DNA of 64,000 nt, taken from the NCBI GenBank assembly GCA_016206785.1, contig JACQQV010000039.1, forward strand, positions 5,978 through 69,977. The letters are read 5' to 3'. Both the position numbers and the translations under genes were made by a program. This document shows, piece after piece, positions 1-64,000 of this stretch (its first letter is position 1; each line of letters starts with the position of its first letter). Below the pieces are notes generated by a model. It did no database searches. It saw nothing but the letters and a program-made list of their open reading frames with translations, and was not told the origin of the DNA. Source of the DNA: Candidatus Omnitrophota bacterium. GTDB lineage: Bacteria > Omnitrophota > Gorgyraeia > JACQQV01.

Positions 1-116
1 TTTTTCAACCTGGATGATCCCTTCCCTTTCTGTGTATGTTGAAGTCGTCAATACCTCACTTCTCTCGAGTACCAAAAGAACGAGAAGGACAACGGAAACG
101 AAAATGACAAGTAGCT

Positions 117-1451
117 TCATGGCTTTCTCCCTTTTTCCAAAACGGTGAGCACTTGATCGAAAATATCACAGGCACTTTCCACCTCCTCCCGACTCACCAC
201 AAGCGGAGGTGAAAACCGGATCACTGATTCGCCGCAACTTAAAAGGAGCAGCCCCCTTTGAAACGCTTCTCGAATGACGGCGTTTCGTTCTTGAGGGGCA
301 TTTTCTTTGGTCGAACGGTTTTTCACAATTTCAACGCCTACCATCAAACCCTTGCCACGCACATCTCCCATCCAAGGATGCTTCTCCTTGAGTCCCAAAA
401 GTATCTTGAACAGTTCTTCCCCCACCTCTTTTGCATTTTGAATCAGCCCTTGTTCCAGGAGGCGGATCGTCTCAAGGGCAGCGGCACAGGAGACAGGATT
501 TCCGCCGAAGGTAGAGGCATGAGATCCCTCCGCCCACGTCATCACATCCTCCCGTGCGATGAGCGCACCCAGAGGCATGCCTGAGGCGATCCCTTTCGCC
601 AAACAGATCACATCGGGCTCCACTCCCCAGTGTTCAATGGCAAACATTTTTCCCGTACGCCCCATCCCTGATTGCACCTCATCGACAATATAAAGGATGT
701 CGTATTTCTCACAAATTTTTTTGAGCATAGGGTGATACTCGGGCGGAGGCACAATATACCCTCCCTCACCCTGGATCGGTTCCACGATGATGGCGGCCAC
801 CTCTTTAGGAGAAACGATTGTTTTAAAGAGGGTCTCTTCCAAGTAACTCACACAAGCAATCTTGCAACTGTCATAAACGAGATTATAGGGGCATCGGTAG
901 CAATAGCCGTATCCAATATGGGTGACCTCCGGAACAAGAGGCGCAAAATTTTCCACCTGAACGATTTTACTCCCGGTGAGGGAAAGGGCCCCGAGCGTGC
1001 GACCATGGAAGGCCCCGATAAAGGCGATCATATGCTGACGTTTGGTGTGATAGCGAGCCAGTTTAAAGGCGGCTTCAACCGCTTCCGCACCTGAATTCGT
1101 GAAGAGGACCTTTTTTCTAGAAGGTCCGGGAGTTATTTCTGCCAGTTTTCGGGCAAGGTCCCCCTGGGCCTTGTAATAGAAGTCGGTCCCTGACATGTGA
1201 ATGAGTTTTGAGGACTGGTAATGGATGGCGTTCACGATGTTGGGATGGCAATGGCCGGTAGCGACCACGGCGATCCCTGCTGTGAAATCGAGGAAGAGGT
1301 TTCCATCCACGTCTTCCACGGTAACGCCTGAAGCCCTGTCTACGACGAGAGGATAGATGCGGGTATAAGAAGGAGAGGTGTATTGTTCATCCTGCTGGAT
1401 GATTTTTTGGGCATTGGGACCGGGGAGGGGGGTACGGATGTGGGGAGTCAT
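117..1451 (-). CDS. Class III PLP-dependent aminotransferase (4-aminobutyrate / acetylornithine aminotransferase family)
   Basis: 444-aa ORF with the GabT-like N-terminus and class III aminotransferase layout; start ATG overlaps the stop of the upstream PilZ gene (TAATG). Confidence 0.85.
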   Translation of the reverse strand: MTPHIRTPLPGPNAQKIIQQDEQYTSPSYTRIYPLVVDRASGVTVEDVDGNLFLDFTAGIAVVATGHCHPNIVNAIHYQSSKLIHMSGTDFYYKAQGDLARKLAEITPGPSRKKVLFTNSGAEAVEAAFKLARYHTKRQHMIAFIGAFHGRTLGALSLTGSKIVQVENFAPLVPEVTHIGYGYCYRCPYNLVYDSCKIACVSYLEETLFKTIVSPKEVAAIIVEPIQGEGGYIVPPPEYHPMLKKICEKYDILYIVDEVQSGMGRTGKMFAIEHWGVEPDVICLAKGIASGMPLGALIAREDVMTWAEGSHASTFGGNPVSCAAALETIRLLEQGLIQNAKEVGEELFKILLGLKEKHPWMGDVRGKGLMVGVEIVKNRSTKENAPQERNAVIREAFQRGLLLLSCGESVIRFSPPLVVSREEVESACDIFDQVLTVLEKGRKP

Positions 1452-1828
1452 TACGACTCTTTTCGGACTGCCGCATACCCAAGAATGACATATTTGATGA
1501 TACGGTCGCGCTCCTTCGGTTCGATTTCGACGAATTCAATTCCTGCTTCGAGAACTTTTCCCTCTGTCTGTTGGGAGTGCAGGATCGAAAATTCTTCAGT
1601 CCAAACCACTCTTCCGATAGCGACGATCGGTTGGGGATCTTCTGGAAGATGAATGGTGAGTTTAAGAAGCGACTGAACAGGGACCGGTTCTGCAAGGAAC
1701 AGGCGAATCCCTCCCCCGCTGATGTCTTTGGTTTCGGTTGAAAGGGAGGAATTTTTTCGATCCTTGAGGATGGTGTACGTAATTTTCAGTCGCGTGTCTA
1801 ACCGAACGTATTTACGCTTCTCTTCCAT
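1451..1828 (-). CDS. PilZ domain protein (c-di-GMP binding)
   Basis: RxxxR (RKYVR) and DxSxxG (DISGGG) PilZ motifs; start moved to internal ATG 1828, preceded by AGGAGG at 6 nt. Confidence 0.7.
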   Translation of the reverse strand: MEEKRKYVRLDTRLKITYTILKDRKNSSLSTETKDISGGGIRLFLAEPVPVQSLLKLTIHLPEDPQPIVAIGRVVWTEEFSILHSQQTEGKVLEAGIEFVEIEPKERDRIIKYVILGYAAVRKES

Positions 1829-2288
1829 GCAACCCTCCTTCAAGCGCTTGTCTGACCAGCTCATGGACCACTTTCCCGTCCGCCCTCCCCTTTGTTTTGG
1901 GCATGAGAAGTTTCATCACTTTTCCCAGGTCCTGTAACCCCACGGCCCCACTTTCCCCAACCGCCTCTTGAATCCACTGAAGCAGTTCTTCGCGGCTCGC
2001 TTCATGGGGGCAATACGATTTTAAGATTTCGAGTTCCTTTGTTTCTTTTGCGACCAGATCTTCTCGTTTTCCCTTGGAAAAGCTGTCAATGGAGTCTTGG
2101 TGCTGTTTGATGAGTTGAACGATGACGTCCAAGACATCCCCGTCTTCTAGCCGTTCAACCTTTTTTGCGATGGAGCAATTGAGGAGTGAGGCCTTTAGAA
2201 ATCGGAGGGTCGAGACACGAAGCGCGTCGCGTCCTTTAAGCGCTGTTTTAAGATCCTCGTCTATTTTTTCAGCAAGCGTAGTGGCCAT
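1812..2288 (-). CDS. GatB/YqeY domain protein
   Basis: MATTLAEKIDEDLKTALK.. matches the N-terminus of the GatB_Yqey family; the upstream 21 codons of the ORF lack family similarity. Confidence 0.7.
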   Translation of the reverse strand: MATTLAEKIDEDLKTALKGRDALRVSTLRFLKASLLNCSIAKKVERLEDGDVLDVIVQLIKQHQDSIDSFSKGKREDLVAKETKELEILKSYCPHEASREELLQWIQEAVGESGAVGLQDLGKVMKLLMPKTKGRADGKVVHELVRQALEGGLHGREA

Positions 2289-2324
2289 CGGTTCAATTAT
2301 AAAAGGATCACCCAAAATTCGCAA

Positions 2325-2798
2325 GTGAAAAAAGAGGCAATCATTCACAACCTCTTGACAATGGATAGGTTATATGATATGCTTAGGGATGTCAAGTTTG
2401 AAGAGGAGGGCGTTTCGTTGGAAGAGATGTCATTTCAAATCGATTTTTGCGAGAGACTACTCGAAAAAAACCCAACTTTCGTGGAGGCGATGATCGTTTT
2501 GGGAGAGCTCTACTCTCGGAAAGGACTTCACGAAAAGGGACTTGGAATCGATCTCCGCCTGGTCCAACTACGGCCAGAAGATCCCATCTGCCATTATAAT
2601 TTGGCCTGCAGTTACTCACTTCTTAAGCGGAATACGGAAGCGCTCGCGGCACTTGAGAAATCCATTGTTCTGGGGTATGATGACTTCCAATTTCTCCAGA
2701 AGGATGATGACCTCTATGCGCTACGACAAGATGCCCGCTATCAGGAACTTCTCAACAAATATCAGAAGAAACGGACCTCTCAGAAAGATTCCTTGTAG
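2325..2798 (+). CDS. TPR-repeat protein
   Basis: TPR-like helical repeats (..YNLACSYSLLKRNTEALAALEKSI..); GTG at 2325 or ATG at 2361, start uncertain. Confidence 0.5.
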   Translation: MKKEAIIHNLLTMDRLYDMLRDVKFEEEGVSLEEMSFQIDFCERLLEKNPTFVEAMIVLGELYSRKGLHEKGLGIDLRLVQLRPEDPICHYNLACSYSLLKRNTEALAALEKSIVLGYDDFQFLQKDDDLYALRQDARYQELLNKYQKKRTSQKDSL

Positions 2799-3412
2799 GC
2801 TGCTTGGAGGGATTTCCCCGAGTAACGAAGGTGGAGGTGGTATTTGGTCTTTAACTTCTTATTCGCTCTCTCGATCTCCTTGCAGGCTTCAAGACATCCC
2901 GCCAGAAGATCACCCATGAACGGAATGGAGGCTTGTATGGATTCGGCAGTGACTTCCGCAAGGTGAAGGGCCCAGGTGATCTTTTCCTCTTCAGTGAGAA
3001 CTCTTGAAGCGGAGTTTTCATCCCAGCTCATATAATTTCGAAGGCCTCCCTCCACGCGGACAGAAAGTGTCGCATCCGGCCTGTAAATTTGACCGATTAC
3101 TTTTCTTCCGATAGAGAATTTTCTTTGAAGGTTTTGTAGCGCAACACGACTTCCTTCTGGAAGGCGAGACGAAGCCTCTTCTGGAAGAGGGGCCCTTTCC
3201 TTCTCACCCTGGAAAGCGAAGAACCGTTCTTCTATCAGGATCGGTTCAGGGGCCGATTGAGAAACAGAAAAACTCATATCTGGCAGTGGGGTCTCTGTTG
3301 GAGAAAGGGGAGGCATCTCTTCAGAACAAGCGCTTTCCACCTGGCAGAAAAGCCCCAGCACACCACACCCCATAAGGAGAATGAGTACTTTTTCCTCTTT
3401 AAGCCGATCCAT
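2780..3412 (-). CDS. Hypothetical secreted protein
   Basis: N-terminal hydrophobic signal-like segment (LILLMGCGVLGLFC); no recognisable domain. Confidence 0.45.
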   Translation of the reverse strand: MDRLKEEKVLILLMGCGVLGLFCQVESACSEEMPPLSPTETPLPDMSFSVSQSAPEPILIEERFFAFQGEKERAPLPEEASSRLPEGSRVALQNLQRKFSIGRKVIGQIYRPDATLSVRVEGGLRNYMSWDENSASRVLTEEEKITWALHLAEVTAESIQASIPFMGDLLAGCLEACKEIERANKKLKTKYHLHLRYSGKSLQAAYKESF

Positions 3413-3503
3413 AAGATTGCTCCTTTTATAGTATCAAGTATATCATATAACATTCGAATTTTCAAGGGGTTAAAGAAATATCCTATCGTTATATCACATT
3501 GTC

Positions 3504-4085
3504 TTAAAGGAAGTTAGGAAGGAGGAGGAGCCCAACGATCGTTTTGGCATCTTGAATAAGGCCTTTTCGAATCATTTTCTCAGTTTTTTTGAGAGGAAAA
3601 ACGTGCGGTTGAATCGCTTCGTCTTCTTCCAATTTTTGGGAAAAGGGTGAGAGATGAGTGGCGACGTACACAACCATTTTTTCTGTGCAGAACCCGGGCG
3701 AGGGGTAAAAAACAGCCACCTTCTTTAACGTTTTAGCACGATACCCGGTTTCTTCGCTCAACTCCCGCGCGGCACAACGTTTGGGAGACTCCCCTTTTTC
3801 TAAGGTTCCTGCGGGAATTTCCCAAAGGGTCTTCCGGACGGAGGGTCGGAACTGTCGGATGAGGACAACCTTTTTCTTTGAGAGAAGAGGAACAATCGCA
3901 CACGAGCCGGGATGATGTACCGTCTCTCGGCGAATTTTCTTTCCGGAACCGAGGAGAAAATCATCCAAGGTCAGCGAGAGAAGTTTCCCTTTGTAGATGG
4001 AATGGCGTTTGAGTCTAGGGCTATTCCGTTTCTTGGGGAGGTTTTTTCGTTGCAACGACTTTCCACGCTTTCTCTTCTTTTTCAA
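3504..4085 (-). CDS. NUDIX hydrolase (ADP-ribose pyrophosphatase-like)
   Basis: Nudix box GTLEKGESPKRCAARELSEETG; lysine-rich N-terminal 30 aa is unusual and may not be translated as shown. Confidence 0.8.
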   Translation of the reverse strand: MKKKRKRGKSLQRKNLPKKRNSPRLKRHSIYKGKLLSLTLDDFLLGSGKKIRRETVHHPGSCAIVPLLSKKKVVLIRQFRPSVRKTLWEIPAGTLEKGESPKRCAARELSEETGYRAKTLKKVAVFYPSPGFCTEKMVVYVATHLSPFSQKLEEDEAIQPHVFPLKKTEKMIRKGLIQDAKTIVGLLLLPNFL

Positions 4086-4515
4086 ACGTGATCAGGAAAC
4101 GGTCGCTCCCTCTTACCGACAGAAGATCTTCCGTTTCGCCGGCAGAGGCCGTTCCCACAACCTTGGCAATGACCTCTGCCGTGGCATGATCTCCTTCTAC
4201 AGAGATGCCCAGGATCTTCGAGGATACAGAAATCTTCGGATAGGCTCGATAGATTTGAGCGACGAGGTAACCGACGGTCTGATAATCCAATCCCATGTCA
4301 TCGCTGTATCGGTGAGACGCATAAGACAAGGTTTTCGGAAGATTGCGTTGCACAGCGGCCTTCGAGACGCCTTGAATAAGTCTCCGAATCTGCTCTTCCG
4401 GCGATGGCCGGAGAAAAATTTTGAGACCCATCCAGACAGCGAAGGCAAGGAGCAGAACTGAGAAAAACGATCTCCAAGAGAAAACTTTGCTTACCAGAGG
4501 TGTTTCTGCAACCAT
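4021..4515 (-). CDS. Hypothetical membrane-anchored protein
   Basis: One N-terminal TM segment (FFSVLLLAFAVWMGL) then a soluble domain; start placed at internal Met, uncertain. Confidence 0.4.
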   Translation of the reverse strand: MVAETPLVSKVFSWRSFFSVLLLAFAVWMGLKIFLRPSPEEQIRRLIQGVSKAAVQRNLPKTLSYASHRYSDDMGLDYQTVGYLVAQIYRAYPKISVSSKILGISVEGDHATAEVIAKVVGTASAGETEDLLSVRGSDRFLITFEKEEKAWKVVATKKPPQETE

Positions 4516-4778
4516 TGATCGGCGTTCTTTGCACCCCTCGCGGTTTGAGTAAGCCCTCCCCAGGTGCCATACCAGAGAAGCTTCCCCGTATTCATCGTCA
4601 GGCCCCAAATTCCTTTGCCGACAGATTCCACCCCATGACGCACTCCAAAGAAACTGTCCGAAAGGGCTTTCTTGGAGACCTGGTAGTCACGAAAGGATTC
4701 TCCTGAGGTCTCTGAGAGAAAAGAGGCGTGGCATAGGAAGGCAAAGAGGAGAAAGTAACTTAAACGTTTTGTAAACAT
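4491..4778 (-). CDS. Hypothetical small secreted protein
   Basis: Signal-peptide-like N-terminus (LSYFLLFAFLCHASF); overlaps neighbour by about 24 nt. Confidence 0.35.
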   Translation of the reverse strand: MFTKRLSYFLLFAFLCHASFLSETSGESFRDYQVSKKALSDSFFGVRHGVESVGKGIWGLTMNTGKLLWYGTWGGLTQTARGAKNADQWLQKHLW

Positions 4779-4825
4779 CCTAAGTGCTTATTATACTATA
4801 AATTGGGTCAATTTTCAAGTGAATT

Positions 4826-5056
4826 TTAGGGTTTGCGAATATAAAAGCGGTACTGACCTTCGGAGTGATCGGACTTTAAGATTTCGTTACCGGTGGCTTT
4901 GCACCAGGCAGGCATGTCGCTTAAGATTCCTTCATCATCGGAGATGACCTCTAGCACCTCCCCCCTTTTAAGTTCCTTGATTTTTTTGCTGGTGAGGTAG
5001 ATCGGAATGGGGCAAAGAGTTCCCAGGGTATCTAAGACAACGGCGTTGAATTCCAT
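4826..5056 (-). CDS. TusA-like sulfurtransferase
   Basis: 76 aa with CPxP motif (LCPIPI) near the N-terminus, typical of the TusA/SirA family. Confidence 0.75.
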   Translation of the reverse strand: MEFNAVVLDTLGTLCPIPIYLTSKKIKELKRGEVLEVISDDEGILSDMPAWCKATGNEILKSDHSEGQYRFYIRKP

Positions 5057-5134
5057 GGCATTTTTCTCTAAATCTTTCTTTACGATATCACACAGACCCT
5101 CTTGGGTTCAACTCTTAAACAAGGGCTTAAAGCA

Positions 5135-5161
5135 AAGAGGTGAACCAGGGATTCACCTCTT
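5135..5161 (-). terminator. Hairpin downstream of the small secreted-protein gene
   Basis: 10-bp perfect stem AAGAGGTGAA/TTCACCTCTT with 7-nt loop; weak U-run (UGCUUUAAGC) on the minus strand. Confidence 0.4.
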
Positions 5162-5198
5162 TTGAGAAACCTGCTTAAGATTCTTCCAGCAGGGTCGC

Positions 5199-5552
5199 TT
5201 AACGGGCCCCCTCTCCCGAGAAAACAGTTTCGGGCTCTATAAGGGGTTCCTCATAATTCTTAGGAACTGGAAAGAGAAACGTGCCTGCCTCAACTCCACC
5301 TGCCGTGGTACGAACAGCAGTCTTCGCGCTTCCTTTGATCGGGGCGACCGTTACTCCAAGAAGAGGATTCTCTTTTCCGGTGTTGTACATTTCTTTCAAA
5401 AGCTCGATCCATCCCGTTCCCGCATTAACGACTCCCCGCGTGAGTTTCTGTCCCATCCCTGAGCCGATCTCTTTTGCGGTTGCGGCAAGCGTGGCCGTGG
5501 CAAAAGAAATGGTGAAAAGCACTGCCAGTCCCAGTGTCAAAACTTTCTTCAT
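5199..5552 (-). CDS. Small secreted protein, paralog A (possibly exosortase-associated TIGR04073-like family)
   Basis: Signal peptide ending ATLAATA; conserved blocks KLTRGVVNAGTGWIEL and GTFLFPVP..EPETVF shared with ORF 7370..7711; AAGGGGG SD. Confidence 0.6.
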   Translation of the reverse strand: MKKVLTLGLAVLFTISFATATLAATAKEIGSGMGQKLTRGVVNAGTGWIELLKEMYNTGKENPLLGVTVAPIKGSAKTAVRTTAGGVEAGTFLFPVPKNYEEPLIEPETVFSGEGAR

Positions 5553-5578
5553 GGGAAACCCCCTTTCATCACTTTGGG

Positions 5579-5878
5579 TTAGACTGCTTTTTTCCGAAGA
5601 AGATCGTCTCTTAAGTCAGTGAAATGTTGCTGATCAAATCCTGCCTTGATGATCTTCTGTTCCAGTTCTTCCTTGGAACGGACACCATCGCCGGTGACAC
5701 CAAGGGCTCTCAGGGCGTTGACCATCGTGTAGATGATCTTGGTCCTGGAAAGCTTGGCCCCCGTCGTGAAGAGCGCATCCTTTCCAAGTTTGTCGAGGAA
5801 ATCAACCTGTTCTCGGTTTAGGAGCGCAATCACCCGATGGGTGACTTGTCTGGTCTCTTTTTCTTGCGGCCGTGTCAT
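5579..5878 (-). CDS. Small protein, putative ribbon-helix-helix DNA-binding fold
   Basis: Start ATG 5878 preceded by AAGGAGGG at 8 nt; HRVIALLNREQVDFLDKL resembles an RHH beta-strand plus helix; function uncertain. Confidence 0.5.
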   Translation of the reverse strand: MTRPQEKETRQVTHRVIALLNREQVDFLDKLGKDALFTTGAKLSRTKIIYTMVNALRALGVTGDGVRSKEELEQKIIKAGFDQQHFTDLRDDLLRKKAV

Positions 5879-5904
5879 GGTTTTCACCCTCCTTAGTTTC
5901 TTTT

Positions 5905-5942
5905 TCAAAATAAAACCGCCTGACTCGAAAGAGTAAGGCGGT
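5905..5942 (-). terminator. Intrinsic terminator forming the expression platform of the candidate riboswitch
   Basis: Stem ACCGCCT(GACTC)/(GAGU)AGGCGGT with GAAA loop, followed on the minus strand by UUUAUUUU; lies between the aptamer and the SD. Confidence 0.6.
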
Positions 5943-5960
5943 AGGCATAAAAAAACTTTT

Positions 5961-6040
5961 CCATTTCGGTAGCCCAGCTGCCCTTTACGGGTCTGTGGCT
6001 TTGCGCCCTACCCTTTCGGAGTAGTTAGCCTTTGTCGTGC
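5961..6040 (-). ncRNA. Candidate GEMM-I (c-di-GMP / cGAMP class) riboswitch aptamer
   Basis: Minus-strand RNA GCACGACAAAGGCUAACUACUCCGAAAGGGUAGGGCGCAAAGCCACAGACCCGUAAAGGGCAGCUGGGCUACCGAAAUGG: GNRA-capped hairpin, GGGCGCAAAGCC junction and GGGCUACCGA block resemble the Vc2 c-di-GMP-I aptamer as recalled. Confidence 0.6.
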
Positions 6041-6051
6041 GGAAAAGCACT

Positions 6052-6101
6052 CAATTGTCAAATACTAAAAAAAGTATACATGAAAAAGTTGCAATTGTCA
6101 A
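6052..6101. repeat. Two direct copies of CAATTGTCAA 40 bp apart, flanking an A7-centred palindrome ATACT-A7-AGTAT
   Basis: 6052-6061 and 6092-6101 are identical; each carries TTGACA on the minus strand; the palindrome 6062-6078 overlaps the -10 element. Confidence 0.6.
6073..6101 (-). promoter_or_regulatory. Sigma70-type promoter TTGACA-17-TATACT driving the riboswitch leader
   Basis: -35 TTGACA (6101..6096), 17-nt spacer, -10 TATACT (6078..6073) on the minus strand; predicted TSS near 6065. Confidence 0.55.
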
Positions 6102-7306
6102 GGGGGAGACTTTAAAAAAGTCTCTCCCGGGACCTTTTTAAGAAGAATCCAGAAGGCGATGGTCATCCAAACCAAAAGACAAAAGAGGGCTCCGCGATAA
6201 TTCCAGGGAAAGTGGGACTTGAAAAGCCAGACAACGCTCCCCCACACCAAGGGTCCTGTGATGGCCGCCAGCCGTCCTATAAGGCCCAGACAACCGAAAA
6301 CCTCTGCGAGATACTCACGAGAGGTGAAACGGATGACCAGCACTCGGCTGGCGACCCAGGTGGATCCCATCACCGTTCCGATGAGTCCCCCCGTGAACCA
6401 AAAGTGCCAACGTAGCGTTGCAAGGATGGCGCAGAGAAATCCAGCACACCATCCACCGAGACTTAAGAGGAGGATCCTTTTTGCCCCGAACCGGTCCGTG
6501 AATATTCCAGCAACGAAAGCGCTTACGATGGCGAATAGGGTTGTCAGGAAGAAGAAAGTAATCATTTCACGGTCATTAAGGCCGATCACTTTTTGGGTAT
6601 AGACCGACATAAACAGGATCACGGGTTGAATCGCCATTAACGAAAAGAAATGGGCTTTAACGAACGGTCGTAAAGGGGTTCCCTTCTTGAAATGTTCCAT
6701 TCCCTTTTTAAATCGTTGAGAAGTCGCGTGGAGGAGGGAGAAAGAGGGGGAAAGAAATGCAGGCGAGAGATCTCGAACAATGAGAAAACATGGAAGAGAA
6801 AAAAGAAGAAAGAAGAGCGCCGTAGGAAGGAAAGCCGCTTGATACCCTTGTGTCAAGACAAAAGGTCTTACAATCGCTAGTCCTATGAGGGTTCCACAGT
6901 ACCCCAGAGAAACACCGAGGCCCGAAACTTTTCCGATTGTTTCTTTTGATCCCACCTCAGGAAGGAGCGCGTCATAGAAAAGAAGACCCAACTGGTAACC
7001 GACATTGGCAATACCAAAAAAGAAAAGGCCCCATCCTAACGAGGAGATGCGGGATAAAAGGGCGGTCGCCATCACACACAAAAATGTAGTAGGAACGAGA
7101 AAAATCATCCGCCGTTGGAGGTGATCTGAAAGCGCTCCCAAAAAGGGCATCAAAAGACTGGCAACAAAGATCGAAACGGATGTTGCGACGGCGTAAAGGA
7201 GATCAGATCCACCGCGATCCTGGGTGACCCAAAGAGGAAAGTATAAGGAAAGGATGTTGATGGAGAAGAGGGTGTTGGCGAGGTCATAGGTTGACCAGGC
7301 CAACAT
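6098..7306 (-). CDS. MFS transporter, Atg22-like family
   Basis: About 12 predicted TM segments; N-terminal AWSTYDLANTLF matches the Atg22-like MFS signature; start moved to ATG 7306 because a terminator hairpin lies inside the longer ORF. Confidence 0.8.
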   Translation of the reverse strand: MLAWSTYDLANTLFSINILSLYFPLWVTQDRGGSDLLYAVATSVSIFVASLLMPFLGALSDHLQRRMIFLVPTTFLCVMATALLSRISSLGWGLFFFGIANVGYQLGLLFYDALLPEVGSKETIGKVSGLGVSLGYCGTLIGLAIVRPFVLTQGYQAAFLPTALFFLLFSLPCFLIVRDLSPAFLSPSFSLLHATSQRFKKGMEHFKKGTPLRPFVKAHFFSLMAIQPVILFMSVYTQKVIGLNDREMITFFFLTTLFAIVSAFVAGIFTDRFGAKRILLLSLGGWCAGFLCAILATLRWHFWFTGGLIGTVMGSTWVASRVLVIRFTSREYLAEVFGCLGLIGRLAAITGPLVWGSVVWLFKSHFPWNYRGALFCLLVWMTIAFWILLKKVPGETFLKSPP

Positions 7307-7307
7307 T

Positions 7308-7342
7308 CTCAAAAAAGAAAGAGCCCCCTTTTTAGGGGGCTC
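7308..7342 (-). terminator. Intrinsic terminator after small secreted-protein paralog B
   Basis: Perfect 8-bp stem GAGCCCCC/GGGGGCTC, 6-nt loop, followed on the minus strand by UUUCUUUUUU; 27 nt past the stop at 7370. Confidence 0.6.
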
Positions 7343-7369
7343 TTGGTGAATCACCTAAAGCTCAGTCGT

Positions 7370-7711
7370 TTAGAAAACGGTTTCGGGATCGAGAGCCGAT
7401 CGGTAATCAGGAGGAATCGGGAAGAGGAACGTTCCCACATCCCACACACCGACGACCTCTCTGGCGACCGTCCAACCGATTCCGAGGGCAACTCCCTTCG
7501 TGGCTCCGGCACCAAATCCCTCGGCCTGCCCAACTTTATGGGGCTGATTAAAAAGTTCAACCCAGCCGGTGGCGACATTGATGATACCCCGTCTGAGCTT
7601 GTTGCCCATTTTCGACATCGTGCTATCCTGCGCATACGTCGGCGACGCAAAGACCGCCAATAGGACAAAAACGGTTATGGCCGCTATAAAGACATTCTTT
7701 TTATTTTTCAT
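7370..7711 (-). CDS. Small secreted protein, paralog B
   Basis: Signal peptide ending PTYAQD; blocks KLRRGIINVATGWVEL and GTFLFPIP..DPETVF shared with 5199..5552; start ATG 7711 preceded by AGGGGGTGA. Confidence 0.6.
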   Translation of the reverse strand: MKNKKNVFIAAITVFVLLAVFASPTYAQDSTMSKMGNKLRRGIINVATGWVELFNQPHKVGQAEGFGAGATKGVALGIGWTVAREVVGVWDVGTFLFPIPPDYRSALDPETVF

Positions 7712-7742
7712 GGTCACTTCACCCCCTTCCATAAGTAGAAAT

Positions 7743-7771
7743 AGTATATCAAAATAAATAACCTTTGTCAA
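7743..7771 (-). promoter_or_regulatory. Sigma70-type promoter TTGACA-17-TATACT for paralog B
   Basis: -35 TTGACA (7771..7766, overlapping the fadD-like stop), 17-nt spacer, -10 TATACT (7748..7743). Confidence 0.5.
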
Positions 7772-9561
7772 TTTTTATTTGGATGCGCCTCCTCATAAAG
7801 GGAATCGATAAGGTTTTGATATTTTTCATATAAGCGTTTCCGTTTGACTTTAAGAGTTGGCGTAAGATCCCCCTCTCCTTGCGTCAATACTTTCGTGAGC
7901 AACGCAAACTTTTTAACTTTTTCAAAACTGGCAAGATCTTTGAGACATCTTTCAATTCGATGATGGAAAAGAGAAAGAATTTCAGGATGGGTCAAAAGGG
8001 AATCGAGATCCTTGAGCGGAAGACCTTTCTTCGCCGCCAGTCTCTCCAATGGGTCCAACCGAGGAATGATGAGCGCCACGATATATTTGCGTTTATCGCC
8101 AAAGATGACCGCTTCTTCGATGAAGGGGTCTTTCTTGAGAAGGGCTTCTACTTTCTGAGGAGAGACGTATTTGCCGCCACTTGTTTTGAGGAGGTCCTTC
8201 TTCCGGTCGGTAATGGTGAGGAAGCCTTCTGAATCCAGAAATCCGATATCTCCCGTGAGAAGGTAATCTCCTTGGAACGAAGCTTTCGTGAGATCCTCCC
8301 TCTGAAAATACCCTTGCATGACGTTCGGCCCCCGAACAAGAATTTCCCCGTCCTCCGCGATCTTCACCTCGACGCCTTCAATCGGAAGTCCCACACTCCC
8401 CCATTTGAATCGAGTCGGTCGGTTGACGGAGATCACGGGCGAGGTCTCTGTCAGACCGTATCCCTCCAGGATCATGCAATGGAATGCGGCAAAGAATTCA
8501 TGGACCTCGACCGAAAGGGGTGCGCTTCCCGAAATAAAAAACCTTAGCTGCTTCCCAATTTTTCTGCGAAGTTTTCTCAAAACCAGAAGCAGGGCAAGGG
8601 GATATTGGAGGCGCTCATGCCAAAGAAGAGGCGTTTTGTATTGGAGAGACCTTGCTTTTTCTCGTCCTTGCTTGATGGCCCACAAAATGAGGGCGCGTTC
8701 AACAAAATTTTTTTTAGCGACGGCGGCTAAGATCGCCTCTTGGATTTTCTCGAAAAACCGAGGAACACCGCTCACCACGGTTGGCTGAACCTCCTGCATG
8801 TTTTGAAAAACAGTGTCCATATTTTCCGCATACGCGATGGTTCCTCCCCGCGAAAGGAAAAAGTAGAAACCAGCCATCCTTTCAAAGACATGGCTTAAAG
8901 GGAGGAAAGAGAGGTAGAGATCCTTCTCGGAGATCGGGATCGCTTCACTGCAGGAGCGGCAATTGGAAAGGAAGTTGTCGTGCGAAAGCATGACCCCTTT
9001 CGGTTCGCCAGTCGTCCCTGAAGTATAGATGATGGTTGCCGTGTCGTTTTTTCGTACCTGTTGGAGTCGTTCGAGGAACACCCTTTCCTCTTTTTTTCTG
9101 AAGTCCTCTCCTTCCGAAAGGGCATTTGAGAAGTAGGGCTCTTCAAAGGGGAGCGTGGGGTTTTTCCAGGAAGAAAGCGTTTGGCAGAAAGAGAGCCGTG
9201 AGACAAGAAGAAACCGCGCGCCGGAGTCGTTCAGGAGTTGTTCAACTTCCGTCGGGGTAAGGGTGGTATAGATCGGTACAGTGATGCAGCCAATGGAAAC
9301 AATGGCAAGGTCCGATATCGCCCACTCGGGACGATTTTCCGAAAAGAGAGCGACGCGGTCCCCTTTTTGAAGGCCATGCTTCAGGAGGTAGCCGGCGAGA
9401 TGAAGGATCCTTTCGTTGACTTCCTTCCAGGAAAGACTCTGGTAAGCCCCTCCCCTTTTAAAACGAAGGCATTCCCGGTCGGCATATCGCAAGGCCCGGG
9501 ATCGAAACATCCCGTAGAGGACCTCTTCATCGATTTTTAAATTGAGGTTGTCTTTTGTCAA
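7768..9561 (-). CDS. Long-chain fatty acid--CoA ligase (AMP-dependent synthetase)
   Basis: AMP-binding motif TSGTTGEPKGVMLSHDN; 597 aa. Confidence 0.85.
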   Translation of the reverse strand: MTKDNLNLKIDEEVLYGMFRSRALRYADRECLRFKRGGAYQSLSWKEVNERILHLAGYLLKHGLQKGDRVALFSENRPEWAISDLAIVSIGCITVPIYTTLTPTEVEQLLNDSGARFLLVSRLSFCQTLSSWKNPTLPFEEPYFSNALSEGEDFRKKEERVFLERLQQVRKNDTATIIYTSGTTGEPKGVMLSHDNFLSNCRSCSEAIPISEKDLYLSFLPLSHVFERMAGFYFFLSRGGTIAYAENMDTVFQNMQEVQPTVVSGVPRFFEKIQEAILAAVAKKNFVERALILWAIKQGREKARSLQYKTPLLWHERLQYPLALLLVLRKLRRKIGKQLRFFISGSAPLSVEVHEFFAAFHCMILEGYGLTETSPVISVNRPTRFKWGSVGLPIEGVEVKIAEDGEILVRGPNVMQGYFQREDLTKASFQGDYLLTGDIGFLDSEGFLTITDRKKDLLKTSGGKYVSPQKVEALLKKDPFIEEAVIFGDKRKYIVALIIPRLDPLERLAAKKGLPLKDLDSLLTHPEILSLFHHRIERCLKDLASFEKVKKFALLTKVLTQGEGDLTPTLKVKRKRLYEKYQNLIDSLYEEAHPNKN

Positions 9562-10312
9562 GAAATGCTGAGACGCCTTCCTTCATGTCCTCTGTTTCAC
9601 AGATCTTTCCAAAGCCCTTCGCCTCCTCATGAAGCCCTTCCTCCAACGAGGCGCGACGGCTTTGATCGATCAGTGACAAAATCTGGGTAACCGCCACCAT
9701 GCCCTTGGAGGCGATTTTCTTTGCCAGCCCTTTCGCCTGTTTTAAAAGGTCTTGGTCGGGGACAACGCTGTTGACGAGCCCTATGCGAAAGGCTTCCTGC
9801 GCCGTCATCATATCTCCTGTGAGCATCAGTTCCGTTGCCTTGCTCAGTCCTACGATTCGGGGGAGTCTCTGAGTTCCTCCGAATCCTGGGATGATCCCTA
9901 AATTAATTTCGGGTTGACCGAATCGCGCCCGATCGCCTGCAATCCGGAGATGACAGGCCATCGTCAGTTCATTTCCACCTCCCAAGCAGACGGCGTTCAC
10001 GGCAGCGATAACCGGTTTTCCTAATTTCTCGATCTTATTCAAAATGTCCTGTCCTCGTCTGGCCAATTGCTCCGCCTGCGTTCCGGAGGCGATCCCCCGG
10101 AATTCCTTGATGTCTGCCCCTGCAATGAAGGCCTGCGGATTTTGAGAGGTGAAAAGGACAACCTTTGTTTCCGGGTCTGTCTTCAAAAGATCAAAAAGTT
10201 GGTCAAGTTCCTTTAGGACCTCTTGATTCAAGGTGTTGACAGGAGGATGATCGAAAATAAGGGTCGTCACCCCCTCCTCCTTGGAAATTTTGAAGAATTG
10301 AAAAGTGTCCAT
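9527..10312 (-). CDS. Enoyl-CoA hydratase/isomerase (crotonase family)
   Basis: Crotonase-fold signatures (..IAAVNAVCLGGGNELTMACHLRIAG..); AGGAG SD. Confidence 0.85.
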   Translation of the reverse strand: MDTFQFFKISKEEGVTTLIFDHPPVNTLNQEVLKELDQLFDLLKTDPETKVVLFTSQNPQAFIAGADIKEFRGIASGTQAEQLARRGQDILNKIEKLGKPVIAAVNAVCLGGGNELTMACHLRIAGDRARFGQPEINLGIIPGFGGTQRLPRIVGLSKATELMLTGDMMTAQEAFRIGLVNSVVPDQDLLKQAKGLAKKIASKGMVAVTQILSLIDQSRRASLEEGLHEEAKGFGKICETEDMKEGVSAFLDKRQPQFKNR

Positions 10313-10327
10313 CAGCTCTCCTTTGTC

Positions 10328-11542
10328 TTAGGAATACGTAAAAAATCCTTTTTTCGTTTTAAGGCCGAGACGATTTGCCTTTGTCATTCTCCTTAAGAGA
10401 GGAGCGGGCCAAAAGCGTCCTCCCATTTGGAAACTCCACACGTCCAATTGGCGGACAATCACGTCGATTCCCACTTGATCGGCAAAATGAAGAAGTCCCT
10501 GTTTCGATGGGGGGAATCCGATCCCGGTGAGCATTGCAAGATCGATGTCGCCTGCTCGGCCAATTCCCTCCTGGAGGCAGAGGGCAGCTTCGTTGATCAT
10601 GGGAAAGATCATTCTTTCAACGGAGAATGGCTGTTTGGGATACTTTTTGGAGAGGTTTTGAAGGAGAGATTTCATTTCCTCATCCACTTCAATTTTCTCC
10701 CCATACGTGTAAAACCCTTTCCCCCTTTTCATGCCGTAACGACCTGCGGTTTGAAGATGCCCCCAGATCTCGGCAGGTTTCATCCGTTCTCCATACTCTT
10801 CCAAAAGTGTTTTTACGACACTATGGCAGACTTCAAGCCCCAAAGTGTCGACGAGTGTAAAAGGGCCCATGGGAAATCCGAATTCGACCATCGCCCGATC
10901 GATCTCCTGAAGGCCAGTACTTCCCTCTTGGAGGGCGTAAGATGCCTCGTTGAGGTACGGCATAAGGAGGCGATTGACGAGGAAACCTGCGCACTCGTTC
11001 ACCCGGATGGGAAGTTTCCTTAAGCTTTCTGCAAAGGAAGTGACATCGGTGACCGTCTCCTCGGAGGTCTCCAGTCCCGGTATAATTTCAACCAGCTTCA
11101 TCACATGGGCAGGGTAAAAGAAATGCATGCCGATGACTTTTTCCGGGCGGGCGGTCGTGGCACCGAGTTGGGAAATGGAGAGCGCAGATGTGTTGGATGC
11201 GAGAATCGCACTTTTGGGACAGGCACGGTCCAATTCTTGAAAGACATTTTTTTTGACACCGATATCCTCGAAGACCGCTTCAATAACGATGTCTATTTCT
11301 TTAAAATCTGCGTAACTCGTCGTAGGGCGAATGAGGACGATCTTCGATTCGACTTCTTCCGTGGTCATCTTCCCTTTTTGCACCCGTCCCTCATAGATCT
11401 CACGGATCCGTTTCAAACCAGACTGCACCAGATGCTCATTTAAATCCTTAAAAATAACAGGAATGCCTGAATAAGAGATCGTTTGCGCGATCTCCGAACC
11501 CATGGCTCCTGCTCCCACGACAGCCGCTTTGTAGATGTACAT
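10328..11542 (-). CDS. 3-hydroxyacyl-CoA dehydrogenase
   Basis: N-terminal Rossmann motif AVVGAGAMGSEIA plus C-terminal 3HCDH domain; completes a beta-oxidation trio. Confidence 0.85.
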   Translation of the reverse strand: MYIYKAAVVGAGAMGSEIAQTISYSGIPVIFKDLNEHLVQSGLKRIREIYEGRVQKGKMTTEEVESKIVLIRPTTSYADFKEIDIVIEAVFEDIGVKKNVFQELDRACPKSAILASNTSALSISQLGATTARPEKVIGMHFFYPAHVMKLVEIIPGLETSEETVTDVTSFAESLRKLPIRVNECAGFLVNRLLMPYLNEASYALQEGSTGLQEIDRAMVEFGFPMGPFTLVDTLGLEVCHSVVKTLLEEYGERMKPAEIWGHLQTAGRYGMKRGKGFYTYGEKIEVDEEMKSLLQNLSKKYPKQPFSVERMIFPMINEAALCLQEGIGRAGDIDLAMLTGIGFPPSKQGLLHFADQVGIDVIVRQLDVWSFQMGGRFWPAPLLRRMTKANRLGLKTKKGFFTYS

Positions 11543-11594
11543 GAAGTCCCCTTCGTTATTCTAACAGGATGATCCCCACCGGTCAATTTTCCTT

Positions 11595-13664
11595 TCAGGG
11601 ACCCCAAACCAGTTGCTTAATCTCCGGGAGGTGTTTCAAGGTTTCTTCCTCGCCCCTGCGGATAAATTTCTTCGCTTCAAAAAACTCGAACCAACTGGCA
11701 CTAATGGTGGTGGGGCGAATGACGACGTCTGCGTTGCGACAGGCGATCTCTGAAATTTCATATTCCATGGTCTGCATGCTCTGCATCATGATGTCAAAGA
11801 TATTTGGAATAAAGACGCGCCGGAGTTTCTTACGCAGTCGGTAAAGGGACCGGATGAAAAAATTTTTCTTGAGGACTGCGGCCATCTTTTTCTCTTCCGT
11901 CTCTTCGAGGCGTTTTCTTCTCTCAAGAACCGCTTGTGGACTGGGCAGTACATTGACCGCGATAATTTTATTGGCACCGCACCGGCGGAGGGTTTCAATG
12001 GGAACTGGAGACACCACAGCCCCATCGACAATCGTTTGTCCATCTCGGAGGATAGGCTCTACGATGCCGGGGATGGACATGCTGGCCCTCACCGCTTCAA
12101 AGAGAAGGCCCTTGTCCAGGATCAATTCCTCGCGGGTATTGAGATCTACTGCAACGACCTTCAGAGGAAAGGAGGCGTCTTGGAAAGTTCGGCTGCCGAG
12201 GAGGTTCTTCAAAAACCCGGAGACTTTTACCCCTTTAAAGAATCCCCGTGTCCACAAAAAGTTGAAATCGGCGAAGAGGGAAAAAGTTCTTGCGCGACTC
12301 GAGAATCTTTCGGCGATTTTTTCCATTTCATCCGGTTTCTTTCCCGAGGCCCAAACCGCCGCAACAATGGCGCCCATACTGGTCCCCGCCACCACATCGA
12401 TTGGAATCTTTTCCTTCTCGAGGACTTTCAGGACACCGACGTGGGCAAGTCCCAGTGCCGCCCCACTCCCTAAGGCAAGCCCCACGAGGACATCTCCAAT
12501 TTCCCGTGCCATATACCGAACCATCTTGCTGTAATGGGAGGTGGGACTCCCGATCACGAAGGGGATCCCTTTGAGTTGGATGTAGTCTTGGAGGGTTTGG
12601 GTATAGGGGAGGACCTGGTTAATCTTTTCGCCGAGCATTTCTTCTTTTCGTAAGAGGGACGCACGATGTTCCGGTTTCTTTTCATTTAAAATGATCCGGA
12701 TTTTGTCACGAATCTCTTTATGCTGAAGAGAAGAGTCCAGAACTTCTTTTGTTTGCAGAAGGTGTTCTCGGGGGGCATCCGTCATAAGATAGATGAGGTC
12801 GGATTGCGTCAAAATATTCTGTGTGAGAACGTCATTTCGGGTAGGAAGATCCAAGAGGATAAAGTCATAAGAAAAAGCGAGATGGCTCAAAAGGGCCGTG
12901 ATCTTCCTTTCGTCCCCCTCTTTAAATTCATGGAGGGTTAGGCCAAGGAGGTGAAAGCCGGACGGGTGAGTCGTCACATATTTTTGGACGATCTCCCCTT
13001 CAGCGCTTCCCACCTTTTTCAGATCAAAGTTATTCTTCATTTCCAGTTTTAAGAGGGTATGGATAGTATCCCCCTCGCCGTTGAAGTCGATGACGATGGT
13101 CTTCCGTCTCGTTTCTAACGTCAGGCTCCCGGCGAGGTTAATCGCGAAGGAGGTCTTTCCGGCTTGGGGCACGACGCTGTAGATTGAAATGATCTTGGAC
13201 TCCTTGATCCTTTCCCCTTCCCGATCTTTTCGCTTGAGGCGATTGCTTAAGACCCGACTGATCTGAATGGTGACTTGGGGAGAACGCTGAATGATCTGGT
13301 TGAAGCTCTCCTTCCCGAGCCGTAGGAGTAATGCATCATTTTGAACGACCACATTGACCGAATGGGGCTCCCCCGTCAAAAGGGAGAGCTCCCCGAAATA
13401 GTCTCCCTCGTACAAATAGGCAAAAATCTTTTCGCGTTGCTCTTCCTGGGAAAATACCTTTACCCTGCCGGAGACAATGGCGTAAAAGCAGTCAGCAGGA
13501 TCTCCTTCGCGGTAAATGAAATCACCTTTTTTGTATTCAATAAGCCTCATTTCGTTTGCGAGAAGACGCAATTCCGGTTCTTGCAGACCCGAAAAGAGGG
13601 GCAATCGTCGCAAGACTTCTACCTTATCAATCTTATCGATCTGTTTAAAATACCACCGTGTCAT
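11595..13664 (-). CDS. Three-domain protein: cNMP-binding domain / degenerate MinD-ParA-like domain / patatin-like phospholipase
   Basis: CAP-type cNMP-binding signature (..GDYFGELSLL..); degenerate P-loop SVVPQAGKT; patatin motifs GxGxxG (GSGAALG), GTSMG and DGAV; start ATG 13664 forms an ATGA overlap with the upstream stop. Confidence 0.75.
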   Translation of the reverse strand: MTRWYFKQIDKIDKVEVLRRLPLFSGLQEPELRLLANEMRLIEYKKGDFIYREGDPADCFYAIVSGRVKVFSQEEQREKIFAYLYEGDYFGELSLLTGEPHSVNVVVQNDALLLRLGKESFNQIIQRSPQVTIQISRVLSNRLKRKDREGERIKESKIISIYSVVPQAGKTSFAINLAGSLTLETRRKTIVIDFNGEGDTIHTLLKLEMKNNFDLKKVGSAEGEIVQKYVTTHPSGFHLLGLTLHEFKEGDERKITALLSHLAFSYDFILLDLPTRNDVLTQNILTQSDLIYLMTDAPREHLLQTKEVLDSSLQHKEIRDKIRIILNEKKPEHRASLLRKEEMLGEKINQVLPYTQTLQDYIQLKGIPFVIGSPTSHYSKMVRYMAREIGDVLVGLALGSGAALGLAHVGVLKVLEKEKIPIDVVAGTSMGAIVAAVWASGKKPDEMEKIAERFSSRARTFSLFADFNFLWTRGFFKGVKVSGFLKNLLGSRTFQDASFPLKVVAVDLNTREELILDKGLLFEAVRASMSIPGIVEPILRDGQTIVDGAVVSPVPIETLRRCGANKIIAVNVLPSPQAVLERRKRLEETEEKKMAAVLKKNFFIRSLYRLRKKLRRVFIPNIFDIMMQSMQTMEYEISEIACRNADVVIRPTTISASWFEFFEAKKFIRRGEEETLKHLPEIKQLVWGP

Positions 13665-14365
13665 CGTTTTTTCTCCATGACCCTGATGAAATTCTGGCAA
13701 CCCTTTTTCGTCCGTGGAAGGGGATCGAGGGGACACGAGGCGCACAGGGGACTCTTCCGACAGTACCTCTTCCCCACCTCGACGAGGAGGGCATGGTATT
13801 CGTTAAAGAGAGAGGCGCGATGAGGTAAAGTGTCCGTAAAATAATCTTGGATTTCTTCGTAACGTTCATCTCCCCGAAGGAGGCCGTGTCGGGAGAGAAC
13901 GCGCCGGGTATACGCATCGACGACAAAAACAGGTTTCCCCCCCGCATACAGTAAGATGCTGTCCACTGTCTCTTCGCCGAGTCCGTCTATTGCGAGAAGT
14001 TCTTTTCGGAGAGGGCCGGTCGGGTGAAGAAACAGGGCCTCTAGGTTTCCCTCCCATTTTCTAAAAAGATAGGAGAGGAAATTTTTGACCCGCTTCGCCT
14101 TGACATTGAAAAACCCGGAAGGGCGTATCGTTTTTGCGAGTGTTTCTTGATTGAGGCGATAAAGACGATCTGCACGAAGGAGCCTTTTTTTCTCAAGGGC
14201 CCGGATCGCCTTTTCCACATTCGACCAAGCGGTGTTTTGGGTCAAGATCGCTCCCACCACCACTTCAAAAGGTGATTTTGCAGGCCACCAATGGCGTTTT
14301 CCAAAAGTCCTGTACAGCCGCCTATAAATCCAGCGTAGCACTTTTCCGTCAAAATTGTTCCGCAA
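13661..14365 (-). CDS. Endonuclease III-like HhH-GPD base-excision repair protein
   Basis: HhH-GPD fold features plus C-terminal Cys cluster CRKSPLCASCPL (4Fe-4S); resembles the endonuclease III-related family. Confidence 0.75.
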   Translation of the reverse strand: MRNNFDGKVLRWIYRRLYRTFGKRHWWPAKSPFEVVVGAILTQNTAWSNVEKAIRALEKKRLLRADRLYRLNQETLAKTIRPSGFFNVKAKRVKNFLSYLFRKWEGNLEALFLHPTGPLRKELLAIDGLGEETVDSILLYAGGKPVFVVDAYTRRVLSRHGLLRGDERYEEIQDYFTDTLPHRASLFNEYHALLVEVGKRYCRKSPLCASCPLDPLPRTKKGCQNFIRVMEKKR

Positions 14366-15452
14366 ATTCGATCCTCCTTAAGATAGAGGGGTGACTGTAA
14401 AAGAAGAACTCGATGAGTCGGTCGGGAGACTCATCTTCTAAATTTTGTTGAGCGAGTTTTTTCATGGAGGAAACAAAAATTTCCCTCAGCCCCGTCGTCC
14501 GTAACGCAAAAGCATCCGCCCTTCGCTCCAACATTCTGGAAAAGCCGTTTTGAAGCGGCATGAGACAAAAATTCAAGAGAGAAAAAAGGAGGAGAAAAAG
14601 AGGAAGAGCCGCCATATTCCCCACATCGCCTATCTGGAAAAGGGGGAGAAGTCCAATGAGGAGCTGCTGCACCAGATAAATCCCCCCAAATGTCAGGAAG
14701 GCACTGAAGAGGAGGGAAGCTGCCACATGGTGCTCTTTGTCATGGCCCAGTTCGTGGGCAAACACCACTTTAATCTCATCATGACTCAAACTCCGGAGCA
14801 GGGTGTCTCCAAGAACGATTTTCTTCAGTTTGCCTATTCCTAGAACAGCGGCATTCGCTTTCCTTGTGTCCCTGCTGAGGTCGATCGCTCTTACGGAGTG
14901 GATATCTCTTCCCTGGCTCCGGGCAAAGGTCTTGAGCGTCTGAATGAGCAGTTGATCCTCGACGGGGGTGTACCGGTAGAAAAGGGGGACGATCCAGACC
15001 GGGAAAAGTTGTGTCAAAATCCAGCTGTAGAGGAACCATAAAATTCCGAAACCGATCCACCATCTTTCACTCATGGTCCAGACAAAGAAGTAGCCGGTTT
15101 CCACCAAGAGGAGAAAAAAGAGGAGAGAAAGGAGCTCTTTCTTCCCTTCTCTGGCACACCACCTTTTGAAAGTCAACAGGGATAGCCCGAACTGTTTCTC
15201 CAGGAAATAGCTGACGTAAAGGTGTGTTGGAAGGTGAATAAAAAAAAGAAAAAATGAGAGACCGGTGGCGTAAACGGCGATCCGAAGCCAGTAAAAAGAG
15301 AACCCCCTAAGGATCGCTTGCTCTAATCTCTGGGCACTCCCTAAGGACATAAAGAGGCAGAGAAAAATGATGCCTATCATGAAGTCAATAAAGAAAAAGA
15401 CGATTTTAATGCGGTGATACCGTTTTGCCTTTTCTTTTGATTTATCGACCAT
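14349..15452 (-). CDS. M48-family zinc metallopeptidase (Ste24/HtpX-like) with N-terminal multi-TM region
   Basis: HELGH zinc motif (AHELGHDKEHH) after about 5 TM helices; start moved to internal ATG 15452. Confidence 0.75.
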   Translation of the reverse strand: MVDKSKEKAKRYHRIKIVFFFIDFMIGIIFLCLFMSLGSAQRLEQAILRGFSFYWLRIAVYATGLSFFLFFIHLPTHLYVSYFLEKQFGLSLLTFKRWCAREGKKELLSLLFFLLLVETGYFFVWTMSERWWIGFGILWFLYSWILTQLFPVWIVPLFYRYTPVEDQLLIQTLKTFARSQGRDIHSVRAIDLSRDTRKANAAVLGIGKLKKIVLGDTLLRSLSHDEIKVVFAHELGHDKEHHVAASLLFSAFLTFGGIYLVQQLLIGLLPLFQIGDVGNMAALPLFLLLFSLLNFCLMPLQNGFSRMLERRADAFALRTTGLREIFVSSMKKLAQQNLEDESPDRLIEFFFYSHPSILRRIEFAEQF

Positions 15453-16242
15453 CGATGAGCACCACGGGATCTCCGCGGCGTAAGGACAATGCCTTTGCCG
15501 CGCTGTCTTTTTGTAACGCCAGTTCCAGAAGACCTGAACTCCCAAAAAGAGCGAGGGGTCCCTGACCGCCTTCGGCGTAGGTTTTAAAGAGTCCTTTGAT
15601 CAGATACTTTCCCGCCTTGATCCACACTCCCTTCCTCTTCCCTCCTCTTTTAAAACGGAGATAATCTCTCCGGCGGATATTAGTGATGAGATTTCCAAAA
15701 CGATCTTCCGTAAGAATCTTTCCCTTCAGACGAGATGGGCGAAAAGAAACTTTCCATAGAGGAAGCGTTTTGAGTGAGGAGACGGCCTTCCCAAGACGCT
15801 GGGGCGGAATACCGAGAGAAAGCTTGGCGGCGCAAGGGGCGACAATGTCTCTTCCGTGAAAGGTGTGGCTCACGGAAGCACCTGCGCCAATCGGGGAGAT
15901 CTGATAAAGAGAAACCTTTTTCAGTTCTTCAACAATCGGACCCAAAAGACCATTGTCAGGGGCGAGGAAGAGATAATCCGACGACCGAACGATGAGGAGC
16001 GCTCTTTCCGTCCCCACGCCGGGATCCACGACAGCGAGATGAAGGGTTCCTTTGGGAAAGTATCGGTAAGTTCTCCATAAGGTCAGGCTTGCATGAAGGA
16101 TATCGTGCGGCGGAACTTGGTGTGTAATATCAACAAAGGAGACGTGGGGATTGTGTCTGAGGATGACTCCTTTCATTTCTGCCGCATAAGAGTCTTTCTC
16201 TCCAAAGTCTGTCGTCAGGGTAATGATTTTTCTCCGCTTCAT
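15442..16242 (-). CDS. S-adenosylmethionine hydroxide adenosyltransferase family (DUF62)
   Basis: N-terminal ITLTTDFG..DSY..EMKGVI signature of the SAM hydrolase / fluorinase-like fold; ATGA overlap with the upstream PilZ gene. Confidence 0.7.
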   Translation of the reverse strand: MKRRKIITLTTDFGEKDSYAAEMKGVILRHNPHVSFVDITHQVPPHDILHASLTLWRTYRYFPKGTLHLAVVDPGVGTERALLIVRSSDYLFLAPDNGLLGPIVEELKKVSLYQISPIGAGASVSHTFHGRDIVAPCAAKLSLGIPPQRLGKAVSSLKTLPLWKVSFRPSRLKGKILTEDRFGNLITNIRRRDYLRFKRGGKRKGVWIKAGKYLIKGLFKTYAEGGQGPLALFGSSGLLELALQKDSAAKALSLRRGDPVVLIDGR

Positions 16243-16607
16243 GCGTGATAGTGTGTTAAATGATACGTGACGTATTGATTCAATATCTCTCGATCCTGCA
16301 CATTCAGTCTTGTGAAATAGATCGCGACGAAGTATTTCTCAGGGTTTCCATTTTCACGAACGGTCTTTTCAGACCTCACCACAACCCCCTCGCATCGAAT
16401 CTCCTGGGGAGCTTTCCTTTCCTGACCCATGACAGGAACCGATAAGGTAATGGATACTTTTGCAAAAGTCGGAATAGGTTGAGAAACCTGACAATAGGCG
16501 CCCGTGATACTGATATTTTTCGTCTCTGTGACCAGACGAAAGGCATCCCCCCTTAACGTCATGGAAAGTGCTTTTTCGATGCGGGGGGAGCCACGCTGCT
16601 CTACCAT
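16239..16607 (-). CDS. PilZ domain protein
   Basis: RxxxR (RGSPRIEK) and NxSxxG (NISITGAY) motifs, 122 aa. Confidence 0.65.
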   Translation of the reverse strand: MVEQRGSPRIEKALSMTLRGDAFRLVTETKNISITGAYCQVSQPIPTFAKVSITLSVPVMGQERKAPQEIRCEGVVVRSEKTVRENGNPEKYFVAIYFTRLNVQDREILNQYVTYHLTHYHA

Positions 16608-17176
16608 AGAGGCTTCCTTTCACTGGAAGATTCGAGTCGAAGAAGCTGCTTCTTGACCTTTTTCCCCCATGCGAACCCTCCTATTCCCTTCGAGGTCATG
16701 ACGATGCGGTGACACGGAATAAGGAGAGGGAGAGGATTTTGATGGAGGGCTTGACCACAAGCCCGGGAACCTCCCGGACATCGGATTCTTTTGGCCACCC
16801 ACCGGTATGTTCGAACGGTGCCGCAGGGAATTTGGCGCACCAAGGTGAGCACCCTTTTTTGAAAAGGGGTCCGTGATGAAAGGTCGAGAGGGAGAAGGGG
16901 CGGAGTTTGTTTTCCTTTGAAATAGTCACACACATAAGCCTCGGTTTTTCTAAATAAGTTCCCTCTTTTTTGAATGGCGGTCGGGTATCTGAGAAGAATT
17001 TTCCTGCGCAAAAGCGACCGCTTCCCCCTTTCCCGGAGAAGAGCCGCGATCCCTTTTGGCGTTTCGACCACGCCGAGCCATCCCAGGGGACTTTTGATCA
17101 TAAAATAGGAAACGACGTCACGCGGCTTTTTTCTGAAAGAGTTGCCAGCACCCTTTCCCGCAGAAAAACTTGCCAT
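16601..17176 (-). CDS. ogt: Methylated-DNA--protein-cysteine methyltransferase (O6-alkylguanine alkyltransferase)
   Basis: Active-site PCHR motif (IPCHRIV) in the C-terminal domain; N-terminal start possibly later (MIKSPLG). Confidence 0.8.
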   Translation of the reverse strand: MASFSAGKGAGNSFRKKPRDVVSYFMIKSPLGWLGVVETPKGIAALLRERGKRSLLRRKILLRYPTAIQKRGNLFRKTEAYVCDYFKGKQTPPLLPLDLSSRTPFQKRVLTLVRQIPCGTVRTYRWVAKRIRCPGGSRACGQALHQNPLPLLIPCHRIVMTSKGIGGFAWGKKVKKQLLRLESSSERKPLW

Positions 17177-17299
17177 TTCGGTAGTACCAGTTTTTTCGTT
17201 TAAGGGGTTTATTGCATCGGACGCAATTTTTTGGCTTTTCAGTTTTCTTTGTTTGGGGAGGCGCTTCTTCTTTTTTTTCCTCTTCCACAGAACCCTCCT

Positions 17300-18331
17300 T
17301 TATTTCTCAGTTGTTTTCTGCTGTATCATCCATTGTTTTTCTAAAAAGGCGTTCAATTTTTCACGGCTGTCATCCGCCATCGACACAAAAGAGATCCCAA
17401 CGCACTCCATGTGGCTTGCGTTCTGGAGATGTTGCCAAACCACTTCTCCGAGGATACGAAGGGGATCGGAGTGAAAAGGCACCTTGAGGCTTAACTGAAA
17501 GAAAGTGGGCAGCGCCTCTGAAGGAGGCCGTTCGATACAAAGACCCCCTGGGGAAATATTCAAAATACGGGCCTTTGTTTTCGTGGTCCGTTGATAAACA
17601 GTTCCGAGTTCCAAAGAAGGGCGGTCCTCAAAAGGAAGGGCATCACAGACAAGACGCGGGTGTTGTCTTTTTTCCAAAAATCGTTCTTCACGAGGGAGAT
17701 GTCCCTGTTCTTGGAGGAAGGTTCCTTTGAGTTCCAAGAGCTTTTGTCCATCGATGAGTTCAATCGCTTCAGGCTCTGAAGTGGTATAGGCAGGATGTGA
17801 AAAGACACCGGTAACGAAGAAATAGCCACCGGTAGCTCCCCTTTTTTGCACCTTCTCGTTAAACTCCTGAATGTCCCGAGAGTCAAAAAATGTTCTCCGA
17901 TTGTCACAACGTACAAGATACCGTTTATGGCGGAGCTGGAAAGAGTCTCCCGTTCCTTCGATTTGAATGCTTGGCCACATCTTCTCGAAAATCCGAAGGC
18001 AAAGTTTTGAAAAATCTTCCTCCTTCATTTCTCTCAACTCTTCAAGGCCCACCCCCTCCACTTTTTTCGACAGCGGGAGATCGCTTTTCTCAGAAGTCTG
18101 AGGAACTGTCCGACGGGATTCCTTCTTCCATAGAAAGCCTGTCCCCATGGGAAGGAAGATCCATGAAAGGAGAGTGAGGAGAAGGGCAAGGACCCTCACG
18201 TGAAGGGGGTAATGGCTTGCTGCGATATTGGCGATAAAAAGGAGGGAGAGAGGAGCCAAAGAAATCCATGCCACTGTAATCACGACGCCCATAGTCAGAA
18301 AATTCTTTCTCAAGAAACGCTTCCCTTCCAA
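17300..18331 (-). CDS. Membrane-anchored protein with Mrr-like restriction-endonuclease-fold domain fused to a C-terminal PilZ domain
   Basis: Two N-terminal TM helices; middle block EDFSKLCLRIFEKMW..GDSFQLRHKRYLVRCDNRR..GGYFFVTGVFS..LIDGQKLLEL matches the Mrr_cat layout; the (Q/E)xK lysine is replaced (RCD); C-terminus has PilZ motifs RLVCD / NISPGG. Confidence 0.6.
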   Translation of the reverse strand: MEGKRFLRKNFLTMGVVITVAWISLAPLSLLFIANIAASHYPLHVRVLALLLTLLSWIFLPMGTGFLWKKESRRTVPQTSEKSDLPLSKKVEGVGLEELREMKEEDFSKLCLRIFEKMWPSIQIEGTGDSFQLRHKRYLVRCDNRRTFFDSRDIQEFNEKVQKRGATGGYFFVTGVFSHPAYTTSEPEAIELIDGQKLLELKGTFLQEQGHLPREERFLEKRQHPRLVCDALPFEDRPSLELGTVYQRTTKTKARILNISPGGLCIERPPSEALPTFFQLSLKVPFHSDPLRILGEVVWQHLQNASHMECVGISFVSMADDSREKLNAFLEKQWMIQQKTTEK

Positions 18332-18714
18332 TTTTTGATATAAGAAACAATTTCTTCCAGGGGGGTCCCTGGGCCGAACAGCCTTCCAACACCCAGCTTG
18401 GAGAGTTTTTTTTGATCTGCTTCGGGAATGATCCCTCCTCCGGTCACCAACATCTCCTTGATTCCTTTTTCTTTCAAAAGCTTCATCATCTTTCGGAACA
18501 CGGTCATATGGGATCCTGTAAGAACACTCACGGCGATGACGTTTGCCTTCTTTTGAATCGCTGCGTTGACGATCATTTCGGGTGTTTGCCGGAGCCCCAG
18601 ATAGATAACGTCCATCCCCCCCTCTTTGAGGGCAGAGGCGACGATCTGAATTCCTCGATCATGTCCGTCTAGACCCGGCTTTGCCAATACAATTTTTTTC
18701 TTTTTTTTCATCAT
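18310..18714 (-). CDS. Methylmalonyl-CoA mutase small (cobalamin-binding) subunit
   Basis: B12-binding DxHxxG motif (DGHDRG), 134 aa. Confidence 0.85.
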   Translation of the reverse strand: MMKKKKKIVLAKPGLDGHDRGIQIVASALKEGGMDVIYLGLRQTPEMIVNAAIQKKANVIAVSVLTGSHMTVFRKMMKLLKEKGIKEMLVTGGGIIPEADQKKLSKLGVGRLFGPGTPLEEIVSYIKNWKGSVS

Positions 18715-18715
18715 C

Positions 18716-20284
18716 TCAAAAAATCGGTTTCTGGTGGTATTCGCCGAACACCCTCTTTAGTTTCTCGACGATTTCTCCCAAGGTGGCGTAGGCATGCGCC
18801 GCCTCAACGAGGCTCTCCATTAAATTTTCCTCGGTTTTCGCAGCCTCTCCAAGGTGCTCAAGCGCTTGTCTGACTTTTTGGGGGCTTCTCATCTTGCGTA
18901 CCCGTTTAAGCCGCGCCACTTGCTTGCGTTCGATACCGGCTCCGATGGTGAGAAGTGGAATCTCGGATTCTTCCTTTTGAAGATAGGCATTCACCCCGAC
19001 GATAATTCTTTTCTTTTGCTCGATTTCCCGCTGATAGCACCTTGCGGCGTGGGCGATCTCCTTCTGGAAGAAACCCTGTTCCAGCGCAGGGACAACCCCT
19101 CCTTTTTCCTGAATACGTCGGAAATATTCTTCCGCTCTGTGTTCTAGACGGTCGGTCAGGCATTCAATCGCATAAGATCCTGCCAGCGGATCCACAATCT
19201 CCGTTATTCCGATCTCATGGAGAAGAATTTGTTGCGTACGAAGAGCGATACGGACCGCTTTTTCGGTAGGGAGTGCCAGTTGTTCATCCATCGAGTTGGT
19301 ATGGAGACTTTGCGTCCCACCCAGTACGGCGGAGAGGGCCTCATAGGCTGTGCGAACAATATTGTTTTCTGGTTGCTGGCGTGTGAGTGTACACCCTGCG
19401 GTTTGAGTGTGAAACCGCAAAAGCCAAGAACGTTTCTTTTTTGCCTTGTACTCGTTTCTCATCTTTTTCGCCCAAATCCTCCGTGCCGCTCGGAATTTCG
19501 CAATTTCTTCCAAGAAGTTTAAGTGGGCATTGAAGAAGAAGGAAAGGCGGGGGGCGAAATGGTCAACGGCCAATCCCCGCTTAAGACTTTCTTCCACGTA
19601 GGTAAAACCATCCGCGAGGGTAAACGCAAGTTCCTGAGCGGCCGTGGAACCCGCCTCACGGATATGGTACCCACTGATGCTGATGGTGTTCCAAAGGGGC
19701 AAGTGATGCGTGCAGTGTTCAATGACATCGACGACGAGTTTCAAGGAAGGCCTGGGTGGGAAGATCCATTCCCTCTGCGCAATGTATTCTTTAAGGATGT
19801 CGTTCTGAAGGGTACCTTTTAGACGGCGCAGAGAAGCCCCTTGTTTCTGAGCGCAGGCAATGTAAAAAGCAAGCATCACGATGGCGGGTCCATTAATGGT
19901 CATGGAGGTAGAGATGCGATCGAGAGATATTTTCTTAAAGAGATCTTCCATGTCTTGAAGGGTATCGATGGCCACCCCGCAACGTCCCACTTCTCCCTCG
20001 GCTCTGGGGCTATCGGAATCAACGCCCATGAGGGTAGGCATGTCAAATGCGACTGAGAGTCCCATCTGCCCTTCTGCGAGGAGAAGATGAAAGCGTTTGT
20101 TTGTTTCTTCTGCGGTTCCGAATCCAGCAAATTCCCGGATCGTCCATGGCTTTTGACGATACATCGTAGGGTGGATGCCCCGCGTAAAGGGAAAGGTCCC
20201 AGGATCCCCAAGGTGGTGTGCATAGCCTCTTTCCGGAAAGTCGTTCGGCGTGTAATAGGTTCTGTTTCTTCTGGAAGATGTCAT
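18716..20284 (-). CDS. Methylmalonyl-CoA mutase large (catalytic) subunit
   Basis: Conserved MCM N-terminus (..FPFTRGIHPTMYRQKPWTIREFAGFG..), 522 aa. Confidence 0.9.
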   Translation of the reverse strand: MTSSRRNRTYYTPNDFPERGYAHHLGDPGTFPFTRGIHPTMYRQKPWTIREFAGFGTAEETNKRFHLLLAEGQMGLSVAFDMPTLMGVDSDSPRAEGEVGRCGVAIDTLQDMEDLFKKISLDRISTSMTINGPAIVMLAFYIACAQKQGASLRRLKGTLQNDILKEYIAQREWIFPPRPSLKLVVDVIEHCTHHLPLWNTISISGYHIREAGSTAAQELAFTLADGFTYVEESLKRGLAVDHFAPRLSFFFNAHLNFLEEIAKFRAARRIWAKKMRNEYKAKKKRSWLLRFHTQTAGCTLTRQQPENNIVRTAYEALSAVLGGTQSLHTNSMDEQLALPTEKAVRIALRTQQILLHEIGITEIVDPLAGSYAIECLTDRLEHRAEEYFRRIQEKGGVVPALEQGFFQKEIAHAARCYQREIEQKKRIIVGVNAYLQKEESEIPLLTIGAGIERKQVARLKRVRKMRSPQKVRQALEHLGEAAKTEENLMESLVEAAHAYATLGEIVEKLKRVFGEYHQKPIF

Positions 20285-20297
20285 GAGGAATTTTGTC

Positions 20298-20825
20298 TCA
20301 TGGGGGGAAAGAGGAAGGGGTTAAGAAAATAGAAAGACAAACCACCCCCAGTCCTCCCGCCCATGCATTGATCCAGATATCCCGTAAATCAAATACCCGG
20401 TTGGGAAGAAATCCTTGGAGGATTTCATCGACCACTCCGATTAAAAAAGTACCCACGAGAGTCAAACCATAACTCCAGGGGACCTTGACACTATGTCTCA
20501 AGAAGCGAAAGAGAAAGAAACTTAACAGGCCATACTCGATGAAGTGAATCCTCTCAACCGGTCGTTTCAGGCAAGACATGGAGACAAGAAAAATTCCTGC
20601 CAACATGAGAAAACTGAGGATTCGGAAGAATCTTCTGGGGAGATAACCCCAGCAGAGGAGGACCAGGAGGGATGAAATGAGATAAGGGAGAAAAGGGGAC
20701 CAAGAGAAACGTCGTTCCAAGAGGCTCCAAAGCGCTGGAACAAAAGGAGCACTTCCCCACAAAAGCAGTACATAACCGATGGCGAGGGCGCCATCATAAA
20801 GTTTCTGGGAAGTACTCTTTCTCAT
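20298..20825 (-). CDS. VanZ-like family membrane protein
   Basis: 4 TM helices with a VanZ-like layout (..ERIHFIEYGLLSFF..). Confidence 0.6.
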   Translation of the reverse strand: MRKSTSQKLYDGALAIGYVLLLWGSAPFVPALWSLLERRFSWSPFLPYLISSLLVLLCWGYLPRRFFRILSFLMLAGIFLVSMSCLKRPVERIHFIEYGLLSFFLFRFLRHSVKVPWSYGLTLVGTFLIGVVDEILQGFLPNRVFDLRDIWINAWAGGLGVVCLSIFLTPSSFPP

Positions 20826-20894
20826 TGCTATAACAATAACACAAATTCAAGGTTACGTCAATCGAAGAACCCAGTTCACGGAAAGGCGATGGGC

Positions 20895-21653
20895 CTATTG
20901 AAGCGCGGGCATTTTAAAAGAAGGGTCTCTCTTCTTTATTTGTTGTGCAATTTCAAAAAGCTTTTCTTGGAGAAGGGCATCGCCTGTTTTAAGATAAGCC
21001 GAATAGGTATCCAAGAAAAGATCCTGTATTTCTCTGAGACGAAGGACCCCTTCAAAGCTGTCAAGATCTTTCAAAAAACGGGTAAAATTCTCCTCTTGTG
21101 TTTTAAGGAAATTGAGGTAAGCCTCCCGGACGTTTAAAAGGATCTGCTGGTACTGATTAAAGAAGTGAGAAAGCTTGCTTAAGATGATCCCTAGGGCGGT
21201 GACTTTTCGGTGGAGAAGTCTATCGTACTCAGAGGCGAACTGGTAATACGTTTTCGCATAGCCTTCATAGGCACTCTGCGATTTCTCGAAAAAGGCGCTT
21301 TCCCCTCTTCCCTCCCCCCCGAGATTTTTAAAAATGCTGAGGAGGAGAAGGAGATGATCCGCATTCGTCTTGTAGACGAGATACTTGAAGTAGTTGTCTT
21401 GAGAATCCTCAACCATTTTGAAAACATCGGTGTTCCGAAGGGAAGCTAAATGTCGGATTCTTTCATTGAAGGAAGGATAGCTTGCTTCGAGGAGAAGGAA
21501 GGCAAGATAAATATTAACGTCCTCATCGGAGTGATGAGGATCTTCTTTCATCCCCAATTCAATGCGGGATTTTAGGACACTCTCCACAAGAAATCCCAAC
21601 ACAGATTCCTTTTTTTCATCGCTGAGATTAAAATAAAAGGGCTGGAGTTCCAT
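20895..21653 (-). CDS. Hypothetical all-alpha protein
   Basis: 252-aa ORF with GAAGGAGGG SD; no recognisable domain. Confidence 0.4.
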   Translation of the reverse strand: MELQPFYFNLSDEKKESVLGFLVESVLKSRIELGMKEDPHHSDEDVNIYLAFLLLEASYPSFNERIRHLASLRNTDVFKMVEDSQDNYFKYLVYKTNADHLLLLLSIFKNLGGEGRGESAFFEKSQSAYEGYAKTYYQFASEYDRLLHRKVTALGIILSKLSHFFNQYQQILLNVREAYLNFLKTQEENFTRFLKDLDSFEGVLRLREIQDLFLDTYSAYLKTGDALLQEKLFEIAQQIKKRDPSFKMPALQ

Positions 21654-21670
21654 TCACCCTCCTTCAGGCA

Positions 21671-21704
21671 CAAAAAAATCGGGATGGCCACTTGGCATCC
21701 CGAT
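21671..21704 (-). terminator. Intrinsic terminator (GC-rich hairpin plus U7)
   Basis: ATCGGGATGGCC..GGCCATCCCGAT stem of about 11 bp, then UUUUUUU on the minus strand; 88 nt past small ORF 21792..21899 and 18 nt before ATG 21653. Confidence 0.55.
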
Positions 21705-21719
21705 CGACTACCCAGATAC

Positions 21720-21748
21720 AATTATACCTGAAAAGGGTTGTTTTGTCA
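21720..21748 (-). promoter_or_regulatory. Perfect-consensus sigma70 promoter TTGACA-17-TATAAT
   Basis: -35 TTGACA (21748..21743), 17-nt spacer, -10 TATAAT (21725..21720); predicted TSS about 8 nt before the terminator hairpin. Confidence 0.55.
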
Positions 21749-21791
21749 ATGCTTCAAAGACAGAAAGGTCCGAACGACTTCCGAAGGGAGC

Positions 21792-21899
21792 TTAGACGCC
21801 GAGAAAGGCTCTCACCACGGTGGTCAGAACGAGTCCGATGACCATTCCGATGAGAAGGTTAAGGGTACTGGCAATATCAAAAATGGGGAATCGGTCCAC
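21792..21899 (-). CDS. Small hydrophobic peptide (35 aa), unannotated
   Basis: GTG start with AAGGAG at 8 nt; translation VDRFPIFDIASTLNLLIGMVIGLVLTTVVRAFLGV (one TM helix); own promoter and downstream terminator. Confidence 0.4.
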   Translation of the reverse strand: MDRFPIFDIASTLNLLIGMVIGLVLTTVVRAFLGV

Positions 21900-21920
21900 A
21901 GGTTTTTCTCCTTGTGAACC

Positions 21921-21949
21921 ATTATGGGATAGCGACGAGAGAAAGTCAA
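21921..21949 (-). promoter_or_regulatory. Sigma70-like promoter TTGACT-17-CATAAT for the 35-aa peptide
   Basis: -35 TTGACT (21949..21944), 17-nt spacer, -10 CATAAT (21926..21921); directly follows terminator 21951..21981. Confidence 0.4.
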
Positions 21950-21950
21950 G

Positions 21951-21981
21951 AAAAAAAAGGCCGCCCTTCATCAGGGCGGCC
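21951..21981 (-). terminator. Intrinsic terminator after the 49-aa membrane-protein gene
   Basis: Perfect 8-bp stem GGCCGCCC/GGGCGGCC, 7-nt loop, followed by U8 on the minus strand. Confidence 0.7.
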
Positions 21982-22010
21982 TCGTATGCTTCTTGGAGAG
22001 CCTAGTGGAT

Positions 22011-22160
22011 TTACTTGGCCAATTTCGCAAAGACCACTAGGATCGTTAGGATCGCGACCAGCGGCATATGGGCTGCAAGGTATCCACTATAATGTAGCCC
22101 CAAAAAGACGCCGATGACGATCCCTGGGAGAAGATCTTTGATTTTATCAAAAACTTTCAT
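22011..22160 (-). CDS. Small membrane protein (49 aa), unannotated
   Basis: ATG with AAGGGGGTGA SD; translation MKVFDKIKDLLPGIVIGVFLGLHYSGYLAAHMPLVAILTILVVFAKLAK (two hydrophobic segments); own promoter and terminator. Confidence 0.5.
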   Translation of the reverse strand: MKVFDKIKDLLPGIVIGVFLGLHYSGYLAAHMPLVAILTILVVFAKLAK

Positions 22161-22245
22161 TGTTTTCACCCCCTTAAGAAGGCAGCATCACTGGTGGATC
22201 AGCCCACCCCTTAAGAGCTTTAGCCTTTTGAGCCTTCTGTGGATA

Positions 22246-22274
22246 AGTATACCATACTAACAATAAAAAGTCAA
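22246..22274 (-). promoter_or_regulatory. Sigma70-type promoter TTGACT-17-TATACT for the 49-aa membrane protein
   Basis: -35 TTGACT (22274..22269), 17-nt spacer, -10 TATACT (22251..22246); sits in an AT-rich region with TGTACAAA(T/A)TTG direct repeats just upstream. Confidence 0.45.
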
Positions 22275-22388
22275 TATTTTATGACGTATCTTAATGTGAT
22301 ATAATTAGTTATAAGAATTTTAAGAGTGAAAATTTGACTCAATTGACGTTCAATTTTGTACATTTAAAAGAAAACAAATTTGTACACT

Positions 22389-22613
22389 CTATTTCCTCTT
22401 ATCCATCCTTCTGAGCTCCCAAACCTCCCTATCGATGAGGTGGGCCACTCTGTCAATCTCTCGAATCGCCTTTTCGAGGATCTTCCGGAAGTGGCTTGCC
22501 CCCCGGTGCCTTTCCTCGATTTCTACCAGCCTCGCGGCGATTTCGATAAGGGTCAGATACATCCCCTTCATCTCCATCGCTTCCCGAAGATTCCTGCTTT
22601 TCTTTTTTTTCAT
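22389..22613 (-). CDS. Hypothetical small coiled protein
   Basis: 74-aa ORF immediately after the HIT gene (1-nt gap); no recognisable domain. Confidence 0.35.
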   Translation of the reverse strand: MKKKKSRNLREAMEMKGMYLTLIEIAARLVEIEERHRGASHFRKILEKAIREIDRVAHLIDREVWELRRMDKRK

Positions 22614-22614
22614 T

Positions 22615-22959
22615 TTAACCCGGTGGCCAACGGAAGGATCTTCCGCCGAGAAGGTGGAGATGGAGATGGAACACGGTTTGACCCCCTTCCCGATTGCAGT
22701 TAATGACGAAACGGTATCCCCTTTCGGAAACTCCCTCTTTCTGGGCGAGCCGGTTTCCTACGAGGGCCATTTCTCCGAGCAGAGAGGCGTTTTTTTCCGT
22801 GATTTCCGAAACTCTTTCGATATGTTCTCTTGGGATGATAATCGTATGGACGGGGGCCTGCGGGTTAATGTCTTTGAAAGCGAGGATTGATGCGTCCTCA
22901 TAGACGAGGGTGCTCGGAATCTCCTTCTTTGCAATCTTACAAAAAAGGCAGTTTTCCAT
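22615..22959 (-). CDS. HIT-family hydrolase
   Basis: Histidine triad HLHLHLL; start moved to ATG 22959 (MENCLFCKI..). Confidence 0.8.
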   Translation of the reverse strand: MENCLFCKIAKKEIPSTLVYEDASILAFKDINPQAPVHTIIIPREHIERVSEITEKNASLLGEMALVGNRLAQKEGVSERGYRFVINCNREGGQTVFHLHLHLLGGRSFRWPPG

Positions 22960-22988
22960 CGTTTTCAGCATACCAACCAAAAGATCGT

Positions 22989-23017
22989 TTTACAAGGACT
23001 TTGTTTTGGCGTATAAT
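22989..23017 (+). promoter_or_regulatory. Sigma70-type promoter TTTACA-17-TATAAT for the ExeA-like gene
   Basis: -35 TTTACA (22989..22994), 17-nt spacer, -10 TATAAT (23012..23017); ATG at 23029 implies a very short leader. Confidence 0.5.
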
Positions 23018-23028
23018 TAGGACTTAAG

Positions 23029-23853
23029 ATGGCAATCTATCAGGAATTCTATGGGCTCAAAGAAGCCCCCTTTAATGTCACCAGCGACCCCAACTTTCTC
23101 TTTTTTTCCCAGCACCATAAAGAAGCTTACTCCCATTTCCTTTATGGTCTTAAAGAACGGAAGGGATTCCTTCAGATTACAGGAGAAGTCGGGACAGGAA
23201 AGACGACCCTTTGTCGTGCCCTTTTGGATTCTATAGATCATAACAGTACGAAGACCGCCTTTATCTTAAACCCCAACCTCTCAGCCCTGCAACTCCTCAA
23301 GGCCATTGTCACCGATTTCGGCATCGCATCCAAGCATCGGACGCGGATGGAACTCATGGAAGACCTCAATCAGTTTTTGATTGGACAACTCACCGTAGAC
23401 CGCAACGTTGTTTTGATTATCGATGAGGCGCAGAACCTGAGTCTGGACGTTTTGGAACAGGTGCGTATGCTCTCCAACCTTGAGACGCGAAAAGAAAAAT
23501 TGATTCAGATCGCTCTTGTAGGGCAGCCGCAACTCCGGGAGAAACTGGAACATCCTTCCCTGCGCCAACTCAAACAACGGATCGGGGTCCGTTACCACAT
23601 CTATCCTCTCGATAAGGAAGAGGTGGAACACTATATCCGCCACCGCCTTCGGGTCGCAGGTTCAAACGGGAAGATTGTCTTTGCCCCTAAGGCGATCGAA
23701 CACATTTACCGCTACTCGGGAGGGGTTCCCCGTCTGATTAATCTCGTCTGTGACAAAGCGCTTCTTGCCGGGTATGTTTACGAAACGTATACGATTACGC
23801 CGGAAATGACAAAACGTTGCATTCAGGAGCTTGAACGTCCTTCCCCGTCATGA
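23029..23853 (+). CDS. ExeA/GspA-like AAA ATPase (AAA_22)
   Basis: N-terminus MAIYQEFYGLKEAPFNVTSDPNFLFFSQHHKEAYSHFLYGL and Walker A GEVGTGKTT match the ExeA/MshM-like family. Confidence 0.8.
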   Translation: MAIYQEFYGLKEAPFNVTSDPNFLFFSQHHKEAYSHFLYGLKERKGFLQITGEVGTGKTTLCRALLDSIDHNSTKTAFILNPNLSALQLLKAIVTDFGIASKHRTRMELMEDLNQFLIGQLTVDRNVVLIIDEAQNLSLDVLEQVRMLSNLETRKEKLIQIALVGQPQLREKLEHPSLRQLKQRIGVRYHIYPLDKEEVEHYIRHRLRVAGSNGKIVFAPKAIEHIYRYSGGVPRLINLVCDKALLAGYVYETYTITPEMTKRCIQELERPSPS

Positions 23854-24350
23854 GTCTCATCAATGAGGCATTAAAAAAGGCAGAAAAAGAAAAAGCGAAA
23901 CCGAACCTCTTCGGGGTTCAGTCCTTTGAGGAACCTCTTTCCAAAAAACCGAAAAAATGGAAGAAGGGACTCTTTCTTTTACTTGGCATAGGGATATGCG
24001 GTGCTTTATCCGTGGGAGTCTTTGTCCTGAACGCGCCAAAGAAAACTTCTCTTGTCAAGAATGAACCTTCTCCCGTCACACCGGTCGCTCCCGCTGAACA
24101 AAAAGTGTCGGAGGAACCTTCCCCTCCGCCTGCGCCAACACCCACTCCCCTCCGCTCCATTCCTATCGCGATGGATGGTTCATTCATCTTGAACGGGATT
24201 GTAGAGGGAAAAGGGGAAAACGTTGCGATCATCAACAATAGGATCACTCGGGTAGGAGATGAAACGGACGGCGCAGTCCTTCTGGAGGTGGGAAAAGATT
24301 CTGTCTTGCTTAAGAAGGAAGGAAAAAAGTTCTTTCTGAAGATGAGATAA
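23850..24350 (+). CDS. ExeB/GspB-like membrane protein
   Basis: ATGA overlap with ExeA-like gene; one TM, Pro-rich linker, C-terminal ..FILNGIVEGKGENVAIINNRITRVGDETDG.. resembling the T2SS-B C-terminal domain. Confidence 0.5.
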   Translation: MSLINEALKKAEKEKAKPNLFGVQSFEEPLSKKPKKWKKGLFLLLGIGICGALSVGVFVLNAPKKTSLVKNEPSPVTPVAPAEQKVSEEPSPPPAPTPTPLRSIPIAMDGSFILNGIVEGKGENVAIINNRITRVGDETDGAVLLEVGKDSVLLKKEGKKFFLKMR

Positions 24351-24806
24351 TCAGAGGGAAAGGGAGAAATGGATCATTTCGACCTCTCCGAAGCGTAGTT
24401 TTTCGACCTCCGAAAATCCTTTCCGCCGGATAAGACCCATCGCCGCTGCCATCCCTACAGTACCACGAAAGATTACTTTTTTATAGCCTTTCTGCTTGCA
24501 AAAGGCGAGGGCCTGATCGACAAGTTGCGAGCCGTACTTTTTCCCGCGATGGGCAGGATCCACGAAAAGACGCCTCAAGAGGGCTGTATCGCGGTCGTCT
24601 TCTTTAACGGCGGCAGTTCCCACGATGCGATAGTCCACTTCTCCGACGAGAAAGATGTTTCGGTTCCCGCTGTAAACCTCTGAAATCATGTCTAGGTCTG
24701 TCTCAGAGTAGGCCTTCTTCTCAAGGAAAAACTCTTCGTCCAGAATCGTAGTAATGAGTTGTCTGACCGCGTCCTCATCTCCCTTACGAAACGGTCGTAC
24801 GTTCAT
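24351..24806 (-). CDS. GNAT family N-acetyltransferase
   Basis: GNAT motifs (..RLFVDPAHRGKKYGSQLV..), 151 aa. Confidence 0.7.
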   Translation of the reverse strand: MNVRPFRKGDEDAVRQLITTILDEEFFLEKKAYSETDLDMISEVYSGNRNIFLVGEVDYRIVGTAAVKEDDRDTALLRRLFVDPAHRGKKYGSQLVDQALAFCKQKGYKKVIFRGTVGMAAAMGLIRRKGFSEVEKLRFGEVEMIHFSLSL

Positions 24807-25651
24807 GAGCGGTCTCGCTCCATCGCTTCAAGCCGCTTGACCCTCTCGGCCATAGGAGGATGGGTGCTGAAAAGACTCAAGATCCCTCCTCCTTTAAGGG
24901 GGTTCACAATAAACAGATGGGCTGCGTGAGGACTGCTGGAAAGAGCTCCCTTTGGGAAAGAGTCAAGTTTGCGTAACGCATTTGCCAGAGCCATCGGTTT
25001 ATTGGAGAGAAGGGCTCCCCCTCGATCAGCCGCAAATTCGCGGGAGCGGGAAATGGCGAATTGGACCAAAAGGGCTGCGAAAGGAGCGAGGAAAGCGACG
25101 AGGAGAAGTCCCAGACCTCCCCCCCTATCGTCTCTGCGACGGTCCTGAGGAGAGAGGAGAAGTCCCCATTGTGCCCATCTCGCCAAGGTCATGATCGCAC
25201 CTGCCAATGTTGCAGCAATGCTGGAAATCAAGGTATCCCGGTGCCGGACATGGGAGAGTTCGTGGGCAAGAACCCCCTCTAATTCTTCGTCGTCGACAAC
25301 ACGTAAAATTCCTTCGGTCACACAGACCGCCGCATGGTGTGGCGAACGTCCTGTCGCGAACGCGTTCGGCCCTTGTTGAGGAGCGAGGTATACTTTGGGC
25401 ATCGGCATGGAGGCCTTCTGAGTGAGGCGTTCAATGATCTCAAAGAGCTCGGGGGACTCTTCTCTGGAAAGTTCTCGGGCACCCATCATCATGAGGACCA
25501 ACTTATCACTAAACCAATAGGCTCCGAAATTCATGAGGGCCGCCAGGCCAAAAGCTGCTACCGCTCCTCCATGGCCTCCAACGGCACTTCCGATGAAAAC
25601 GAAAAGGAGCGTTAGCATTGTGAGAAGAAACGTTGTCTTAAGGATGTTCAT
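24803..25651 (-). CDS. htpX: Protease HtpX (M48 family)
   Basis: HELSH zinc motif (LAHELSHVRH), 4 TM segments, typical HtpX length. Confidence 0.85.
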   Translation of the reverse strand: MNILKTTFLLTMLTLLFVFIGSAVGGHGGAVAAFGLAALMNFGAYWFSDKLVLMMMGARELSREESPELFEIIERLTQKASMPMPKVYLAPQQGPNAFATGRSPHHAAVCVTEGILRVVDDEELEGVLAHELSHVRHRDTLISSIAATLAGAIMTLARWAQWGLLLSPQDRRRDDRGGGLGLLLVAFLAPFAALLVQFAISRSREFAADRGGALLSNKPMALANALRKLDSFPKGALSSSPHAAHLFIVNPLKGGGILSLFSTHPPMAERVKRLEAMERDRS

Positions 25652-25664
25652 GGTAATCCTCCCC

Positions 25665-26123
25665 TTATCCTATCAATTCTTCAAATTGTGATGAAAGAAA
25701 TTGAACCGCCTCCGTTAGCCCTCCGTCGAGAAAGATGGCTCCGATGAGGGCCTCAAAGGTCTCCGAAAGATGGGATGCCTTGAAAGCCCCTCCCTGCTGA
25801 CTTTCACCCCGGCCAAAAAGGATCGCTTCTCCAAGACCTAGTCTTTTTGCTTTTTCACTCAAGGTTTCTTCACAAACGAATGATTTTCTCCTTTCCGTCA
25901 AGAAACCGGGTCGTTGCATAGGAGTTTCTGCATAAAGTCGTGTGGTCACAAAGAATTGTAGGATCGCATCTCCCAGAAGTGCCAAACTCTCGTTCCCGGA
26001 GGAGAGTCCTCTTTCATTCGCATAGGATCGATGGGTGAGGGCCTGTTCCAGGAGGGTAGGCTTTTCAAAGTGATACCCTATCTTCTCCTCCCACGCCCGG
26101 CACAAATCGCTCTTTGTGATCAT
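25665..26123 (-). CDS. Mini-ribonuclease III-like protein (RNase III catalytic domain only)
   Basis: RNase III signature ESLALLGDAILQ; 152 aa without a dsRBD. Confidence 0.7.
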   Translation of the reverse strand: MITKSDLCRAWEEKIGYHFEKPTLLEQALTHRSYANERGLSSGNESLALLGDAILQFFVTTRLYAETPMQRPGFLTERRKSFVCEETLSEKAKRLGLGEAILFGRGESQQGGAFKASHLSETFEALIGAIFLDGGLTEAVQFLSSQFEELIG

Positions 26124-27247
26124 GCAAGAACCCTTTTGGAGACAACTTGCTGGATCAAAGAATAATGGATCCCTTCTCTCGTCGTCACTTTCCCAATTCG
26201 AATCGGGAGGACATATCGATTCGCCCCGCGCACGAATTTTTTATCAAGGGATTCTGCTTGGAAAAGTTTTCTGAGGGAAATTCCTTTTAGGGTAACAGGC
26301 AATTCCAATCTTAAAAGAAGAGATTCTAAGCGGGTCACCGTTTGCTTTTTACAGAGACCCAAACGGAAGGCGATCTCCGCAGCACACATCATTCCAACAG
26401 AGATGGCCTTCCCATGGGTTTCCTGATATCCTTTTGCCTGTTCAATCGCATGGCCGAGGGTATGTCCAAAGTTTAATATCACACGAATCCCTCTATCGTC
26501 CCGCTCGTCTCGTGCCACAACATCCGCCTTGATGCCCACACAAACGGAGACAATGTGCCCGAGCACTTTCCTGTCCGGAGATCTTTGCCATGAAGCGGGA
26601 AGAATTTTTCGGTAGTTTTTTTCAAGAAACGAGAAAAGATCTGGATTCGCGATGACCCCATACTTGACCACTTCTGCCAGCCCGTCTTTCAGATTTTCCC
26701 TCGGGAGTCTCTCCAGAACGGAAAGATCGGCATAGACCAATCGCGGTTGGTAAAAGGAACCGAGGAGGTTTTTTCCCTCTGGAAGATCAATCCCCACTTT
26801 TCCTCCAATGGAGGAATCCACCTGGGCCAAAAGTGTCGTGGGAAGCTGAAGATACGGAATCCCCCGTTTATAAATGGACGCCACATATCCGGTAAGATCT
26901 CCCAGAACTCCGCCGGAAAAAGCAGCCAGGAGAGGGCGTTTCCCTCTCCTTTCATACCGGAGGAGTTCCTGGATCAAGCGGCGGGCATATTGTTCAGATT
27001 TTGCCTTTTCAGAGTTTTGTCCCCTCGGCACTCGGAGTGCTGCAAAGCACACCTTAATTCCGGTACGGGCGAGATGACTGGAAAGAGTTTTCCCGTAATA
27101 CCGTTTTGCTTCAGGACTTGCAACAACAAAAAGTTCCTTTCCCAATTCCATTTTTTTGAGGATCGGCCCAAGAGACCTGAACCGGTCGTCTGCAATGAAA
27201 ATGGGATAGCTTCGTGCGCCCAAAGGGACGATAATCTTTTTCATCAT
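26120..27247 (-). CDS. aroB: 3-dehydroquinate synthase
   Basis: AroB nucleotide-binding region GGGVLGDLTGYVAS..LPTTLLAQVDSSIGGK. Confidence 0.85.
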   Translation of the reverse strand: MMKKIIVPLGARSYPIFIADDRFRSLGPILKKMELGKELFVVASPEAKRYYGKTLSSHLARTGIKVCFAALRVPRGQNSEKAKSEQYARRLIQELLRYERRGKRPLLAAFSGGVLGDLTGYVASIYKRGIPYLQLPTTLLAQVDSSIGGKVGIDLPEGKNLLGSFYQPRLVYADLSVLERLPRENLKDGLAEVVKYGVIANPDLFSFLEKNYRKILPASWQRSPDRKVLGHIVSVCVGIKADVVARDERDDRGIRVILNFGHTLGHAIEQAKGYQETHGKAISVGMMCAAEIAFRLGLCKKQTVTRLESLLLRLELPVTLKGISLRKLFQAESLDKKFVRGANRYVLPIRIGKVTTREGIHYSLIQQVVSKRVLA

Positions 27248-27264
27248 AAGAAGGCAATGTTATT

Positions 27265-27888
27265 TTACACGAGGCCCAACAGTTTTGCAAGGAGAGAAAC
27301 AATGGGAAGGAGGAACTCGCTCAAAAGACCCGTTGCCCAGAGAAAGAGAACGATGAGGAAGCCGAAGGATTCAAGACGTCTGTAATAAGGAAGGAGAGAG
27401 GCCGGGAGAAGACCTACCACAATTCTCGATCCGTCGAGAGGGGGCAAAGGAATGATATTAAATACAGCAAGGATAAGATTCATGAAGGAACCGAGCGTCA
27501 AGAGGCGCCCTAAGAAAGAGGTGGGGGAAACGGAACCGACATGGAGAAGACCTGCAAAAAAGAGAGCCAGCAGAAGATTGGCGATGGGGCCTGCCACGGC
27601 AACCCAGACCATCTGCTCTTTCGGTCTACGGAGATTCATGAAATTGACAGGGACCGGTTTGGCCCATCCGAATGGAGCGTTCAACGTTAAAATAAAAAAG
27701 ATGGGGAGGAGCACTGTTCCCCAAAGGTCAATATGCGCCAGGGGATTGAGCGTGAGCCTCCCAGAGTGTTTCGCAGTAGAATCGCCACACTGTTCAGCGA
27801 CCCACCCATGGGCAAATTCATGAAGGGTTAGTGAAACGGCGAGGATCGGGAATGCAATAAGAAACTGGGTGAGAAGATGAAGTGTCAT
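27265..27888 (-). CDS. Site-2 protease family (M50) membrane metalloprotease
   Basis: HEFAHG zinc motif in TM helix; start ATG 27888 forms an ATGA overlap with the upstream gene. Confidence 0.7.
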   Translation of the reverse strand: MTLHLLTQFLIAFPILAVSLTLHEFAHGWVAEQCGDSTAKHSGRLTLNPLAHIDLWGTVLLPIFFILTLNAPFGWAKPVPVNFMNLRRPKEQMVWVAVAGPIANLLLALFFAGLLHVGSVSPTSFLGRLLTLGSFMNLILAVFNIIPLPPLDGSRIVVGLLPASLLPYYRRLESFGFLIVLFLWATGLLSEFLLPIVSLLAKLLGLV

Positions 27889-28544
27889 AAGAGCTCTTGG
27901 GGATAGCCGATGTTTCGAACAATCACTTTTCCGGTCCTCTGCGGTCCTTCCCCCACGTAAAATCCTTTTTTGGGTAAGCCAAAGGTAACCGTTTGACTCG
28001 CTTTGACAGAGCACCCCAAGACTTTTCCAGTTGTGGCGCACAGGCCGGAAGGGATATCGACCGCCAAGATAGGACACGAAAGTCTATTGATGCATTCAAT
28101 CGCACTTCGATACGGCTCTTGGACCTCTCCTTTGAGTCCAATTCCCAGAAGGGCATCCACCCCCATGATCAAAGGGGCTGTTCGGGAAAGGGTTTCCTCC
28201 AAGAGGCTCCCTTGAGGGAGGGTATAAAGGGGGCATCGGAATCGCTTCAGGATCCCAAAATTAATTTTTGCCGAGCCTTTTAAACGGGTTTCTTCACCGA
28301 TGAAGAAAAGAGCGACCGGTCTTCCCTGTAGAAAGAGATGCCTGGCGGCCACAAAACCGTCTCCCCCATTGTTTCCTTTTCCACAAAAAAATGCGACGGT
28401 TCCTTTTTTTCCATTCAATATTTCCAGAATGACTTGAGCGGTCTCTCTTCCCGCATTCTCCATGAGGAGTAATTCAGGAATCCCAAACGTCTCTTGGGCC
28501 TTGAGGTCGATTTGACGCATGGTCTGGGCGTCCACCGGTTCCAT
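27885..28544 (-). CDS. NAD(P)H-hydrate epimerase (YjeF N-terminal domain)
   Basis: YjeF_N signature ..VAFFCGKGNNGGDGFVAARHL.. Confidence 0.8.
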   Translation of the reverse strand: MEPVDAQTMRQIDLKAQETFGIPELLLMENAGRETAQVILEILNGKKGTVAFFCGKGNNGGDGFVAARHLFLQGRPVALFFIGEETRLKGSAKINFGILKRFRCPLYTLPQGSLLEETLSRTAPLIMGVDALLGIGLKGEVQEPYRSAIECINRLSCPILAVDIPSGLCATTGKVLGCSVKASQTVTFGLPKKGFYVGEGPQRTGKVIVRNIGYPQELL

Positions 28545-28554
28545 CGGATGCCTT

Positions 28555-28866
28555 TTATTTTTCCTTCTTTGGTGTTTCTTTTTTAACAGCCTCTTTCTCT
28601 TTTACCGGAGGAGTTGTTTTTCCAGGGGCCGCTGGTACGGCCGCCGCTTCCGTAGCGGGTGTTGCGGTTGTGGCGGTCGCTTCAGAGGCCACCTTTTCCT
28701 TCTTTACTTTGATCCGCACAGTCTTCACCTTTGGAAGCCCGAAGATAGAATCATTCTCCGTCCATTCTTTCTTATCTTCCAGTATCTTAATACGCTCGAA
28801 GCGCTTCAAGACAGAACGATGCCGCTTCCCTTTTCGGCCCCCTTTAAGACTCGAATGCTGCGTCAT
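28555..28866 (-). CDS. Small basic protein with low-complexity Ala/Thr/Pro/Lys-rich C-terminus
   Basis: 103-aa ORF, pI clearly basic; no recognisable domain. Confidence 0.35.
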   Translation of the reverse strand: MTQHSSLKGGRKGKRHRSVLKRFERIKILEDKKEWTENDSIFGLPKVKTVRIKVKKEKVASEATATTATPATEAAAVPAAPGKTTPPVKEKEAVKKETPKKEK

Positions 28867-28886
28867 CGGATTCTCCTTTCCTTATC

Positions 28887-29357
28887 TTATCGATTTCGGA
28901 CAAAACAGTCCTTGTATCGTTTCTGAAGTTCAGCCACGGCGCGATCCGCTGACCCTCGCGTTTCAAACGCTCCAATACAGAGGGCGACACTTTTTCCGCT
29001 TGTTATGAGAAATGCTTCAACGCCTTGTTTGCGAAGGCGTTCCACCTCACGTTCCGCCACTTTTTTCTCCTGATACGAAGCAACCTGAATCGTAAATTTT
29101 TTAACTGGCTTTTCTACCGTCTTTGCGATCGGGCGATCTTCGGTTCTTCTCGAAAGAGGACTTTTCGCCTGACGGCCGATTTCCACACCCGTGGCGTAAA
29201 TGATCACAACACACATGACAAGAAGCAAGATCGTCAAAAGCAGCGCATCAAAAGAAAATGAAATGTGTTCCCGTGGGTCTTGGGTTTGAAAAAAAGAGGA
29301 TCTTTTTTTCCCCTTCTCCCCGAACTGGTCAAAAAATTCCTTTTGAATATCAGCCAT
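28887..29357 (-). CDS. SPOR domain protein (membrane-anchored, peptidoglycan binding)
   Basis: One TM helix then C-terminal SPOR-like block FTIQVASYQEKKVAEREVERLRKQGVEAFL.. Confidence 0.65.
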   Translation of the reverse strand: MADIQKEFFDQFGEKGKKRSSFFQTQDPREHISFSFDALLLTILLLVMCVVIIYATGVEIGRQAKSPLSRRTEDRPIAKTVEKPVKKFTIQVASYQEKKVAEREVERLRKQGVEAFLITSGKSVALCIGAFETRGSADRAVAELQKRYKDCFVRNR

Positions 29358-29363
29358 GGAAAG

Positions 29364-30434
29364 TCAAAGTGCTTTCACAATCTTCCGGAATGATCTTTTA
29401 TGTGTAAATCTTAGAAAGGCCTCGACCACTTGTGGGTCGAACTGTCCTCCCTGATGTCTTTTTAATTCCATCAGGGCATGTCGGAGGCCCACCCTTCTGC
29501 GGTAGGGGCGATGGTGGACCATCGCCTCAAACGCCTTGATCACCGCGAGGATCCGGGCGCCCAAGGGAATCTCTTCCCCTTTGAGCCCTTTGGGATACCC
29601 ATTCCCGTCGTATCGTTCTGTGTGATGAAGGATAACCGGGAGAACAGGTTCCAATATCCTCAAGGGGCGGACAATTTTGGCAGATGTGGTAGGGACTTTC
29701 TGGATCAGTCGATATTCAGGGCCCGTTAATTTGGAAGGTTTTGTCAGGATATGTTCGGGAACGGAAAGTATGCCTGCATCGTGAAGGAGTATTGCATAAT
29801 GAAGCATTTTCGTCTCTTCGTGCGAAAGATGGAGTTCTGCCGCAATGCCGAGTGCTAACGTGACCAACAGGTCGGACGACCGTTTCCTGCCAGGCGTTTT
29901 GCTTTCCAGAATGGCCGCCAGGAAACGGATGGAATCCATGGTCAGTTTTTCCTGTTCTTCGTACAGGGCCGCATTTTTAAAGGCGATGACCGCCTGTTCT
30001 GCGAGTGTCATTAATATTTCACGATCATACAGGGAGTAAGGCTTGCCTTCTTGCTTGCCACGGATCGTAATGACCCCCAAGACATCCTCATCCAAGAGTG
30101 GAACGCAGAGGAGGTTTTTCTTGAAATAGGCGTTCCCTGTTTTGGCGACTTTCCCCTCGATCCCCGCTCCAACGGGGAGGTTCCGTGAATCCTTCCGACG
30201 ATGCGGACGGGCTAAATGGACATGCACCCTTGGAATGAGGTATTTCTTTGCATCATCAAGTAGCAAGATGGAGCAATCATTGGACCGGAGAACTTGGAGA
30301 CAGAGACGTGCAACTCTAGGAAGAAGTTCATCGAAATTAAGAGTTGAGGTGAGGAGGCGATGAACCGTATGGACCGTCGAAAGGGCCAAAGACAAAGCTT
30401 GTATTTTTTCGTCAATATTTTCTTTCACGTTCAT
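29364..30434 (-). CDS. GAF sensor / HD-GYP phosphodiesterase (c-di-GMP hydrolysis)
   Basis: HD motif plus HHTERYDGNGYP (HD-GYP signature) after an N-terminal GAF-like domain. Confidence 0.8.
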   Translation of the reverse strand: MNVKENIDEKIQALSLALSTVHTVHRLLTSTLNFDELLPRVARLCLQVLRSNDCSILLLDDAKKYLIPRVHVHLARPHRRKDSRNLPVGAGIEGKVAKTGNAYFKKNLLCVPLLDEDVLGVITIRGKQEGKPYSLYDREILMTLAEQAVIAFKNAALYEEQEKLTMDSIRFLAAILESKTPGRKRSSDLLVTLALGIAAELHLSHEETKMLHYAILLHDAGILSVPEHILTKPSKLTGPEYRLIQKVPTTSAKIVRPLRILEPVLPVILHHTERYDGNGYPKGLKGEEIPLGARILAVIKAFEAMVHHRPYRRRVGLRHALMELKRHQGGQFDPQVVEAFLRFTHKRSFRKIVKAL

Positions 30435-31585
30435 ACTCTTTCATGGGGATCAAAGAATCGTTTGTACTCATCCAACGCGAATCGATCCGTCATCCCAGCG
30501 ACATAATCACAAATGACACGGTGAGGCCCTTCTTGGGTTACGCGATTTAAAAAATAAGGAGGGAGTTGCTCAGGATTTGCCATGTAAACCTCAAAGAGTT
30601 GACGCACCACCCGCCTCGCCTTATCGGACATCCGAACCACTCGATAATGGTGATATAAATTTTTCATCAAAAATTTTTTAAGAGGTTTTCTTTCTTCTGC
30701 CATCAAAGGATCAAAGACAACAAGTCGTTCGGAGGAGTGCCGCACGTCCTCTAAGGAACGAATGCCATGGGTCTTGAGGCTTTCTTCTGAAGCGGTGATC
30801 AGGCTTGTGATTTGGGCATTGATGAGGGATTTAAGGATCTGTCTTGTCAAAAGATATTCAGAGAGGGTGGGAAATTCTTTGAGGACTTCCCTCCGCGCCT
30901 TCTCCCAGAGGGAGATCTTGAGCAGATCCTCTTCCTTCAGAAGTCCAGAACTCACCCCATCGTCAAGATCATGGTTATCATAGGCTATTTCATCCGCAAC
31001 ATCGACCACTTGGGTTTCAAGAAGGGGTGATTTCTCCGGGTCCAAGGCCACATTGCGATCGGGGTGGTCAAAAGGGGTAGTGTGTTTGTTGATCCCTTCC
31101 CTCACCTCCCAAGTTAAATTGAGGCCCTTGAAACCGGGATACCTCTCTTCCAGAAAATCAACCACCCTTAGTCCTTGAAGGTTATGATCGAAACCCCCAT
31201 GATCTTTCATCATTTCCTTAAGCGCATCCTCTCCCGCATGTCCAAAGGGACCGTGCCCAATGTCATGGGCGAGGGCAAGGGTCTCGGTTAGATCTTCATT
31301 CAGTCGCAGGGCCCGCGCAATCGAGCGGGCAATTTGCGCCACTTCGATGGTGTGGGTGAGGCGGGTCCTGTAGTTGTCCCCTTCATGGTTGACAAATACC
31401 TGCGTTTTGTACTCAAGGCGACGAAAGGCCGTTGTGTGAATGATTCTATCCCGATCTCTTTGGTAACACGGACGATAGTCATGTTCCTTTTCCGGATGGA
31501 GTCTCCCCTTGCTTCGCCGGCTTTTCATGGCGTAGGGGGCAAGGAGTGTTTCTTCCTTTTCTTCAATTTCAACGCGTGTGAGCAT
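30431..31585 (-). CDS. dGTP triphosphohydrolase-like HD-domain protein
   Basis: Dgt-family N-terminus ..YQRDRDRIIHTTAFRRLEYKTQVF..HDIGHGPFGH. Confidence 0.85.
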   Translation of the reverse strand: MLTRVEIEEKEETLLAPYAMKSRRSKGRLHPEKEHDYRPCYQRDRDRIIHTTAFRRLEYKTQVFVNHEGDNYRTRLTHTIEVAQIARSIARALRLNEDLTETLALAHDIGHGPFGHAGEDALKEMMKDHGGFDHNLQGLRVVDFLEERYPGFKGLNLTWEVREGINKHTTPFDHPDRNVALDPEKSPLLETQVVDVADEIAYDNHDLDDGVSSGLLKEEDLLKISLWEKARREVLKEFPTLSEYLLTRQILKSLINAQITSLITASEESLKTHGIRSLEDVRHSSERLVVFDPLMAEERKPLKKFLMKNLYHHYRVVRMSDKARRVVRQLFEVYMANPEQLPPYFLNRVTQEGPHRVICDYVAGMTDRFALDEYKRFFDPHERV

Positions 31586-32045
31586 TGGTCAATTGGCGAT
31601 ACATCGCTTCAAGAGATTCTGAAATCACCTTTGTTTCCGAGAGGACCGGCATATAATTGGTGTCTCCTCCCCACCGGGGAACAATATGAACATGAATGTG
31701 GTCCTTGAAACCGGCCCCAGCGATTCGCCCTTCATTGAGGCCGATATTGAAGCCGGCCGGCCTTAAAAGTTTTCTGAGGAGCGCCTCACACTCCTGCACA
31801 TGGAGGACAAGCGCTGAAGCCTCCTCTTTTGTGAGATCCTCAAGACGTTTCACATGACGGTAGGGGGCGACCATCACATGACCGTTGTTGTAAGGGTAAA
31901 GGTTGAGCATCGCAAAGGAATGGCTACGACGCATGAAAAGGAAGTTTTTCGCATCTTTTTTTTGACGTGGCTTCGCGCAAAAGATACATCCTTTCTGCGT
32001 TCTGTAAATCACTTTCTTTCTCCAGGGAGCCCAAAGTTTATCCAT
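31569..32045 (-). CDS. HIT-family protein (second copy)
   Basis: Histidine triad HIHVHIV; CxxC near the N-terminus. Confidence 0.7.
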   Translation of the reverse strand: MDKLWAPWRKKVIYRTQKGCIFCAKPRQKKDAKNFLFMRRSHSFAMLNLYPYNNGHVMVAPYRHVKRLEDLTKEEASALVLHVQECEALLRKLLRPAGFNIGLNEGRIAGAGFKDHIHVHIVPRWGGDTNYMPVLSETKVISESLEAMYRQLTNAHTR

Positions 32046-33687
32046 GTTTCTCTCCGGCCGTTAGGATCGGTCCTTGGTGATAAATATCAAGAAGCATATT
32101 GACGCTTCCGAGTTCCCACGTCCATAACTTTTCTTTTTTTGCAAGGAGACGGGCATTCTGACTGATGCCTAAGAGGGGAATGAGCACCCGCTGGTGGATG
32201 GGGCGGTTCATCTGTTCACATTGTTTCAAAAAGTTGAAAATGTCTTCCTCTTGAATTTCGCGTTCAAAAAAGGAAGAAACCCAGACGCCATTGTCTTTGT
32301 GACCTACAATGAGGGCATGCTCGGTTTTCCCGTTAAGAAGAGAAACGCCGGAGAAACGAGGGAGGCGGTGCCTTTTTTGGTCAATTTCCACAAGTTCCCC
32401 CTTAAAACAACTAAAAAGTGTAGAGATCTTTTCGTCGACCCTTTTTTGCGATTGTTCCATGAAATGCTTCACGGTTTCTTCTGTTTCTGTTCTAAAATCG
32501 AAAGATTGCTGGGCAATGTTTCCGGCGAGGCTGTCCGCCTTCCTTTCAAAACAACTTTTTAGCCAAAACGCAAAAAGGCGGTCTGCGACACGGTAGAAGA
32601 TGCCGCTTTTGGAAAGAATACCGGCATCGAGAAGTTTTGCAAGTTTCTTTTGAATATCCTTTGATTCTTTGAAAAGGTGCCGGATCTCTTGTGAGGGACA
32701 GGTTCGCCTCGAAAGCGCTTGGACGATGAGCGCGGATTCACTGGAGCGGTGGTCTAAAGACGCGAGGCGGTGGAGAAGCATCGTAAAGTACTGACAGAGA
32801 ATTCCCTGTGCATTGAAAAGCACTTTTTCCAACACAAAAATGACATGTTCCAAGGGGCTCTTAAGATCGGTGGAGGGACATGTGGAGAGATGCTGACCCA
32901 GCACGTTTAAATAAAAAGGATGCCCTCCCGAAAGAAAGACGAGGAACTGTTTCACTCCTGGATCGAGCGAAGCCAGACCCCACCGTTTTTCGAGGTATTC
33001 CATGGCTTCCCCTCCGGTGAAAGGTTCAAGGGTGACAATTTCAAAACGGCCAAAAAGGAGAGACAAACGCTGTTGAAGAATCCGACGGGAGATTTGTATC
33101 TGGGAACTGGCCAAAAGATACATGGTCTCTTTTTGGACCATGATTTGTCTTCCGAGATGTGCAAAAGGTTCTTCGATATCAAAACCCAAAAGTTTATCGA
33201 ATTCATCCAGCATCAGGATAAAGCATTTCCCCGTCTCATTCCATGTTCTTGAAGGAAGTTCAAGGAGGGTGATGAAGCTTTTTGTCGGCTCACTCTTTCG
33301 TCTTTGTTCGAGGGACCCTTTAAGCCATGAGGCTGTTATGGGAGCCCATCGGTGAAAGGCTTGAAGGTACTTCTGTTCCCCTCCTTTTCCTTCTAAATCT
33401 ATCCCCAGCCGTTTGAGAAATGCGTGTAAGAAAATAGTGACGAAGCGGGACGTGAATTCCTGAAAGGTCTCCCGCGGTCGGAGCTCCACATAAACGACCA
33501 CAACCCCCGGATCATCAAATTGCAACATAAAATGTTGGAGCAAGGAGGATTTACCGATCAGTTCTGGGCCGAGAATCGCTACATTCTGGCGATACCCTTG
33601 CCGGAGTGAAGAGGCGCGTTTGAAGAGAAGATGAAGCATCTCTCCCCGATTGAAAAAATCTTTCCCGATGACTGGATCAGCGAACAT
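32038..33687 (-). CDS. AAA+ ATPase of the archaeal-ATPase type with C-terminal DUF234-like domain
   Basis: N-terminal FFNRGEMLHLL..VAILGPELIGKSSLL (P-loop) and C-terminal region typical of DUF234. Confidence 0.6.
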   Translation of the reverse strand: MFADPVIGKDFFNRGEMLHLLFKRASSLRQGYRQNVAILGPELIGKSSLLQHFMLQFDDPGVVVVYVELRPRETFQEFTSRFVTIFLHAFLKRLGIDLEGKGGEQKYLQAFHRWAPITASWLKGSLEQRRKSEPTKSFITLLELPSRTWNETGKCFILMLDEFDKLLGFDIEEPFAHLGRQIMVQKETMYLLASSQIQISRRILQQRLSLLFGRFEIVTLEPFTGGEAMEYLEKRWGLASLDPGVKQFLVFLSGGHPFYLNVLGQHLSTCPSTDLKSPLEHVIFVLEKVLFNAQGILCQYFTMLLHRLASLDHRSSESALIVQALSRRTCPSQEIRHLFKESKDIQKKLAKLLDAGILSKSGIFYRVADRLFAFWLKSCFERKADSLAGNIAQQSFDFRTETEETVKHFMEQSQKRVDEKISTLFSCFKGELVEIDQKRHRLPRFSGVSLLNGKTEHALIVGHKDNGVWVSSFFEREIQEEDIFNFLKQCEQMNRPIHQRVLIPLLGISQNARLLAKKEKLWTWELGSVNMLLDIYHQGPILTAGEKHG

Positions 33688-34382
33688 TACAATCTCCCCT
33701 CTTTTAAATAACGCAGGGGATTTTGCGGGCGGCTATATCGGCGAATTTCAAAGTGAAGCGTTGGGATTTTGACCCTTCCCGTTTTTCCAAGATGGGCAAT
33801 CGGCTGACGTCTTTCGACACGATCCCCCTCCTGGACAAGGAGTTCTTTGTTATGGGCGTAGAGGCTCTGTATATGGTTTCCATGATCTAGGATGATCGTC
33901 TTTCCGAAACCTTTCACCTTCTCTCCGGCAAAAGCGACCACACCCCTCTCGGAAGAAAGGACGGTTTCCCCTTCCTTCCCCTGAATGTTAATTCCTTTGT
34001 TGCGGCCATAGAGCGTCTGACCTCCAAAATGTGAAGTGATTCTTCCTGGGACGGGCCAGCTGAACGTCAGAGGAAGAGCACTATCGGAATGTTTTTGGGG
34101 ATGTGGTTTATCCATCCCCGTGGGGATATAGAGAAGTTGACCCACCGCAAGCTTCGAAGGATCGGGCAGTCTATTGAGTGTGGCAATCCGTTCCGGCCCG
34201 ATGTGGTATACCCTCCCTATTCCCCATAGGGTTTCTCCGCGTTGGACGGTATGATAGATTCCACCTGCTCGCCCGAGAAGTTGGGGTGCTTCTTTAGGAG
34301 GGGTAGCGCATCCTTTAGAGAAGAAAGACAATACCGCAACTCCCGACAATAAGATGAAATGGTATCGTCGGTGATTCATCAT
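33687..34382 (-). CDS. LysM domain / M23 peptidase lipoprotein (NlpD-like)
   Basis: LysM (HTVQRGETLWGIGRVY) plus M23 HxxxD/HxH motifs (HFEIR). Confidence 0.8.
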   Translation of the reverse strand: MMNHRRYHFILLSGVAVLSFFSKGCATPPKEAPQLLGRAGGIYHTVQRGETLWGIGRVYHIGPERIATLNRLPDPSKLAVGQLLYIPTGMDKPHPQKHSDSALPLTFSWPVPGRITSHFGGQTLYGRNKGINIQGKEGETVLSSERGVVAFAGEKVKGFGKTIILDHGNHIQSLYAHNKELLVQEGDRVERRQPIAHLGKTGRVKIPTLHFEIRRYSRPQNPLRYLKEGRL

Positions 34383-34398
34383 AAATAATAACGAATAG

Positions 34399-34473
34399 TG
34401 GAGCGGGTGATGGGACTCGAACCCACGATATTCAGCTTGGGAAGCTGACGTTCTACCACTGAACTACACCCGC
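34399..34473 (-). tRNA. tRNA-Gly (anticodon CCC)
   Basis: Minus-strand cloverleaf GCGGGTG/CACCCGC acceptor, anticodon loop TTCCCAA, T-loop TTCGAGT, discriminator U, encoded CCA. Confidence 0.85.
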
Positions 34474-34591
34474 ATGCTCACAAATGCAAGTAAACAAATT
34501 GCTCGCATTCCAATGGAGGAAACCAAGGTTTCCCCCCTATGGCGGGGCTTGATTGATATAAACTGCTACAAGCCCCTGTTACCCCCCTTCC

Positions 34592-35494
34592 TTAAAAACG
34601 GGTGAAGAGTTTAAATTCGTTGAAACGCTTTTGAATGTCGGAAGACTTCAAGGTCAGGAGGCGGTTTAATCCAAAATCTTCAACTGAAAAGGAGGCCATG
34701 ACACTTCCATAGATAATGGCTTTTCGAATGGAGGCGACATCTTGTTTTTTCCCCTTTGCCAAATATCCCATGAAGCCCCCTGCAAACGTATCCCCTGCTC
34801 CCGTGGGGTCTTTAATCGTCTCCAAGAGGTACGCGGGGGTTGAGAAAACAAAATCTTTCGTGAAAAAGAGAACCCCATGCTCCCCCTTTTTGATCAAAAC
34901 CATTTGAGGACCTAATCGAATGAGTTCTTTTCCTGCCTTTGCGAGATTGGTATTCCCTGTGAGCATTCTCGCTTCTTGATCGTTCAGCAACGCCAGATCC
35001 ACCTTCTTAAGAAGTTGGAGAAGAGAGCGCTTTTTCTTTTCAATCCAAAATCCCATGGAATCGAGCGCAACGAATTGAGGATGATTTAGTTGCTTTAATA
35101 CGGAAAGCTGAAGATCGGGGTCGATGTTCGCCAAGAAAACATGGGAGAGGCCGCAATATTTCTCAGGGAGACGTGGATTGAATTGCTCAAAGACATTGAG
35201 TTCGGTCACGAGGGTGAAGGCCACATTGAGGTCGTAGCCGTAACGCCCCTTCCACCGGAACGTTTCCCCTTTCCGGACTTCAAGCCCCTCTAAGTCGATA
35301 TTCCGTTTTTTGAGGAGATTTAAATACGCTTTCGGGAAATCGGTCCCAACGACTCCTACAAGATTTACCGGTGTAAAGAAACTTGCGGAGACAGAAGCAT
35401 AGGTTGCAGAACCCCCCAGGATCTCTTCTTGAGAGCCATAGGGCGTCTCTACAGAATCTAACGCGACAGAACCGACAACAAGGACTCTACTCAT
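34592..35494 (-). CDS. PfkB-family sugar kinase (possible D-glycero-beta-D-manno-heptose-7-phosphate kinase)
   Basis: Ribokinase-like signature DPTGAGDTFAGGF; start moved to ATG 35494; ADP-heptose assignment inferred from neighbouring gmhA and hldC-like genes. Confidence 0.65.
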   Translation of the reverse strand: MSRVLVVGSVALDSVETPYGSQEEILGGSATYASVSASFFTPVNLVGVVGTDFPKAYLNLLKKRNIDLEGLEVRKGETFRWKGRYGYDLNVAFTLVTELNVFEQFNPRLPEKYCGLSHVFLANIDPDLQLSVLKQLNHPQFVALDSMGFWIEKKKRSLLQLLKKVDLALLNDQEARMLTGNTNLAKAGKELIRLGPQMVLIKKGEHGVLFFTKDFVFSTPAYLLETIKDPTGAGDTFAGGFMGYLAKGKKQDVASIRKAIIYGSVMASFSVEDFGLNRLLTLKSSDIQKRFNEFKLFTRF

Positions 35495-36152
35495 AGACCT
35501 TCCCCGCCTCTTCTTTTCTCGCGTCCATGAGGGACTTGAGTCGAGCGGTGGCTCCGCGGATATCTTCTTGAGCAACGACTGCACGCACCACAGCGATCGC
35601 GTAGGCCCCTGCGCCCAGCACCTCTTCGATATTGGAGAGGTTGATCCCCCCGATTGCGATAAAAGGGATCGAAAGGTTCTTTCTCACTTCATGGATGAAT
35701 TCAAGTCCTACGGGGGCATAGTCCGGTTTGGTAGGCGTTTTAAAAATAGGTCCTACCCCTATATAATCGGCCCCTTCTTGAAAAGCCCTTCTGGCTTGTT
35801 CCAAGCTGTGCGTGGAGACCCCCAAGAGCCTATTTCCCCCGATCTCTTGTCTTGCCCTCTTTAGGGATAGATCGTCCTGGCCGATATGAAGACCATCCGC
35901 TCCAACCGCCTTCGCGACGTCGACCCTTTCATTCACAATGAGGAGTGCACCAAACTGGTCACAGACTTCTCGGAGGGCCCTTCCGACGGTGATCAGGGCT
36001 TCGTCTTTCGCCTCTTTATCACGTAACTGAACGACGGAGGCCCCTCCTTCGAGGGCTTGTGTCAAGACCTCAAGATGGCCTTTTCCTCGCTGGGCACCTG
36101 GATCAGTAATGACGTAAAGACTTCCTCTTTTGAGTTCTTTTTTGACCGGCAT
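35487..36152 (-). CDS. thiE: Thiamine-phosphate synthase
   Basis: ThiE fold signatures (LYVITDP.., ..IAIGGIN..). Confidence 0.85.
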   Translation of the reverse strand: MPVKKELKRGSLYVITDPGAQRGKGHLEVLTQALEGGASVVQLRDKEAKDEALITVGRALREVCDQFGALLIVNERVDVAKAVGADGLHIGQDDLSLKRARQEIGGNRLLGVSTHSLEQARRAFQEGADYIGVGPIFKTPTKPDYAPVGLEFIHEVRKNLSIPFIAIGGINLSNIEEVLGAGAYAIAVVRAVVAQEDIRGATARLKSLMDARKEEAGKVYE

Positions 36153-36609
36153 GTAAAAGTCCTGTCGTTGAGTATCTTTTCACAAGAGGAAAAAGATAGA
36201 CTTTGCCACCGTACGATTCGATAAAGGCTTTACCCACGACCTCTTTCTTTTCCCAATCTCCGCCCTTTACCAGCACATCCGGTCGAATCTGGCGAATGAG
36301 CCTTTCCGGTGTTTCTTCAGAGAAAAGAAGAACATGATCAACTGCTTTGAGAGAGGCTAAAACTTCTGCACGGGCCCTTTCCGGATTCACCGGTCGATGC
36401 GGCCCTTTGAGCTTCCGAACGGAGGAGTCGCTGTTCAGTCCTACGAGAAGGATATCCCCCAGACGCTTCGCTTTTTCGAGGAGACGGATATGACCCAGAT
36501 GGAGAAGATCAAAACAACCGTTTGTGAAGACGACCCTTTTCCCTCGCCGACGGGCGGTACGAAGAACTTTTAGAAGTGTCCCCCTCCGCGTCACGTTAAG
36601 TGTGATCAC
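36103..36609 (-). CDS. D-glycero-beta-D-manno-heptose 1-phosphate adenylyltransferase (HldE domain II-like)
   Basis: Cytidylyltransferase motif FTNGCFDLLHLGH. Confidence 0.8.
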   Translation of the reverse strand: MITLNVTRRGTLLKVLRTARRRGKRVVFTNGCFDLLHLGHIRLLEKAKRLGDILLVGLNSDSSVRKLKGPHRPVNPERARAEVLASLKAVDHVLLFSEETPERLIRQIRPDVLVKGGDWEKKEVVGKAFIESYGGKVYLFPLVKRYSTTGLLHAGQKRTQKRKSLRHY

Positions 36610-37223
36610 CCGTAGAGCGCCTTTTCCACCAATTCACAGATGGCGTGGCCGATCGTGATATGGGATTCCTGAATCCGCTGGGTATTGGAAGAAGGGACGA
36701 GTATGCAGAGGTCGACGAGACTTTTCAGTTTTCCTCCCGTTCCTCCCGTCAGTCCAATTGTGTAAAGCCGCTTTTTCTTTGCCATCTTGGTCGCTTCCAG
36801 AACATTTGGCGAATTGCCACTGGTGGAAATGCCCACTGCAACGTCTGTGGGGTTCGCCAACCCTTCCAGTTCCCTTGCGAAAGAATAGAGATAACCGAAG
36901 TCATTTGAAATCGCGGTGAGGGATGCGGGGTTTCCTGAGAGGGCCACCGCAGGAAGAGAGGGGCGTTTGATATCGTGTGAAAATCGTCCCAAAAATTCTC
37001 CGGCGATATGGAGACTGTCCGAGGCGCTTCCTCCGTTTCCATAGAGGATCAGTTTTCCTCCCCGACGGAAAGAGTGGGTAATCCTTTCGGAGGCCGAGAG
37101 GATACACTGGAGCATAGCGTCTGACAGAAGCGCTTCTTTGGTGCGGATCGATTCGAGAAGAATCTCCCGAAGACGGTCTCGTGATTTTTTCCGATTAACC
37201 AAAGAAAACTTTTGCGATCTCAT
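36606..37223 (-). CDS. gmhA: Phosphoheptose isomerase (SIS domain)
   Basis: SIS-domain layout typical of GmhA (..LILYGNGGSASDSLHIAGE..). Confidence 0.85.
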   Translation of the reverse strand: MRSQKFSLVNRKKSRDRLREILLESIRTKEALLSDAMLQCILSASERITHSFRRGGKLILYGNGGSASDSLHIAGEFLGRFSHDIKRPSLPAVALSGNPASLTAISNDFGYLYSFARELEGLANPTDVAVGISTSGNSPNVLEATKMAKKKRLYTIGLTGGTGGKLKSLVDLCILVPSSNTQRIQESHITIGHAICELVEKALYG

Positions 37224-38226
37224 AGAGAGAAGCGTCCACCAGTTTCACATCACCCGCGACTTGTTGGAGCGGAACCGACACAATTTTATTCCCCTGTAAA
37301 CTGACCATGACGCCATATTTCTTTTCAAGAATAAGTCGAACCGCCTCAAATCCAAAACGGGTGCCGAGGACACGATCAAAGGCCGTAGGAGAACCTCCAC
37401 GCTGGACGTGTCCGAGGACGGTAACCCGCGTCTCAAACCCTGTCTTCTCCTCAATTTTCTCACCCAGGATATGTCCTACACCTCCCAGGCGGACATGTCC
37501 AAACTCATCTATCTTATTTTCCTGAGTCACTACTTCCCCTTTTTTGAATTTAGCCCCTTCGGCAACGACAACGATGCTGAATTGCTTACCGCGACTGTGG
37601 CGCTTGCGCAGAAGGTCACAAACCCGATCCAGATCGATCTCCTCTTCTGGAATGAGGATGACGTCCGCTCCTCCTGCGATCCCGGCGTAGACCGCGATCC
37701 AACCGGCGTGACGCCCCATCGTTTCAACCACCATGACACGGTTATGACTTTCGGCGGTCGTATGAAGCCTGTCGATCGCCTCCATCGCAATATTGACGGC
37801 GGTATCGAATCCGAAAGTGTAATCTGTTAAAGAGAGGTCGTTGTCGATCGTTTTTGGGATACCCACGATTTGAAGTTTCTTATCGGCGAATTTTGCAGCC
37901 ACGCCCAATGTGTCCTCGCCACCAATCACAATCAGCGCCTCTAAGCCGAGTTTTTTATAATTGTCGATCACTTGCGCAAGCTGCTTTTCGTCCTTAAAAG
38001 GGTTTGTCCTGGAGGTTCCGAGGATCGTTCCTCCTTTGGGGAGAATTCCAGAAACGGATTGCGCATCCAAAGGCATGGTATCGAGGGTGACCAATCCCTT
38101 CCACCCATACCGAATACCGATCACTTCAAGACCTTCGTGGTTCGCCTTTCGCACGACCGCCCGGATGACGGGATTTAAGCCTGGGCAGTCGCCTCCCCCT
38201 GTCAAACACCCAATTTTTCTTGCCAT
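37195..38226 (-). CDS. 6-phosphofructokinase (PfkA family; phosphoryl-donor specificity uncertain)
   Basis: N-terminal GCLTGGGDCPGLN and catalytic region; GGED in place of the usual GGDG. Confidence 0.85.
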   Translation of the reverse strand: MARKIGCLTGGGDCPGLNPVIRAVVRKANHEGLEVIGIRYGWKGLVTLDTMPLDAQSVSGILPKGGTILGTSRTNPFKDEKQLAQVIDNYKKLGLEALIVIGGEDTLGVAAKFADKKLQIVGIPKTIDNDLSLTDYTFGFDTAVNIAMEAIDRLHTTAESHNRVMVVETMGRHAGWIAVYAGIAGGADVILIPEEEIDLDRVCDLLRKRHSRGKQFSIVVVAEGAKFKKGEVVTQENKIDEFGHVRLGGVGHILGEKIEEKTGFETRVTVLGHVQRGGSPTAFDRVLGTRFGFEAVRLILEKKYGVMVSLQGNKIVSVPLQQVAGDVKLVDASLYEIAKVFFG

Positions 38227-38235
38227 CTTTTCCCT

Positions 38236-38829
38236 CTAAAAATTTTCAAATTCTAAATCTTGGACCGATTCCTTTTCGGTCGCTTTCTCTTTTTTGGTGG
38301 GGCGTTGCGCCACCTTTCCTATATGGACATGGATCGTAATCGGCTCCTCCACGCCGAGGATGTCGTGGATATGACTGCGTACGACATGCTGGAGTCTCTC
38401 GGTTGCTTCAGGGATATGCGTATCCGCCCAAAGGGTGCCTCGGACAGTCACAACAATTCCAGAACGGGTTGCCCGCACATACGGTTTAATTTCCTTGATC
38501 CCATTCAGATCACTTCCCACCCGTTTGATGAAATCTTCTATCGCATCCAATGCCACCGTGACCTCTCCATCGGGGTTGTGAAAGGCGATCGTTCTTTCCC
38601 TTTGAATTTGGAGGATAATCACTCTCGCAAACGTCACTGTCGCCAAAAGGATTGCTCCCCCTATTGCCCCCAAAAGGAGTCGGGTCTTGGTCGAGTCGTA
38701 AAGAGCACTTAAAAGAACGTTGAGGTCATCGATCGACAGAAGGCGTGCGGCGAGGATGAGAAGGACAACACCCGTTAAGAGGAAAAAGAGCGCTCCCAAA
38801 AGCCGAAACAGCTGACTCAAAAATCTCAT
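38236..38829 (-). CDS. Asp23/YqhY-like protein with N-terminal TM helices
   Basis: Position directly after accB-accC as in Bacillus yqhY; weak family resemblance only. Confidence 0.45.
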   Translation of the reverse strand: MRFLSQLFRLLGALFFLLTGVVLLILAARLLSIDDLNVLLSALYDSTKTRLLLGAIGGAILLATVTFARVIILQIQRERTIAFHNPDGEVTVALDAIEDFIKRVGSDLNGIKEIKPYVRATRSGIVVTVRGTLWADTHIPEATERLQHVVRSHIHDILGVEEPITIHVHIGKVAQRPTKKEKATEKESVQDLEFENF

Positions 38830-40206
38830 TTAGGCCCCCCTCGCTTCTGAGACTCTCTCACTTGTTTCTCCCAAAAGTTTTTCGACGAAGTCGGTGTAGA
38901 ATTCTCCCTTCAAAAAGGCAGGATGACGGAGGATTTTCCGATGAAAAGGAATCGTCGTTTTAATCGGTTCGATCATGAATTCATCGAGTGCCCTTTTCAT
39001 GATCTCAATCGCTTCCTTCCGATCTCTGCCGTGACAGATAAGTTTCCCCACCATCGAATCGTAGTGGGGGGTGATTTGATAGCCGGTATAGACATGGGAG
39101 TCAAGACGAATTCCAGGCCCTCCAGGGACATTGAGGAAACTAATCTTCCCCGGCGAAGGAAGAAATCCATTTTCGGAATCCTCGGCATTGATGCGACATT
39201 CCATGGCGGAACCCTGGATCCGGATGTCATCTTGAGCGTAGGAGAGTTTTTCCCCTGCGGCCATCCGGATCTGTTCCTTGATCAAGTCAATACCGGTGAC
39301 CATCTCCGTTACAGGGTGTTCCACCTGAATGCGGGTATTCATCTCCATGAAATAGAAATTGTCATGTTCGTCAAGGAGAAATTCCATGGTTCCGGCGTTC
39401 ACATAGCCGACCGCCTTGGTCCCCTTGACCGCTAGTTCTCCGATCTTCTTGCGCAGTTTATGATCCACTCGCGACGAAGGGGCTTCTTCGAGGAGTTTTT
39501 GGTGACGTCGCTGAATGGTGCATTCCCTCTCTCCTAAATGAACGACGTGACCATAACGGTCTGCTAGGAGTTGTATCTCAATATGTTTTGGCCGCTCGAC
39601 ATACTTTTCGATAAAGACATCCGCATTCCCGAAGGCCGCCTCGGCCTCTGTTTGACAGGTGAGGAGTGCACTCACAAGTCGGACATCGTTGTGGGCTACC
39701 CGCATCCCCTTCCCCCCTCCTCCCGCCGCAGCCTTGATGATGACCGGATAACGGATGCGCCGCGCCGTGTTCAAGGCTTCATCCTTGTTTTTGACCGCTT
39801 GTGTGCTTCCAGGGATAATAGGCAGCCCCGCCTTTTTCATCACCTCTTTGGCCGCCAGTTTATCTCCCATCATCCGGATCGATTCCGCAGGGGGGCCGAT
39901 AAATTTGATCTTGCACGATTCGCAGATTTCGGCGAAGTGGGCGTCTTCGGCTAGAAATCCGTATCCTGGGTGGAGCGCTTCGACATCTGTGATCTCGGCG
40001 GCACTGATGATGCTTGGAATGTTGAGGTAGCTTTCAGCACTTCGGGCACTCCCGATACAGATCGCCTCATCGGCAAAGCGAACGTGAAGAGAATCCGCAT
40101 CGGCCTCGGAATAGACGGCGACCGTTTTAATCCCCATTTCCTTACAGGCGCGGATAATTCGCAGGGCGACTTCTCCACGATTGGCGATTAGAATTTTTGA
40201 GAACAT
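38830..40206 (-). CDS. accC: Acetyl-CoA carboxylase, biotin carboxylase subunit
   Basis: [21 protein letters not shown].. ATP-grasp/biotin carboxylase; start moved to ATG 40206. Confidence 0.9.
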
Positions 40207-40207
40207 C

Positions 40208-40672
40208 CTACTTCGGCTCCACCAGAAAAAGAACCGTTCCGAACTCAACGGGATCGCCGTTTTCAATGAGCACATCCACAATTTTCCCGCCCAGCTCGGA
40301 TTTAATCTCGTTCATCAATTTCATCGCCTCAATGATGCAAACGACCTGACCCGGTTCGATCATGGACCCCACCTCCACAAAAGGCGGGGAATCTGGAGAG
40401 GGGGCGCGATAAAAAGTCCCCACAATGGGGGCTTTGATTTCAACCGCTTTGGCAGCGACCTCTTTCGGTATCTCTTGAGCAGCCTGAGGCGCAGTCTCTT
40501 GAGGAGCGGGCGGCGGCGAGGTGGCTACAAGGATCTTTTCAAGTCCTCCCTCTATCGCCCCCCCTGTTCCCTTACGAAGGCGGATCCGTAGACCGTCCCG
40601 CTCCAATTCAAACTCTGTCAACGCATTCTCATTCATCAAATTGATAATTTCTTTTATCTCTTTGATGTTCAT
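40208..40672 (-). CDS. accB: Acetyl-CoA carboxylase, biotin carboxyl carrier protein
   Basis: Biotinyl-lysine motif EAMKLMN in the C-terminal lipoyl-like domain. Confidence 0.9.
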
Positions 40673-40693
40673 GAAAAGGGTACCCCCTTTGCT

Positions 40694-41251
40694 TTAGACG
40701 CGGTTCACGTAGCTTCCGGTGCGGGTGTCCACTTTGATGATGTCCCCCTCCTTGACAAAGAGGGGAACCTGAATGGAAGCGCCTGTTTCCAATTTTGCGA
40801 ATTTGTTACCCCCTTTTGCCGTATCTCCCCGGAGACCTGGATCCGCATTGACCACTTTGAGTTCCACAAACATGGGAGGAGAAACGTCTAATACCTGTCC
40901 TTCATGTTCTAGGAGGGTAATGATCATATTCTCTTTTAAGTAATCGGGGGTTTCCCCCATTTGGTCTTTCTCAATGGAATGTTGTTCATAGGTTTCCATA
41001 TCCATAAAGTGGAAAGTCTCTCCAGCCTGGTAGAGATACTGTAACTTTCGTTCGTGGACAAAGGCCTCTTCGACTTTGTCCCCTGAACGGAACGTCCGGT
41101 CGAGGACAGCCCCCGTCCGCATGTTCTTGAGTCTCGTCCGGACAAACGCCGCGCCCTTCCCCGGCTTGACTTGCTGAAAATCTACAATGAGGTAAACGGC
41201 CCCTTCCAATTTAACCGTGAGACCATTTTTGAGTTCATTGATGTCTAACAT
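40694..41251 (-). CDS. efp: Elongation factor P
   Basis: 185 aa, EF-P three-domain layout. Confidence 0.9.
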   Translation of the reverse strand: MLDINELKNGLTVKLEGAVYLIVDFQQVKPGKGAAFVRTRLKNMRTGAVLDRTFRSGDKVEEAFVHERKLQYLYQAGETFHFMDMETYEQHSIEKDQMGETPDYLKENMIITLLEHEGQVLDVSPPMFVELKVVNADPGLRGDTAKGGNKFAKLETGASIQVPLFVKEGDIIKVDTRTGSYVNRV

Positions 41252-41277
41252 GGCTTCCAGTAATGAATCTAATCATT

Positions 41278-41733
41278 TTAACGGGTTGGAGCAAGGATTG
41301 TCAAGGAGGCCAAAAGACCGAGACGGTAACTTTCCGCGCCGAACCCGGAGACCTGGCCTACGCAGACGGGAGCGATGAGGGAGGTTTGCCGAAATTTCTC
41401 GCGCGCATAGATATTGGTCAGATGGACTTCCACAGTCGGAACGCCGCAGGCCTCAATGGCGTCTCGAATCGCTACACTGGTATGGGTGTAGGCCGCAGGA
41501 TTGATGAGGATGGCGTTGTAGCGACCTTTAGCCTTTCCGATCAGATCGACAATTTTGCCCTCATGGTTGGATTGGAGGATCGTTAAGGTGACTTTCGATT
41601 TCCTAGCGGTCTCCTTGAGCAGGGTGTTGATGGCACCCAGCGTCTTTTGTCCGTAGAGGGACGGTTGCCGCTTACCCAGAAGATCAAGGTTAGGACCATG
41701 GATGACCAGTATTTTTTTAACTCGGCTTGCCAC
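41278..41733 (-). CDS. aroQ: 3-dehydroquinate dehydratase, type II
   Basis: N-terminal [15 protein letters not shown] motif. Confidence 0.85.
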
Positions 41734-41884
41734 CTTCTGCCTCTTCGATGAGCATCACAGGAATACCCTCCCGAATCGGGTATCGTCTTTCGCAGGAGGA
41801 ACAAACAAGTTTCTCCCCCTCCAACCTGACAGACGTCTTGCAAAGTGGACAGGCGAGAATTTCAAGAAGTTCCTTGTCAATCAT
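41717..41884 (-). CDS. Trm112/YcaR-like zinc-ribbon protein (55 aa), below the ORF-track cutoff
   Basis: ATG 41884 with AAGGAGG SD; [55 protein letters not shown] matches the UPF0434/Trm112 pattern LLxILxCPxC..C..C. Confidence 0.6.
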
Positions 41885-41899
41885 ACTTGCCTCCTTTTC

Positions 41900-42889
41900 C
41901 TATTCGAGTTCAGCCAAGGAAAGTTTAGGTTGTCCTTGCAAAAGATAGATGATTCCACCGATGAAACTCTGAATGCCAAGGATGCCGAGCCAAAGGATGG
42001 AGAGGGCAAGGGCACTCCCCTTCCCAATATTTCCCCCTAAAAAATAAACAAATGCCCCTTCCCGGATGCCGAGGCCATTCAGGGAAGGAAGCATTGAAAG
42101 CGTTGAGACCAGTGGAACCACGAGAAACAGGCGCGGTAAAGAAACGTAGGCAGAGAGACTCTGGATTAATGTAAAAATAGAGAGGATGAAAATCACATGG
42201 GTGAGGATTGAAAGAAAAAAGGCCTGCCATAGGATTTTTTTGTTCTGACCGATGAAGTGCAACGAATGGTAGGCCTTTTCGATCTTTTCATCCCACCCCA
42301 TTTTTTTGAGGGGGATGAAAAGAAAGCGGATCGATTTTGCCATTCCGCGGTTGAACAAAAACGAGATCGCAAAGGAAGAAAAAAGGAAAAGGAGTCCCAC
42401 GGCCATTTTGATGGAGCTTTCTGTCTCTTGCCAGAGGAGGAGGGTGCCGACGGTCGCCATGAGAACCAGTGAGAAAAGGCCGATGATCCGGTCTCCGAAC
42501 ACACACGCGAAGGAGTCTAATTTTTTGCTCGTTTTCTGATAAGCGAAAAAAGCCTTCACAACGTCTCCTCCTGCCGCAGTAGGTAGAAAATTGTTAAAAA
42601 AAATTCCAAGGAAAGAAAGTTCTACCGTTTCCTTGAGGGAAAGGGAAAGGGACTGGGCTCTGAAAAGGAGCTTCAGTCTTAAAGAAATAATGCAGATGGC
42701 CACTGTCTGCATGAAGAGGCTGGTCAGGAAAAAGAGATGGCGCGTCCGCTTCAATGTCAGGATCATCTCTCTCATTTCCCCTCTGAGGAGAATTCCTAAC
42801 AGTATAATAAAGAAAAGACTTATGAGAATTCTCAGGACCGCATTCGCCTTCATACGAATAGAAATGAGGTTACCATAAGCGGCTTCCAA
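41900..42889 (-). CDS. Flippase-like membrane protein (UPF0104 / lysylphosphatidylglycerol-synthase TM-region family)
   Basis: 8 TM helices; ..FFNNFLPTAAGGDVVKAFF.. and ..LPSLNGLGIREGAF.. typical of the family. Confidence 0.6.
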   Translation of the reverse strand: MEAAYGNLISIRMKANAVLRILISLFFIILLGILLRGEMREMILTLKRTRHLFFLTSLFMQTVAICIISLRLKLLFRAQSLSLSLKETVELSFLGIFFNNFLPTAAGGDVVKAFFAYQKTSKKLDSFACVFGDRIIGLFSLVLMATVGTLLLWQETESSIKMAVGLLFLFSSFAISFLFNRGMAKSIRFLFIPLKKMGWDEKIEKAYHSLHFIGQNKKILWQAFFLSILTHVIFILSIFTLIQSLSAYVSLPRLFLVVPLVSTLSMLPSLNGLGIREGAFVYFLGGNIGKGSALALSILWLGILGIQSFIGGIIYLLQGQPKLSLAELE

Positions 42890-42907
42890 AGTAAAGAAAA
42901 TTCAGGC

Positions 42908-43717
42908 CTACCGGATCAGGATGCCGGCATACCCCACGACGGAAGAGCGGTCCCCTGTAACATCCCCACTCGTTTGGTAGCGGAGAAGCTCCCCCTTGGC
43001 GCCATTTCTCTTTCGAAGGTAAGAAAGCATTGCAAGTGTCGGGGCATAGCCGCACATCGAGATCCGTCGCTCATCCACTCTACGGGTCAATTCATCCGGA
43101 TCCACAGCAAGAATGGACTGAATGGCATAGAGGTCCTTTTGGGTCGCTGCCTCGTGACTTTCATAATGGGTCATATCACTGCTGGCGATGACCGTCACTT
43201 CTTTTTGTGAGGCCTCAATCCCTCTCGCCAGGTGTTGTCCAAACGCTTTGTATTGTTCAGGGGTCCCGAATCCGACGGCAATGGGCACAATTTTTGTCTG
43301 AGGCGCGAGGATCTGCAGGAAAGGAAGTTGAACTTCTAAGGAATGTTCGAAGTGGTGGGCTTCATCATCTTCCTCAAGTTCTGGAGTCTGACGGAGAAGG
43401 CTATCCGCAAGTTCCCTATCGACCTCAACATCTCCCAACGGTGTACGCCATTTTTCTGCCGTTGAAAGACTCATCGGTCTCCCCTCTCCTGTATGGTTCG
43501 GACCGAGAAGGACGACCGTTTTCGGCCAGGAAATGGAGGCGTATACTTCCCCTGCGACTTTTCCCGAGTAGACAAGACCCGCATGAGGGACGACGAGCCC
43601 CTTTGCGTCCCGTCTTTGCTGGGTTTCCTTGGGAAGACAGGCCTTCACCTGTTCACGAAGTCGTTTCCAATCTTCTTCGTAAAATTGACCTGACACGCAG
43701 GGGTAGCGTACGTTCAT
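42908..43717 (-). CDS. MEMO1-family protein (AmmeMemoRadiSam system protein B-like)
   Basis: Memo signatures (..GLVVPHAGLVYSG.., ..SSDMTHYE..). Confidence 0.7.
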   Translation of the reverse strand: MNVRYPCVSGQFYEEDWKRLREQVKACLPKETQQRRDAKGLVVPHAGLVYSGKVAGEVYASISWPKTVVLLGPNHTGEGRPMSLSTAEKWRTPLGDVEVDRELADSLLRQTPELEEDDEAHHFEHSLEVQLPFLQILAPQTKIVPIAVGFGTPEQYKAFGQHLARGIEASQKEVTVIASSDMTHYESHEAATQKDLYAIQSILAVDPDELTRRVDERRISMCGYAPTLAMLSYLRKRNGAKGELLRYQTSGDVTGDRSSVVGYAGILIR

Positions 43718-46353
43718 GGAGATTCTTTTTTCTGCGCTTCTTGCGGAAGGAGGAGGATCACGGCCTTCTTCTGCGGCTCAAAATAGGTTGAGGCGACACG
43801 CTGGAGATCTTCGGCTGTGACAGAGCGAATTTTTTCTTCGTAGTCCAAGTAGTGAAGGTGGCCCAATCCATAGAGCTCATCGAGTGCGACTTGGAAAGAG
43901 AGATCTTCCGGCGTCTCCAAGGAAAGTTTTTGAAGTCCGATTAAACTCTCTTTTGCCCTTTGGATCTCTTCGGAAGGAATGGGGGTGTCTCGTAGGACCT
44001 CGATTTCTGCAAGTAGTTTTTCCTGCACGCTCGGAAGTTCTTGTTCCGTCGTCGCCACATAAAATACATAGTGGCCCGGGTCAAGACCCCAAACCGGATA
44101 GGCCCCCAAGGTATAGGCTTGACCTCCCTTATCCCGAATCTCAAAATGTAATTTCCCCCCTCCTCCAGATAAAATATTGGTCAACACTTCAAACACATAA
44201 TAATCCTTATCCAAAAGTGAAATACCGTGGAAACCGACCAACACCACGGCTTGCTCCTTGGGAAGTCTTTCGGTGACGAAGCGGGGCTCTTCAAGAGGGG
44301 GTTCCAGGGGAAGTTGAGGACGTTTCCCGGACCGTGCCGGGAACCTTAAGAACGCTTTTTGTACCTCCTCAACTATTTTTTCAACCTCGATGTCTCCGAA
44401 AACCGTCACCACCATTCGCTCCGACGACAAAAGTCTCTGATAGAAAGCGACCAGGTCTTCTCGTGAAAGACGAGAAATCGTTTTTTCCGTCCCCAAGGGG
44501 TGGAAACGATAGGGATGACTTGTGTAGAGGGTCTTTCGCAAGAGCCGCCCCCCCACTTTGAAAATTTGATCCTGTTCTACCCTGAGGGCGGTAAGAATCT
44601 GTTTCCTTTCCTTCTCGAGTTGTTCTTTCGGAAAAGTGGAGTCGAACATGAGTTCTTTTAAAAGGTGGAGTCCTTCGACCGCGTCCTCTTTAAGGACTTT
44701 GAGACGGAGACCGAAACTGTTTTGTCCGCTAAAGGGTGAAAGGAGGGCGCCGTGGCCGTCGATCCATTCTGAAATTTCTTTTTCGTCTTTCGTGGCCGTC
44801 CCTTTGATGAGCATCTGAGAGAGAAAATTAGAAATTCCTTCGTGGTCAGCATCTTCAAACAAAAGACCTCCCAAATGCGCGATGCCGATGGAAACGGTTG
44901 GCTGTGTGGTCTCTTTTTGGAGGAGTAGACGCAGACCGTTTGGAAGCAGATGCCTTTCAATCGGTTTACCCTGAGAAGATTCCGGTTCCGCTCCTTCCGC
45001 GGTTTTTGGGGGACTTTGAGGAGCCAATGTCACCCGCGTCAGATTTTCATCCCCTAGATACGCTTCGGCCACCCTCTGGATATCCTCCGCCTCGACCGAT
45101 TCAATACCCTCAACATATCGTTCAGAAAATAAAGGATCGGAAGCGAGGATCTCATTTTCAGCCAGTTCCCCTGCCTGGGACTGAATCGTTTCCCTCCCAA
45201 AATAATAGTGACTAAGCACACCCCGCTTCGCTTTCTTCAGTTCTTTTTTTGAAACAGGAGAATGTTTCATCTTTTCGATTTCCTCCCGAATGGCCTTGAG
45301 GGCCTCTGGGATTTTATTTTCTTCCAACAGTGCTGAGATCGTAAAAAGCCCAGGATCTTTAGGAGAATAGTGGGAGGTGCCGATCGAGAAGACCAGTTCT
45401 TTTTCCTTTTGAAGAACTCTCACAAGCCGTGAACTTTCTCCCTCTCCAAGGAGGATCGCAAGGAGATCCAGCGGATACATGGCTTTGTCTGAAAAATCGA
45501 CGGTATGGTACCCCATGACCAGATGCGCAATCTGAATCTCGGCTTCTTCACGAACTTCCCGGACTCCCACTTGCACCGGTTCTCTCACGAGGGGTTCGGG
45601 AGACAGTCGGCCGCGTTCAAAGGGCCCAAAATGTTCTTCAATGAACTTTAACGCTTCACTTGAACGGATATCGCCAACAATCGCAAGAACCATGTTATTC
45701 GGGAGGTAGCGTTCCCGATAATATCGCACCGTTTCTTCCCGTGTCAGGTTTTTTAAGAGGGATTCATACCCAATGACAGGGTGGCGATAGGGATGGACCT
45801 GATAGGCGTTCTGCCAAAGGAGATCTGCCGTTCGCCTGGCTGGACTATCGTGGTTTAACCGGACCTCTTTCAGAACAACCTCTTTTTCTTTGGCGAATTC
45901 ACCTTCATCAAATTTCGCATGCATCAGGCAATCTGCGAGTACGGAGAGCGCTTCATTCAAACGAATTCGGTTCACCACGAGTGAATAGCCGGTCACATCG
46001 TGGGAGGTAAAAGCATTCATATCTCCCCCGTAGGAACGGATCGCCCGGTCGATTTCTCCCACCCCCCTTGTTTCGGTTCCCTTGAAAAGCATATGTTCTA
46101 CCACGTGACTGACGCCGCTCCCCGTCAAATCTCCTTCGTGGGCAGAACCCGTTTTCACATAGGCCATGACGGAAACAAGGGGGGCGCGATGAACTTCTTT
46201 TAAGAGAACGGTGAGGCCGTTGTCGAGTGTTTCTCGGGTGATGGAGGGGGTGTGTCTAAGAGGCGAACTGACCTTTTCTTTGGATTTCGGAAAGGCGGGG
46301 GATGCGGCTAAAAGAGACAGTAGGAGTAGAGGAACAATCCATTTTCGGCTCAT
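43714..46353 (-). CDS. Secreted M16-family zinc peptidase, two tandem M16 modules
   Basis: Signal peptide; inverted zinc motif HxxEH (HVVEHMLFKG); 879 aa. Confidence 0.8.
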   Translation of the reverse strand: MSRKWIVPLLLLSLLAASPAFPKSKEKVSSPLRHTPSITRETLDNGLTVLLKEVHRAPLVSVMAYVKTGSAHEGDLTGSGVSHVVEHMLFKGTETRGVGEIDRAIRSYGGDMNAFTSHDVTGYSLVVNRIRLNEALSVLADCLMHAKFDEGEFAKEKEVVLKEVRLNHDSPARRTADLLWQNAYQVHPYRHPVIGYESLLKNLTREETVRYYRERYLPNNMVLAIVGDIRSSEALKFIEEHFGPFERGRLSPEPLVREPVQVGVREVREEAEIQIAHLVMGYHTVDFSDKAMYPLDLLAILLGEGESSRLVRVLQKEKELVFSIGTSHYSPKDPGLFTISALLEENKIPEALKAIREEIEKMKHSPVSKKELKKAKRGVLSHYYFGRETIQSQAGELAENEILASDPLFSERYVEGIESVEAEDIQRVAEAYLGDENLTRVTLAPQSPPKTAEGAEPESSQGKPIERHLLPNGLRLLLQKETTQPTVSIGIAHLGGLLFEDADHEGISNFLSQMLIKGTATKDEKEISEWIDGHGALLSPFSGQNSFGLRLKVLKEDAVEGLHLLKELMFDSTFPKEQLEKERKQILTALRVEQDQIFKVGGRLLRKTLYTSHPYRFHPLGTEKTISRLSREDLVAFYQRLLSSERMVVTVFGDIEVEKIVEEVQKAFLRFPARSGKRPQLPLEPPLEEPRFVTERLPKEQAVVLVGFHGISLLDKDYYVFEVLTNILSGGGGKLHFEIRDKGGQAYTLGAYPVWGLDPGHYVFYVATTEQELPSVQEKLLAEIEVLRDTPIPSEEIQRAKESLIGLQKLSLETPEDLSFQVALDELYGLGHLHYLDYEEKIRSVTAEDLQRVASTYFEPQKKAVILLLPQEAQKKESP

Positions 46354-46368
46354 GGAGGGAAAACAGCA

Positions 46369-46539
46369 TTATCTTTTTCGAAAATTTCGCCGCATCTTGC
46401 GTCTTTTGCGTTCGCTCGGCTTCTCGTAATGTTTTCTGGCCTTGAGCGCTTTGAGGACCCCCTCGCGTTCTATCTTTTTCTTCAAGCGGCGAAGGGCCCG
46501 CTCCAGCGGTTCATTCTCTTTAACTTCTACTTTTGGCAT
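46369..46539 (-). CDS. rpsU: 30S ribosomal protein S21
   Basis: [29 protein letters not shown]..; start moved to ATG 46539 with GGGAG SD. Confidence 0.85.
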
Positions 46540-46541
46540 TT

Positions 46542-47207
46542 TTATTCTCCCGGTCGTTGAACCTTGTCGTTGACAAAGGTCACTCTTACCCATAGAGAGG
46601 CAGAGGGCCGTTTAAACCCGTTTGGAAAAGGAGGAAAAGGAGAAGCGTCGATGACACTCCGCATCGCAATCTCCCGAAGAGCGGGGTGGGAGGGCTTCTC
46701 TTTTTCAACGGCCTTCACCTTTTTCAATTGGCCGTTTGAAAAAAGGACAAAGTTGAGCGTCACGTTTCCCTCTTGGCGACCGCTCCGGTAATACGCAAAC
46801 AAATTCTTCCGGATCCTTTCCCGGATCTCCTGATAATACGTCAGAAAAATTGGCTTTTCTTCATGATTGAGATGAAGGGCCTCGATCATCTCTGCTTCAG
46901 ACCGAATTTCTTCTTCCCGCTTGGAGGAAGTCTCTTTAGAAGAGATTTCTTCTTGTGAAGAGTTTTCTTTTCGTGAAAAGAGAGAGTCTTGTTCATCTAA
47001 CCCGAGGCCCTTTTGGGCCATCGGCGGTTCAGGAAGCGGGGGTTGGACAAGGTTCGGTTCCTCCCGTTGCACATAGAAGAGCTCGAGAGATTCTCTTGCA
47101 AAGGGAGACGGTCCTTGAAATGTAAATCGGCCCGCCCCAAAAAGGAGAAGAAAGTGGAGTGAAGAGGAAAAAAGGAGAGCATTCTGGAACGGCGTAAATC
47201 TTATCAT
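46542..47207 (-). CDS. TonB-family energy transducer-like protein
   Basis: N-terminal TM helix, Pro/Glu-rich linker, C-terminal ..[23 protein letters not shown].. TonB_C-like block; start at internal ATG. Confidence 0.55.
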
Positions 47208-47241
47208 AACCTTATTATTATAAAAGAGATAGTCTGATTTG

Positions 47242-47805
47242 TCAATAGGATTTTCCCTGGCGCTTTTGGAAAGCTGCGATCTTAATTCTTTTCCACCCTT
47301 CATAAGGAAATTGAAATTCTCGGAGAAGAAGCGGTTTTTTACTATCGGAGAGTTCGATCAAAAGATCGCCGGTATGGCAAAAGCGGTGCCAAGGGTATTG
47401 TCGCACTTCGAGTTTTCCGATCGCCCCAAGGTCCACTTCTTGAGACCTTCTTCCCCTTTTTTTGAGGGTTAACGTTTCGGAAGTGAGGAACGCGGTGGCG
47501 GATGAGGAAAAGAAGAGAATTGAAAAAAGACCCCAACAAAAGAACGCACCCCAGTACGTGAGCCGGATCATTCCGGCACCGAGGAAGACTAAGGGAGAAT
47601 AGCGAACCAACAGGCCCCTTGCCCCGGTCTTGCCACTCCAAAGAAGAGTTTCAGGGCTGTTTGTCATTCTCAGCATCTGATTTCTCCATCCGAAAAGGGT
47701 AACTTCTCGAGAAATCGACCTTTCCATCGAAATCGGTGTCTGCTCGATAGGTGGTAATGGTTCCCCCTTCGCCGTATTGCGCCCAGGCATCCACCTTCCC
47801 ATCAA
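47242..47805 (-). CDS. Hypothetical membrane protein (possibly bacterial PH-domain type)
   Basis: Two hydrophobic helices then a soluble C-terminal domain; start unclear; overlaps neighbours. Confidence 0.3.
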   Translation of the reverse strand: MMGRWMPGRNTAKGEPLPPIEQTPISMERSISREVTLFGWRNQMLRMTNSPETLLWSGKTGARGLLVRYSPLVFLGAGMIRLTYWGAFFCWGLFSILFFSSSATAFLTSETLTLKKRGRRSQEVDLGAIGKLEVRQYPWHRFCHTGDLLIELSDSKKPLLLREFQFPYEGWKRIKIAAFQKRQGKSY

Positions 47806-48073
47806 GGTTGGTATCTACCTGGAGTTCCACCGGAACTCCTTTCCGGTAAAGTTTCCGGATATCCGTTTTCCCATCGTTGTTGGAATCGATTTCTTCTCGT
47901 ACTCTTTCCCCGCCTCGAAAATAATTTTTCCGTTTAACTTTACCATTTCCCTCGCGGTCGCTGACTTGGACTGTTTCTCTCGTCCAGAAAAGGAAAAGAA
48001 GCAAACAAGGTAGTCCTATGACCGTGGCTCTCGTGAGTATCTTAAAAGAAAAGGATCTGCTTACCGATCCCAT
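47651..48073 (-). CDS. Exported protein with three EF-hand-like Dx(N/D)xDGK calcium-binding loops
   Basis: Signal/TM segment VIGLPCLLLFLFW then DSNNDGKTDI, DTNLDGKVDA, DTDFDGKVDF; start at internal ATG 48073. Confidence 0.45.
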   Translation of the reverse strand: MGSVSRSFSFKILTRATVIGLPCLLLFLFWTRETVQVSDREGNGKVKRKNYFRGGERVREEIDSNNDGKTDIRKLYRKGVPVELQVDTNLDGKVDAWAQYGEGGTITTYRADTDFDGKVDFSRSYPFRMEKSDAENDKQP

Positions 48074-49070
48074 ATCGTATCGCCTTCTGATAGACCTTCC
48101 ATGCGACTGCAATATCCTGAATGGCAACTCCGGTGGAATCAAAAAGGGTGATCTCCCCTTTTGCGGTGCGCCCTTTCTTATGACCACAGACGATCTCACC
48201 CAATGTGGCGTAGATCTCTTTTTGAGTAAGGAGTCCTCGTGAAAAAGGGACATTGATTTCACCGCTCGTTGAGGCTTGGTGTCGATCGTCCACCACAATC
48301 TTTGCCCGTTTTAAGAGATCTGGGTCAATTTCTTCCTTTCCCTTTGAATCTGCCCCGATCGCATTGATATGAGTCCCGGGGTTCACCCATTCGCGACGGA
48401 TGAGGGGACGGCGGCTGGGAGTGGTCGTGACCAAAATGTCCGAACCTCGCACCGCATCACGGATGGTCTTTTTCTCCTGAAGGAATCTCCTAAACACCTT
48501 CATCCGATCATAAAAATGTTTTCGGTTCGAGGGGGTCAGACCCCAGAAGCATATACGACGGAACTTGAAATATTTTGAGAGGAAAAGAAGTTGCGTCTCC
48601 GCCTGTACCCCACATCCTACCAATCCCAACGTGACTGAATTTCTGCGGGCGAGGTATTTAGCGGCGACTGCCCCCGCCGCTCCCGTGCGCATTTTGGTGA
48701 GGAACGTTCCATCCAAGATGACCAAAGGAAAACCGGTACGAACATCGTTGAGAATAATAATTCCCATGACCGATGGGAGGGCGTAGGCGCGGTTATGGGG
48801 GTGGACATTCACCCACTTCATCCCACACCGTTTAGGAGAGGCTAAGTAGGCGGGCATAGCCCGAAAATCCCCGATTCCCTGAGGAAGGATGAGGTAAAGC
48901 TTGGGAGGAAGGAGCACCCTCCCCTCTCCATAGGCCCTAAAAGAGGATTCTACAGCGGAGAAGCACTCTTTAAGGGTTAAAAGCTTTTTCACATCGGTCG
49001 CCGTCAAAAGGAGCGTCTTGAATGATCTTCTTCTAGTCATCTTCAACCAAAGGAACGAAAGCGCATTCAC
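48042..49070 (-). CDS. Ornithine cyclodeaminase / mu-crystallin family protein
   Basis: Rossmann motif ..LGLVGCGVQAETQ.. and OCD-family layout. Confidence 0.8.
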   Translation of the reverse strand: MNALSFLWLKMTRRRSFKTLLLTATDVKKLLTLKECFSAVESSFRAYGEGRVLLPPKLYLILPQGIGDFRAMPAYLASPKRCGMKWVNVHPHNRAYALPSVMGIIILNDVRTGFPLVILDGTFLTKMRTGAAGAVAAKYLARRNSVTLGLVGCGVQAETQLLFLSKYFKFRRICFWGLTPSNRKHFYDRMKVFRRFLQEKKTIRDAVRGSDILVTTTPSRRPLIRREWVNPGTHINAIGADSKGKEEIDPDLLKRAKIVVDDRHQASTSGEINVPFSRGLLTQKEIYATLGEIVCGHKKGRTAKGEITLFDSTGVAIQDIAVAWKVYQKAIRYGIGKQILFF

Positions 49071-49668
49071 AAATTTCTTTCAAGTCCATCTTCTCCTTTT
49101 GCTTATGGAGCAAGGTTAAGACTTGAGTGACAGGACCTCCCAGGGGAATCACCAGGCGACCCTCGCTCTCTAGCTGGGAAAGGAGAGGCAGTGGAATGGT
49201 GCGACTGGCGCAGGTGACGAGAATATGGTTATAGGGGCTAAATTGTGGCCACCCCCTCATCCCATTTTCACATTTAAGAGAAACGTTGTGATAGCCCAAA
49301 AGGCGAAGCCTTTCCTCAGCCTGCCTCGAAAGTTCCCCAATCCGCTCGATGGAAAAAACGGTTCCTGAGAGTTCTGCAAGAATGGCTGTTTGATATCCTG
49401 ACCCCGTTCCGATTTCAAGCACCTTTGAGGCTTCAGTAGGGGCAAGGGTCTGAGTCATTAAAGCGACCATGTAAGGTTGCGAAATCGTTTGATCAAATCC
49501 GATGGGAAGCGGGTAATCCTCGTACGCCTGCTCCTGGCATTCCTTTGGAACGAAGAGATGGCGAGGAACCTTTCGAAACGCTTTTAAAACTCTTGGATCT
49601 ACAATTCCTCTCCTTTCGAGTTGCCTCTCGATCATTCGCGCGCAGGAGACCTCAGGATCTTTTTTCAT
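49033..49668 (-). CDS. pcm: Protein-L-isoaspartate O-methyltransferase
   Basis: SAM-binding motif VLEIGTGSGYQTAILAEL. Confidence 0.85.
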   Translation of the reverse strand: MKKDPEVSCARMIERQLERRGIVDPRVLKAFRKVPRHLFVPKECQEQAYEDYPLPIGFDQTISQPYMVALMTQTLAPTEASKVLEIGTGSGYQTAILAELSGTVFSIERIGELSRQAEERLRLLGYHNVSLKCENGMRGWPQFSPYNHILVTCASRTIPLPLLSQLESEGRLVIPLGGPVTQVLTLLHKQKEKMDLKEICECAFVPLVEDD

Positions 49669-50344
49669 ACCTTAGGTGTCTCCTTCTCGCATAAAGAAGT
49701 CTTAAAAAAAGATAGGTATCCCGGAGGGGGTGGATGCTGCTCTTCTGATCCCCGTAAATGGTGTGGACAGGTACTGAGACAATCCGAAAGCCGCGTCTTT
49801 TTGCCTCGATCAAGACTTCCGATTCAATTTCGTATTTCGAGGCCTTCAACTCCAAGACCCTGAGGAGATCCGAACGGACAAACTTGAACCCACACTGGGT
49901 ATCGGGAATCTCCTCTTGGAGAAGCCGGGAGAGGGCAAAAGACATAAAACGGTTGGTTAACCGTCGGACAAAGGGCATCGTAGCGGTTTCCCCCATCCGG
50001 TTCCCGACGACAACTCCAACCTTAGGATCTTGCACAGCGGTGATAAAAGAAGGGAGATCCTGTGGGCTATGTTGTCCGTCACCATCGAGAATCACGCATC
50101 CTTCAAAATCCTTTTCAAGGAGATACTGGAAACCGCTTCGTAGGGCCATTCCCTTCCCGAGGTTTTTGGGGTGGACAATCACATGGGCTCCATTTTTTTT
50201 TGAAACCTCGGCGGTTTGATCGGTCGAACCATCGTCTACAACGATCACATGGGGAAGCCATCGTTGAATTTCGGGAATGAGCGACCCCAATGTTTTTTCC
50301 TCATTCAAGGCCGGCACAAGCGCAGCGATCTTTTCATGATCCAT
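49652..50344 (-). CDS. Family 2 glycosyltransferase (polyprenyl-phosphate sugar synthase-like)
   Basis: GT2 signatures ..IVVDDGSTD.., ..LDGDGQHSP.. Confidence 0.8.
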   Translation of the reverse strand: MDHEKIAALVPALNEEKTLGSLIPEIQRWLPHVIVVDDGSTDQTAEVSKKNGAHVIVHPKNLGKGMALRSGFQYLLEKDFEGCVILDGDGQHSPQDLPSFITAVQDPKVGVVVGNRMGETATMPFVRRLTNRFMSFALSRLLQEEIPDTQCGFKFVRSDLLRVLELKASKYEIESEVLIEAKRRGFRIVSVPVHTIYGDQKSSIHPLRDTYLFLRLLYARRRHLRYEKRS

Positions 50345-51203
50345 CTTGAGCCATTTCCCATGGGTTTTGAAAGATAAGCCACTGGGTAGGGTAACGCCGG
50401 ATATAACTTTCCAGATGAGAGGCGATTTGTTGCGTGGTACTTAACAGGTCCGAAGAAAAATCGTCCGTCCTCGTTGGTTCAATCGGCGCTTCAAAGATAA
50501 GCCGGTAGAGTCCATGGGGAAGGCGGATCACAACCCCTACAATGAGAGGGCTTCCACAGCGCAAAGAAAGGGCAGCGGGCCCGCGGGGGAAAGAGACCCT
50601 TCGCCCAAGGAATGAGAGGGAGATCCCGTTTTTTGAAAAATCGCGGTCCCCCACCAAAAGGACCATCTCATTTCTGGTTAAGCGTTGAATGAGGGTCCAA
50701 ATCGAGTGATCCATAGGAATCACATGGAGTCCCTTTTTTCTCCGCTGGTCCATAAAAAAGCGGTTCACCCACTGGCTCTCATGGTGAAGGACCACCGCAC
50801 TCACCGGGTAGCCGAGCATGGCAAGACCTACACCGCCCCACTCCCAATTTCCAAAATGGGCCGTGACGCCTATGACCCCTTTCCCCTTTTGAAAGGCCTT
50901 TTCAATATGTTCAAGGCCTACAATTTCTACAACTCTTGAAAACTCCTCGTGGTCCACCTTCGGCAGGCGGAGAAAATCGACCAGATGCCTTCCAAAGTGG
51001 TGAAAGACATCCCTCGCCTCCCGGAATCCGGGACGCTTTCCCCCATCATAAATCCAGTAAAGATTTTGAAGAACCTGCCGGCGGCTCTTGAAGGAAAATA
51101 ATAAATGGAGGTCTGCCACGCAGTCTGCAATCCAATACGAAAAACGAAGTGGAAGACGGAGGACGAGCTCATAGGCTATCCGGTACAAGAAATAATGAAA
51201 CAT
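50334..51203 (-). CDS. Lipid A biosynthesis acyltransferase (LpxL/HtrB family)
   Basis: LPLAT motif HFGNWE and LpxL-like length and layout. Confidence 0.7.
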   Translation of the reverse strand: MFHYFLYRIAYELVLRLPLRFSYWIADCVADLHLLFSFKSRRQVLQNLYWIYDGGKRPGFREARDVFHHFGRHLVDFLRLPKVDHEEFSRVVEIVGLEHIEKAFQKGKGVIGVTAHFGNWEWGGVGLAMLGYPVSAVVLHHESQWVNRFFMDQRRKKGLHVIPMDHSIWTLIQRLTRNEMVLLVGDRDFSKNGISLSFLGRRVSFPRGPAALSLRCGSPLIVGVVIRLPHGLYRLIFEAPIEPTRTDDFSSDLLSTTQQIASHLESYIRRYPTQWLIFQNPWEMAQDGS

Positions 51204-51205
51204 GT

Positions 51206-52324
51206 CTATTCCAATGAAAGGAGGAAATACGCCGCATCCAGGGCACTCGTCGGTTTTCGATAGCGATCGATGCGAAGGCGCATCTCCTCAAGTTTGGCCG
51301 GATGATGTAACAATTCTCTCACAAGGACGACAACTTCCTCCTCGTCTCGAGCTTTTACCGCGAGGCCTTCTTCGACAAGAAAGTTCGCGTTGGACGTTTC
51401 TTGTCCCCGGATCGGGTCGAAAATAACGAGAGGAAGTTGTTTGGCAAGGCCTTCAGCCGTGGTGAGTCCCCCGGGTTTTGTAATTAAAAGGGTGGAAACT
51501 TCCATCAACTCATCCGCATTCTCTACAAAATCGAATATCTTTATTCTTTTTCTAAAATGCCTTTCCCTTTTCTTCAGGTGGCGGTACAGCCGTTTATGGC
51601 TGCCGCAGACCACCAAAATCTGGATGGGCACCTCTAAACGGTCAAGAACTTTGACAATCTTTGCAATCGGTCCAAGGCCCTGGCTTCCCCCCATCAGGAG
51701 AAGCGTAGGTATCTTTGGATCCAATCCCAGACGCAAGGTGAGGTTCTCTTTTTTTCCGTCCCTCCGGAATTTAGGATCGATCGGAATCCCATGCGTTAAG
51801 ATTTTTTCTGGCTTAATTCCGTTTTGAGAAAGTTTCATCTTTGCCCTCTCGGAAGAAACGATGTAAAAGTCGACGTTGTCGTAAATCCAATAAGAGTGGG
51901 GAAAATAGTCGGTCAGAACCCCTACGAGAGGAACGGCAAGCCCGAGATTTTTTTTCACTTCAGCGATAAGACCACAAGGGAAAGCCTGGGTGCAGGCAAC
52001 GACGTCAGGTTTAAATTCCTCAAGAAGAAGTTGGAGTTTGGGGGAATTGAAGCGGTGGACCAGGTTCCGGAAACTTTGGGTACTTTTGACAACGCTCGGG
52101 TTGTCATAGAGGTACCCCCATACCTCCGGATGGGTGCGAATGAGCCCAAAATATGTTTTCTTGATGATCCGTTCGAGAATCGGGTTCGTGTAACTAAGGG
52201 TATTGATGCTGAGGACCGACGAGTCCGGCGAGAGTTCGTGGAGCGCTTTTTCAAGTGCCAGGCTCGCACGATGATGGCCAGAGTTGGGGGAAATGTACAT
52301 CAAGAGAATCCGTTTTGGCCTCAT
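51206..52324 (-). CDS. GT28-family glycosyltransferase (MGDG-synthase / MurG-like fold)
   Basis: N-terminal ..RILLMYISPNSGHHRASLALEKAL.. typical of the monogalactosyldiacylglycerol synthase family; start moved to ATG 52324. Confidence 0.7.
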   Translation of the reverse strand: MRPKRILLMYISPNSGHHRASLALEKALHELSPDSSVLSINTLSYTNPILERIIKKTYFGLIRTHPEVWGYLYDNPSVVKSTQSFRNLVHRFNSPKLQLLLEEFKPDVVACTQAFPCGLIAEVKKNLGLAVPLVGVLTDYFPHSYWIYDNVDFYIVSSERAKMKLSQNGIKPEKILTHGIPIDPKFRRDGKKENLTLRLGLDPKIPTLLLMGGSQGLGPIAKIVKVLDRLEVPIQILVVCGSHKRLYRHLKKRERHFRKRIKIFDFVENADELMEVSTLLITKPGGLTTAEGLAKQLPLVIFDPIRGQETSNANFLVEEGLAVKARDEEEVVVLVRELLHHPAKLEEMRLRIDRYRKPTSALDAAYFLLSLE

Positions 52325-52344
52325 GGCGGCGAACCCTTTTTGGG

Positions 52345-53511
52345 TCAACTTTCTATTTCAAGGAGTTTTTGCATCCTCTTTAATGCGATGGCAAGTCTTT
52401 CTTCGGGCTCAACCAACGCAAATCGGATATACCCTTCCCCATATTCTCCGAAACCTGTCCCCGGGGCGACCCCCACACCCGCCTCTTCGATGAGGAGCGT
52501 TGCAAATTCCATCGAAGTGAGAGCACTGTATTTGAGAGGAATGCGGGTCCAGAGGTAAAAGGTGGCTTTGGGCTTTGCCACCGGCCAGCCGATTTTGTTG
52601 AGGCCCTCTACAAAGAGATCCCGCCTTTTGCGATAAATCTCGGTCAGCTCCGCGACGTAGTCTTGAGGGCCGGTGAGGGCCTTGATGGCGGCATATTGCA
52701 CCGGCCGGAAAATGCCAAAGTCAATGTAGCTTTTTGTCTTAGCAAGGGATCTCAAGATCTCACGGTCCCCCACACAAAATGCAATCCTCCATCCTGCCAT
52801 ACTGTAAGACTTGGAAAGGGTATGAAATTCGATGATTCCTTCTTTGGCCCCCTTCACCTGAAGGAGGCTCGGCGCCTTGTAACCTTCAAAGACGATGTCC
52901 GAGTAGGCAAGGTCATGGGCGATGATGATATCCTTCCCCTTGGCCCAGTTGACCACCTCCTGGAAAAAGTGAAGATCAACCACTTGCGTCGTCGGGTTGT
53001 GGGGGTAGCTTAAGAAAAGAATCTTGGACATCTTAACCACTTCACGGCTTAACCCCTTCAAATTCGGTTTATAGTCGTTTTCGGGGGTCAAGGGAATGTT
53101 GTAGAGAATCCCTCCTGCCATAATCACACCGTTAAAATGAACCGGATAAGCAGGGTTTGGAACAAGGCCGATGTCGTCTGGATTCAGAAAGGCGAGGGAA
53201 AGATGGGCGATCCCTTCTTTGGCCCCGATGAGAGGAAGGACCTCTTCCTTGGGATCCAGCGTAATGCCAAATCGCTGGAAGTACCATTGCGCGATCGCCT
53301 CTTTGAGTTTTATCTCAACCGCTCCATTGGGACGGGAGTAACGGTGGTTTTCCGGTATAAGAACCTGTTGACGGAGTTCCTCGACCACATGCTTGGGCGT
53401 CGGCAAATCGGGATTTCCCATCCCGAGATCAACAACATCCACTCCCTTTGCACGGGCCTTGGCTTTGAGGTCGTCCATGATGGTAAAAAGATAAAGTGGC
53501 AAACGCTTCAT
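52345..53511 (-). CDS. Class I/II PLP-dependent aminotransferase
   Basis: N-terminal KRLPLYLFTIMDDLK pattern and fold-type I aminotransferase layout. Confidence 0.8.
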   Translation of the reverse strand: MKRLPLYLFTIMDDLKAKARAKGVDVVDLGMGNPDLPTPKHVVEELRQQVLIPENHRYSRPNGAVEIKLKEAIAQWYFQRFGITLDPKEEVLPLIGAKEGIAHLSLAFLNPDDIGLVPNPAYPVHFNGVIMAGGILYNIPLTPENDYKPNLKGLSREVVKMSKILFLSYPHNPTTQVVDLHFFQEVVNWAKGKDIIIAHDLAYSDIVFEGYKAPSLLQVKGAKEGIIEFHTLSKSYSMAGWRIAFCVGDREILRSLAKTKSYIDFGIFRPVQYAAIKALTGPQDYVAELTEIYRKRRDLFVEGLNKIGWPVAKPKATFYLWTRIPLKYSALTSMEFATLLIEEAGVGVAPGTGFGEYGEGYIRFALVEPEERLAIALKRMQKLLEIES

Positions 53512-53554
53512 TCGGTTCGCTTCATGCATCTGTTCTTCCTGCCTTCCGGGTGTG

Positions 53555-54418
53555 TTAACGCAAGAACGTTAAATTTTGTTTTGCGGCATCGGCCCAGTAA
53601 GAACTCCGAACAAAGGGGCCTGAAAAAACATAAGAAAAACCAAGCGCATATGCTTTTTCTTCATAAGATTGGAACTTCTCGGGTGGAATAAATTCCGCCA
53701 CAGCTAAATTATGCTCATCCGATTGGAGATATTGTCCAATCGTCAACATTTCGCAACAGCTCTCACGAAGATCTTTGAGGGTCTGAAGGACCTCCTCTTC
53801 TTCTTCCCCTACCCCCACCATCAGTCCACTTTTGGTCCAGATCCGCGGCGAGAGGACCTTCACCTGCCGAAGTATTTCCAGAGACCGTTCATACCGCGCA
53901 TAGGGACGGAGCTTCCTCTGCAACCGCTTGACTGTCTCGAGGTTGTGGTTGTAAATCTGGGGTCCTGCTTGGACCACGCGTTCAATCGCGGTGAGTTCCC
54001 CATGAAAATCGGGGGTGAGGACTTCCACCGTGACTTCGGGAAACTCCCGATGGATGGCGGTGATGACCTTTGCAAATTGGATCGATCCGCCATCTTCAAG
54101 ATCGTCCCTCGCCGGAGACGTAATCACAGCATGGGAAAGTTTCATCCGACGGATCGCCTCTACGATCCGTTCCGGTTCACTTTCCTCCGGGAAAGACGGT
54201 ATCCCACGCGGAATCGCACAAAAGGTACACCGCCGGGTACAGATCTCTCCCAAAATCATGAAGGTGGCTCGGTGACGAGAGAAGCACTCCAATAAATTGG
54301 GGCACCGTGCACTCTCACAAACCGTATTAATCCTCAGATCTTTGAGGATTTCACGGGTGAAGTGGGTATTTTCAATCCGCTTCCGAAGCCACGTTGGAAA
54401 ATGTGTTCCGGTGGTCAA
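53555..54418 (-). CDS. lipA: Lipoyl synthase
   Basis: Radical-SAM CTRRCTFC and CxxxxC motifs; start reassigned to TTG 54418 (AAGGA SD at 7 nt) because the longer ORF runs through a hairpin and into lpd. Confidence 0.85.
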   Translation of the reverse strand: MTTGTHFPTWLRKRIENTHFTREILKDLRINTVCESARCPNLLECFSRHRATFMILGEICTRRCTFCAIPRGIPSFPEESEPERIVEAIRRMKLSHAVITSPARDDLEDGGSIQFAKVITAIHREFPEVTVEVLTPDFHGELTAIERVVQAGPQIYNHNLETVKRLQRKLRPYARYERSLEILRQVKVLSPRIWTKSGLMVGVGEEEEEVLQTLKDLRESCCEMLTIGQYLQSDEHNLAVAEFIPPEKFQSYEEKAYALGFSYVFSGPFVRSSYWADAAKQNLTFLR

Positions 54419-54432
54419 TCCCTTTTCCTTTA

Positions 54433-54461
54433 CCCCGTTAGAGATTTCATCTCTAACGGGG
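54433..54461 (-). promoter_or_regulatory. Perfect 12-bp hairpin at the lpd-lipA junction
   Basis: CCCCGTTAGAGA-TTTCA-TCTCTAACGGGG; contains the lpd TAG stop; no U-tract follows. Confidence 0.5.
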
Positions 54462-55745
54462 CTTACAGATAAAATCCAAAGCCGCTTCCCGCACCGTCTC
54501 AGAGACGGTCGGATGAGGATGGATCGTCTCCGCGAGCTGGCGGAGAGTTCCGTGTGTCTGGAGAAGGAGGGTAAGTTCTGCAATGAGTTCCGTCACCTGT
54601 GGGCCCAAAAGGTGGGCTCCCAGGAACTCACCCGTTTCTCCATCGCCCACCAGCTTCACAAACCCGAGTTTTTCCTCTAAGATATGGGCCTTTGCCGAGG
54701 CAAGAAAGGAGGAGCGTCCCACGAAAACCTCTTTCCGTTTTTCTCTGGCCTTCTTCTCCGTCAGGCCGACCTGCGCCACCTCGGGAATGGTGAAAACACA
54801 TTCAGGAATGGCACGACCTTCCATCGTTTTATCTGTCTTGCCTGCCATATGGTCCACGGCGATCTCTGCTTGATAGCTCGCCACATGGGCGAGGAGCGAT
54901 TTCCCGGTCACATCCCCAACTGCATAAATGGAGGAGACCGCGGTTCGCATGAAAGGATCCACCTCGACGGACCCGTCCGGAAGAAGAATTCCCAAGTTGC
55001 GGCCGAGGGCTTCGCTATTGGGCAAACGACCGATACTCACAAGGATTTTTTCTGCGGTCCCTTTTTGAAGAGAAGTCACTTTCTCTCCCACCTTGACCTC
55101 CATTCCTTCGCGGACAAAAATTTTTTTTAATTCTTCAGAAATGGTCTCATCGCTTGCCGGGAGGAGTTGAGAGGTCGCTTCTAAAAGGGTGACGTGAGTT
55201 CCGAGCGCATGGTATAAGCTTGCAAATTCGCACCCTGTAGGGCCTGCACCGATAATCACAAGTCTTTCGGGGATTTCGTGAAGCCCCAAAAGGTCGTCGC
55301 TGGTTAAAATCTGTTTCCCATCGAAAGGGGCCCCGGGCAGTTCTTTGGGCCTACTCCCTGTGGCAATCAAGATAAATCGTGTCTTAATCTCTTTCCCATT
55401 CACACGAAGAAGATGTTCGCGAAGGAGTTCTCCCCTGCCGTGGACCATTGCAACCCCACTTTTCCGAAGGGTGGATTCCATTCCCGAGTGAAGCCGAGAA
55501 ACAACTTCACTTTTCCTTCGCAGCATCCCTTGGAAGACTTTTGCCCTTTCCTTTCCGACGCTGTTTTTCTTCAAAAAAAGAACGTCGGTGAGGAGACACT
55601 TGGTGGGAATGCATCCCCGGTGAAGACAGACACCTCCCACTTCTTCTTTTTCAATGAGAAATGTTTTGAAGCCGTACTCGCGGGCCCTGAGGGCGGCTCT
55701 AAACCCGGCCGGCCCCCCACCGAGAATGGTCAGATCTGCTTCCAC
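54453..55745 (-). CDS. lpdA: Dihydrolipoyl dehydrogenase
   Basis: FAD motif GGGPAGF and redox-active disulfide GGVCLHRGCIPTK. Confidence 0.85.
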   Translation of the reverse strand: MEADLTILGGGPAGFRAALRAREYGFKTFLIEKEEVGGVCLHRGCIPTKCLLTDVLFLKKNSVGKERAKVFQGMLRRKSEVVSRLHSGMESTLRKSGVAMVHGRGELLREHLLRVNGKEIKTRFILIATGSRPKELPGAPFDGKQILTSDDLLGLHEIPERLVIIGAGPTGCEFASLYHALGTHVTLLEATSQLLPASDETISEELKKIFVREGMEVKVGEKVTSLQKGTAEKILVSIGRLPNSEALGRNLGILLPDGSVEVDPFMRTAVSSIYAVGDVTGKSLLAHVASYQAEIAVDHMAGKTDKTMEGRAIPECVFTIPEVAQVGLTEKKAREKRKEVFVGRSSFLASAKAHILEEKLGFVKLVGDGETGEFLGAHLLGPQVTELIAELTLLLQTHGTLRQLAETIHPHPTVSETVREAALDFICKPR

Positions 55746-55752
55746 GGCGTCC

Positions 55753-56802
55753 TCAAAGGCTATTGAATTCCTCCATATCTTTTACCCGGTCACGAACCGC
55801 CTCGAGTGACACAATGCCCCGGCGGTAAAGATCCTTTAAGGACCTGTCCATGCTTTGCATGCCGAACGAGGATCCTGTTTGAATCAGGGTTGGAATCTGT
55901 TCGGATTCCCTTTCACGGATAAGGTTTCGGACTGCGGAAGTGGCGGCCATCACTTCACACGCCACCACCCTCCCCCTCCCTTTGGTAGTGGGGAGGAGCT
56001 GCTGTGAGACAACAGCCTGAAGGGTTCCCGCAAGCTGAATGCGGACCTGTTGTTGCTGGTGAGGCGGAAAGACGTCAATAATGCGGTCTACCGTTTGCAC
56101 GGCATCAGGGGTGTGTAAGGTTGCAAGGACAAGATGCCCTGTTTCCGCAGCGGTGAGTGCCGTTGCAATCGTCTCAAGATCCCGCATCTCACCCACCACC
56201 ACCACATTAGGATCCTGTCTTAAAACATGTTTGAGAGCCGATGCGAAGGAATGGGTATCTGCAAACACCTCCCGCTGTTTAATGACACTGCGTTTGTTGT
56301 GATGGACATACTCGATGGGATCTTCGATACTGACGATGAGAAACTGCTTCTCTGTGTTGATAAGATCCACTATCGCGGCAAGGGTGGTCGTTTTTCCAAC
56401 CCCTGTGGGCCCGGTCACTAACACAAGACCGTTCGGCTTCCGTGCAAATTCTGCCACAATGGGCGGAAGACCAAGCTCCGCAAGCGTTGGAATGTGGGAC
56501 GGGACGACACGCATGGCCGCCTCAACACTCGAACGTTGCTGGTGGACATTCACCCGGAAGCGACTTAAGGCCGGCACGGTAAAAGAGAAATCGAGTTCCA
56601 ATTCTTCTTCAAATTGTTGTTTCTGTCGGTCGTTCAAGAGGCCATAGATGATGCGCTTGGTTTCTTCCGGAGTCAAGACTTCCAACGTCGTTGCCTCCAA
56701 TTTACCGTCGATGCGTAAAATCGGGGAAGACTTTGCGGTCAGGTGAACGTCGGAGGCCCCTTTGTTGACGGCGTATCTGAGGAGTTCTTTAATGTCGATC
56801 AA
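55753..56802 (-). CDS. pilT: Twitching-motility ATPase PilT
   Basis: PilT N-terminus MIDIKELLRYAVNKGASDVHL and Walker A GPTGVGKTT. Confidence 0.9.
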   Translation of the reverse strand: MIDIKELLRYAVNKGASDVHLTAKSSPILRIDGKLEATTLEVLTPEETKRIIYGLLNDRQKQQFEEELELDFSFTVPALSRFRVNVHQQRSSVEAAMRVVPSHIPTLAELGLPPIVAEFARKPNGLVLVTGPTGVGKTTTLAAIVDLINTEKQFLIVSIEDPIEYVHHNKRSVIKQREVFADTHSFASALKHVLRQDPNVVVVGEMRDLETIATALTAAETGHLVLATLHTPDAVQTVDRIIDVFPPHQQQQVRIQLAGTLQAVVSQQLLPTTKGRGRVVACEVMAATSAVRNLIRERESEQIPTLIQTGSSFGMQSMDRSLKDLYRRGIVSLEAVRDRVKDMEEFNSL

Positions 56803-57964
56803 ACTGTTTCACCCATTGTGCAATGTTACGGAGTCCTTCGTCGATCTTCTCCTGTGAGGTTGCGAAACTGAATCGTAGGTAACCCTCCATCCCAAACCCT
56901 TCGCCTGGAATGGTCGCGACCCGAGCCTCATCCAAGAAACGATTCGCCAACTCGGAGGAGGATAACCCAAAGGAGGAGACGTCACAAAAAATATAAAACG
57001 CCCCTTCAGGCCGAATGGGCTTTAATCCCTGTAAGTCCTTAAGACCATTATACAACCTGTCCCGCCTTTTTTCGAATTCCCTGGCCATCTGGGTTACATC
57101 CGACTGATCCCCTGTTAAGGCTGCCAACGCCGCTTTTTGACTTAAGGAAGTGGGGTTTGAGGTGGAATGGCTTTGGAGTTTTCCAACCGCCTCTGCAATC
57201 TCCAGGGGGGCTCCACAGTAGCCAATGCGGAAACCGGTCATGGCATAGGCCTTCGAGACGCCATTGACTGTTGCAGTCCGTTCCATGATTTCTTTTCCAA
57301 AGGAAGCGATCGCATAATGTTTTTTCCCGTCAAAAATCAGTTTTTCATAAATTTCGTCGCTGATCACAAAAAGGTTCCTCAAAAGAGCGAGGTCTGCAAT
57401 TTCTTCTAATTCCTTTTTATCATAAACACTCCCTGTTGGATTGGCCGGGCTGTTTAAGATAAGAACCTTTGTTTTTGGGGTCCAATGGCGTTCTATCTCC
57501 TTGCGGGTCAGGCGGAAGGAATGGTTCGCTTCTGTGGGGGCCATGACAGGAATTCCCCCTGCCAAACGGACCAATTCCGGATAACTCACCCAGTAGGGGG
57601 AGCCGAAAAGGACCTCATCTCCTTTGTTGCAGAGTACCTGGAGAAGATTATAAAGAGAATGTTTTGCCCCGCAAGAAACCACAATTTGGGAGGGGGTATA
57701 GGAGATCTGGTTATCCCGTTTAAATTTATCGACGATCGCTTCCTTGAGTTCCGGGATACCGGTCGATGGGGTATAGCGGGTAAATCCCTCTTCAAGTGCA
57801 CGGACGGTGGCTTGTCTTATAAAGGGAGGGGTCGGAAAATCAGGCTCGCCGGCTGCAAAATTGACAATCTCGATTCCTTTTTTCTTTAAGGCATTGGCAC
57901 GGGCAGTCATGTCAAGGGTGAGAGAAGAGGAAAGACCTTCAAGACGATCCGAGAGTCTGAGCAT
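56789..57964 (-). CDS. Aspartate/aromatic aminotransferase (class I)
   Basis: Fold-type I aminotransferase, 391 aa (..NFAAGEPDFPTP..). Confidence 0.8.
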   Translation of the reverse strand: MLRLSDRLEGLSSSLTLDMTARANALKKKGIEIVNFAAGEPDFPTPPFIRQATVRALEEGFTRYTPSTGIPELKEAIVDKFKRDNQISYTPSQIVVSCGAKHSLYNLLQVLCNKGDEVLFGSPYWVSYPELVRLAGGIPVMAPTEANHSFRLTRKEIERHWTPKTKVLILNSPANPTGSVYDKKELEEIADLALLRNLFVISDEIYEKLIFDGKKHYAIASFGKEIMERTATVNGVSKAYAMTGFRIGYCGAPLEIAEAVGKLQSHSTSNPTSLSQKAALAALTGDQSDVTQMAREFEKRRDRLYNGLKDLQGLKPIRPEGAFYIFCDVSSFGLSSSELANRFLDEARVATIPGEGFGMEGYLRFSFATSQEKIDEGLRNIAQWVKQFDRH

Positions 57965-57976
57965 CGCACATCCTTT

Positions 57977-58531
57977 TTAAGACCGATCTTTCGGTTTCAG
58001 AAACTTCCGAAGGCTTGCAAGAAAGCCACTCGGTTTTTCGGCCTTCGGCGGCTTCTCAGGTGGTGCAGAAACGCCTGGCACCTCTTCTTTCGGGGAAGGG
58101 GCCTCGGTCTTTTTTGCCTTTGTCTTTTTGGATTCCTCTTTGGGGGATTCCCTTTTTTCCTTTTTCGGCTTGACCTTTCTCTCTAAAAGTTCAAGGAGGG
58201 CAAGTTCTGCCCCATCGCCCGGACGCACCCGGCTCCGGAGGAGTCGGGTGTACCCTCCCCGATGGGTCTTAAAAAGAGGGGCCACTTCTTTAAAAAGATA
58301 AGAAGTGGTTTCCGCGTTCCCCAATGCCTGGAGGGCACGGCGATACGAGAAGAGGTCTCCTCGAACCCCAAACTGGATGAGCCGGTCGACGAATCGACGG
58401 GCATCCTTGGCCTTGGGGAGGGTGGTCTCGATCCTCCCATTCAGGATGAGCGCCGTTGCAAGATGCCGAACGAGCGCGTCTCGCTCCCCCTTGGCCCGAC
58501 CAAAACGCCGATTACTTCTACGATGTCTCAC
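57977..58531 (-). CDS. rplQ: 50S ribosomal protein L17 with Lys/Glu-rich C-terminal extension
   Basis: [25 protein letters not shown].. L17 N-terminus. Confidence 0.85.
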
Positions 58532-59519
58532 GTTCCTCTTCTTCTTTCTTCGGTCGCTTGGGGAGTTTCATCCCAAGGGAAAGGCCCATCGCGTTGAGGA
58601 CCTCATTGATCTCCGCGAGGGACTTTTTCCCAAAGTTCCGGAACTTCAGCATGTCCGACTCTGTTCGACGCACCAGCTGTTCAATGGTTTTTATCTTTTC
58701 GGCGCGCAGACAATTTGCACTACGGACAGAAAGTTCAAGTTCGGAAACGGGTTGTTTCAATTTCTCCCAAAGTTCCACATCCTCCTGCGCCTCTTCAACC
58801 TTTTCTTCCTCGGGAAGCCTCCCAAAGTTCACAAAAATATCCAAGTGTCTCTGGAAAATATTGGAGGCGTAGAGCAGGGCATCTTTGGGAGAGACACTCC
58901 CATTGGTCCAGATCTCCAGAATCAGTTTGTCATAGTCTGTGATCTGTCCTACGCGGGTGTTCTCCACAAGAAAATTCACCTTCCTCACCGGTGTGAAAAT
59001 AGAATCGATGGGAATCGTTCCAATCGGGCTTCCCTCGTTTTTATTTCTTTCAGCAGGGACATAACCCCGTCCACGCGTTACGGTCATCGTCATGTTGAAC
59101 TTCGCATTTTTGGTAAGCGTCGCAATATGCAAATCGGGGTTGATCACTTCAATCGTATCATCATGAACAATGTCTTTTGCCGTGACTTCTCCCTTTTTCT
59201 CGGTCTGAATGGTGATTTCCTTGGCCCCTGAAGTGTGAGAACGAAGAATCAAATTCTTCAGGTTTAGGATGATTTCACTCACGTCCTCATAAACACCAGT
59301 GATTGAGGAAAATTCATGCAGCACCCCTTCAATTTTGACATTGGTTACAGCCGCTCCCTCGATCGAGGAGATAAGGATCCGTCGCAAGGAATTCCCAATG
59401 GTCATCCCATATCCTCGCTCAAAAGGTTCTGCAACAAATTTACCGTAGGTATTGCTCACCGATTGCTCATCGCACTCAAGGCGCTTCGGCATTTCAAATC
59501 CCTTCCACGCTGTTCCCAT
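58518..59519 (-). CDS. rpoA: DNA-directed RNA polymerase subunit alpha
   Basis: ..[26 protein letters not shown]..; start moved to ATG 59519 preceded by AGGAGG at 8 nt. Confidence 0.9.
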
Positions 59520-59557
59520 TCCCTTCCCCTCCTTAAGGTCTTTCAAACCCTCGCCAC

Positions 59558-60184
59558 TTACTTTGAATAGAGTTCTACAATAAGTTGTTCTTTGATTGGA
59601 AGCAATGCATCACTTTTTTCAGGAAGACGCGCAATGGTCCCTACCAGATGCTCGGGGTCAACCTTGAGCCAATGGGGTCGCTCACGTTCTTTGGTGGCTT
59701 CTAATGTCTCGTGGACCCTTTGCCGGATTCTGTCCTGCCCTTGAACCCCAATACGGCTTCCCACCTGCACGAAATAAGAGGGGAGATCAACTTTTTGATC
59801 ATTCACCGTGATCGCCCCATGACGAACCATTTCCCGTGCATGGGCCCTTGAGGTTGCAAATCCCAAACGGAAGACGACATTGTCTAAACGCCTTTCCAGA
59901 AGTTGCAGAAGCACATCGCCGGTAATCCCTTTTGAGCGGGAAGCGATACGGAAATAATGTTTAAATTGCCGTTCGAGAACGCCGTAGATTCTCTTAAGCT
60001 TCTGCTTTTCTCGAAGTTGAATCCCGTAGTTCGACAGTTTGACCCGGCCCTTCCCATGCTGTCCAGGGGCAAAGGCCCGGCGTGCCACAGGGCATTTGGG
60101 AGTAGTGCATTTAGCCCCTTTTAAAAATAATTTGATCCCTTCTCGCCGACAGAGCCTGCAGGAAGGTCCTAAATACCTTGACAT
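59558..60184 (-). CDS. rpsD: 30S ribosomal protein S4
   Basis: [16 protein letters not shown].. S4 N-terminus. Confidence 0.9.
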
Positions 60185-60199
60185 CCTGACTCCTTTTCT

Positions 60200-60643
60200 T
60201 TAGACACGACGCCGCTTAGGCGGACGACAACCGTTGTGAGGGATCGGCGTAACGTCACGGATCACATGAATCGTGAGTCCCGCCCCTTGAAGGGCCCGAA
60301 CGGCAGACTCCCGTCCGGATCCGGGTCCCTTGATATAGACCTCAATGTTTTTCATGCCATGCTCCATCGCCTTCCGGGCCGCATTTTCAGCAGCAACCTG
60401 CGCCGCAAAAGGGGTCGCCTTCTTTGAACCGCTGAAGCCGACCACCCCGGTGCTGGACCAGGCGATGGTGTTTCCTTGCCGATCGGTGATGGTAACGATG
60501 GTATTGTTGAAGCTCGCTTGGATGTGTGCAATGCCCGTCGTTATATTCTTTGTTTTCTTGCGGGGCCCTTTTGGTTTTTCCTCCGGTCGTGCACCCGCTT
60601 CTGCTTTATTCTCCGCGTTCTTTTCCTTAGACTCTTCCGCCAT
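60200..60643 (-). CDS. rpsK: 30S ribosomal protein S11
   Basis: ..[18 protein letters not shown].. S11 signature; Lys/Glu-rich N-terminal extension. Confidence 0.9.
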
Positions 60644-60645
60644 GG

Positions 60646-61023
60646 TTATACTTCCTTTTTCCGTACTGCACCGATCGTCTTGCGGGGACCTTTCCGTGTC
60701 CGGGCATTGGTCCGTGTCCGCTGTCCACGGACAGGAAGTCCCTTCCGATGTCGGATCCCGCGGTAACTTCCGATTTCAGAGAGACGTCGGAGATTCTCCG
60801 TGATCTCCCGACGCAGATCCCCCTCCACCTTGTAATCCTTTTGGATAATAGAAGTAATTTTGGAGACCTCTTCTTCGGTGAGATCCTTGGCGCGGGTAGC
60901 GGGGTTGACTCCCGCTGTACCCAGGATCTTTTTTGCATTATTCTGCCCGATCCCGTAAATATAACAGAGTGAAAATGCGATCTTTTTTTCCTTTGGGATA
61001 TCTACCCCCACAATACGAGGCAC
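60646..61023 (-). CDS. rpsM: 30S ribosomal protein S13
   Basis: (M)[12 protein letters not shown].. ; GTG start with AAGGAGG SD. Confidence 0.9.
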
Positions 61024-61035
61024 AACACTCCTCCT

Positions 61036-61152
61036 TTATCCTTGTCGCTGTTTATGCTTGGGATTCGAGCAGATAACCCGCACGACTCCCTTCCGTTTTA
61101 CAATCTTGCACTTGTCGCACATCCTGCGAACGCTTGATCGAACCTTCACCAT
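61036..61152 (-). CDS. rpmJ: 50S ribosomal protein L36 (38 aa), below the ORF-track cutoff
   Basis: Translation [38 protein letters not shown]. Confidence 0.85.
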
Positions 61153-61158
61153 TTTCTC

Positions 61159-61380
61159 CTATTTGGTCCGGAACGTGATGCGCCCTCTCGAAAGGTCATA
61201 GGGAGAGAGCTCCACCTTTACTTTATCGCCGGGGAGAATGCGAATGAAATTCATACGCATCTTTCCTGAAATATGGGCCAGGATCTTGTGACCATTCTCA
61301 AGCTCGACCCGAAACGTTGCATTGGGAAGGGTCTCAAGAACCGTTCCTTCTACCTCAATAGGTTCTTCTTTAGGTGCCAC
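61159..61380 (-). CDS. infA: Translation initiation factor IF-1
   Basis: (M)[30 protein letters not shown].. ; GTG start. Confidence 0.9.
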
Positions 61381-62120
61381 GCTGTTAAGATCTCCGGTTC
61401 CTTTTCGTCGATGGACACGGTATGTTCAAAGTGACACGACCTTTTCCGGTCCTTCGTGATCACGGTCCAACCATCCGGCAAGATCTCCACCTCATAGGTT
61501 CCCACGTTGACCATCGGTTCGATGGCAAGAACCATTCCCTTTTTGAGAAGTATCCCCTGACGAGGCTCGCCGAAATTGGGAACCTGAGGGTCTTGATGCA
61601 TCTCGGACCCAATGCCGTGTCCGACAAAATCCCGTACCACCGAATAGCCGTTCGATTCCGCCACACGTTGAACGGCGGAGGAGATGTCGCCGATCCGGTT
61701 TCCGGCAACAGCCTTCTCAATTCCTGCAAACAAAGCCTGATGGGTCACTTCAAGAAGATGGCCTGTTTCTTCGTTGATCTGTCCCACCGGAAAGGTGACC
61801 GCGCTATCGCCGTAATAGCCGTGGAACCGGACGCCGACATCGATCCCAACAATATCCCCTTCCTCCAAAACACGCCGACCCGGAATCCCATGAACAACCT
61901 CTTCATTCACCGAAGCACAGATGGAAGCGGGATAACCCCGATACCCCTTAAACGCCGGTTCCCCTCCTAAGGCATAAATGGTTTTTTCTGCCCGTTCATT
62001 CAACTCCTGGGTCGTGACGCCCGGAGCAATTCTCTCTTCGATCTCTTGGAGAACGATCGAGACCATCCGACCCGCTTCTCGCATCGTGTCAATTTCACGG
62101 GACGATTTTAATTCAATCAC
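61350..62120 (-). CDS. map: Methionine aminopeptidase, type I
   Basis: ..[19 protein letters not shown].. plus metal-binding residues; start reassigned to GTG 62120, because the 66 extra N-terminal codons of the ORF track lack similarity. Confidence 0.85.
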
Positions 62121-62775
62121 GAATAAGATGTTCCTTTTTGAAAAGGGACACGAGTGCCTCTTGCCCCTCTTTGAGCTCAAGGTCCCCTGACACGACCCGC
62201 AGTTTCTTCGATTTTTTGTAATACCCGACCAGGCTTGCCGTTTCCTGTTCGTAAACCTTGAGCCGTTTCCGGACCGTTTCTTCCTTATCGTCTTCCCGCT
62301 GGAAGAGTGCGCCACCACACTGGTCGCAGGAGCCCTCTTTTCGAGGAGGAATATTCACAACGTGGTAGTTGGCACCGCATGTGTTGCAAACCCGCCGTCC
62401 CGCGAGTCTTGAAACGATTGTTTTTTCTTTCGTCTCAAAATAGACAATAAGATCAATCAGAACTCCCGTCTCCGAAAGGAGTTTATCAAGACTCTCCGCT
62501 TGCGTCTCGTTCCTCGGAAAGCCATCCAGGATGAATCCCCCCCGCGCATCGTCTGAGCCCATCCGTCCCGCGACCAGTCTTGTGACGATCTCATCCGGGA
62601 CAAGCTTTCCTTCCTGCATAAAGGTGCGGACCTGTTGCCCGATCGTGGAACCATTCCTCGAGACTTCTCGCAGAATGTCCCCCGTTGAAATGTGGGGGAT
62701 ATGATACCGTTCCGCCAAAAGCTTCGCCTGTGTTCCCTTTCCAGCCCCGGGGGGACCCAGAAAAATGATCTTCAT
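62113..62775 (-). CDS. adk: Adenylate kinase with zinc-binding lid
   Basis: MKIIFLGPPGAGKGTQA and CNTCG..CDQCG lid cysteines. Confidence 0.9.
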   Translation of the reverse strand: MKIIFLGPPGAGKGTQAKLLAERYHIPHISTGDILREVSRNGSTIGQQVRTFMQEGKLVPDEIVTRLVAGRMGSDDARGGFILDGFPRNETQAESLDKLLSETGVLIDLIVYFETKEKTIVSRLAGRRVCNTCGANYHVVNIPPRKEGSCDQCGGALFQREDDKEETVRKRLKVYEQETASLVGYYKKSKKLRVVSGDLELKEGQEALVSLFKKEHLIRD

Positions 62776-64000
62776 CAGGCACGACGGGCTTTGAGGCGGC
62801 CGCTTTTCATAAACCCTTCATAATGGCGCATCAAAAGATGGGACTCCACCTGTTTCATGGTGTCCAACATGACCCCGACGATAATCAGAAGTCCTGTTCC
62901 ACCGAAGAAACTTGCCACAAGATACGGAATCTGAAATGAGGCGCCCACAAAATCTGGAAAAATGGCAATCAGCGTCAAAAAGAGCGCACCGGGCCACGTA
63001 ATCCGCGTAATGATGTAATCAAAATGTTCGGCCGTCGGTTTTCCGGGACGAACGCCCGGAACGAATCCCCCATATTTTTTCATGTTGTCGGCGAGGTCAA
63101 CGGGGTTTAACGTAATGGCAGTATAAAAGAACGAAAAGAAAATAATGAGAGCACTATAAAGAAGGGTATAGACCACCTGTCCCCTCAGAAGAAGTTGCGC
63201 AAACGATTGAAGACCTGGATGTGGGAGGAGACCGGCCATGGTCGCCGGAAAAAGAATGATCGATTGGGCAAAGATAATGGGGATGACTCCCGCTTGGTTG
63301 ATTCTCAGGGGGATGTAGGTGTTCTGGCCACCGTACACTTTTCGACCCACAATGCGTTTGGCATACTGAACAGGAATCTTTCGCGCCGCTTGAGTGATCA
63401 CAATAACCGCAACGATGACCGCAATCATCATCATCATCATTGAAATGAGTTTGAGCCCCGTCAGTTCCTGCTTGGTCACCAAGAAAAACAACTGAACGAT
63501 GGCGGTCGGAATCCGTGAGATGATCCCTACCGTAATGAGAAGCGACATCCCATTTCCAATTCCGTATTCCGTGATCTGCTCCCCCAACCACATGATAAAG
63601 GCGGTGCCGCTGGTGAGCGTTAACACTGTCAGTGCTCGGAAGCGCCATCCTGGATACTGCACAATCTGGAGCCCTCCAAAACGGGCCGGATCCTCAATCC
63701 ACAGACTGATAAAGAAGGATTGAATCAGAGCAAGGGCGACCGTCCCGTACCGCGTATATTGGGTGATCTTTCTTCGGCCGATCTCTCCTTCTTTCGCCAT
63801 TTTTTCAAGAGAGGGGATCACCGCGGTTAAAAGCTGTAAAATAATTGAAGAGGAGATATAAGGCATAATCCCCAAGGCAAAGATCGTGAGCCGTTCGACA
63901 GCCCCACCGCTAAACATGTTCATGATCCCAAAGAGCGTTCCTCCCTGAGTCTTTGCGAGTTCCTCAAAAAACTGTGCCAGTTTATTCCCATCAATTCCCG
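62775..64000 (-). CDS. secY: Preprotein translocase subunit SecY (5' end lies beyond the window edge)
   Basis: ..FGIMNMFSGGAVERLTIFALGIMPYI.. ; reading frame stays open to position 64000; ATGA overlap with adk. Confidence 0.9.
   Translation of the reverse strand, partial: GIDGNKLAQFFEELAKTQGGTLFGIMNMFSGGAVERLTIFALGIMPYISSSIILQLLTAVIPSLEKMAKEGEIGRRKITQYTRYGTVALALIQSFFISLWIEDPARFGGLQIVQYPGWRFRALTVLTLTSGTAFIMWLGEQITEYGIGNGMSLLITVGIISRIPTAIVQLFFLVTKQELTGLKLISMMMMMIAVIVAVIVITQAARKIPVQYAKRIVGRKVYGGQNTYIPLRINQAGVIPIIFAQSIILFPATMAGLLPHPGLQSFAQLLLRGQVVYTLLYSALIIFFSFFYTAITLNPVDLADNMKKYGGFVPGVRPGKPTAEHFDYIITRITWPGALFLTLIAIFPDFVGASFQIPYLVASFFGGTGLLIIVGVMLDTMKQVESHLLMRHYEGFMKSGRLKARRA

Follow-up and report, generated by a model that had tools for sequence, protein, structure and literature searches.

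A conserved Omnitrophota locus with three predicted tandem sigma70-type transcription units, two small membrane-protein genes and a probable leader attenuator

We report here a locus on the minus strand of an Omnitrophota contig that likely consists of three tandem transcription units, all conserved and of sigma70 type, which would carry two genes for small membrane proteins, pep1 and pep2, and a leader attenuator, T2. The first unit would comprise promoter P1, a leader of ~80 nt, pep1 and the intrinsic terminator T1, while the second would comprise promoter P2 and pep2, with no terminator ahead of T2. The third would begin at promoter P3 and continue through a leader of ~45 nt, composed of a GGGUAG box and T2, to the Shine-Dalgarno sequence (SD) of a gene for a 252-aa protein. 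According to this model, expression of the operon of the 252-aa gene would require read-through of T2 from P2 and P3, which could be leaky or depend on a factor. Transcription starts, termination efficiency and translation at the locus are all predicted from sequence.

Organisation and conservation of the locus

Analysis of the window, by which we mean the whole 64-kb stretch of DNA analysed, placed three sigma70-like promoters, two terminators made of a hairpin and a U-run, and two small ORFs within 600 bp of the minus strand. A previous inspection of the same DNA, hereafter the sequence-only reading, had located these promoters, terminators and ORFs correctly to within 1-2 nt. Its three tandem promoters are all in place, with P3 displaced by 1 nt (21749..21721 instead of 21748..21720), and its two intrinsic terminators, T1 and T2, each possess the hairpin and the U-run. 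P1 (22274..22246; TTGACT-17-TATACT) agrees with the consensus at 10/12 positions and has a TG extended -10 (TGgTATACT), P2 (21949..21921; TTGACT-17-CATAAT) also reaches 10/12, and P3 (TTGACA-17-TATAAT), which sits 42 nt past the pep2 stop codon, reaches 12/12. All three combine a TTGACA-like -35 and a TATAAT-like -10 hexamer with a 17-nt spacer, within the 16-18 nt expected of sigma70-type promoters; P1 is predicted to drive pep1 and P2 to drive pep2. The window contains 20 promoter-like sites that agree with the consensus at 10/12 positions or more, versus ~5 in Markov-simulated sequence, and three of these 20 fall within 554 nt on one strand.

Scans for related loci yielded at least one in genome contigs and at least four in metagenomes. 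Ten distinct loci from related Omnitrophota metagenomes, L001-L007 and L009-L011, were examined closely (L008 proved identical to L007 in the stretches that were read), while some comparisons took in 11 loci, leader identity was calculated over nine and the position of the GGG was compared in eight. All three promoters, both terminators and both ORFs occupy matching positions in the ten distinct loci, except that the contig end of L004 cuts off P1, and P1 only. The P1 block TTGACTTTTT-N8-TATGGTATACTT is nearly invariant in those loci whose contig extends that far, and P2 and P3 are kept at 10-12/12 and 11-12/12 matches, respectively, in 11/11 loci. The spacers of the three promoters are mostly 17 nt long, P2 having one of 18 nt in two loci. 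In L011, the -35 hexamer of P3 is overlapped by the pep2 stop codon. The gene order HIT, pep1, pep2, 252-aa gene is constant in the related loci, and a VanZ-like gene comes next wherever the contig extends so far, except in L011. Across these loci, the 252-aa neighbour is 60-85% identical and synonymous sites are nearly saturated. Because the whole layout recurs at the same positions in ten distinct loci, we conclude from this comparison that the arrangement is not due to chance.

Two small membrane-protein genes

The pep1 gene runs from an ATG at 22160 to a stop codon at 22011 on the minus strand, encodes 49 aa and has the SD AAGGGGGTGA at 22175..22166. The pep2 gene, also on the minus strand, runs from a GTG at 21899 to a stop codon at 21792, encodes 35 aa and has the SD AAGGAG at 21913..21908. 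The sequence-only reading had described both genes as unannotated, which needs to be corrected, since GenBank lists both as hypothetical proteins, pep1 as MBI4436937.1 (HY590_05980, 49 aa) and pep2 as MBI4436936.1 (HY590_05975, 59 aa). The GenBank model of pep2 starts at an ATG at 21971, inside the loop of T1, and the resulting 24-codon N-terminal extension contains in-frame stops in 5/11 loci. The 59-aa model is thus probably too long at its N-terminus, and the GTG at 21899 probably represents the true start of a 35-aa protein. The corresponding codon is ATG in L001, L003, L004, L010 and L011, and GTG in the others. We also observed that pep2 is frequently missed by gene callers.

The N-terminus of Pep1 is charged, and the protein carries two hydrophobic segments as well as a GxxxGxxxG and a conserved (H/Y)(M/L)P motif. 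Pep2 has (R)FP(I)FD...DLLIGxxIG as its conserved motif and also contains a GxxxG. With mean Kyte-Doolittle hydropathies of 1.25 (Pep1) and 1.50 (Pep2) and a coding signal in both, the proposal of two small hydrophobic peptide genes is borne out. Judged by these features, Pep1 is a predicted small membrane protein and Pep2 a predicted single-pass membrane peptide. The AF2 model of Pep1 is a single helix spanning residues 2-48 (pLDDT 86), which is uninformative on topology. Common origin of the two peptides was considered and rejected, as their similarity is weak and limited to a shared DLLxGxxIG motif (hhalign probability 31% over 16 columns).

Variable columns are distributed over codon positions 1/2/3 as 32/14/45 in pep1 and 25/14/33 in pep2, the median dN/dS is ~0.17 and ~0.19, respectively, and neither frame is broken by an indel. 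An SD is present 5-9 nt 5' of both peptide starts in every locus. Conservation of the peptide frames in relatives, on which the proposal of two genes had been staked at the outset, was found, and the comparison shows that pep1 and pep2 are genuine protein-coding genes that have been inherited vertically, evolve under purifying selection and are restricted to a narrow Omnitrophota clade. Homologues of Pep1 form six clusters among 5.8 billion proteins and 13 representatives among 1.84 billion proteins, and Pep2 accounts for seven clusters in the protein collection. In addition, a handful of remote homologues of 45-48 aa, located in unrelated contexts, retain residue motifs. Neither peptide gave a significant profile match in Pfam, NCBIfam, PHROG or PADLOC (best E-values 0.03-0.14), the Pep1 profile had no match among PDB sequences, and we found nothing relevant in the literature on Omnitrophota small proteins.

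Bacterial small membrane proteins with a promoter and terminator of their own include AcrZ, MgrB, MgtS, KdpF and CydX. Proteins of this type, on which there is reportedly a body of work by Hemm, Storz and colleagues, usually bind a larger membrane protein and are often missed or mis-started in annotation. Pep1 and Pep2 resemble AcrZ, MgrB, MgtS, KdpF and CydX in their length of 30-50 aa, their one or two hydrophobic helices, their short independent or leader-proximal units and their strong SDs, but no sequence relation was found to any family described in Pfam, NCBIfam, PHROGs, PADLOC or the PDB. We propose that Pep1 and Pep2 would serve as small subunits or modulators embedded in the membrane, where their glycine-zipper faces may allow them to pack together or to contact a neighbouring membrane protein such as the VanZ-like one. 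They might be regulatory membrane peptides, as the sequence-only reading had suggested.

The pep1 leader and terminator T1

The 5' leader between P1 and pep1 (22161..22240, minus strand) is ~80 nt long, and its column identity over nine loci is 82%, compared with ~66% difference at synonymous sites of the adjoining coding sequence. The RNAalifold consensus is composed of a small 5' hairpin termed P0 (22234..22222), a helix B (22217..22209 with 22179..22171) and an invariant GGUGG/CCACC hairpin (22208..22193; P2 of the leader, not to be confused with the promoter), all on the minus strand, and leaves the SD region paired. In helix B, the anti-SD-like CUCUUAAGG pairs with the 5' half of the pep1 SD region, such that a pyrimidine-rich tract (CUCUU or CUCCU) faces the purine-rich SD across the conserved apical hairpin. 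Translation of pep1 may be restrained by the leader stem that joins the anti-SD-like tract to the SD. In the alignment of ten loci, 90% of the cells are paired and three pairs show compensatory change, values that are reached by 8-21 of 500 shuffles; the covariation support for the structure is modest, at a level that related sequences free of structural constraint attain at times. Single-sequence folding energies are ordinary (z = -0.1 to -3.7 across loci), the leader of the window folding no better than its shuffles (z = -0.11), and the minimum free energy structures vary from locus to locus. Pairing of an SD by an anti-SD tract across an apical hairpin is reminiscent of RNA thermometers and riboswitch expression platforms, but the pep1 leader differs from these in its ordinary stability, in having three compensatory pairs in ten sequences and in lacking a recognisable aptamer or a match in Rfam.

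A further helix, A, had been proposed by eye between a 5' AGAAGGC and a GCCUUCU just 5' of the SD. In the MAFFT alignment, compensatory changes were absent from this helix and its values stayed within those of shuffles, and it was discarded. Helix A seems to recur in the remote homologue L012, and could at most be an alternative conformer.

Downstream of pep1, T1 (21950..21983, minus strand; stem-loop 21983..21957 plus U-run) has a GC-rich stem of 11 bp that closes a 5-nt loop and leads into a U8 run, and folds with -23.8 kcal/mol (z = -5.3 versus shuffles). The hairpin and U-run of T1 are found at the same place in all loci, yet the sequence turns over, with a mean pairwise identity of 0.35 and 3/106 invariant columns in the T1 region.

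The P3 leader, T2 and the 252-aa gene

The P3 leader (21670..21713) is made up of the GGGUAG box (21713..21708), which lies at or near the predicted transcription start, the T2 hairpin (21705..21677) and a U7 run (21676..21670), all on the minus strand. The 5' arm of the hairpin is CGGGAUGCC and the 3' arm is GGCCAUCCCG, with one bulged base; T2 was not listed by the terminator pattern scan. It folds with -18.3 kcal/mol (z = -2.6 versus shuffles), and a GC-rich hairpin followed by a U-run is present at both T1 and T2 in all loci. In the P3 leader 19/61 columns are invariant and the mean pairwise identity is 0.61, compared with 0.16 in the upstream spacer and 0.35 in the T1 region. The leader motif is present as a single copy in the window, and likewise in every locus that the search pattern hit. 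It has no match in Rfam, and at the Rfam gathering thresholds the region as a whole yielded nothing; searches of the region and of the whole window against Rfam 15 gave only sub-threshold matches driven by the terminator (Phe_leader, 20.9 bits versus 55; suhB, 19.6 versus 41).

Directly after T2 follow the SD and the start codon (21653) of the 252-aa gene HY590_05970 (20895..21653, minus strand), which encodes an all-alpha hypothetical protein and is itself followed by VanZ-like and methylmalonyl-CoA-mutase-like genes. The 22 clusters of the 252-aa protein are all unnamed or called hypothetical. Its AF2 model (pLDDT 62.6) had no Foldseek match in the PDB at E <= 0.001, its profile had no match among PDB sequences, and neither the 252-aa ORF nor a 74-aa ORF gave anything significant in Pfam, NCBIfam, PHROGs or PADLOC. 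T2 and the start of the 252-aa ORF are separated by 10-25 nt (120 nt in L011), and no promoter-like site lies between them in the loci aligned; inspection by eye of ten aligned loci revealed no further terminator-like element from the pep2 stop to P3. The order of promoter, terminator, SD and coding sequence, with no other promoter for the latter, is found in 11 loci. Because the SD lies within 10-25 nt of T2 and no other promoter-like site is available, the 252-aa gene would depend on read-through of T2. T2 thus probably ends the pep2 transcripts and probably serves, in addition, as a leader terminator and attenuator for the 252-aa gene. The sequence-only reading had envisaged independently transcribed peptides with dedicated terminators, a description that suits pep1 with T1 and fails for pep2, as T2 is shared with the leader of the 252-aa gene.

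Leader-terminator attenuation under the control of RNA-binding proteins or of NTP-sensitive initiation is known from systems such as B. subtilis trp/TRAP, hut/HutP, bgl/LicT and pyrG, the last of which involves reiterative transcription. With these systems the P3 leader shares a strong promoter, a short leader, an intrinsic terminator and the SD of the regulated gene, as well as a conserved 5' arm of the terminator and a related G-rich box upstream of it (GGGUAG versus GGGAUG); in 5/8 loci, the GGG sits at the predicted transcription start. It differs from them in having no UAG/GAG repeat arrays, RAT element, ANTAR double hexaloop or antiterminator helix, and in its length of only ~45 nt. Reiterative transcription in the manner of pyrG was considered and is unlikely, given that in 3/8 loci the GGG lies at no fixed distance from the -10, and that the 5' arm of the terminator is not pyrimidine-rich. 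The invariant T2 stem suggests recognition by a trans-acting factor, for which the GGGUAG and GGGAUG boxes are suggested as a putative binding site. Neither a conserved alternative (antiterminator) helix for T2 nor a binding factor was found in the loci aligned.

Discussion

Besides the likely arrangement of three tandem units with T2 as a leader attenuator, a simpler explanation deserves to be taken seriously even if we judge it unlikely, namely that T2 is a plain, constitutively leaky terminator of pep2, that P3 is an ordinary promoter of the 252-aa operon whose position upstream of T2 is accidental, and that the pep1 leader is kept for mRNA stability or ribosome loading and performs no switching. 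The search for antiterminator pairing or a ligand-binding-like structure came up empty, and the ordinary energy and modest covariation of the pep1 leader fit this explanation as well. It leaves unexplained, however, why both arms of T2, the position of its bulge and the GGGUAG box are nearly invariant when T1 and the spacers diverged freely, and a 12/12 promoter placed before a hairpin of -18 kcal/mol and a U7 run would seem wasteful unless read-through is modulated.

A more ambitious interpretation, which we put forward only tentatively and consider rather doubtful, is that the P3 leader (GGGUAG, the CGGGAUGCC...GGNCAUCCCG hairpin and the U-run), the pep1 leader, or both represent new cis-regulatory RNAs of Omnitrophota. 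A factor-dependent attenuator would then gate the operon of the 252-aa, VanZ-like and mutase-like genes, a translational switch would gate pep1, and the two glycine-zipper peptides would constitute a dedicated membrane module under this control.

It is improbable, in our estimation, that P3 and T2 form a free-standing small RNA gene of ~45 nt that acts in trans, with the 252-aa gene transcribed by incidental read-through. A perfect promoter does stand directly before a strong terminator, the T2 stem and the 5' box are conserved beyond what a terminator needs (19/61 invariant columns versus 3/106 for T1), and in L011 the next start codon is 120 nt away from T2. On the other hand, 9/10 loci have the SD of the 252-aa gene within 10-25 nt of T2 and no other promoter-like site, and the short RNA has no complementarity to neighbouring mRNAs, occurs once in the window and matches no Rfam family.

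The initial suggestion of toxin-like peptides is not supported. Type I toxin-antitoxin loci encode a small hydrophobic peptide and an antisense or trans-acting RNA, and their distribution is patchy and often multi-copy; in tisB, zorO and hok mRNAs, the SD is occluded by the mRNA fold. By analogy, Pep1, Pep2 or both could be type I toxins whose synthesis is blocked by an mRNA fold that sequesters the SD and by a small antitoxin RNA, perhaps the P3-T2 transcript. Both peptides are indeed small (49 and 35 aa, below 60 aa) and hydrophobic, the pep1 leader can occlude its own SD, and the neighbouring sequence encodes a ~45-nt RNA that has a terminator and a perfect promoter of its own, so that the locus resembles tisB/istR-1, zorO/orzO and hok/sok in its peptides, its long SD-occluding 5' UTR and its nearby short RNA gene. 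It departs from them in that no antisense or complementary RNA was found and in that pep1 and pep2 are single-copy, syntenic core genes. The antisense-RNA search on the plus strand, which the sequence-only reading had recommended, returned no antisense promoter of sigma70-like type that is conserved anywhere in the region across 11 loci. An antitoxin or regulatory role of the P3 RNA towards either peptide gene was rejected, as its duplexes with the two mRNAs are predicted to be no more stable than duplexes of shuffled RNA and involve different sites from one locus to the next. The peptide genes are single-copy in the window and have no PADLOC or PHROG match. Furthermore, strict synteny over near-saturated synonymous divergence, together with a dN/dS of ~0.18, is the pattern of core genes and not of patchy toxin loci. 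We therefore regard a toxin function as very unlikely.

Lastly, that the small ORFs are not genes and owe their conservation to RNA or DNA elements, as their very short length and the frequent failure to call pep2 might suggest, is effectively refuted by the codon-position order 3 > 1 > 2 with a dN/dS of ~0.18, by frame-keeping indels of at most two codons within the conserved core, by start codons and SDs kept in 11/11 loci, and by the motifs retained in the remote 45-48-aa homologues.

Taken as a whole, the locus is well built yet mostly ordinary. Omnitrophota are uncultured, mostly ultra-small bacteria, and to our knowledge almost nothing is known about the control of their genes. The locus described here offers a clean and comparatively validated case from Omnitrophota in which intrinsic terminators and a leader terminator accompany consensus sigma70 promoters, and adds two small membrane-protein families that are new and that standard pipelines mishandle. 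If the leader elements proved to have a regulatory role, we would know of no cis-regulatory RNA described earlier for the clade; otherwise, the value of the locus would lie mainly in the correction of its annotation and in the documented small-protein genes.

Results

Upstream of a 252-aa ORF, the minus strand reads as the sequence-only reading had described it, with three tandem sigma70-like promoters, two terminators and two small ORFs. A pattern scan located promoter P1 at 22274..22246 (TTGACT-17-TATACT, 10/12 matches, with an extended -10 TG), P2 at 21949..21921 (TTGACT-17-CATAAT, 10/12) and the perfect P3 (TTGACA-17-TATAAT) at 21749..21721, 1 nt away from where it had first been placed. 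Terminator T1 (21983..21957, followed by a U-run) has an 11-bp stem of -23.8 kcal/mol (z = -5.3 against shuffles), and T2 (21705..21677, with U7 at 21676..21670) was missing from the pattern-scan listing, its hairpin with one bulge being supported by folding (-18.3 kcal/mol, z = -2.6). The ORF pep1 encodes 49 aa from ATG 22160 to the stop at 22011 behind the Shine-Dalgarno (SD) sequence AAGGGGGTGA, and pep2 encodes 35 aa from GTG 21899 to the stop at 21792 behind AAGGAG. Promoter-like sites scoring 10/12 or better number 20 in the whole window and ~5 in simulated sequence, a surplus suggesting that sigma70 promoters in this genome lie very close to consensus; three of the 20 are packed into 554 nt of one strand in the P1-P3 region. 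A second perfect TTGACA-17-TATAAT site is found at 47245 (minus). Elsewhere on the same strand, an 11/12 site (TTGACA-17-TATACT, 6101) precedes a c-di-GMP-I riboswitch at 5965..6040 (56.6 bits, threshold 35), and the sole tRNA of the window, tRNA-Gly(CCC), lies at 34399..34473.

Eleven related loci were collected. A genome scan supplied L001, from an Omnitrophica MAG; contigs looked up after a search with the pep1 profile supplied L002-L005; a metagenome scan supplied L006-L009; and L010 and L011 came from looking up remoter 252-aa homologues, at ~62% identity. Ten are distinct, since L007 and L008 do not differ in the parts read. All keep the gene order of a divergent ExeA-like AAA_22 ATPase, HIT, pep1, pep2 and the 252-aa gene, followed, wherever the contig reaches that far, by a VanZ-like gene (except in L011) and, in four of the long loci (not in L003), by a methylmalonyl-CoA-mutase-like gene. 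P1, P2 and P3 are found in matching positions (10-12/12 matches, nearly always with 17-nt spacers), as are T1 and T2. The observed layout is clearly not due to chance.

The peptide frames themselves are conserved in relatives. The sequence-only reading had named missing conservation of these frames as part of what would refute it, and on this count the result favours the peptides. In codon alignments of nine loci, variable columns at codon positions 1/2/3 number 32/14/45 for pep1 and 25/14/33 for pep2, indels preserve the frame, and a median pS of ~0.66 with a pN of ~0.23-0.25 gives a dN/dS of ~0.17-0.19. To judge from these alignments, pep1 and pep2 are real genes. Gene callers usually detect pep1; of the four loci whose gene calls cover pep2, three go without a pep2 call. 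The description of both as unannotated holds for the 60-aa ORF track of the sequence-only reading and is wrong beyond it, exact look-ups having found them in GenBank as hypothetical proteins: pep1 as MBI4436937.1 (HY590_05980, 49 aa) and pep2 as MBI4436936.1 (HY590_05975, 59 aa). The longer pep2 model (21792..21971, minus) starts at ATG 21971, inside the T1 loop and upstream of promoter P2. Given that its 24-codon extension contains in-frame stops in 5 of the 11 related loci, and that every one has an ATG or GTG at the 35-aa start and an SD 5-9 nt ahead of it, the 35-aa form is the conserved gene and the GenBank start is probably mis-annotated.

Pep1 has a charged N-terminus followed by a glycine zipper (LPG(I)xxGxxxG), an aromatic/polar stretch, the conserved motif (H/Y)(M/L)P and then a second hydrophobic segment, and its AF2 model is a single helix (residues 2-48, pLDDT 86); pep2 consists of (R)FP(I)FD, DLLIGxxIG and a hydrophobic tail. 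Neither matched Pfam, NCBIfam, PHROGs, PADLOC or the PDB, no paralogues occur within the window, and hhalign relates the two only over a DLLxGxxIG stretch (probability 31%). When 1.84 billion representative proteins were scanned in full with HMMER, only 13 pep1 relatives came up at E <= 1e-3, among them 45-48-aa proteins that retain the glycine zipper and (H/Y)(L/M)P, and a pep2 profile search returned 7 clusters. Two remote pep1-like genes (45-46 aa; L012 1..270 and L013 250..620) lie in unrelated contexts with neither pep2 nor the 252-aa gene. The L012 gene also has a leader, ~85 nt long, whose purine tract on the 5' side (AGAGGAGG) can base-pair with a run of pyrimidines (CCUUCCUCU) lying immediately before the SD.

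The neighbouring 252-aa ORF (20895..21653, minus) is identical to 'MAG: hypothetical protein HY590_05970 [Candidatus Omnitrophica bacterium]'. The protein is all-alpha, its AF2 model is poor (pLDDT 62.6), and searches for Foldseek, PDB, profile and domain matches returned none, so that it gives no functional clue to the peptides or to T2. With only 22 clusters among 5.8 billion proteins, the family appears to be an Omnitrophota-specific orphan. On the other side, between HIT and P1, lies a 74-aa helical ORF without a family match (HY590_05985, 22389..22613, minus); among the closest relatives, gene calling yields a counterpart here in L005 alone (60 aa), with none in L002, L003 or L010.

Discussion

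The pep1 leader and the P3 leader are two candidate cis-regulatory RNA elements. That either is a new regulatory RNA of Omnitrophota is possible but rather unlikely. Column identity in the pep1 leader, from the P1 -10 to the start codon, is 82% across nine loci, whereas adjoining synonymous sites differ at ~66% and spacers are unalignable; the leader is thus constrained as nucleic acid. RNAalifold predicts three elements: P0, a small hairpin on the 5' side; an apical hairpin, P2, that is invariant (GGUGG/CCACC; distinct from promoter P2); and helix B, formed by CUCUUAAGG and the first (5') half of the SD region, UCUUAAGGG. In ten loci 90.4% of the cells in this consensus are paired and three pairs show compensatory change, values matched by 8-21 of 500 shuffles, while slid controls pair at 41-65%; the covariation evidence is suggestive and no more. 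L010 and L011 have a GGUU/AACC hairpin with a 6-nt loop at the position of hairpin P2. The leader in the window folds no better than shuffles (z = -0.11), minimum free-energy structures differ among loci, and an Rfam search gave no match. An alternative pairing drawn by eye, helix A, found no support on the alignment. The conserved leader may occlude the SD and thereby limit or modulate pep1 translation. Between the HIT stop and P1 there is also a palindrome-like motif, TGTACAAATTTGT and ATGTACAAAATTGAAC with core ACAAATTTGT (22386..22374 and 22363..22348, minus), kept at the same position in those of the related loci whose sequence covers the stretch. The motif resembles the operator of a dimeric DNA-binding protein, through which P1 could be regulated.

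The interpretation given in the sequence-only reading is partly right. It gave each peptide gene a dedicated terminator, which stands for T1 and pep1; T2 is common to pep2 and the leader of the 252-aa gene. No terminator-like element was seen by eye between the pep2 stop and P3 in 10 aligned loci, so T2 is the first terminator met by pep2 transcripts; in L011 that stop codon shares bases with the P3 -35. T2 is itself downstream of P3, with the SD of the 252-aa gene 10-25 nt past it (120 nt in L011), and as no further promoter-like site intervenes in the related loci, the 252-aa gene and those behind it would be transcribed only by T2 read-through. T1 has kept its structure through sequence turnover, with a mean pairwise identity of 0.35 and 3 of its 106 columns invariant, whereas the P3 leader has an identity of 0.61 and 19 of 61 invariant columns, including those of the two arms, GGGAUG (5') and AUCCC (3'). 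In the eight closest loci the complete GGGAUGCC arm is also conserved, as is a GGGUAG box upstream of it; in five of eight loci the box begins at the predicted transcription start. Such constraint argues for recognition by some factor, as an attenuator would need; searches of the P3 leader for an antiterminator helix and for known binding motifs found neither, and its motif occurs once in the window. In L009 a hairpin-capable, GC-rich insertion of ~55 nt (~2560..2650) separates the GGGTAG box from the T2 hairpin, and pep2 and P3 lie ~200 nt farther apart, the flanking conserved boxes being retained. Alternatively, the 45-nt P3 transcript might act in trans as a small RNA, but its complementarity to the pep1 and pep2 mRNAs is not above background.

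The sequence-only reading had also raised toxin-like peptides. That they are type I toxins is very improbable, and nothing supports a toxin role: they share the small hydrophobic form of such toxins, an antisense search revealed neither antisense nor complementary RNA, and instead of a patchy or multi-copy distribution they show single copies in the window, synteny across the related loci and the conservation pattern of vertically inherited core genes.

Taken together, pep1 and pep2 are new families of small membrane proteins, and the layout is a compact, strongly conserved regulatory arrangement in which two small membrane-protein genes have promoters of their own.
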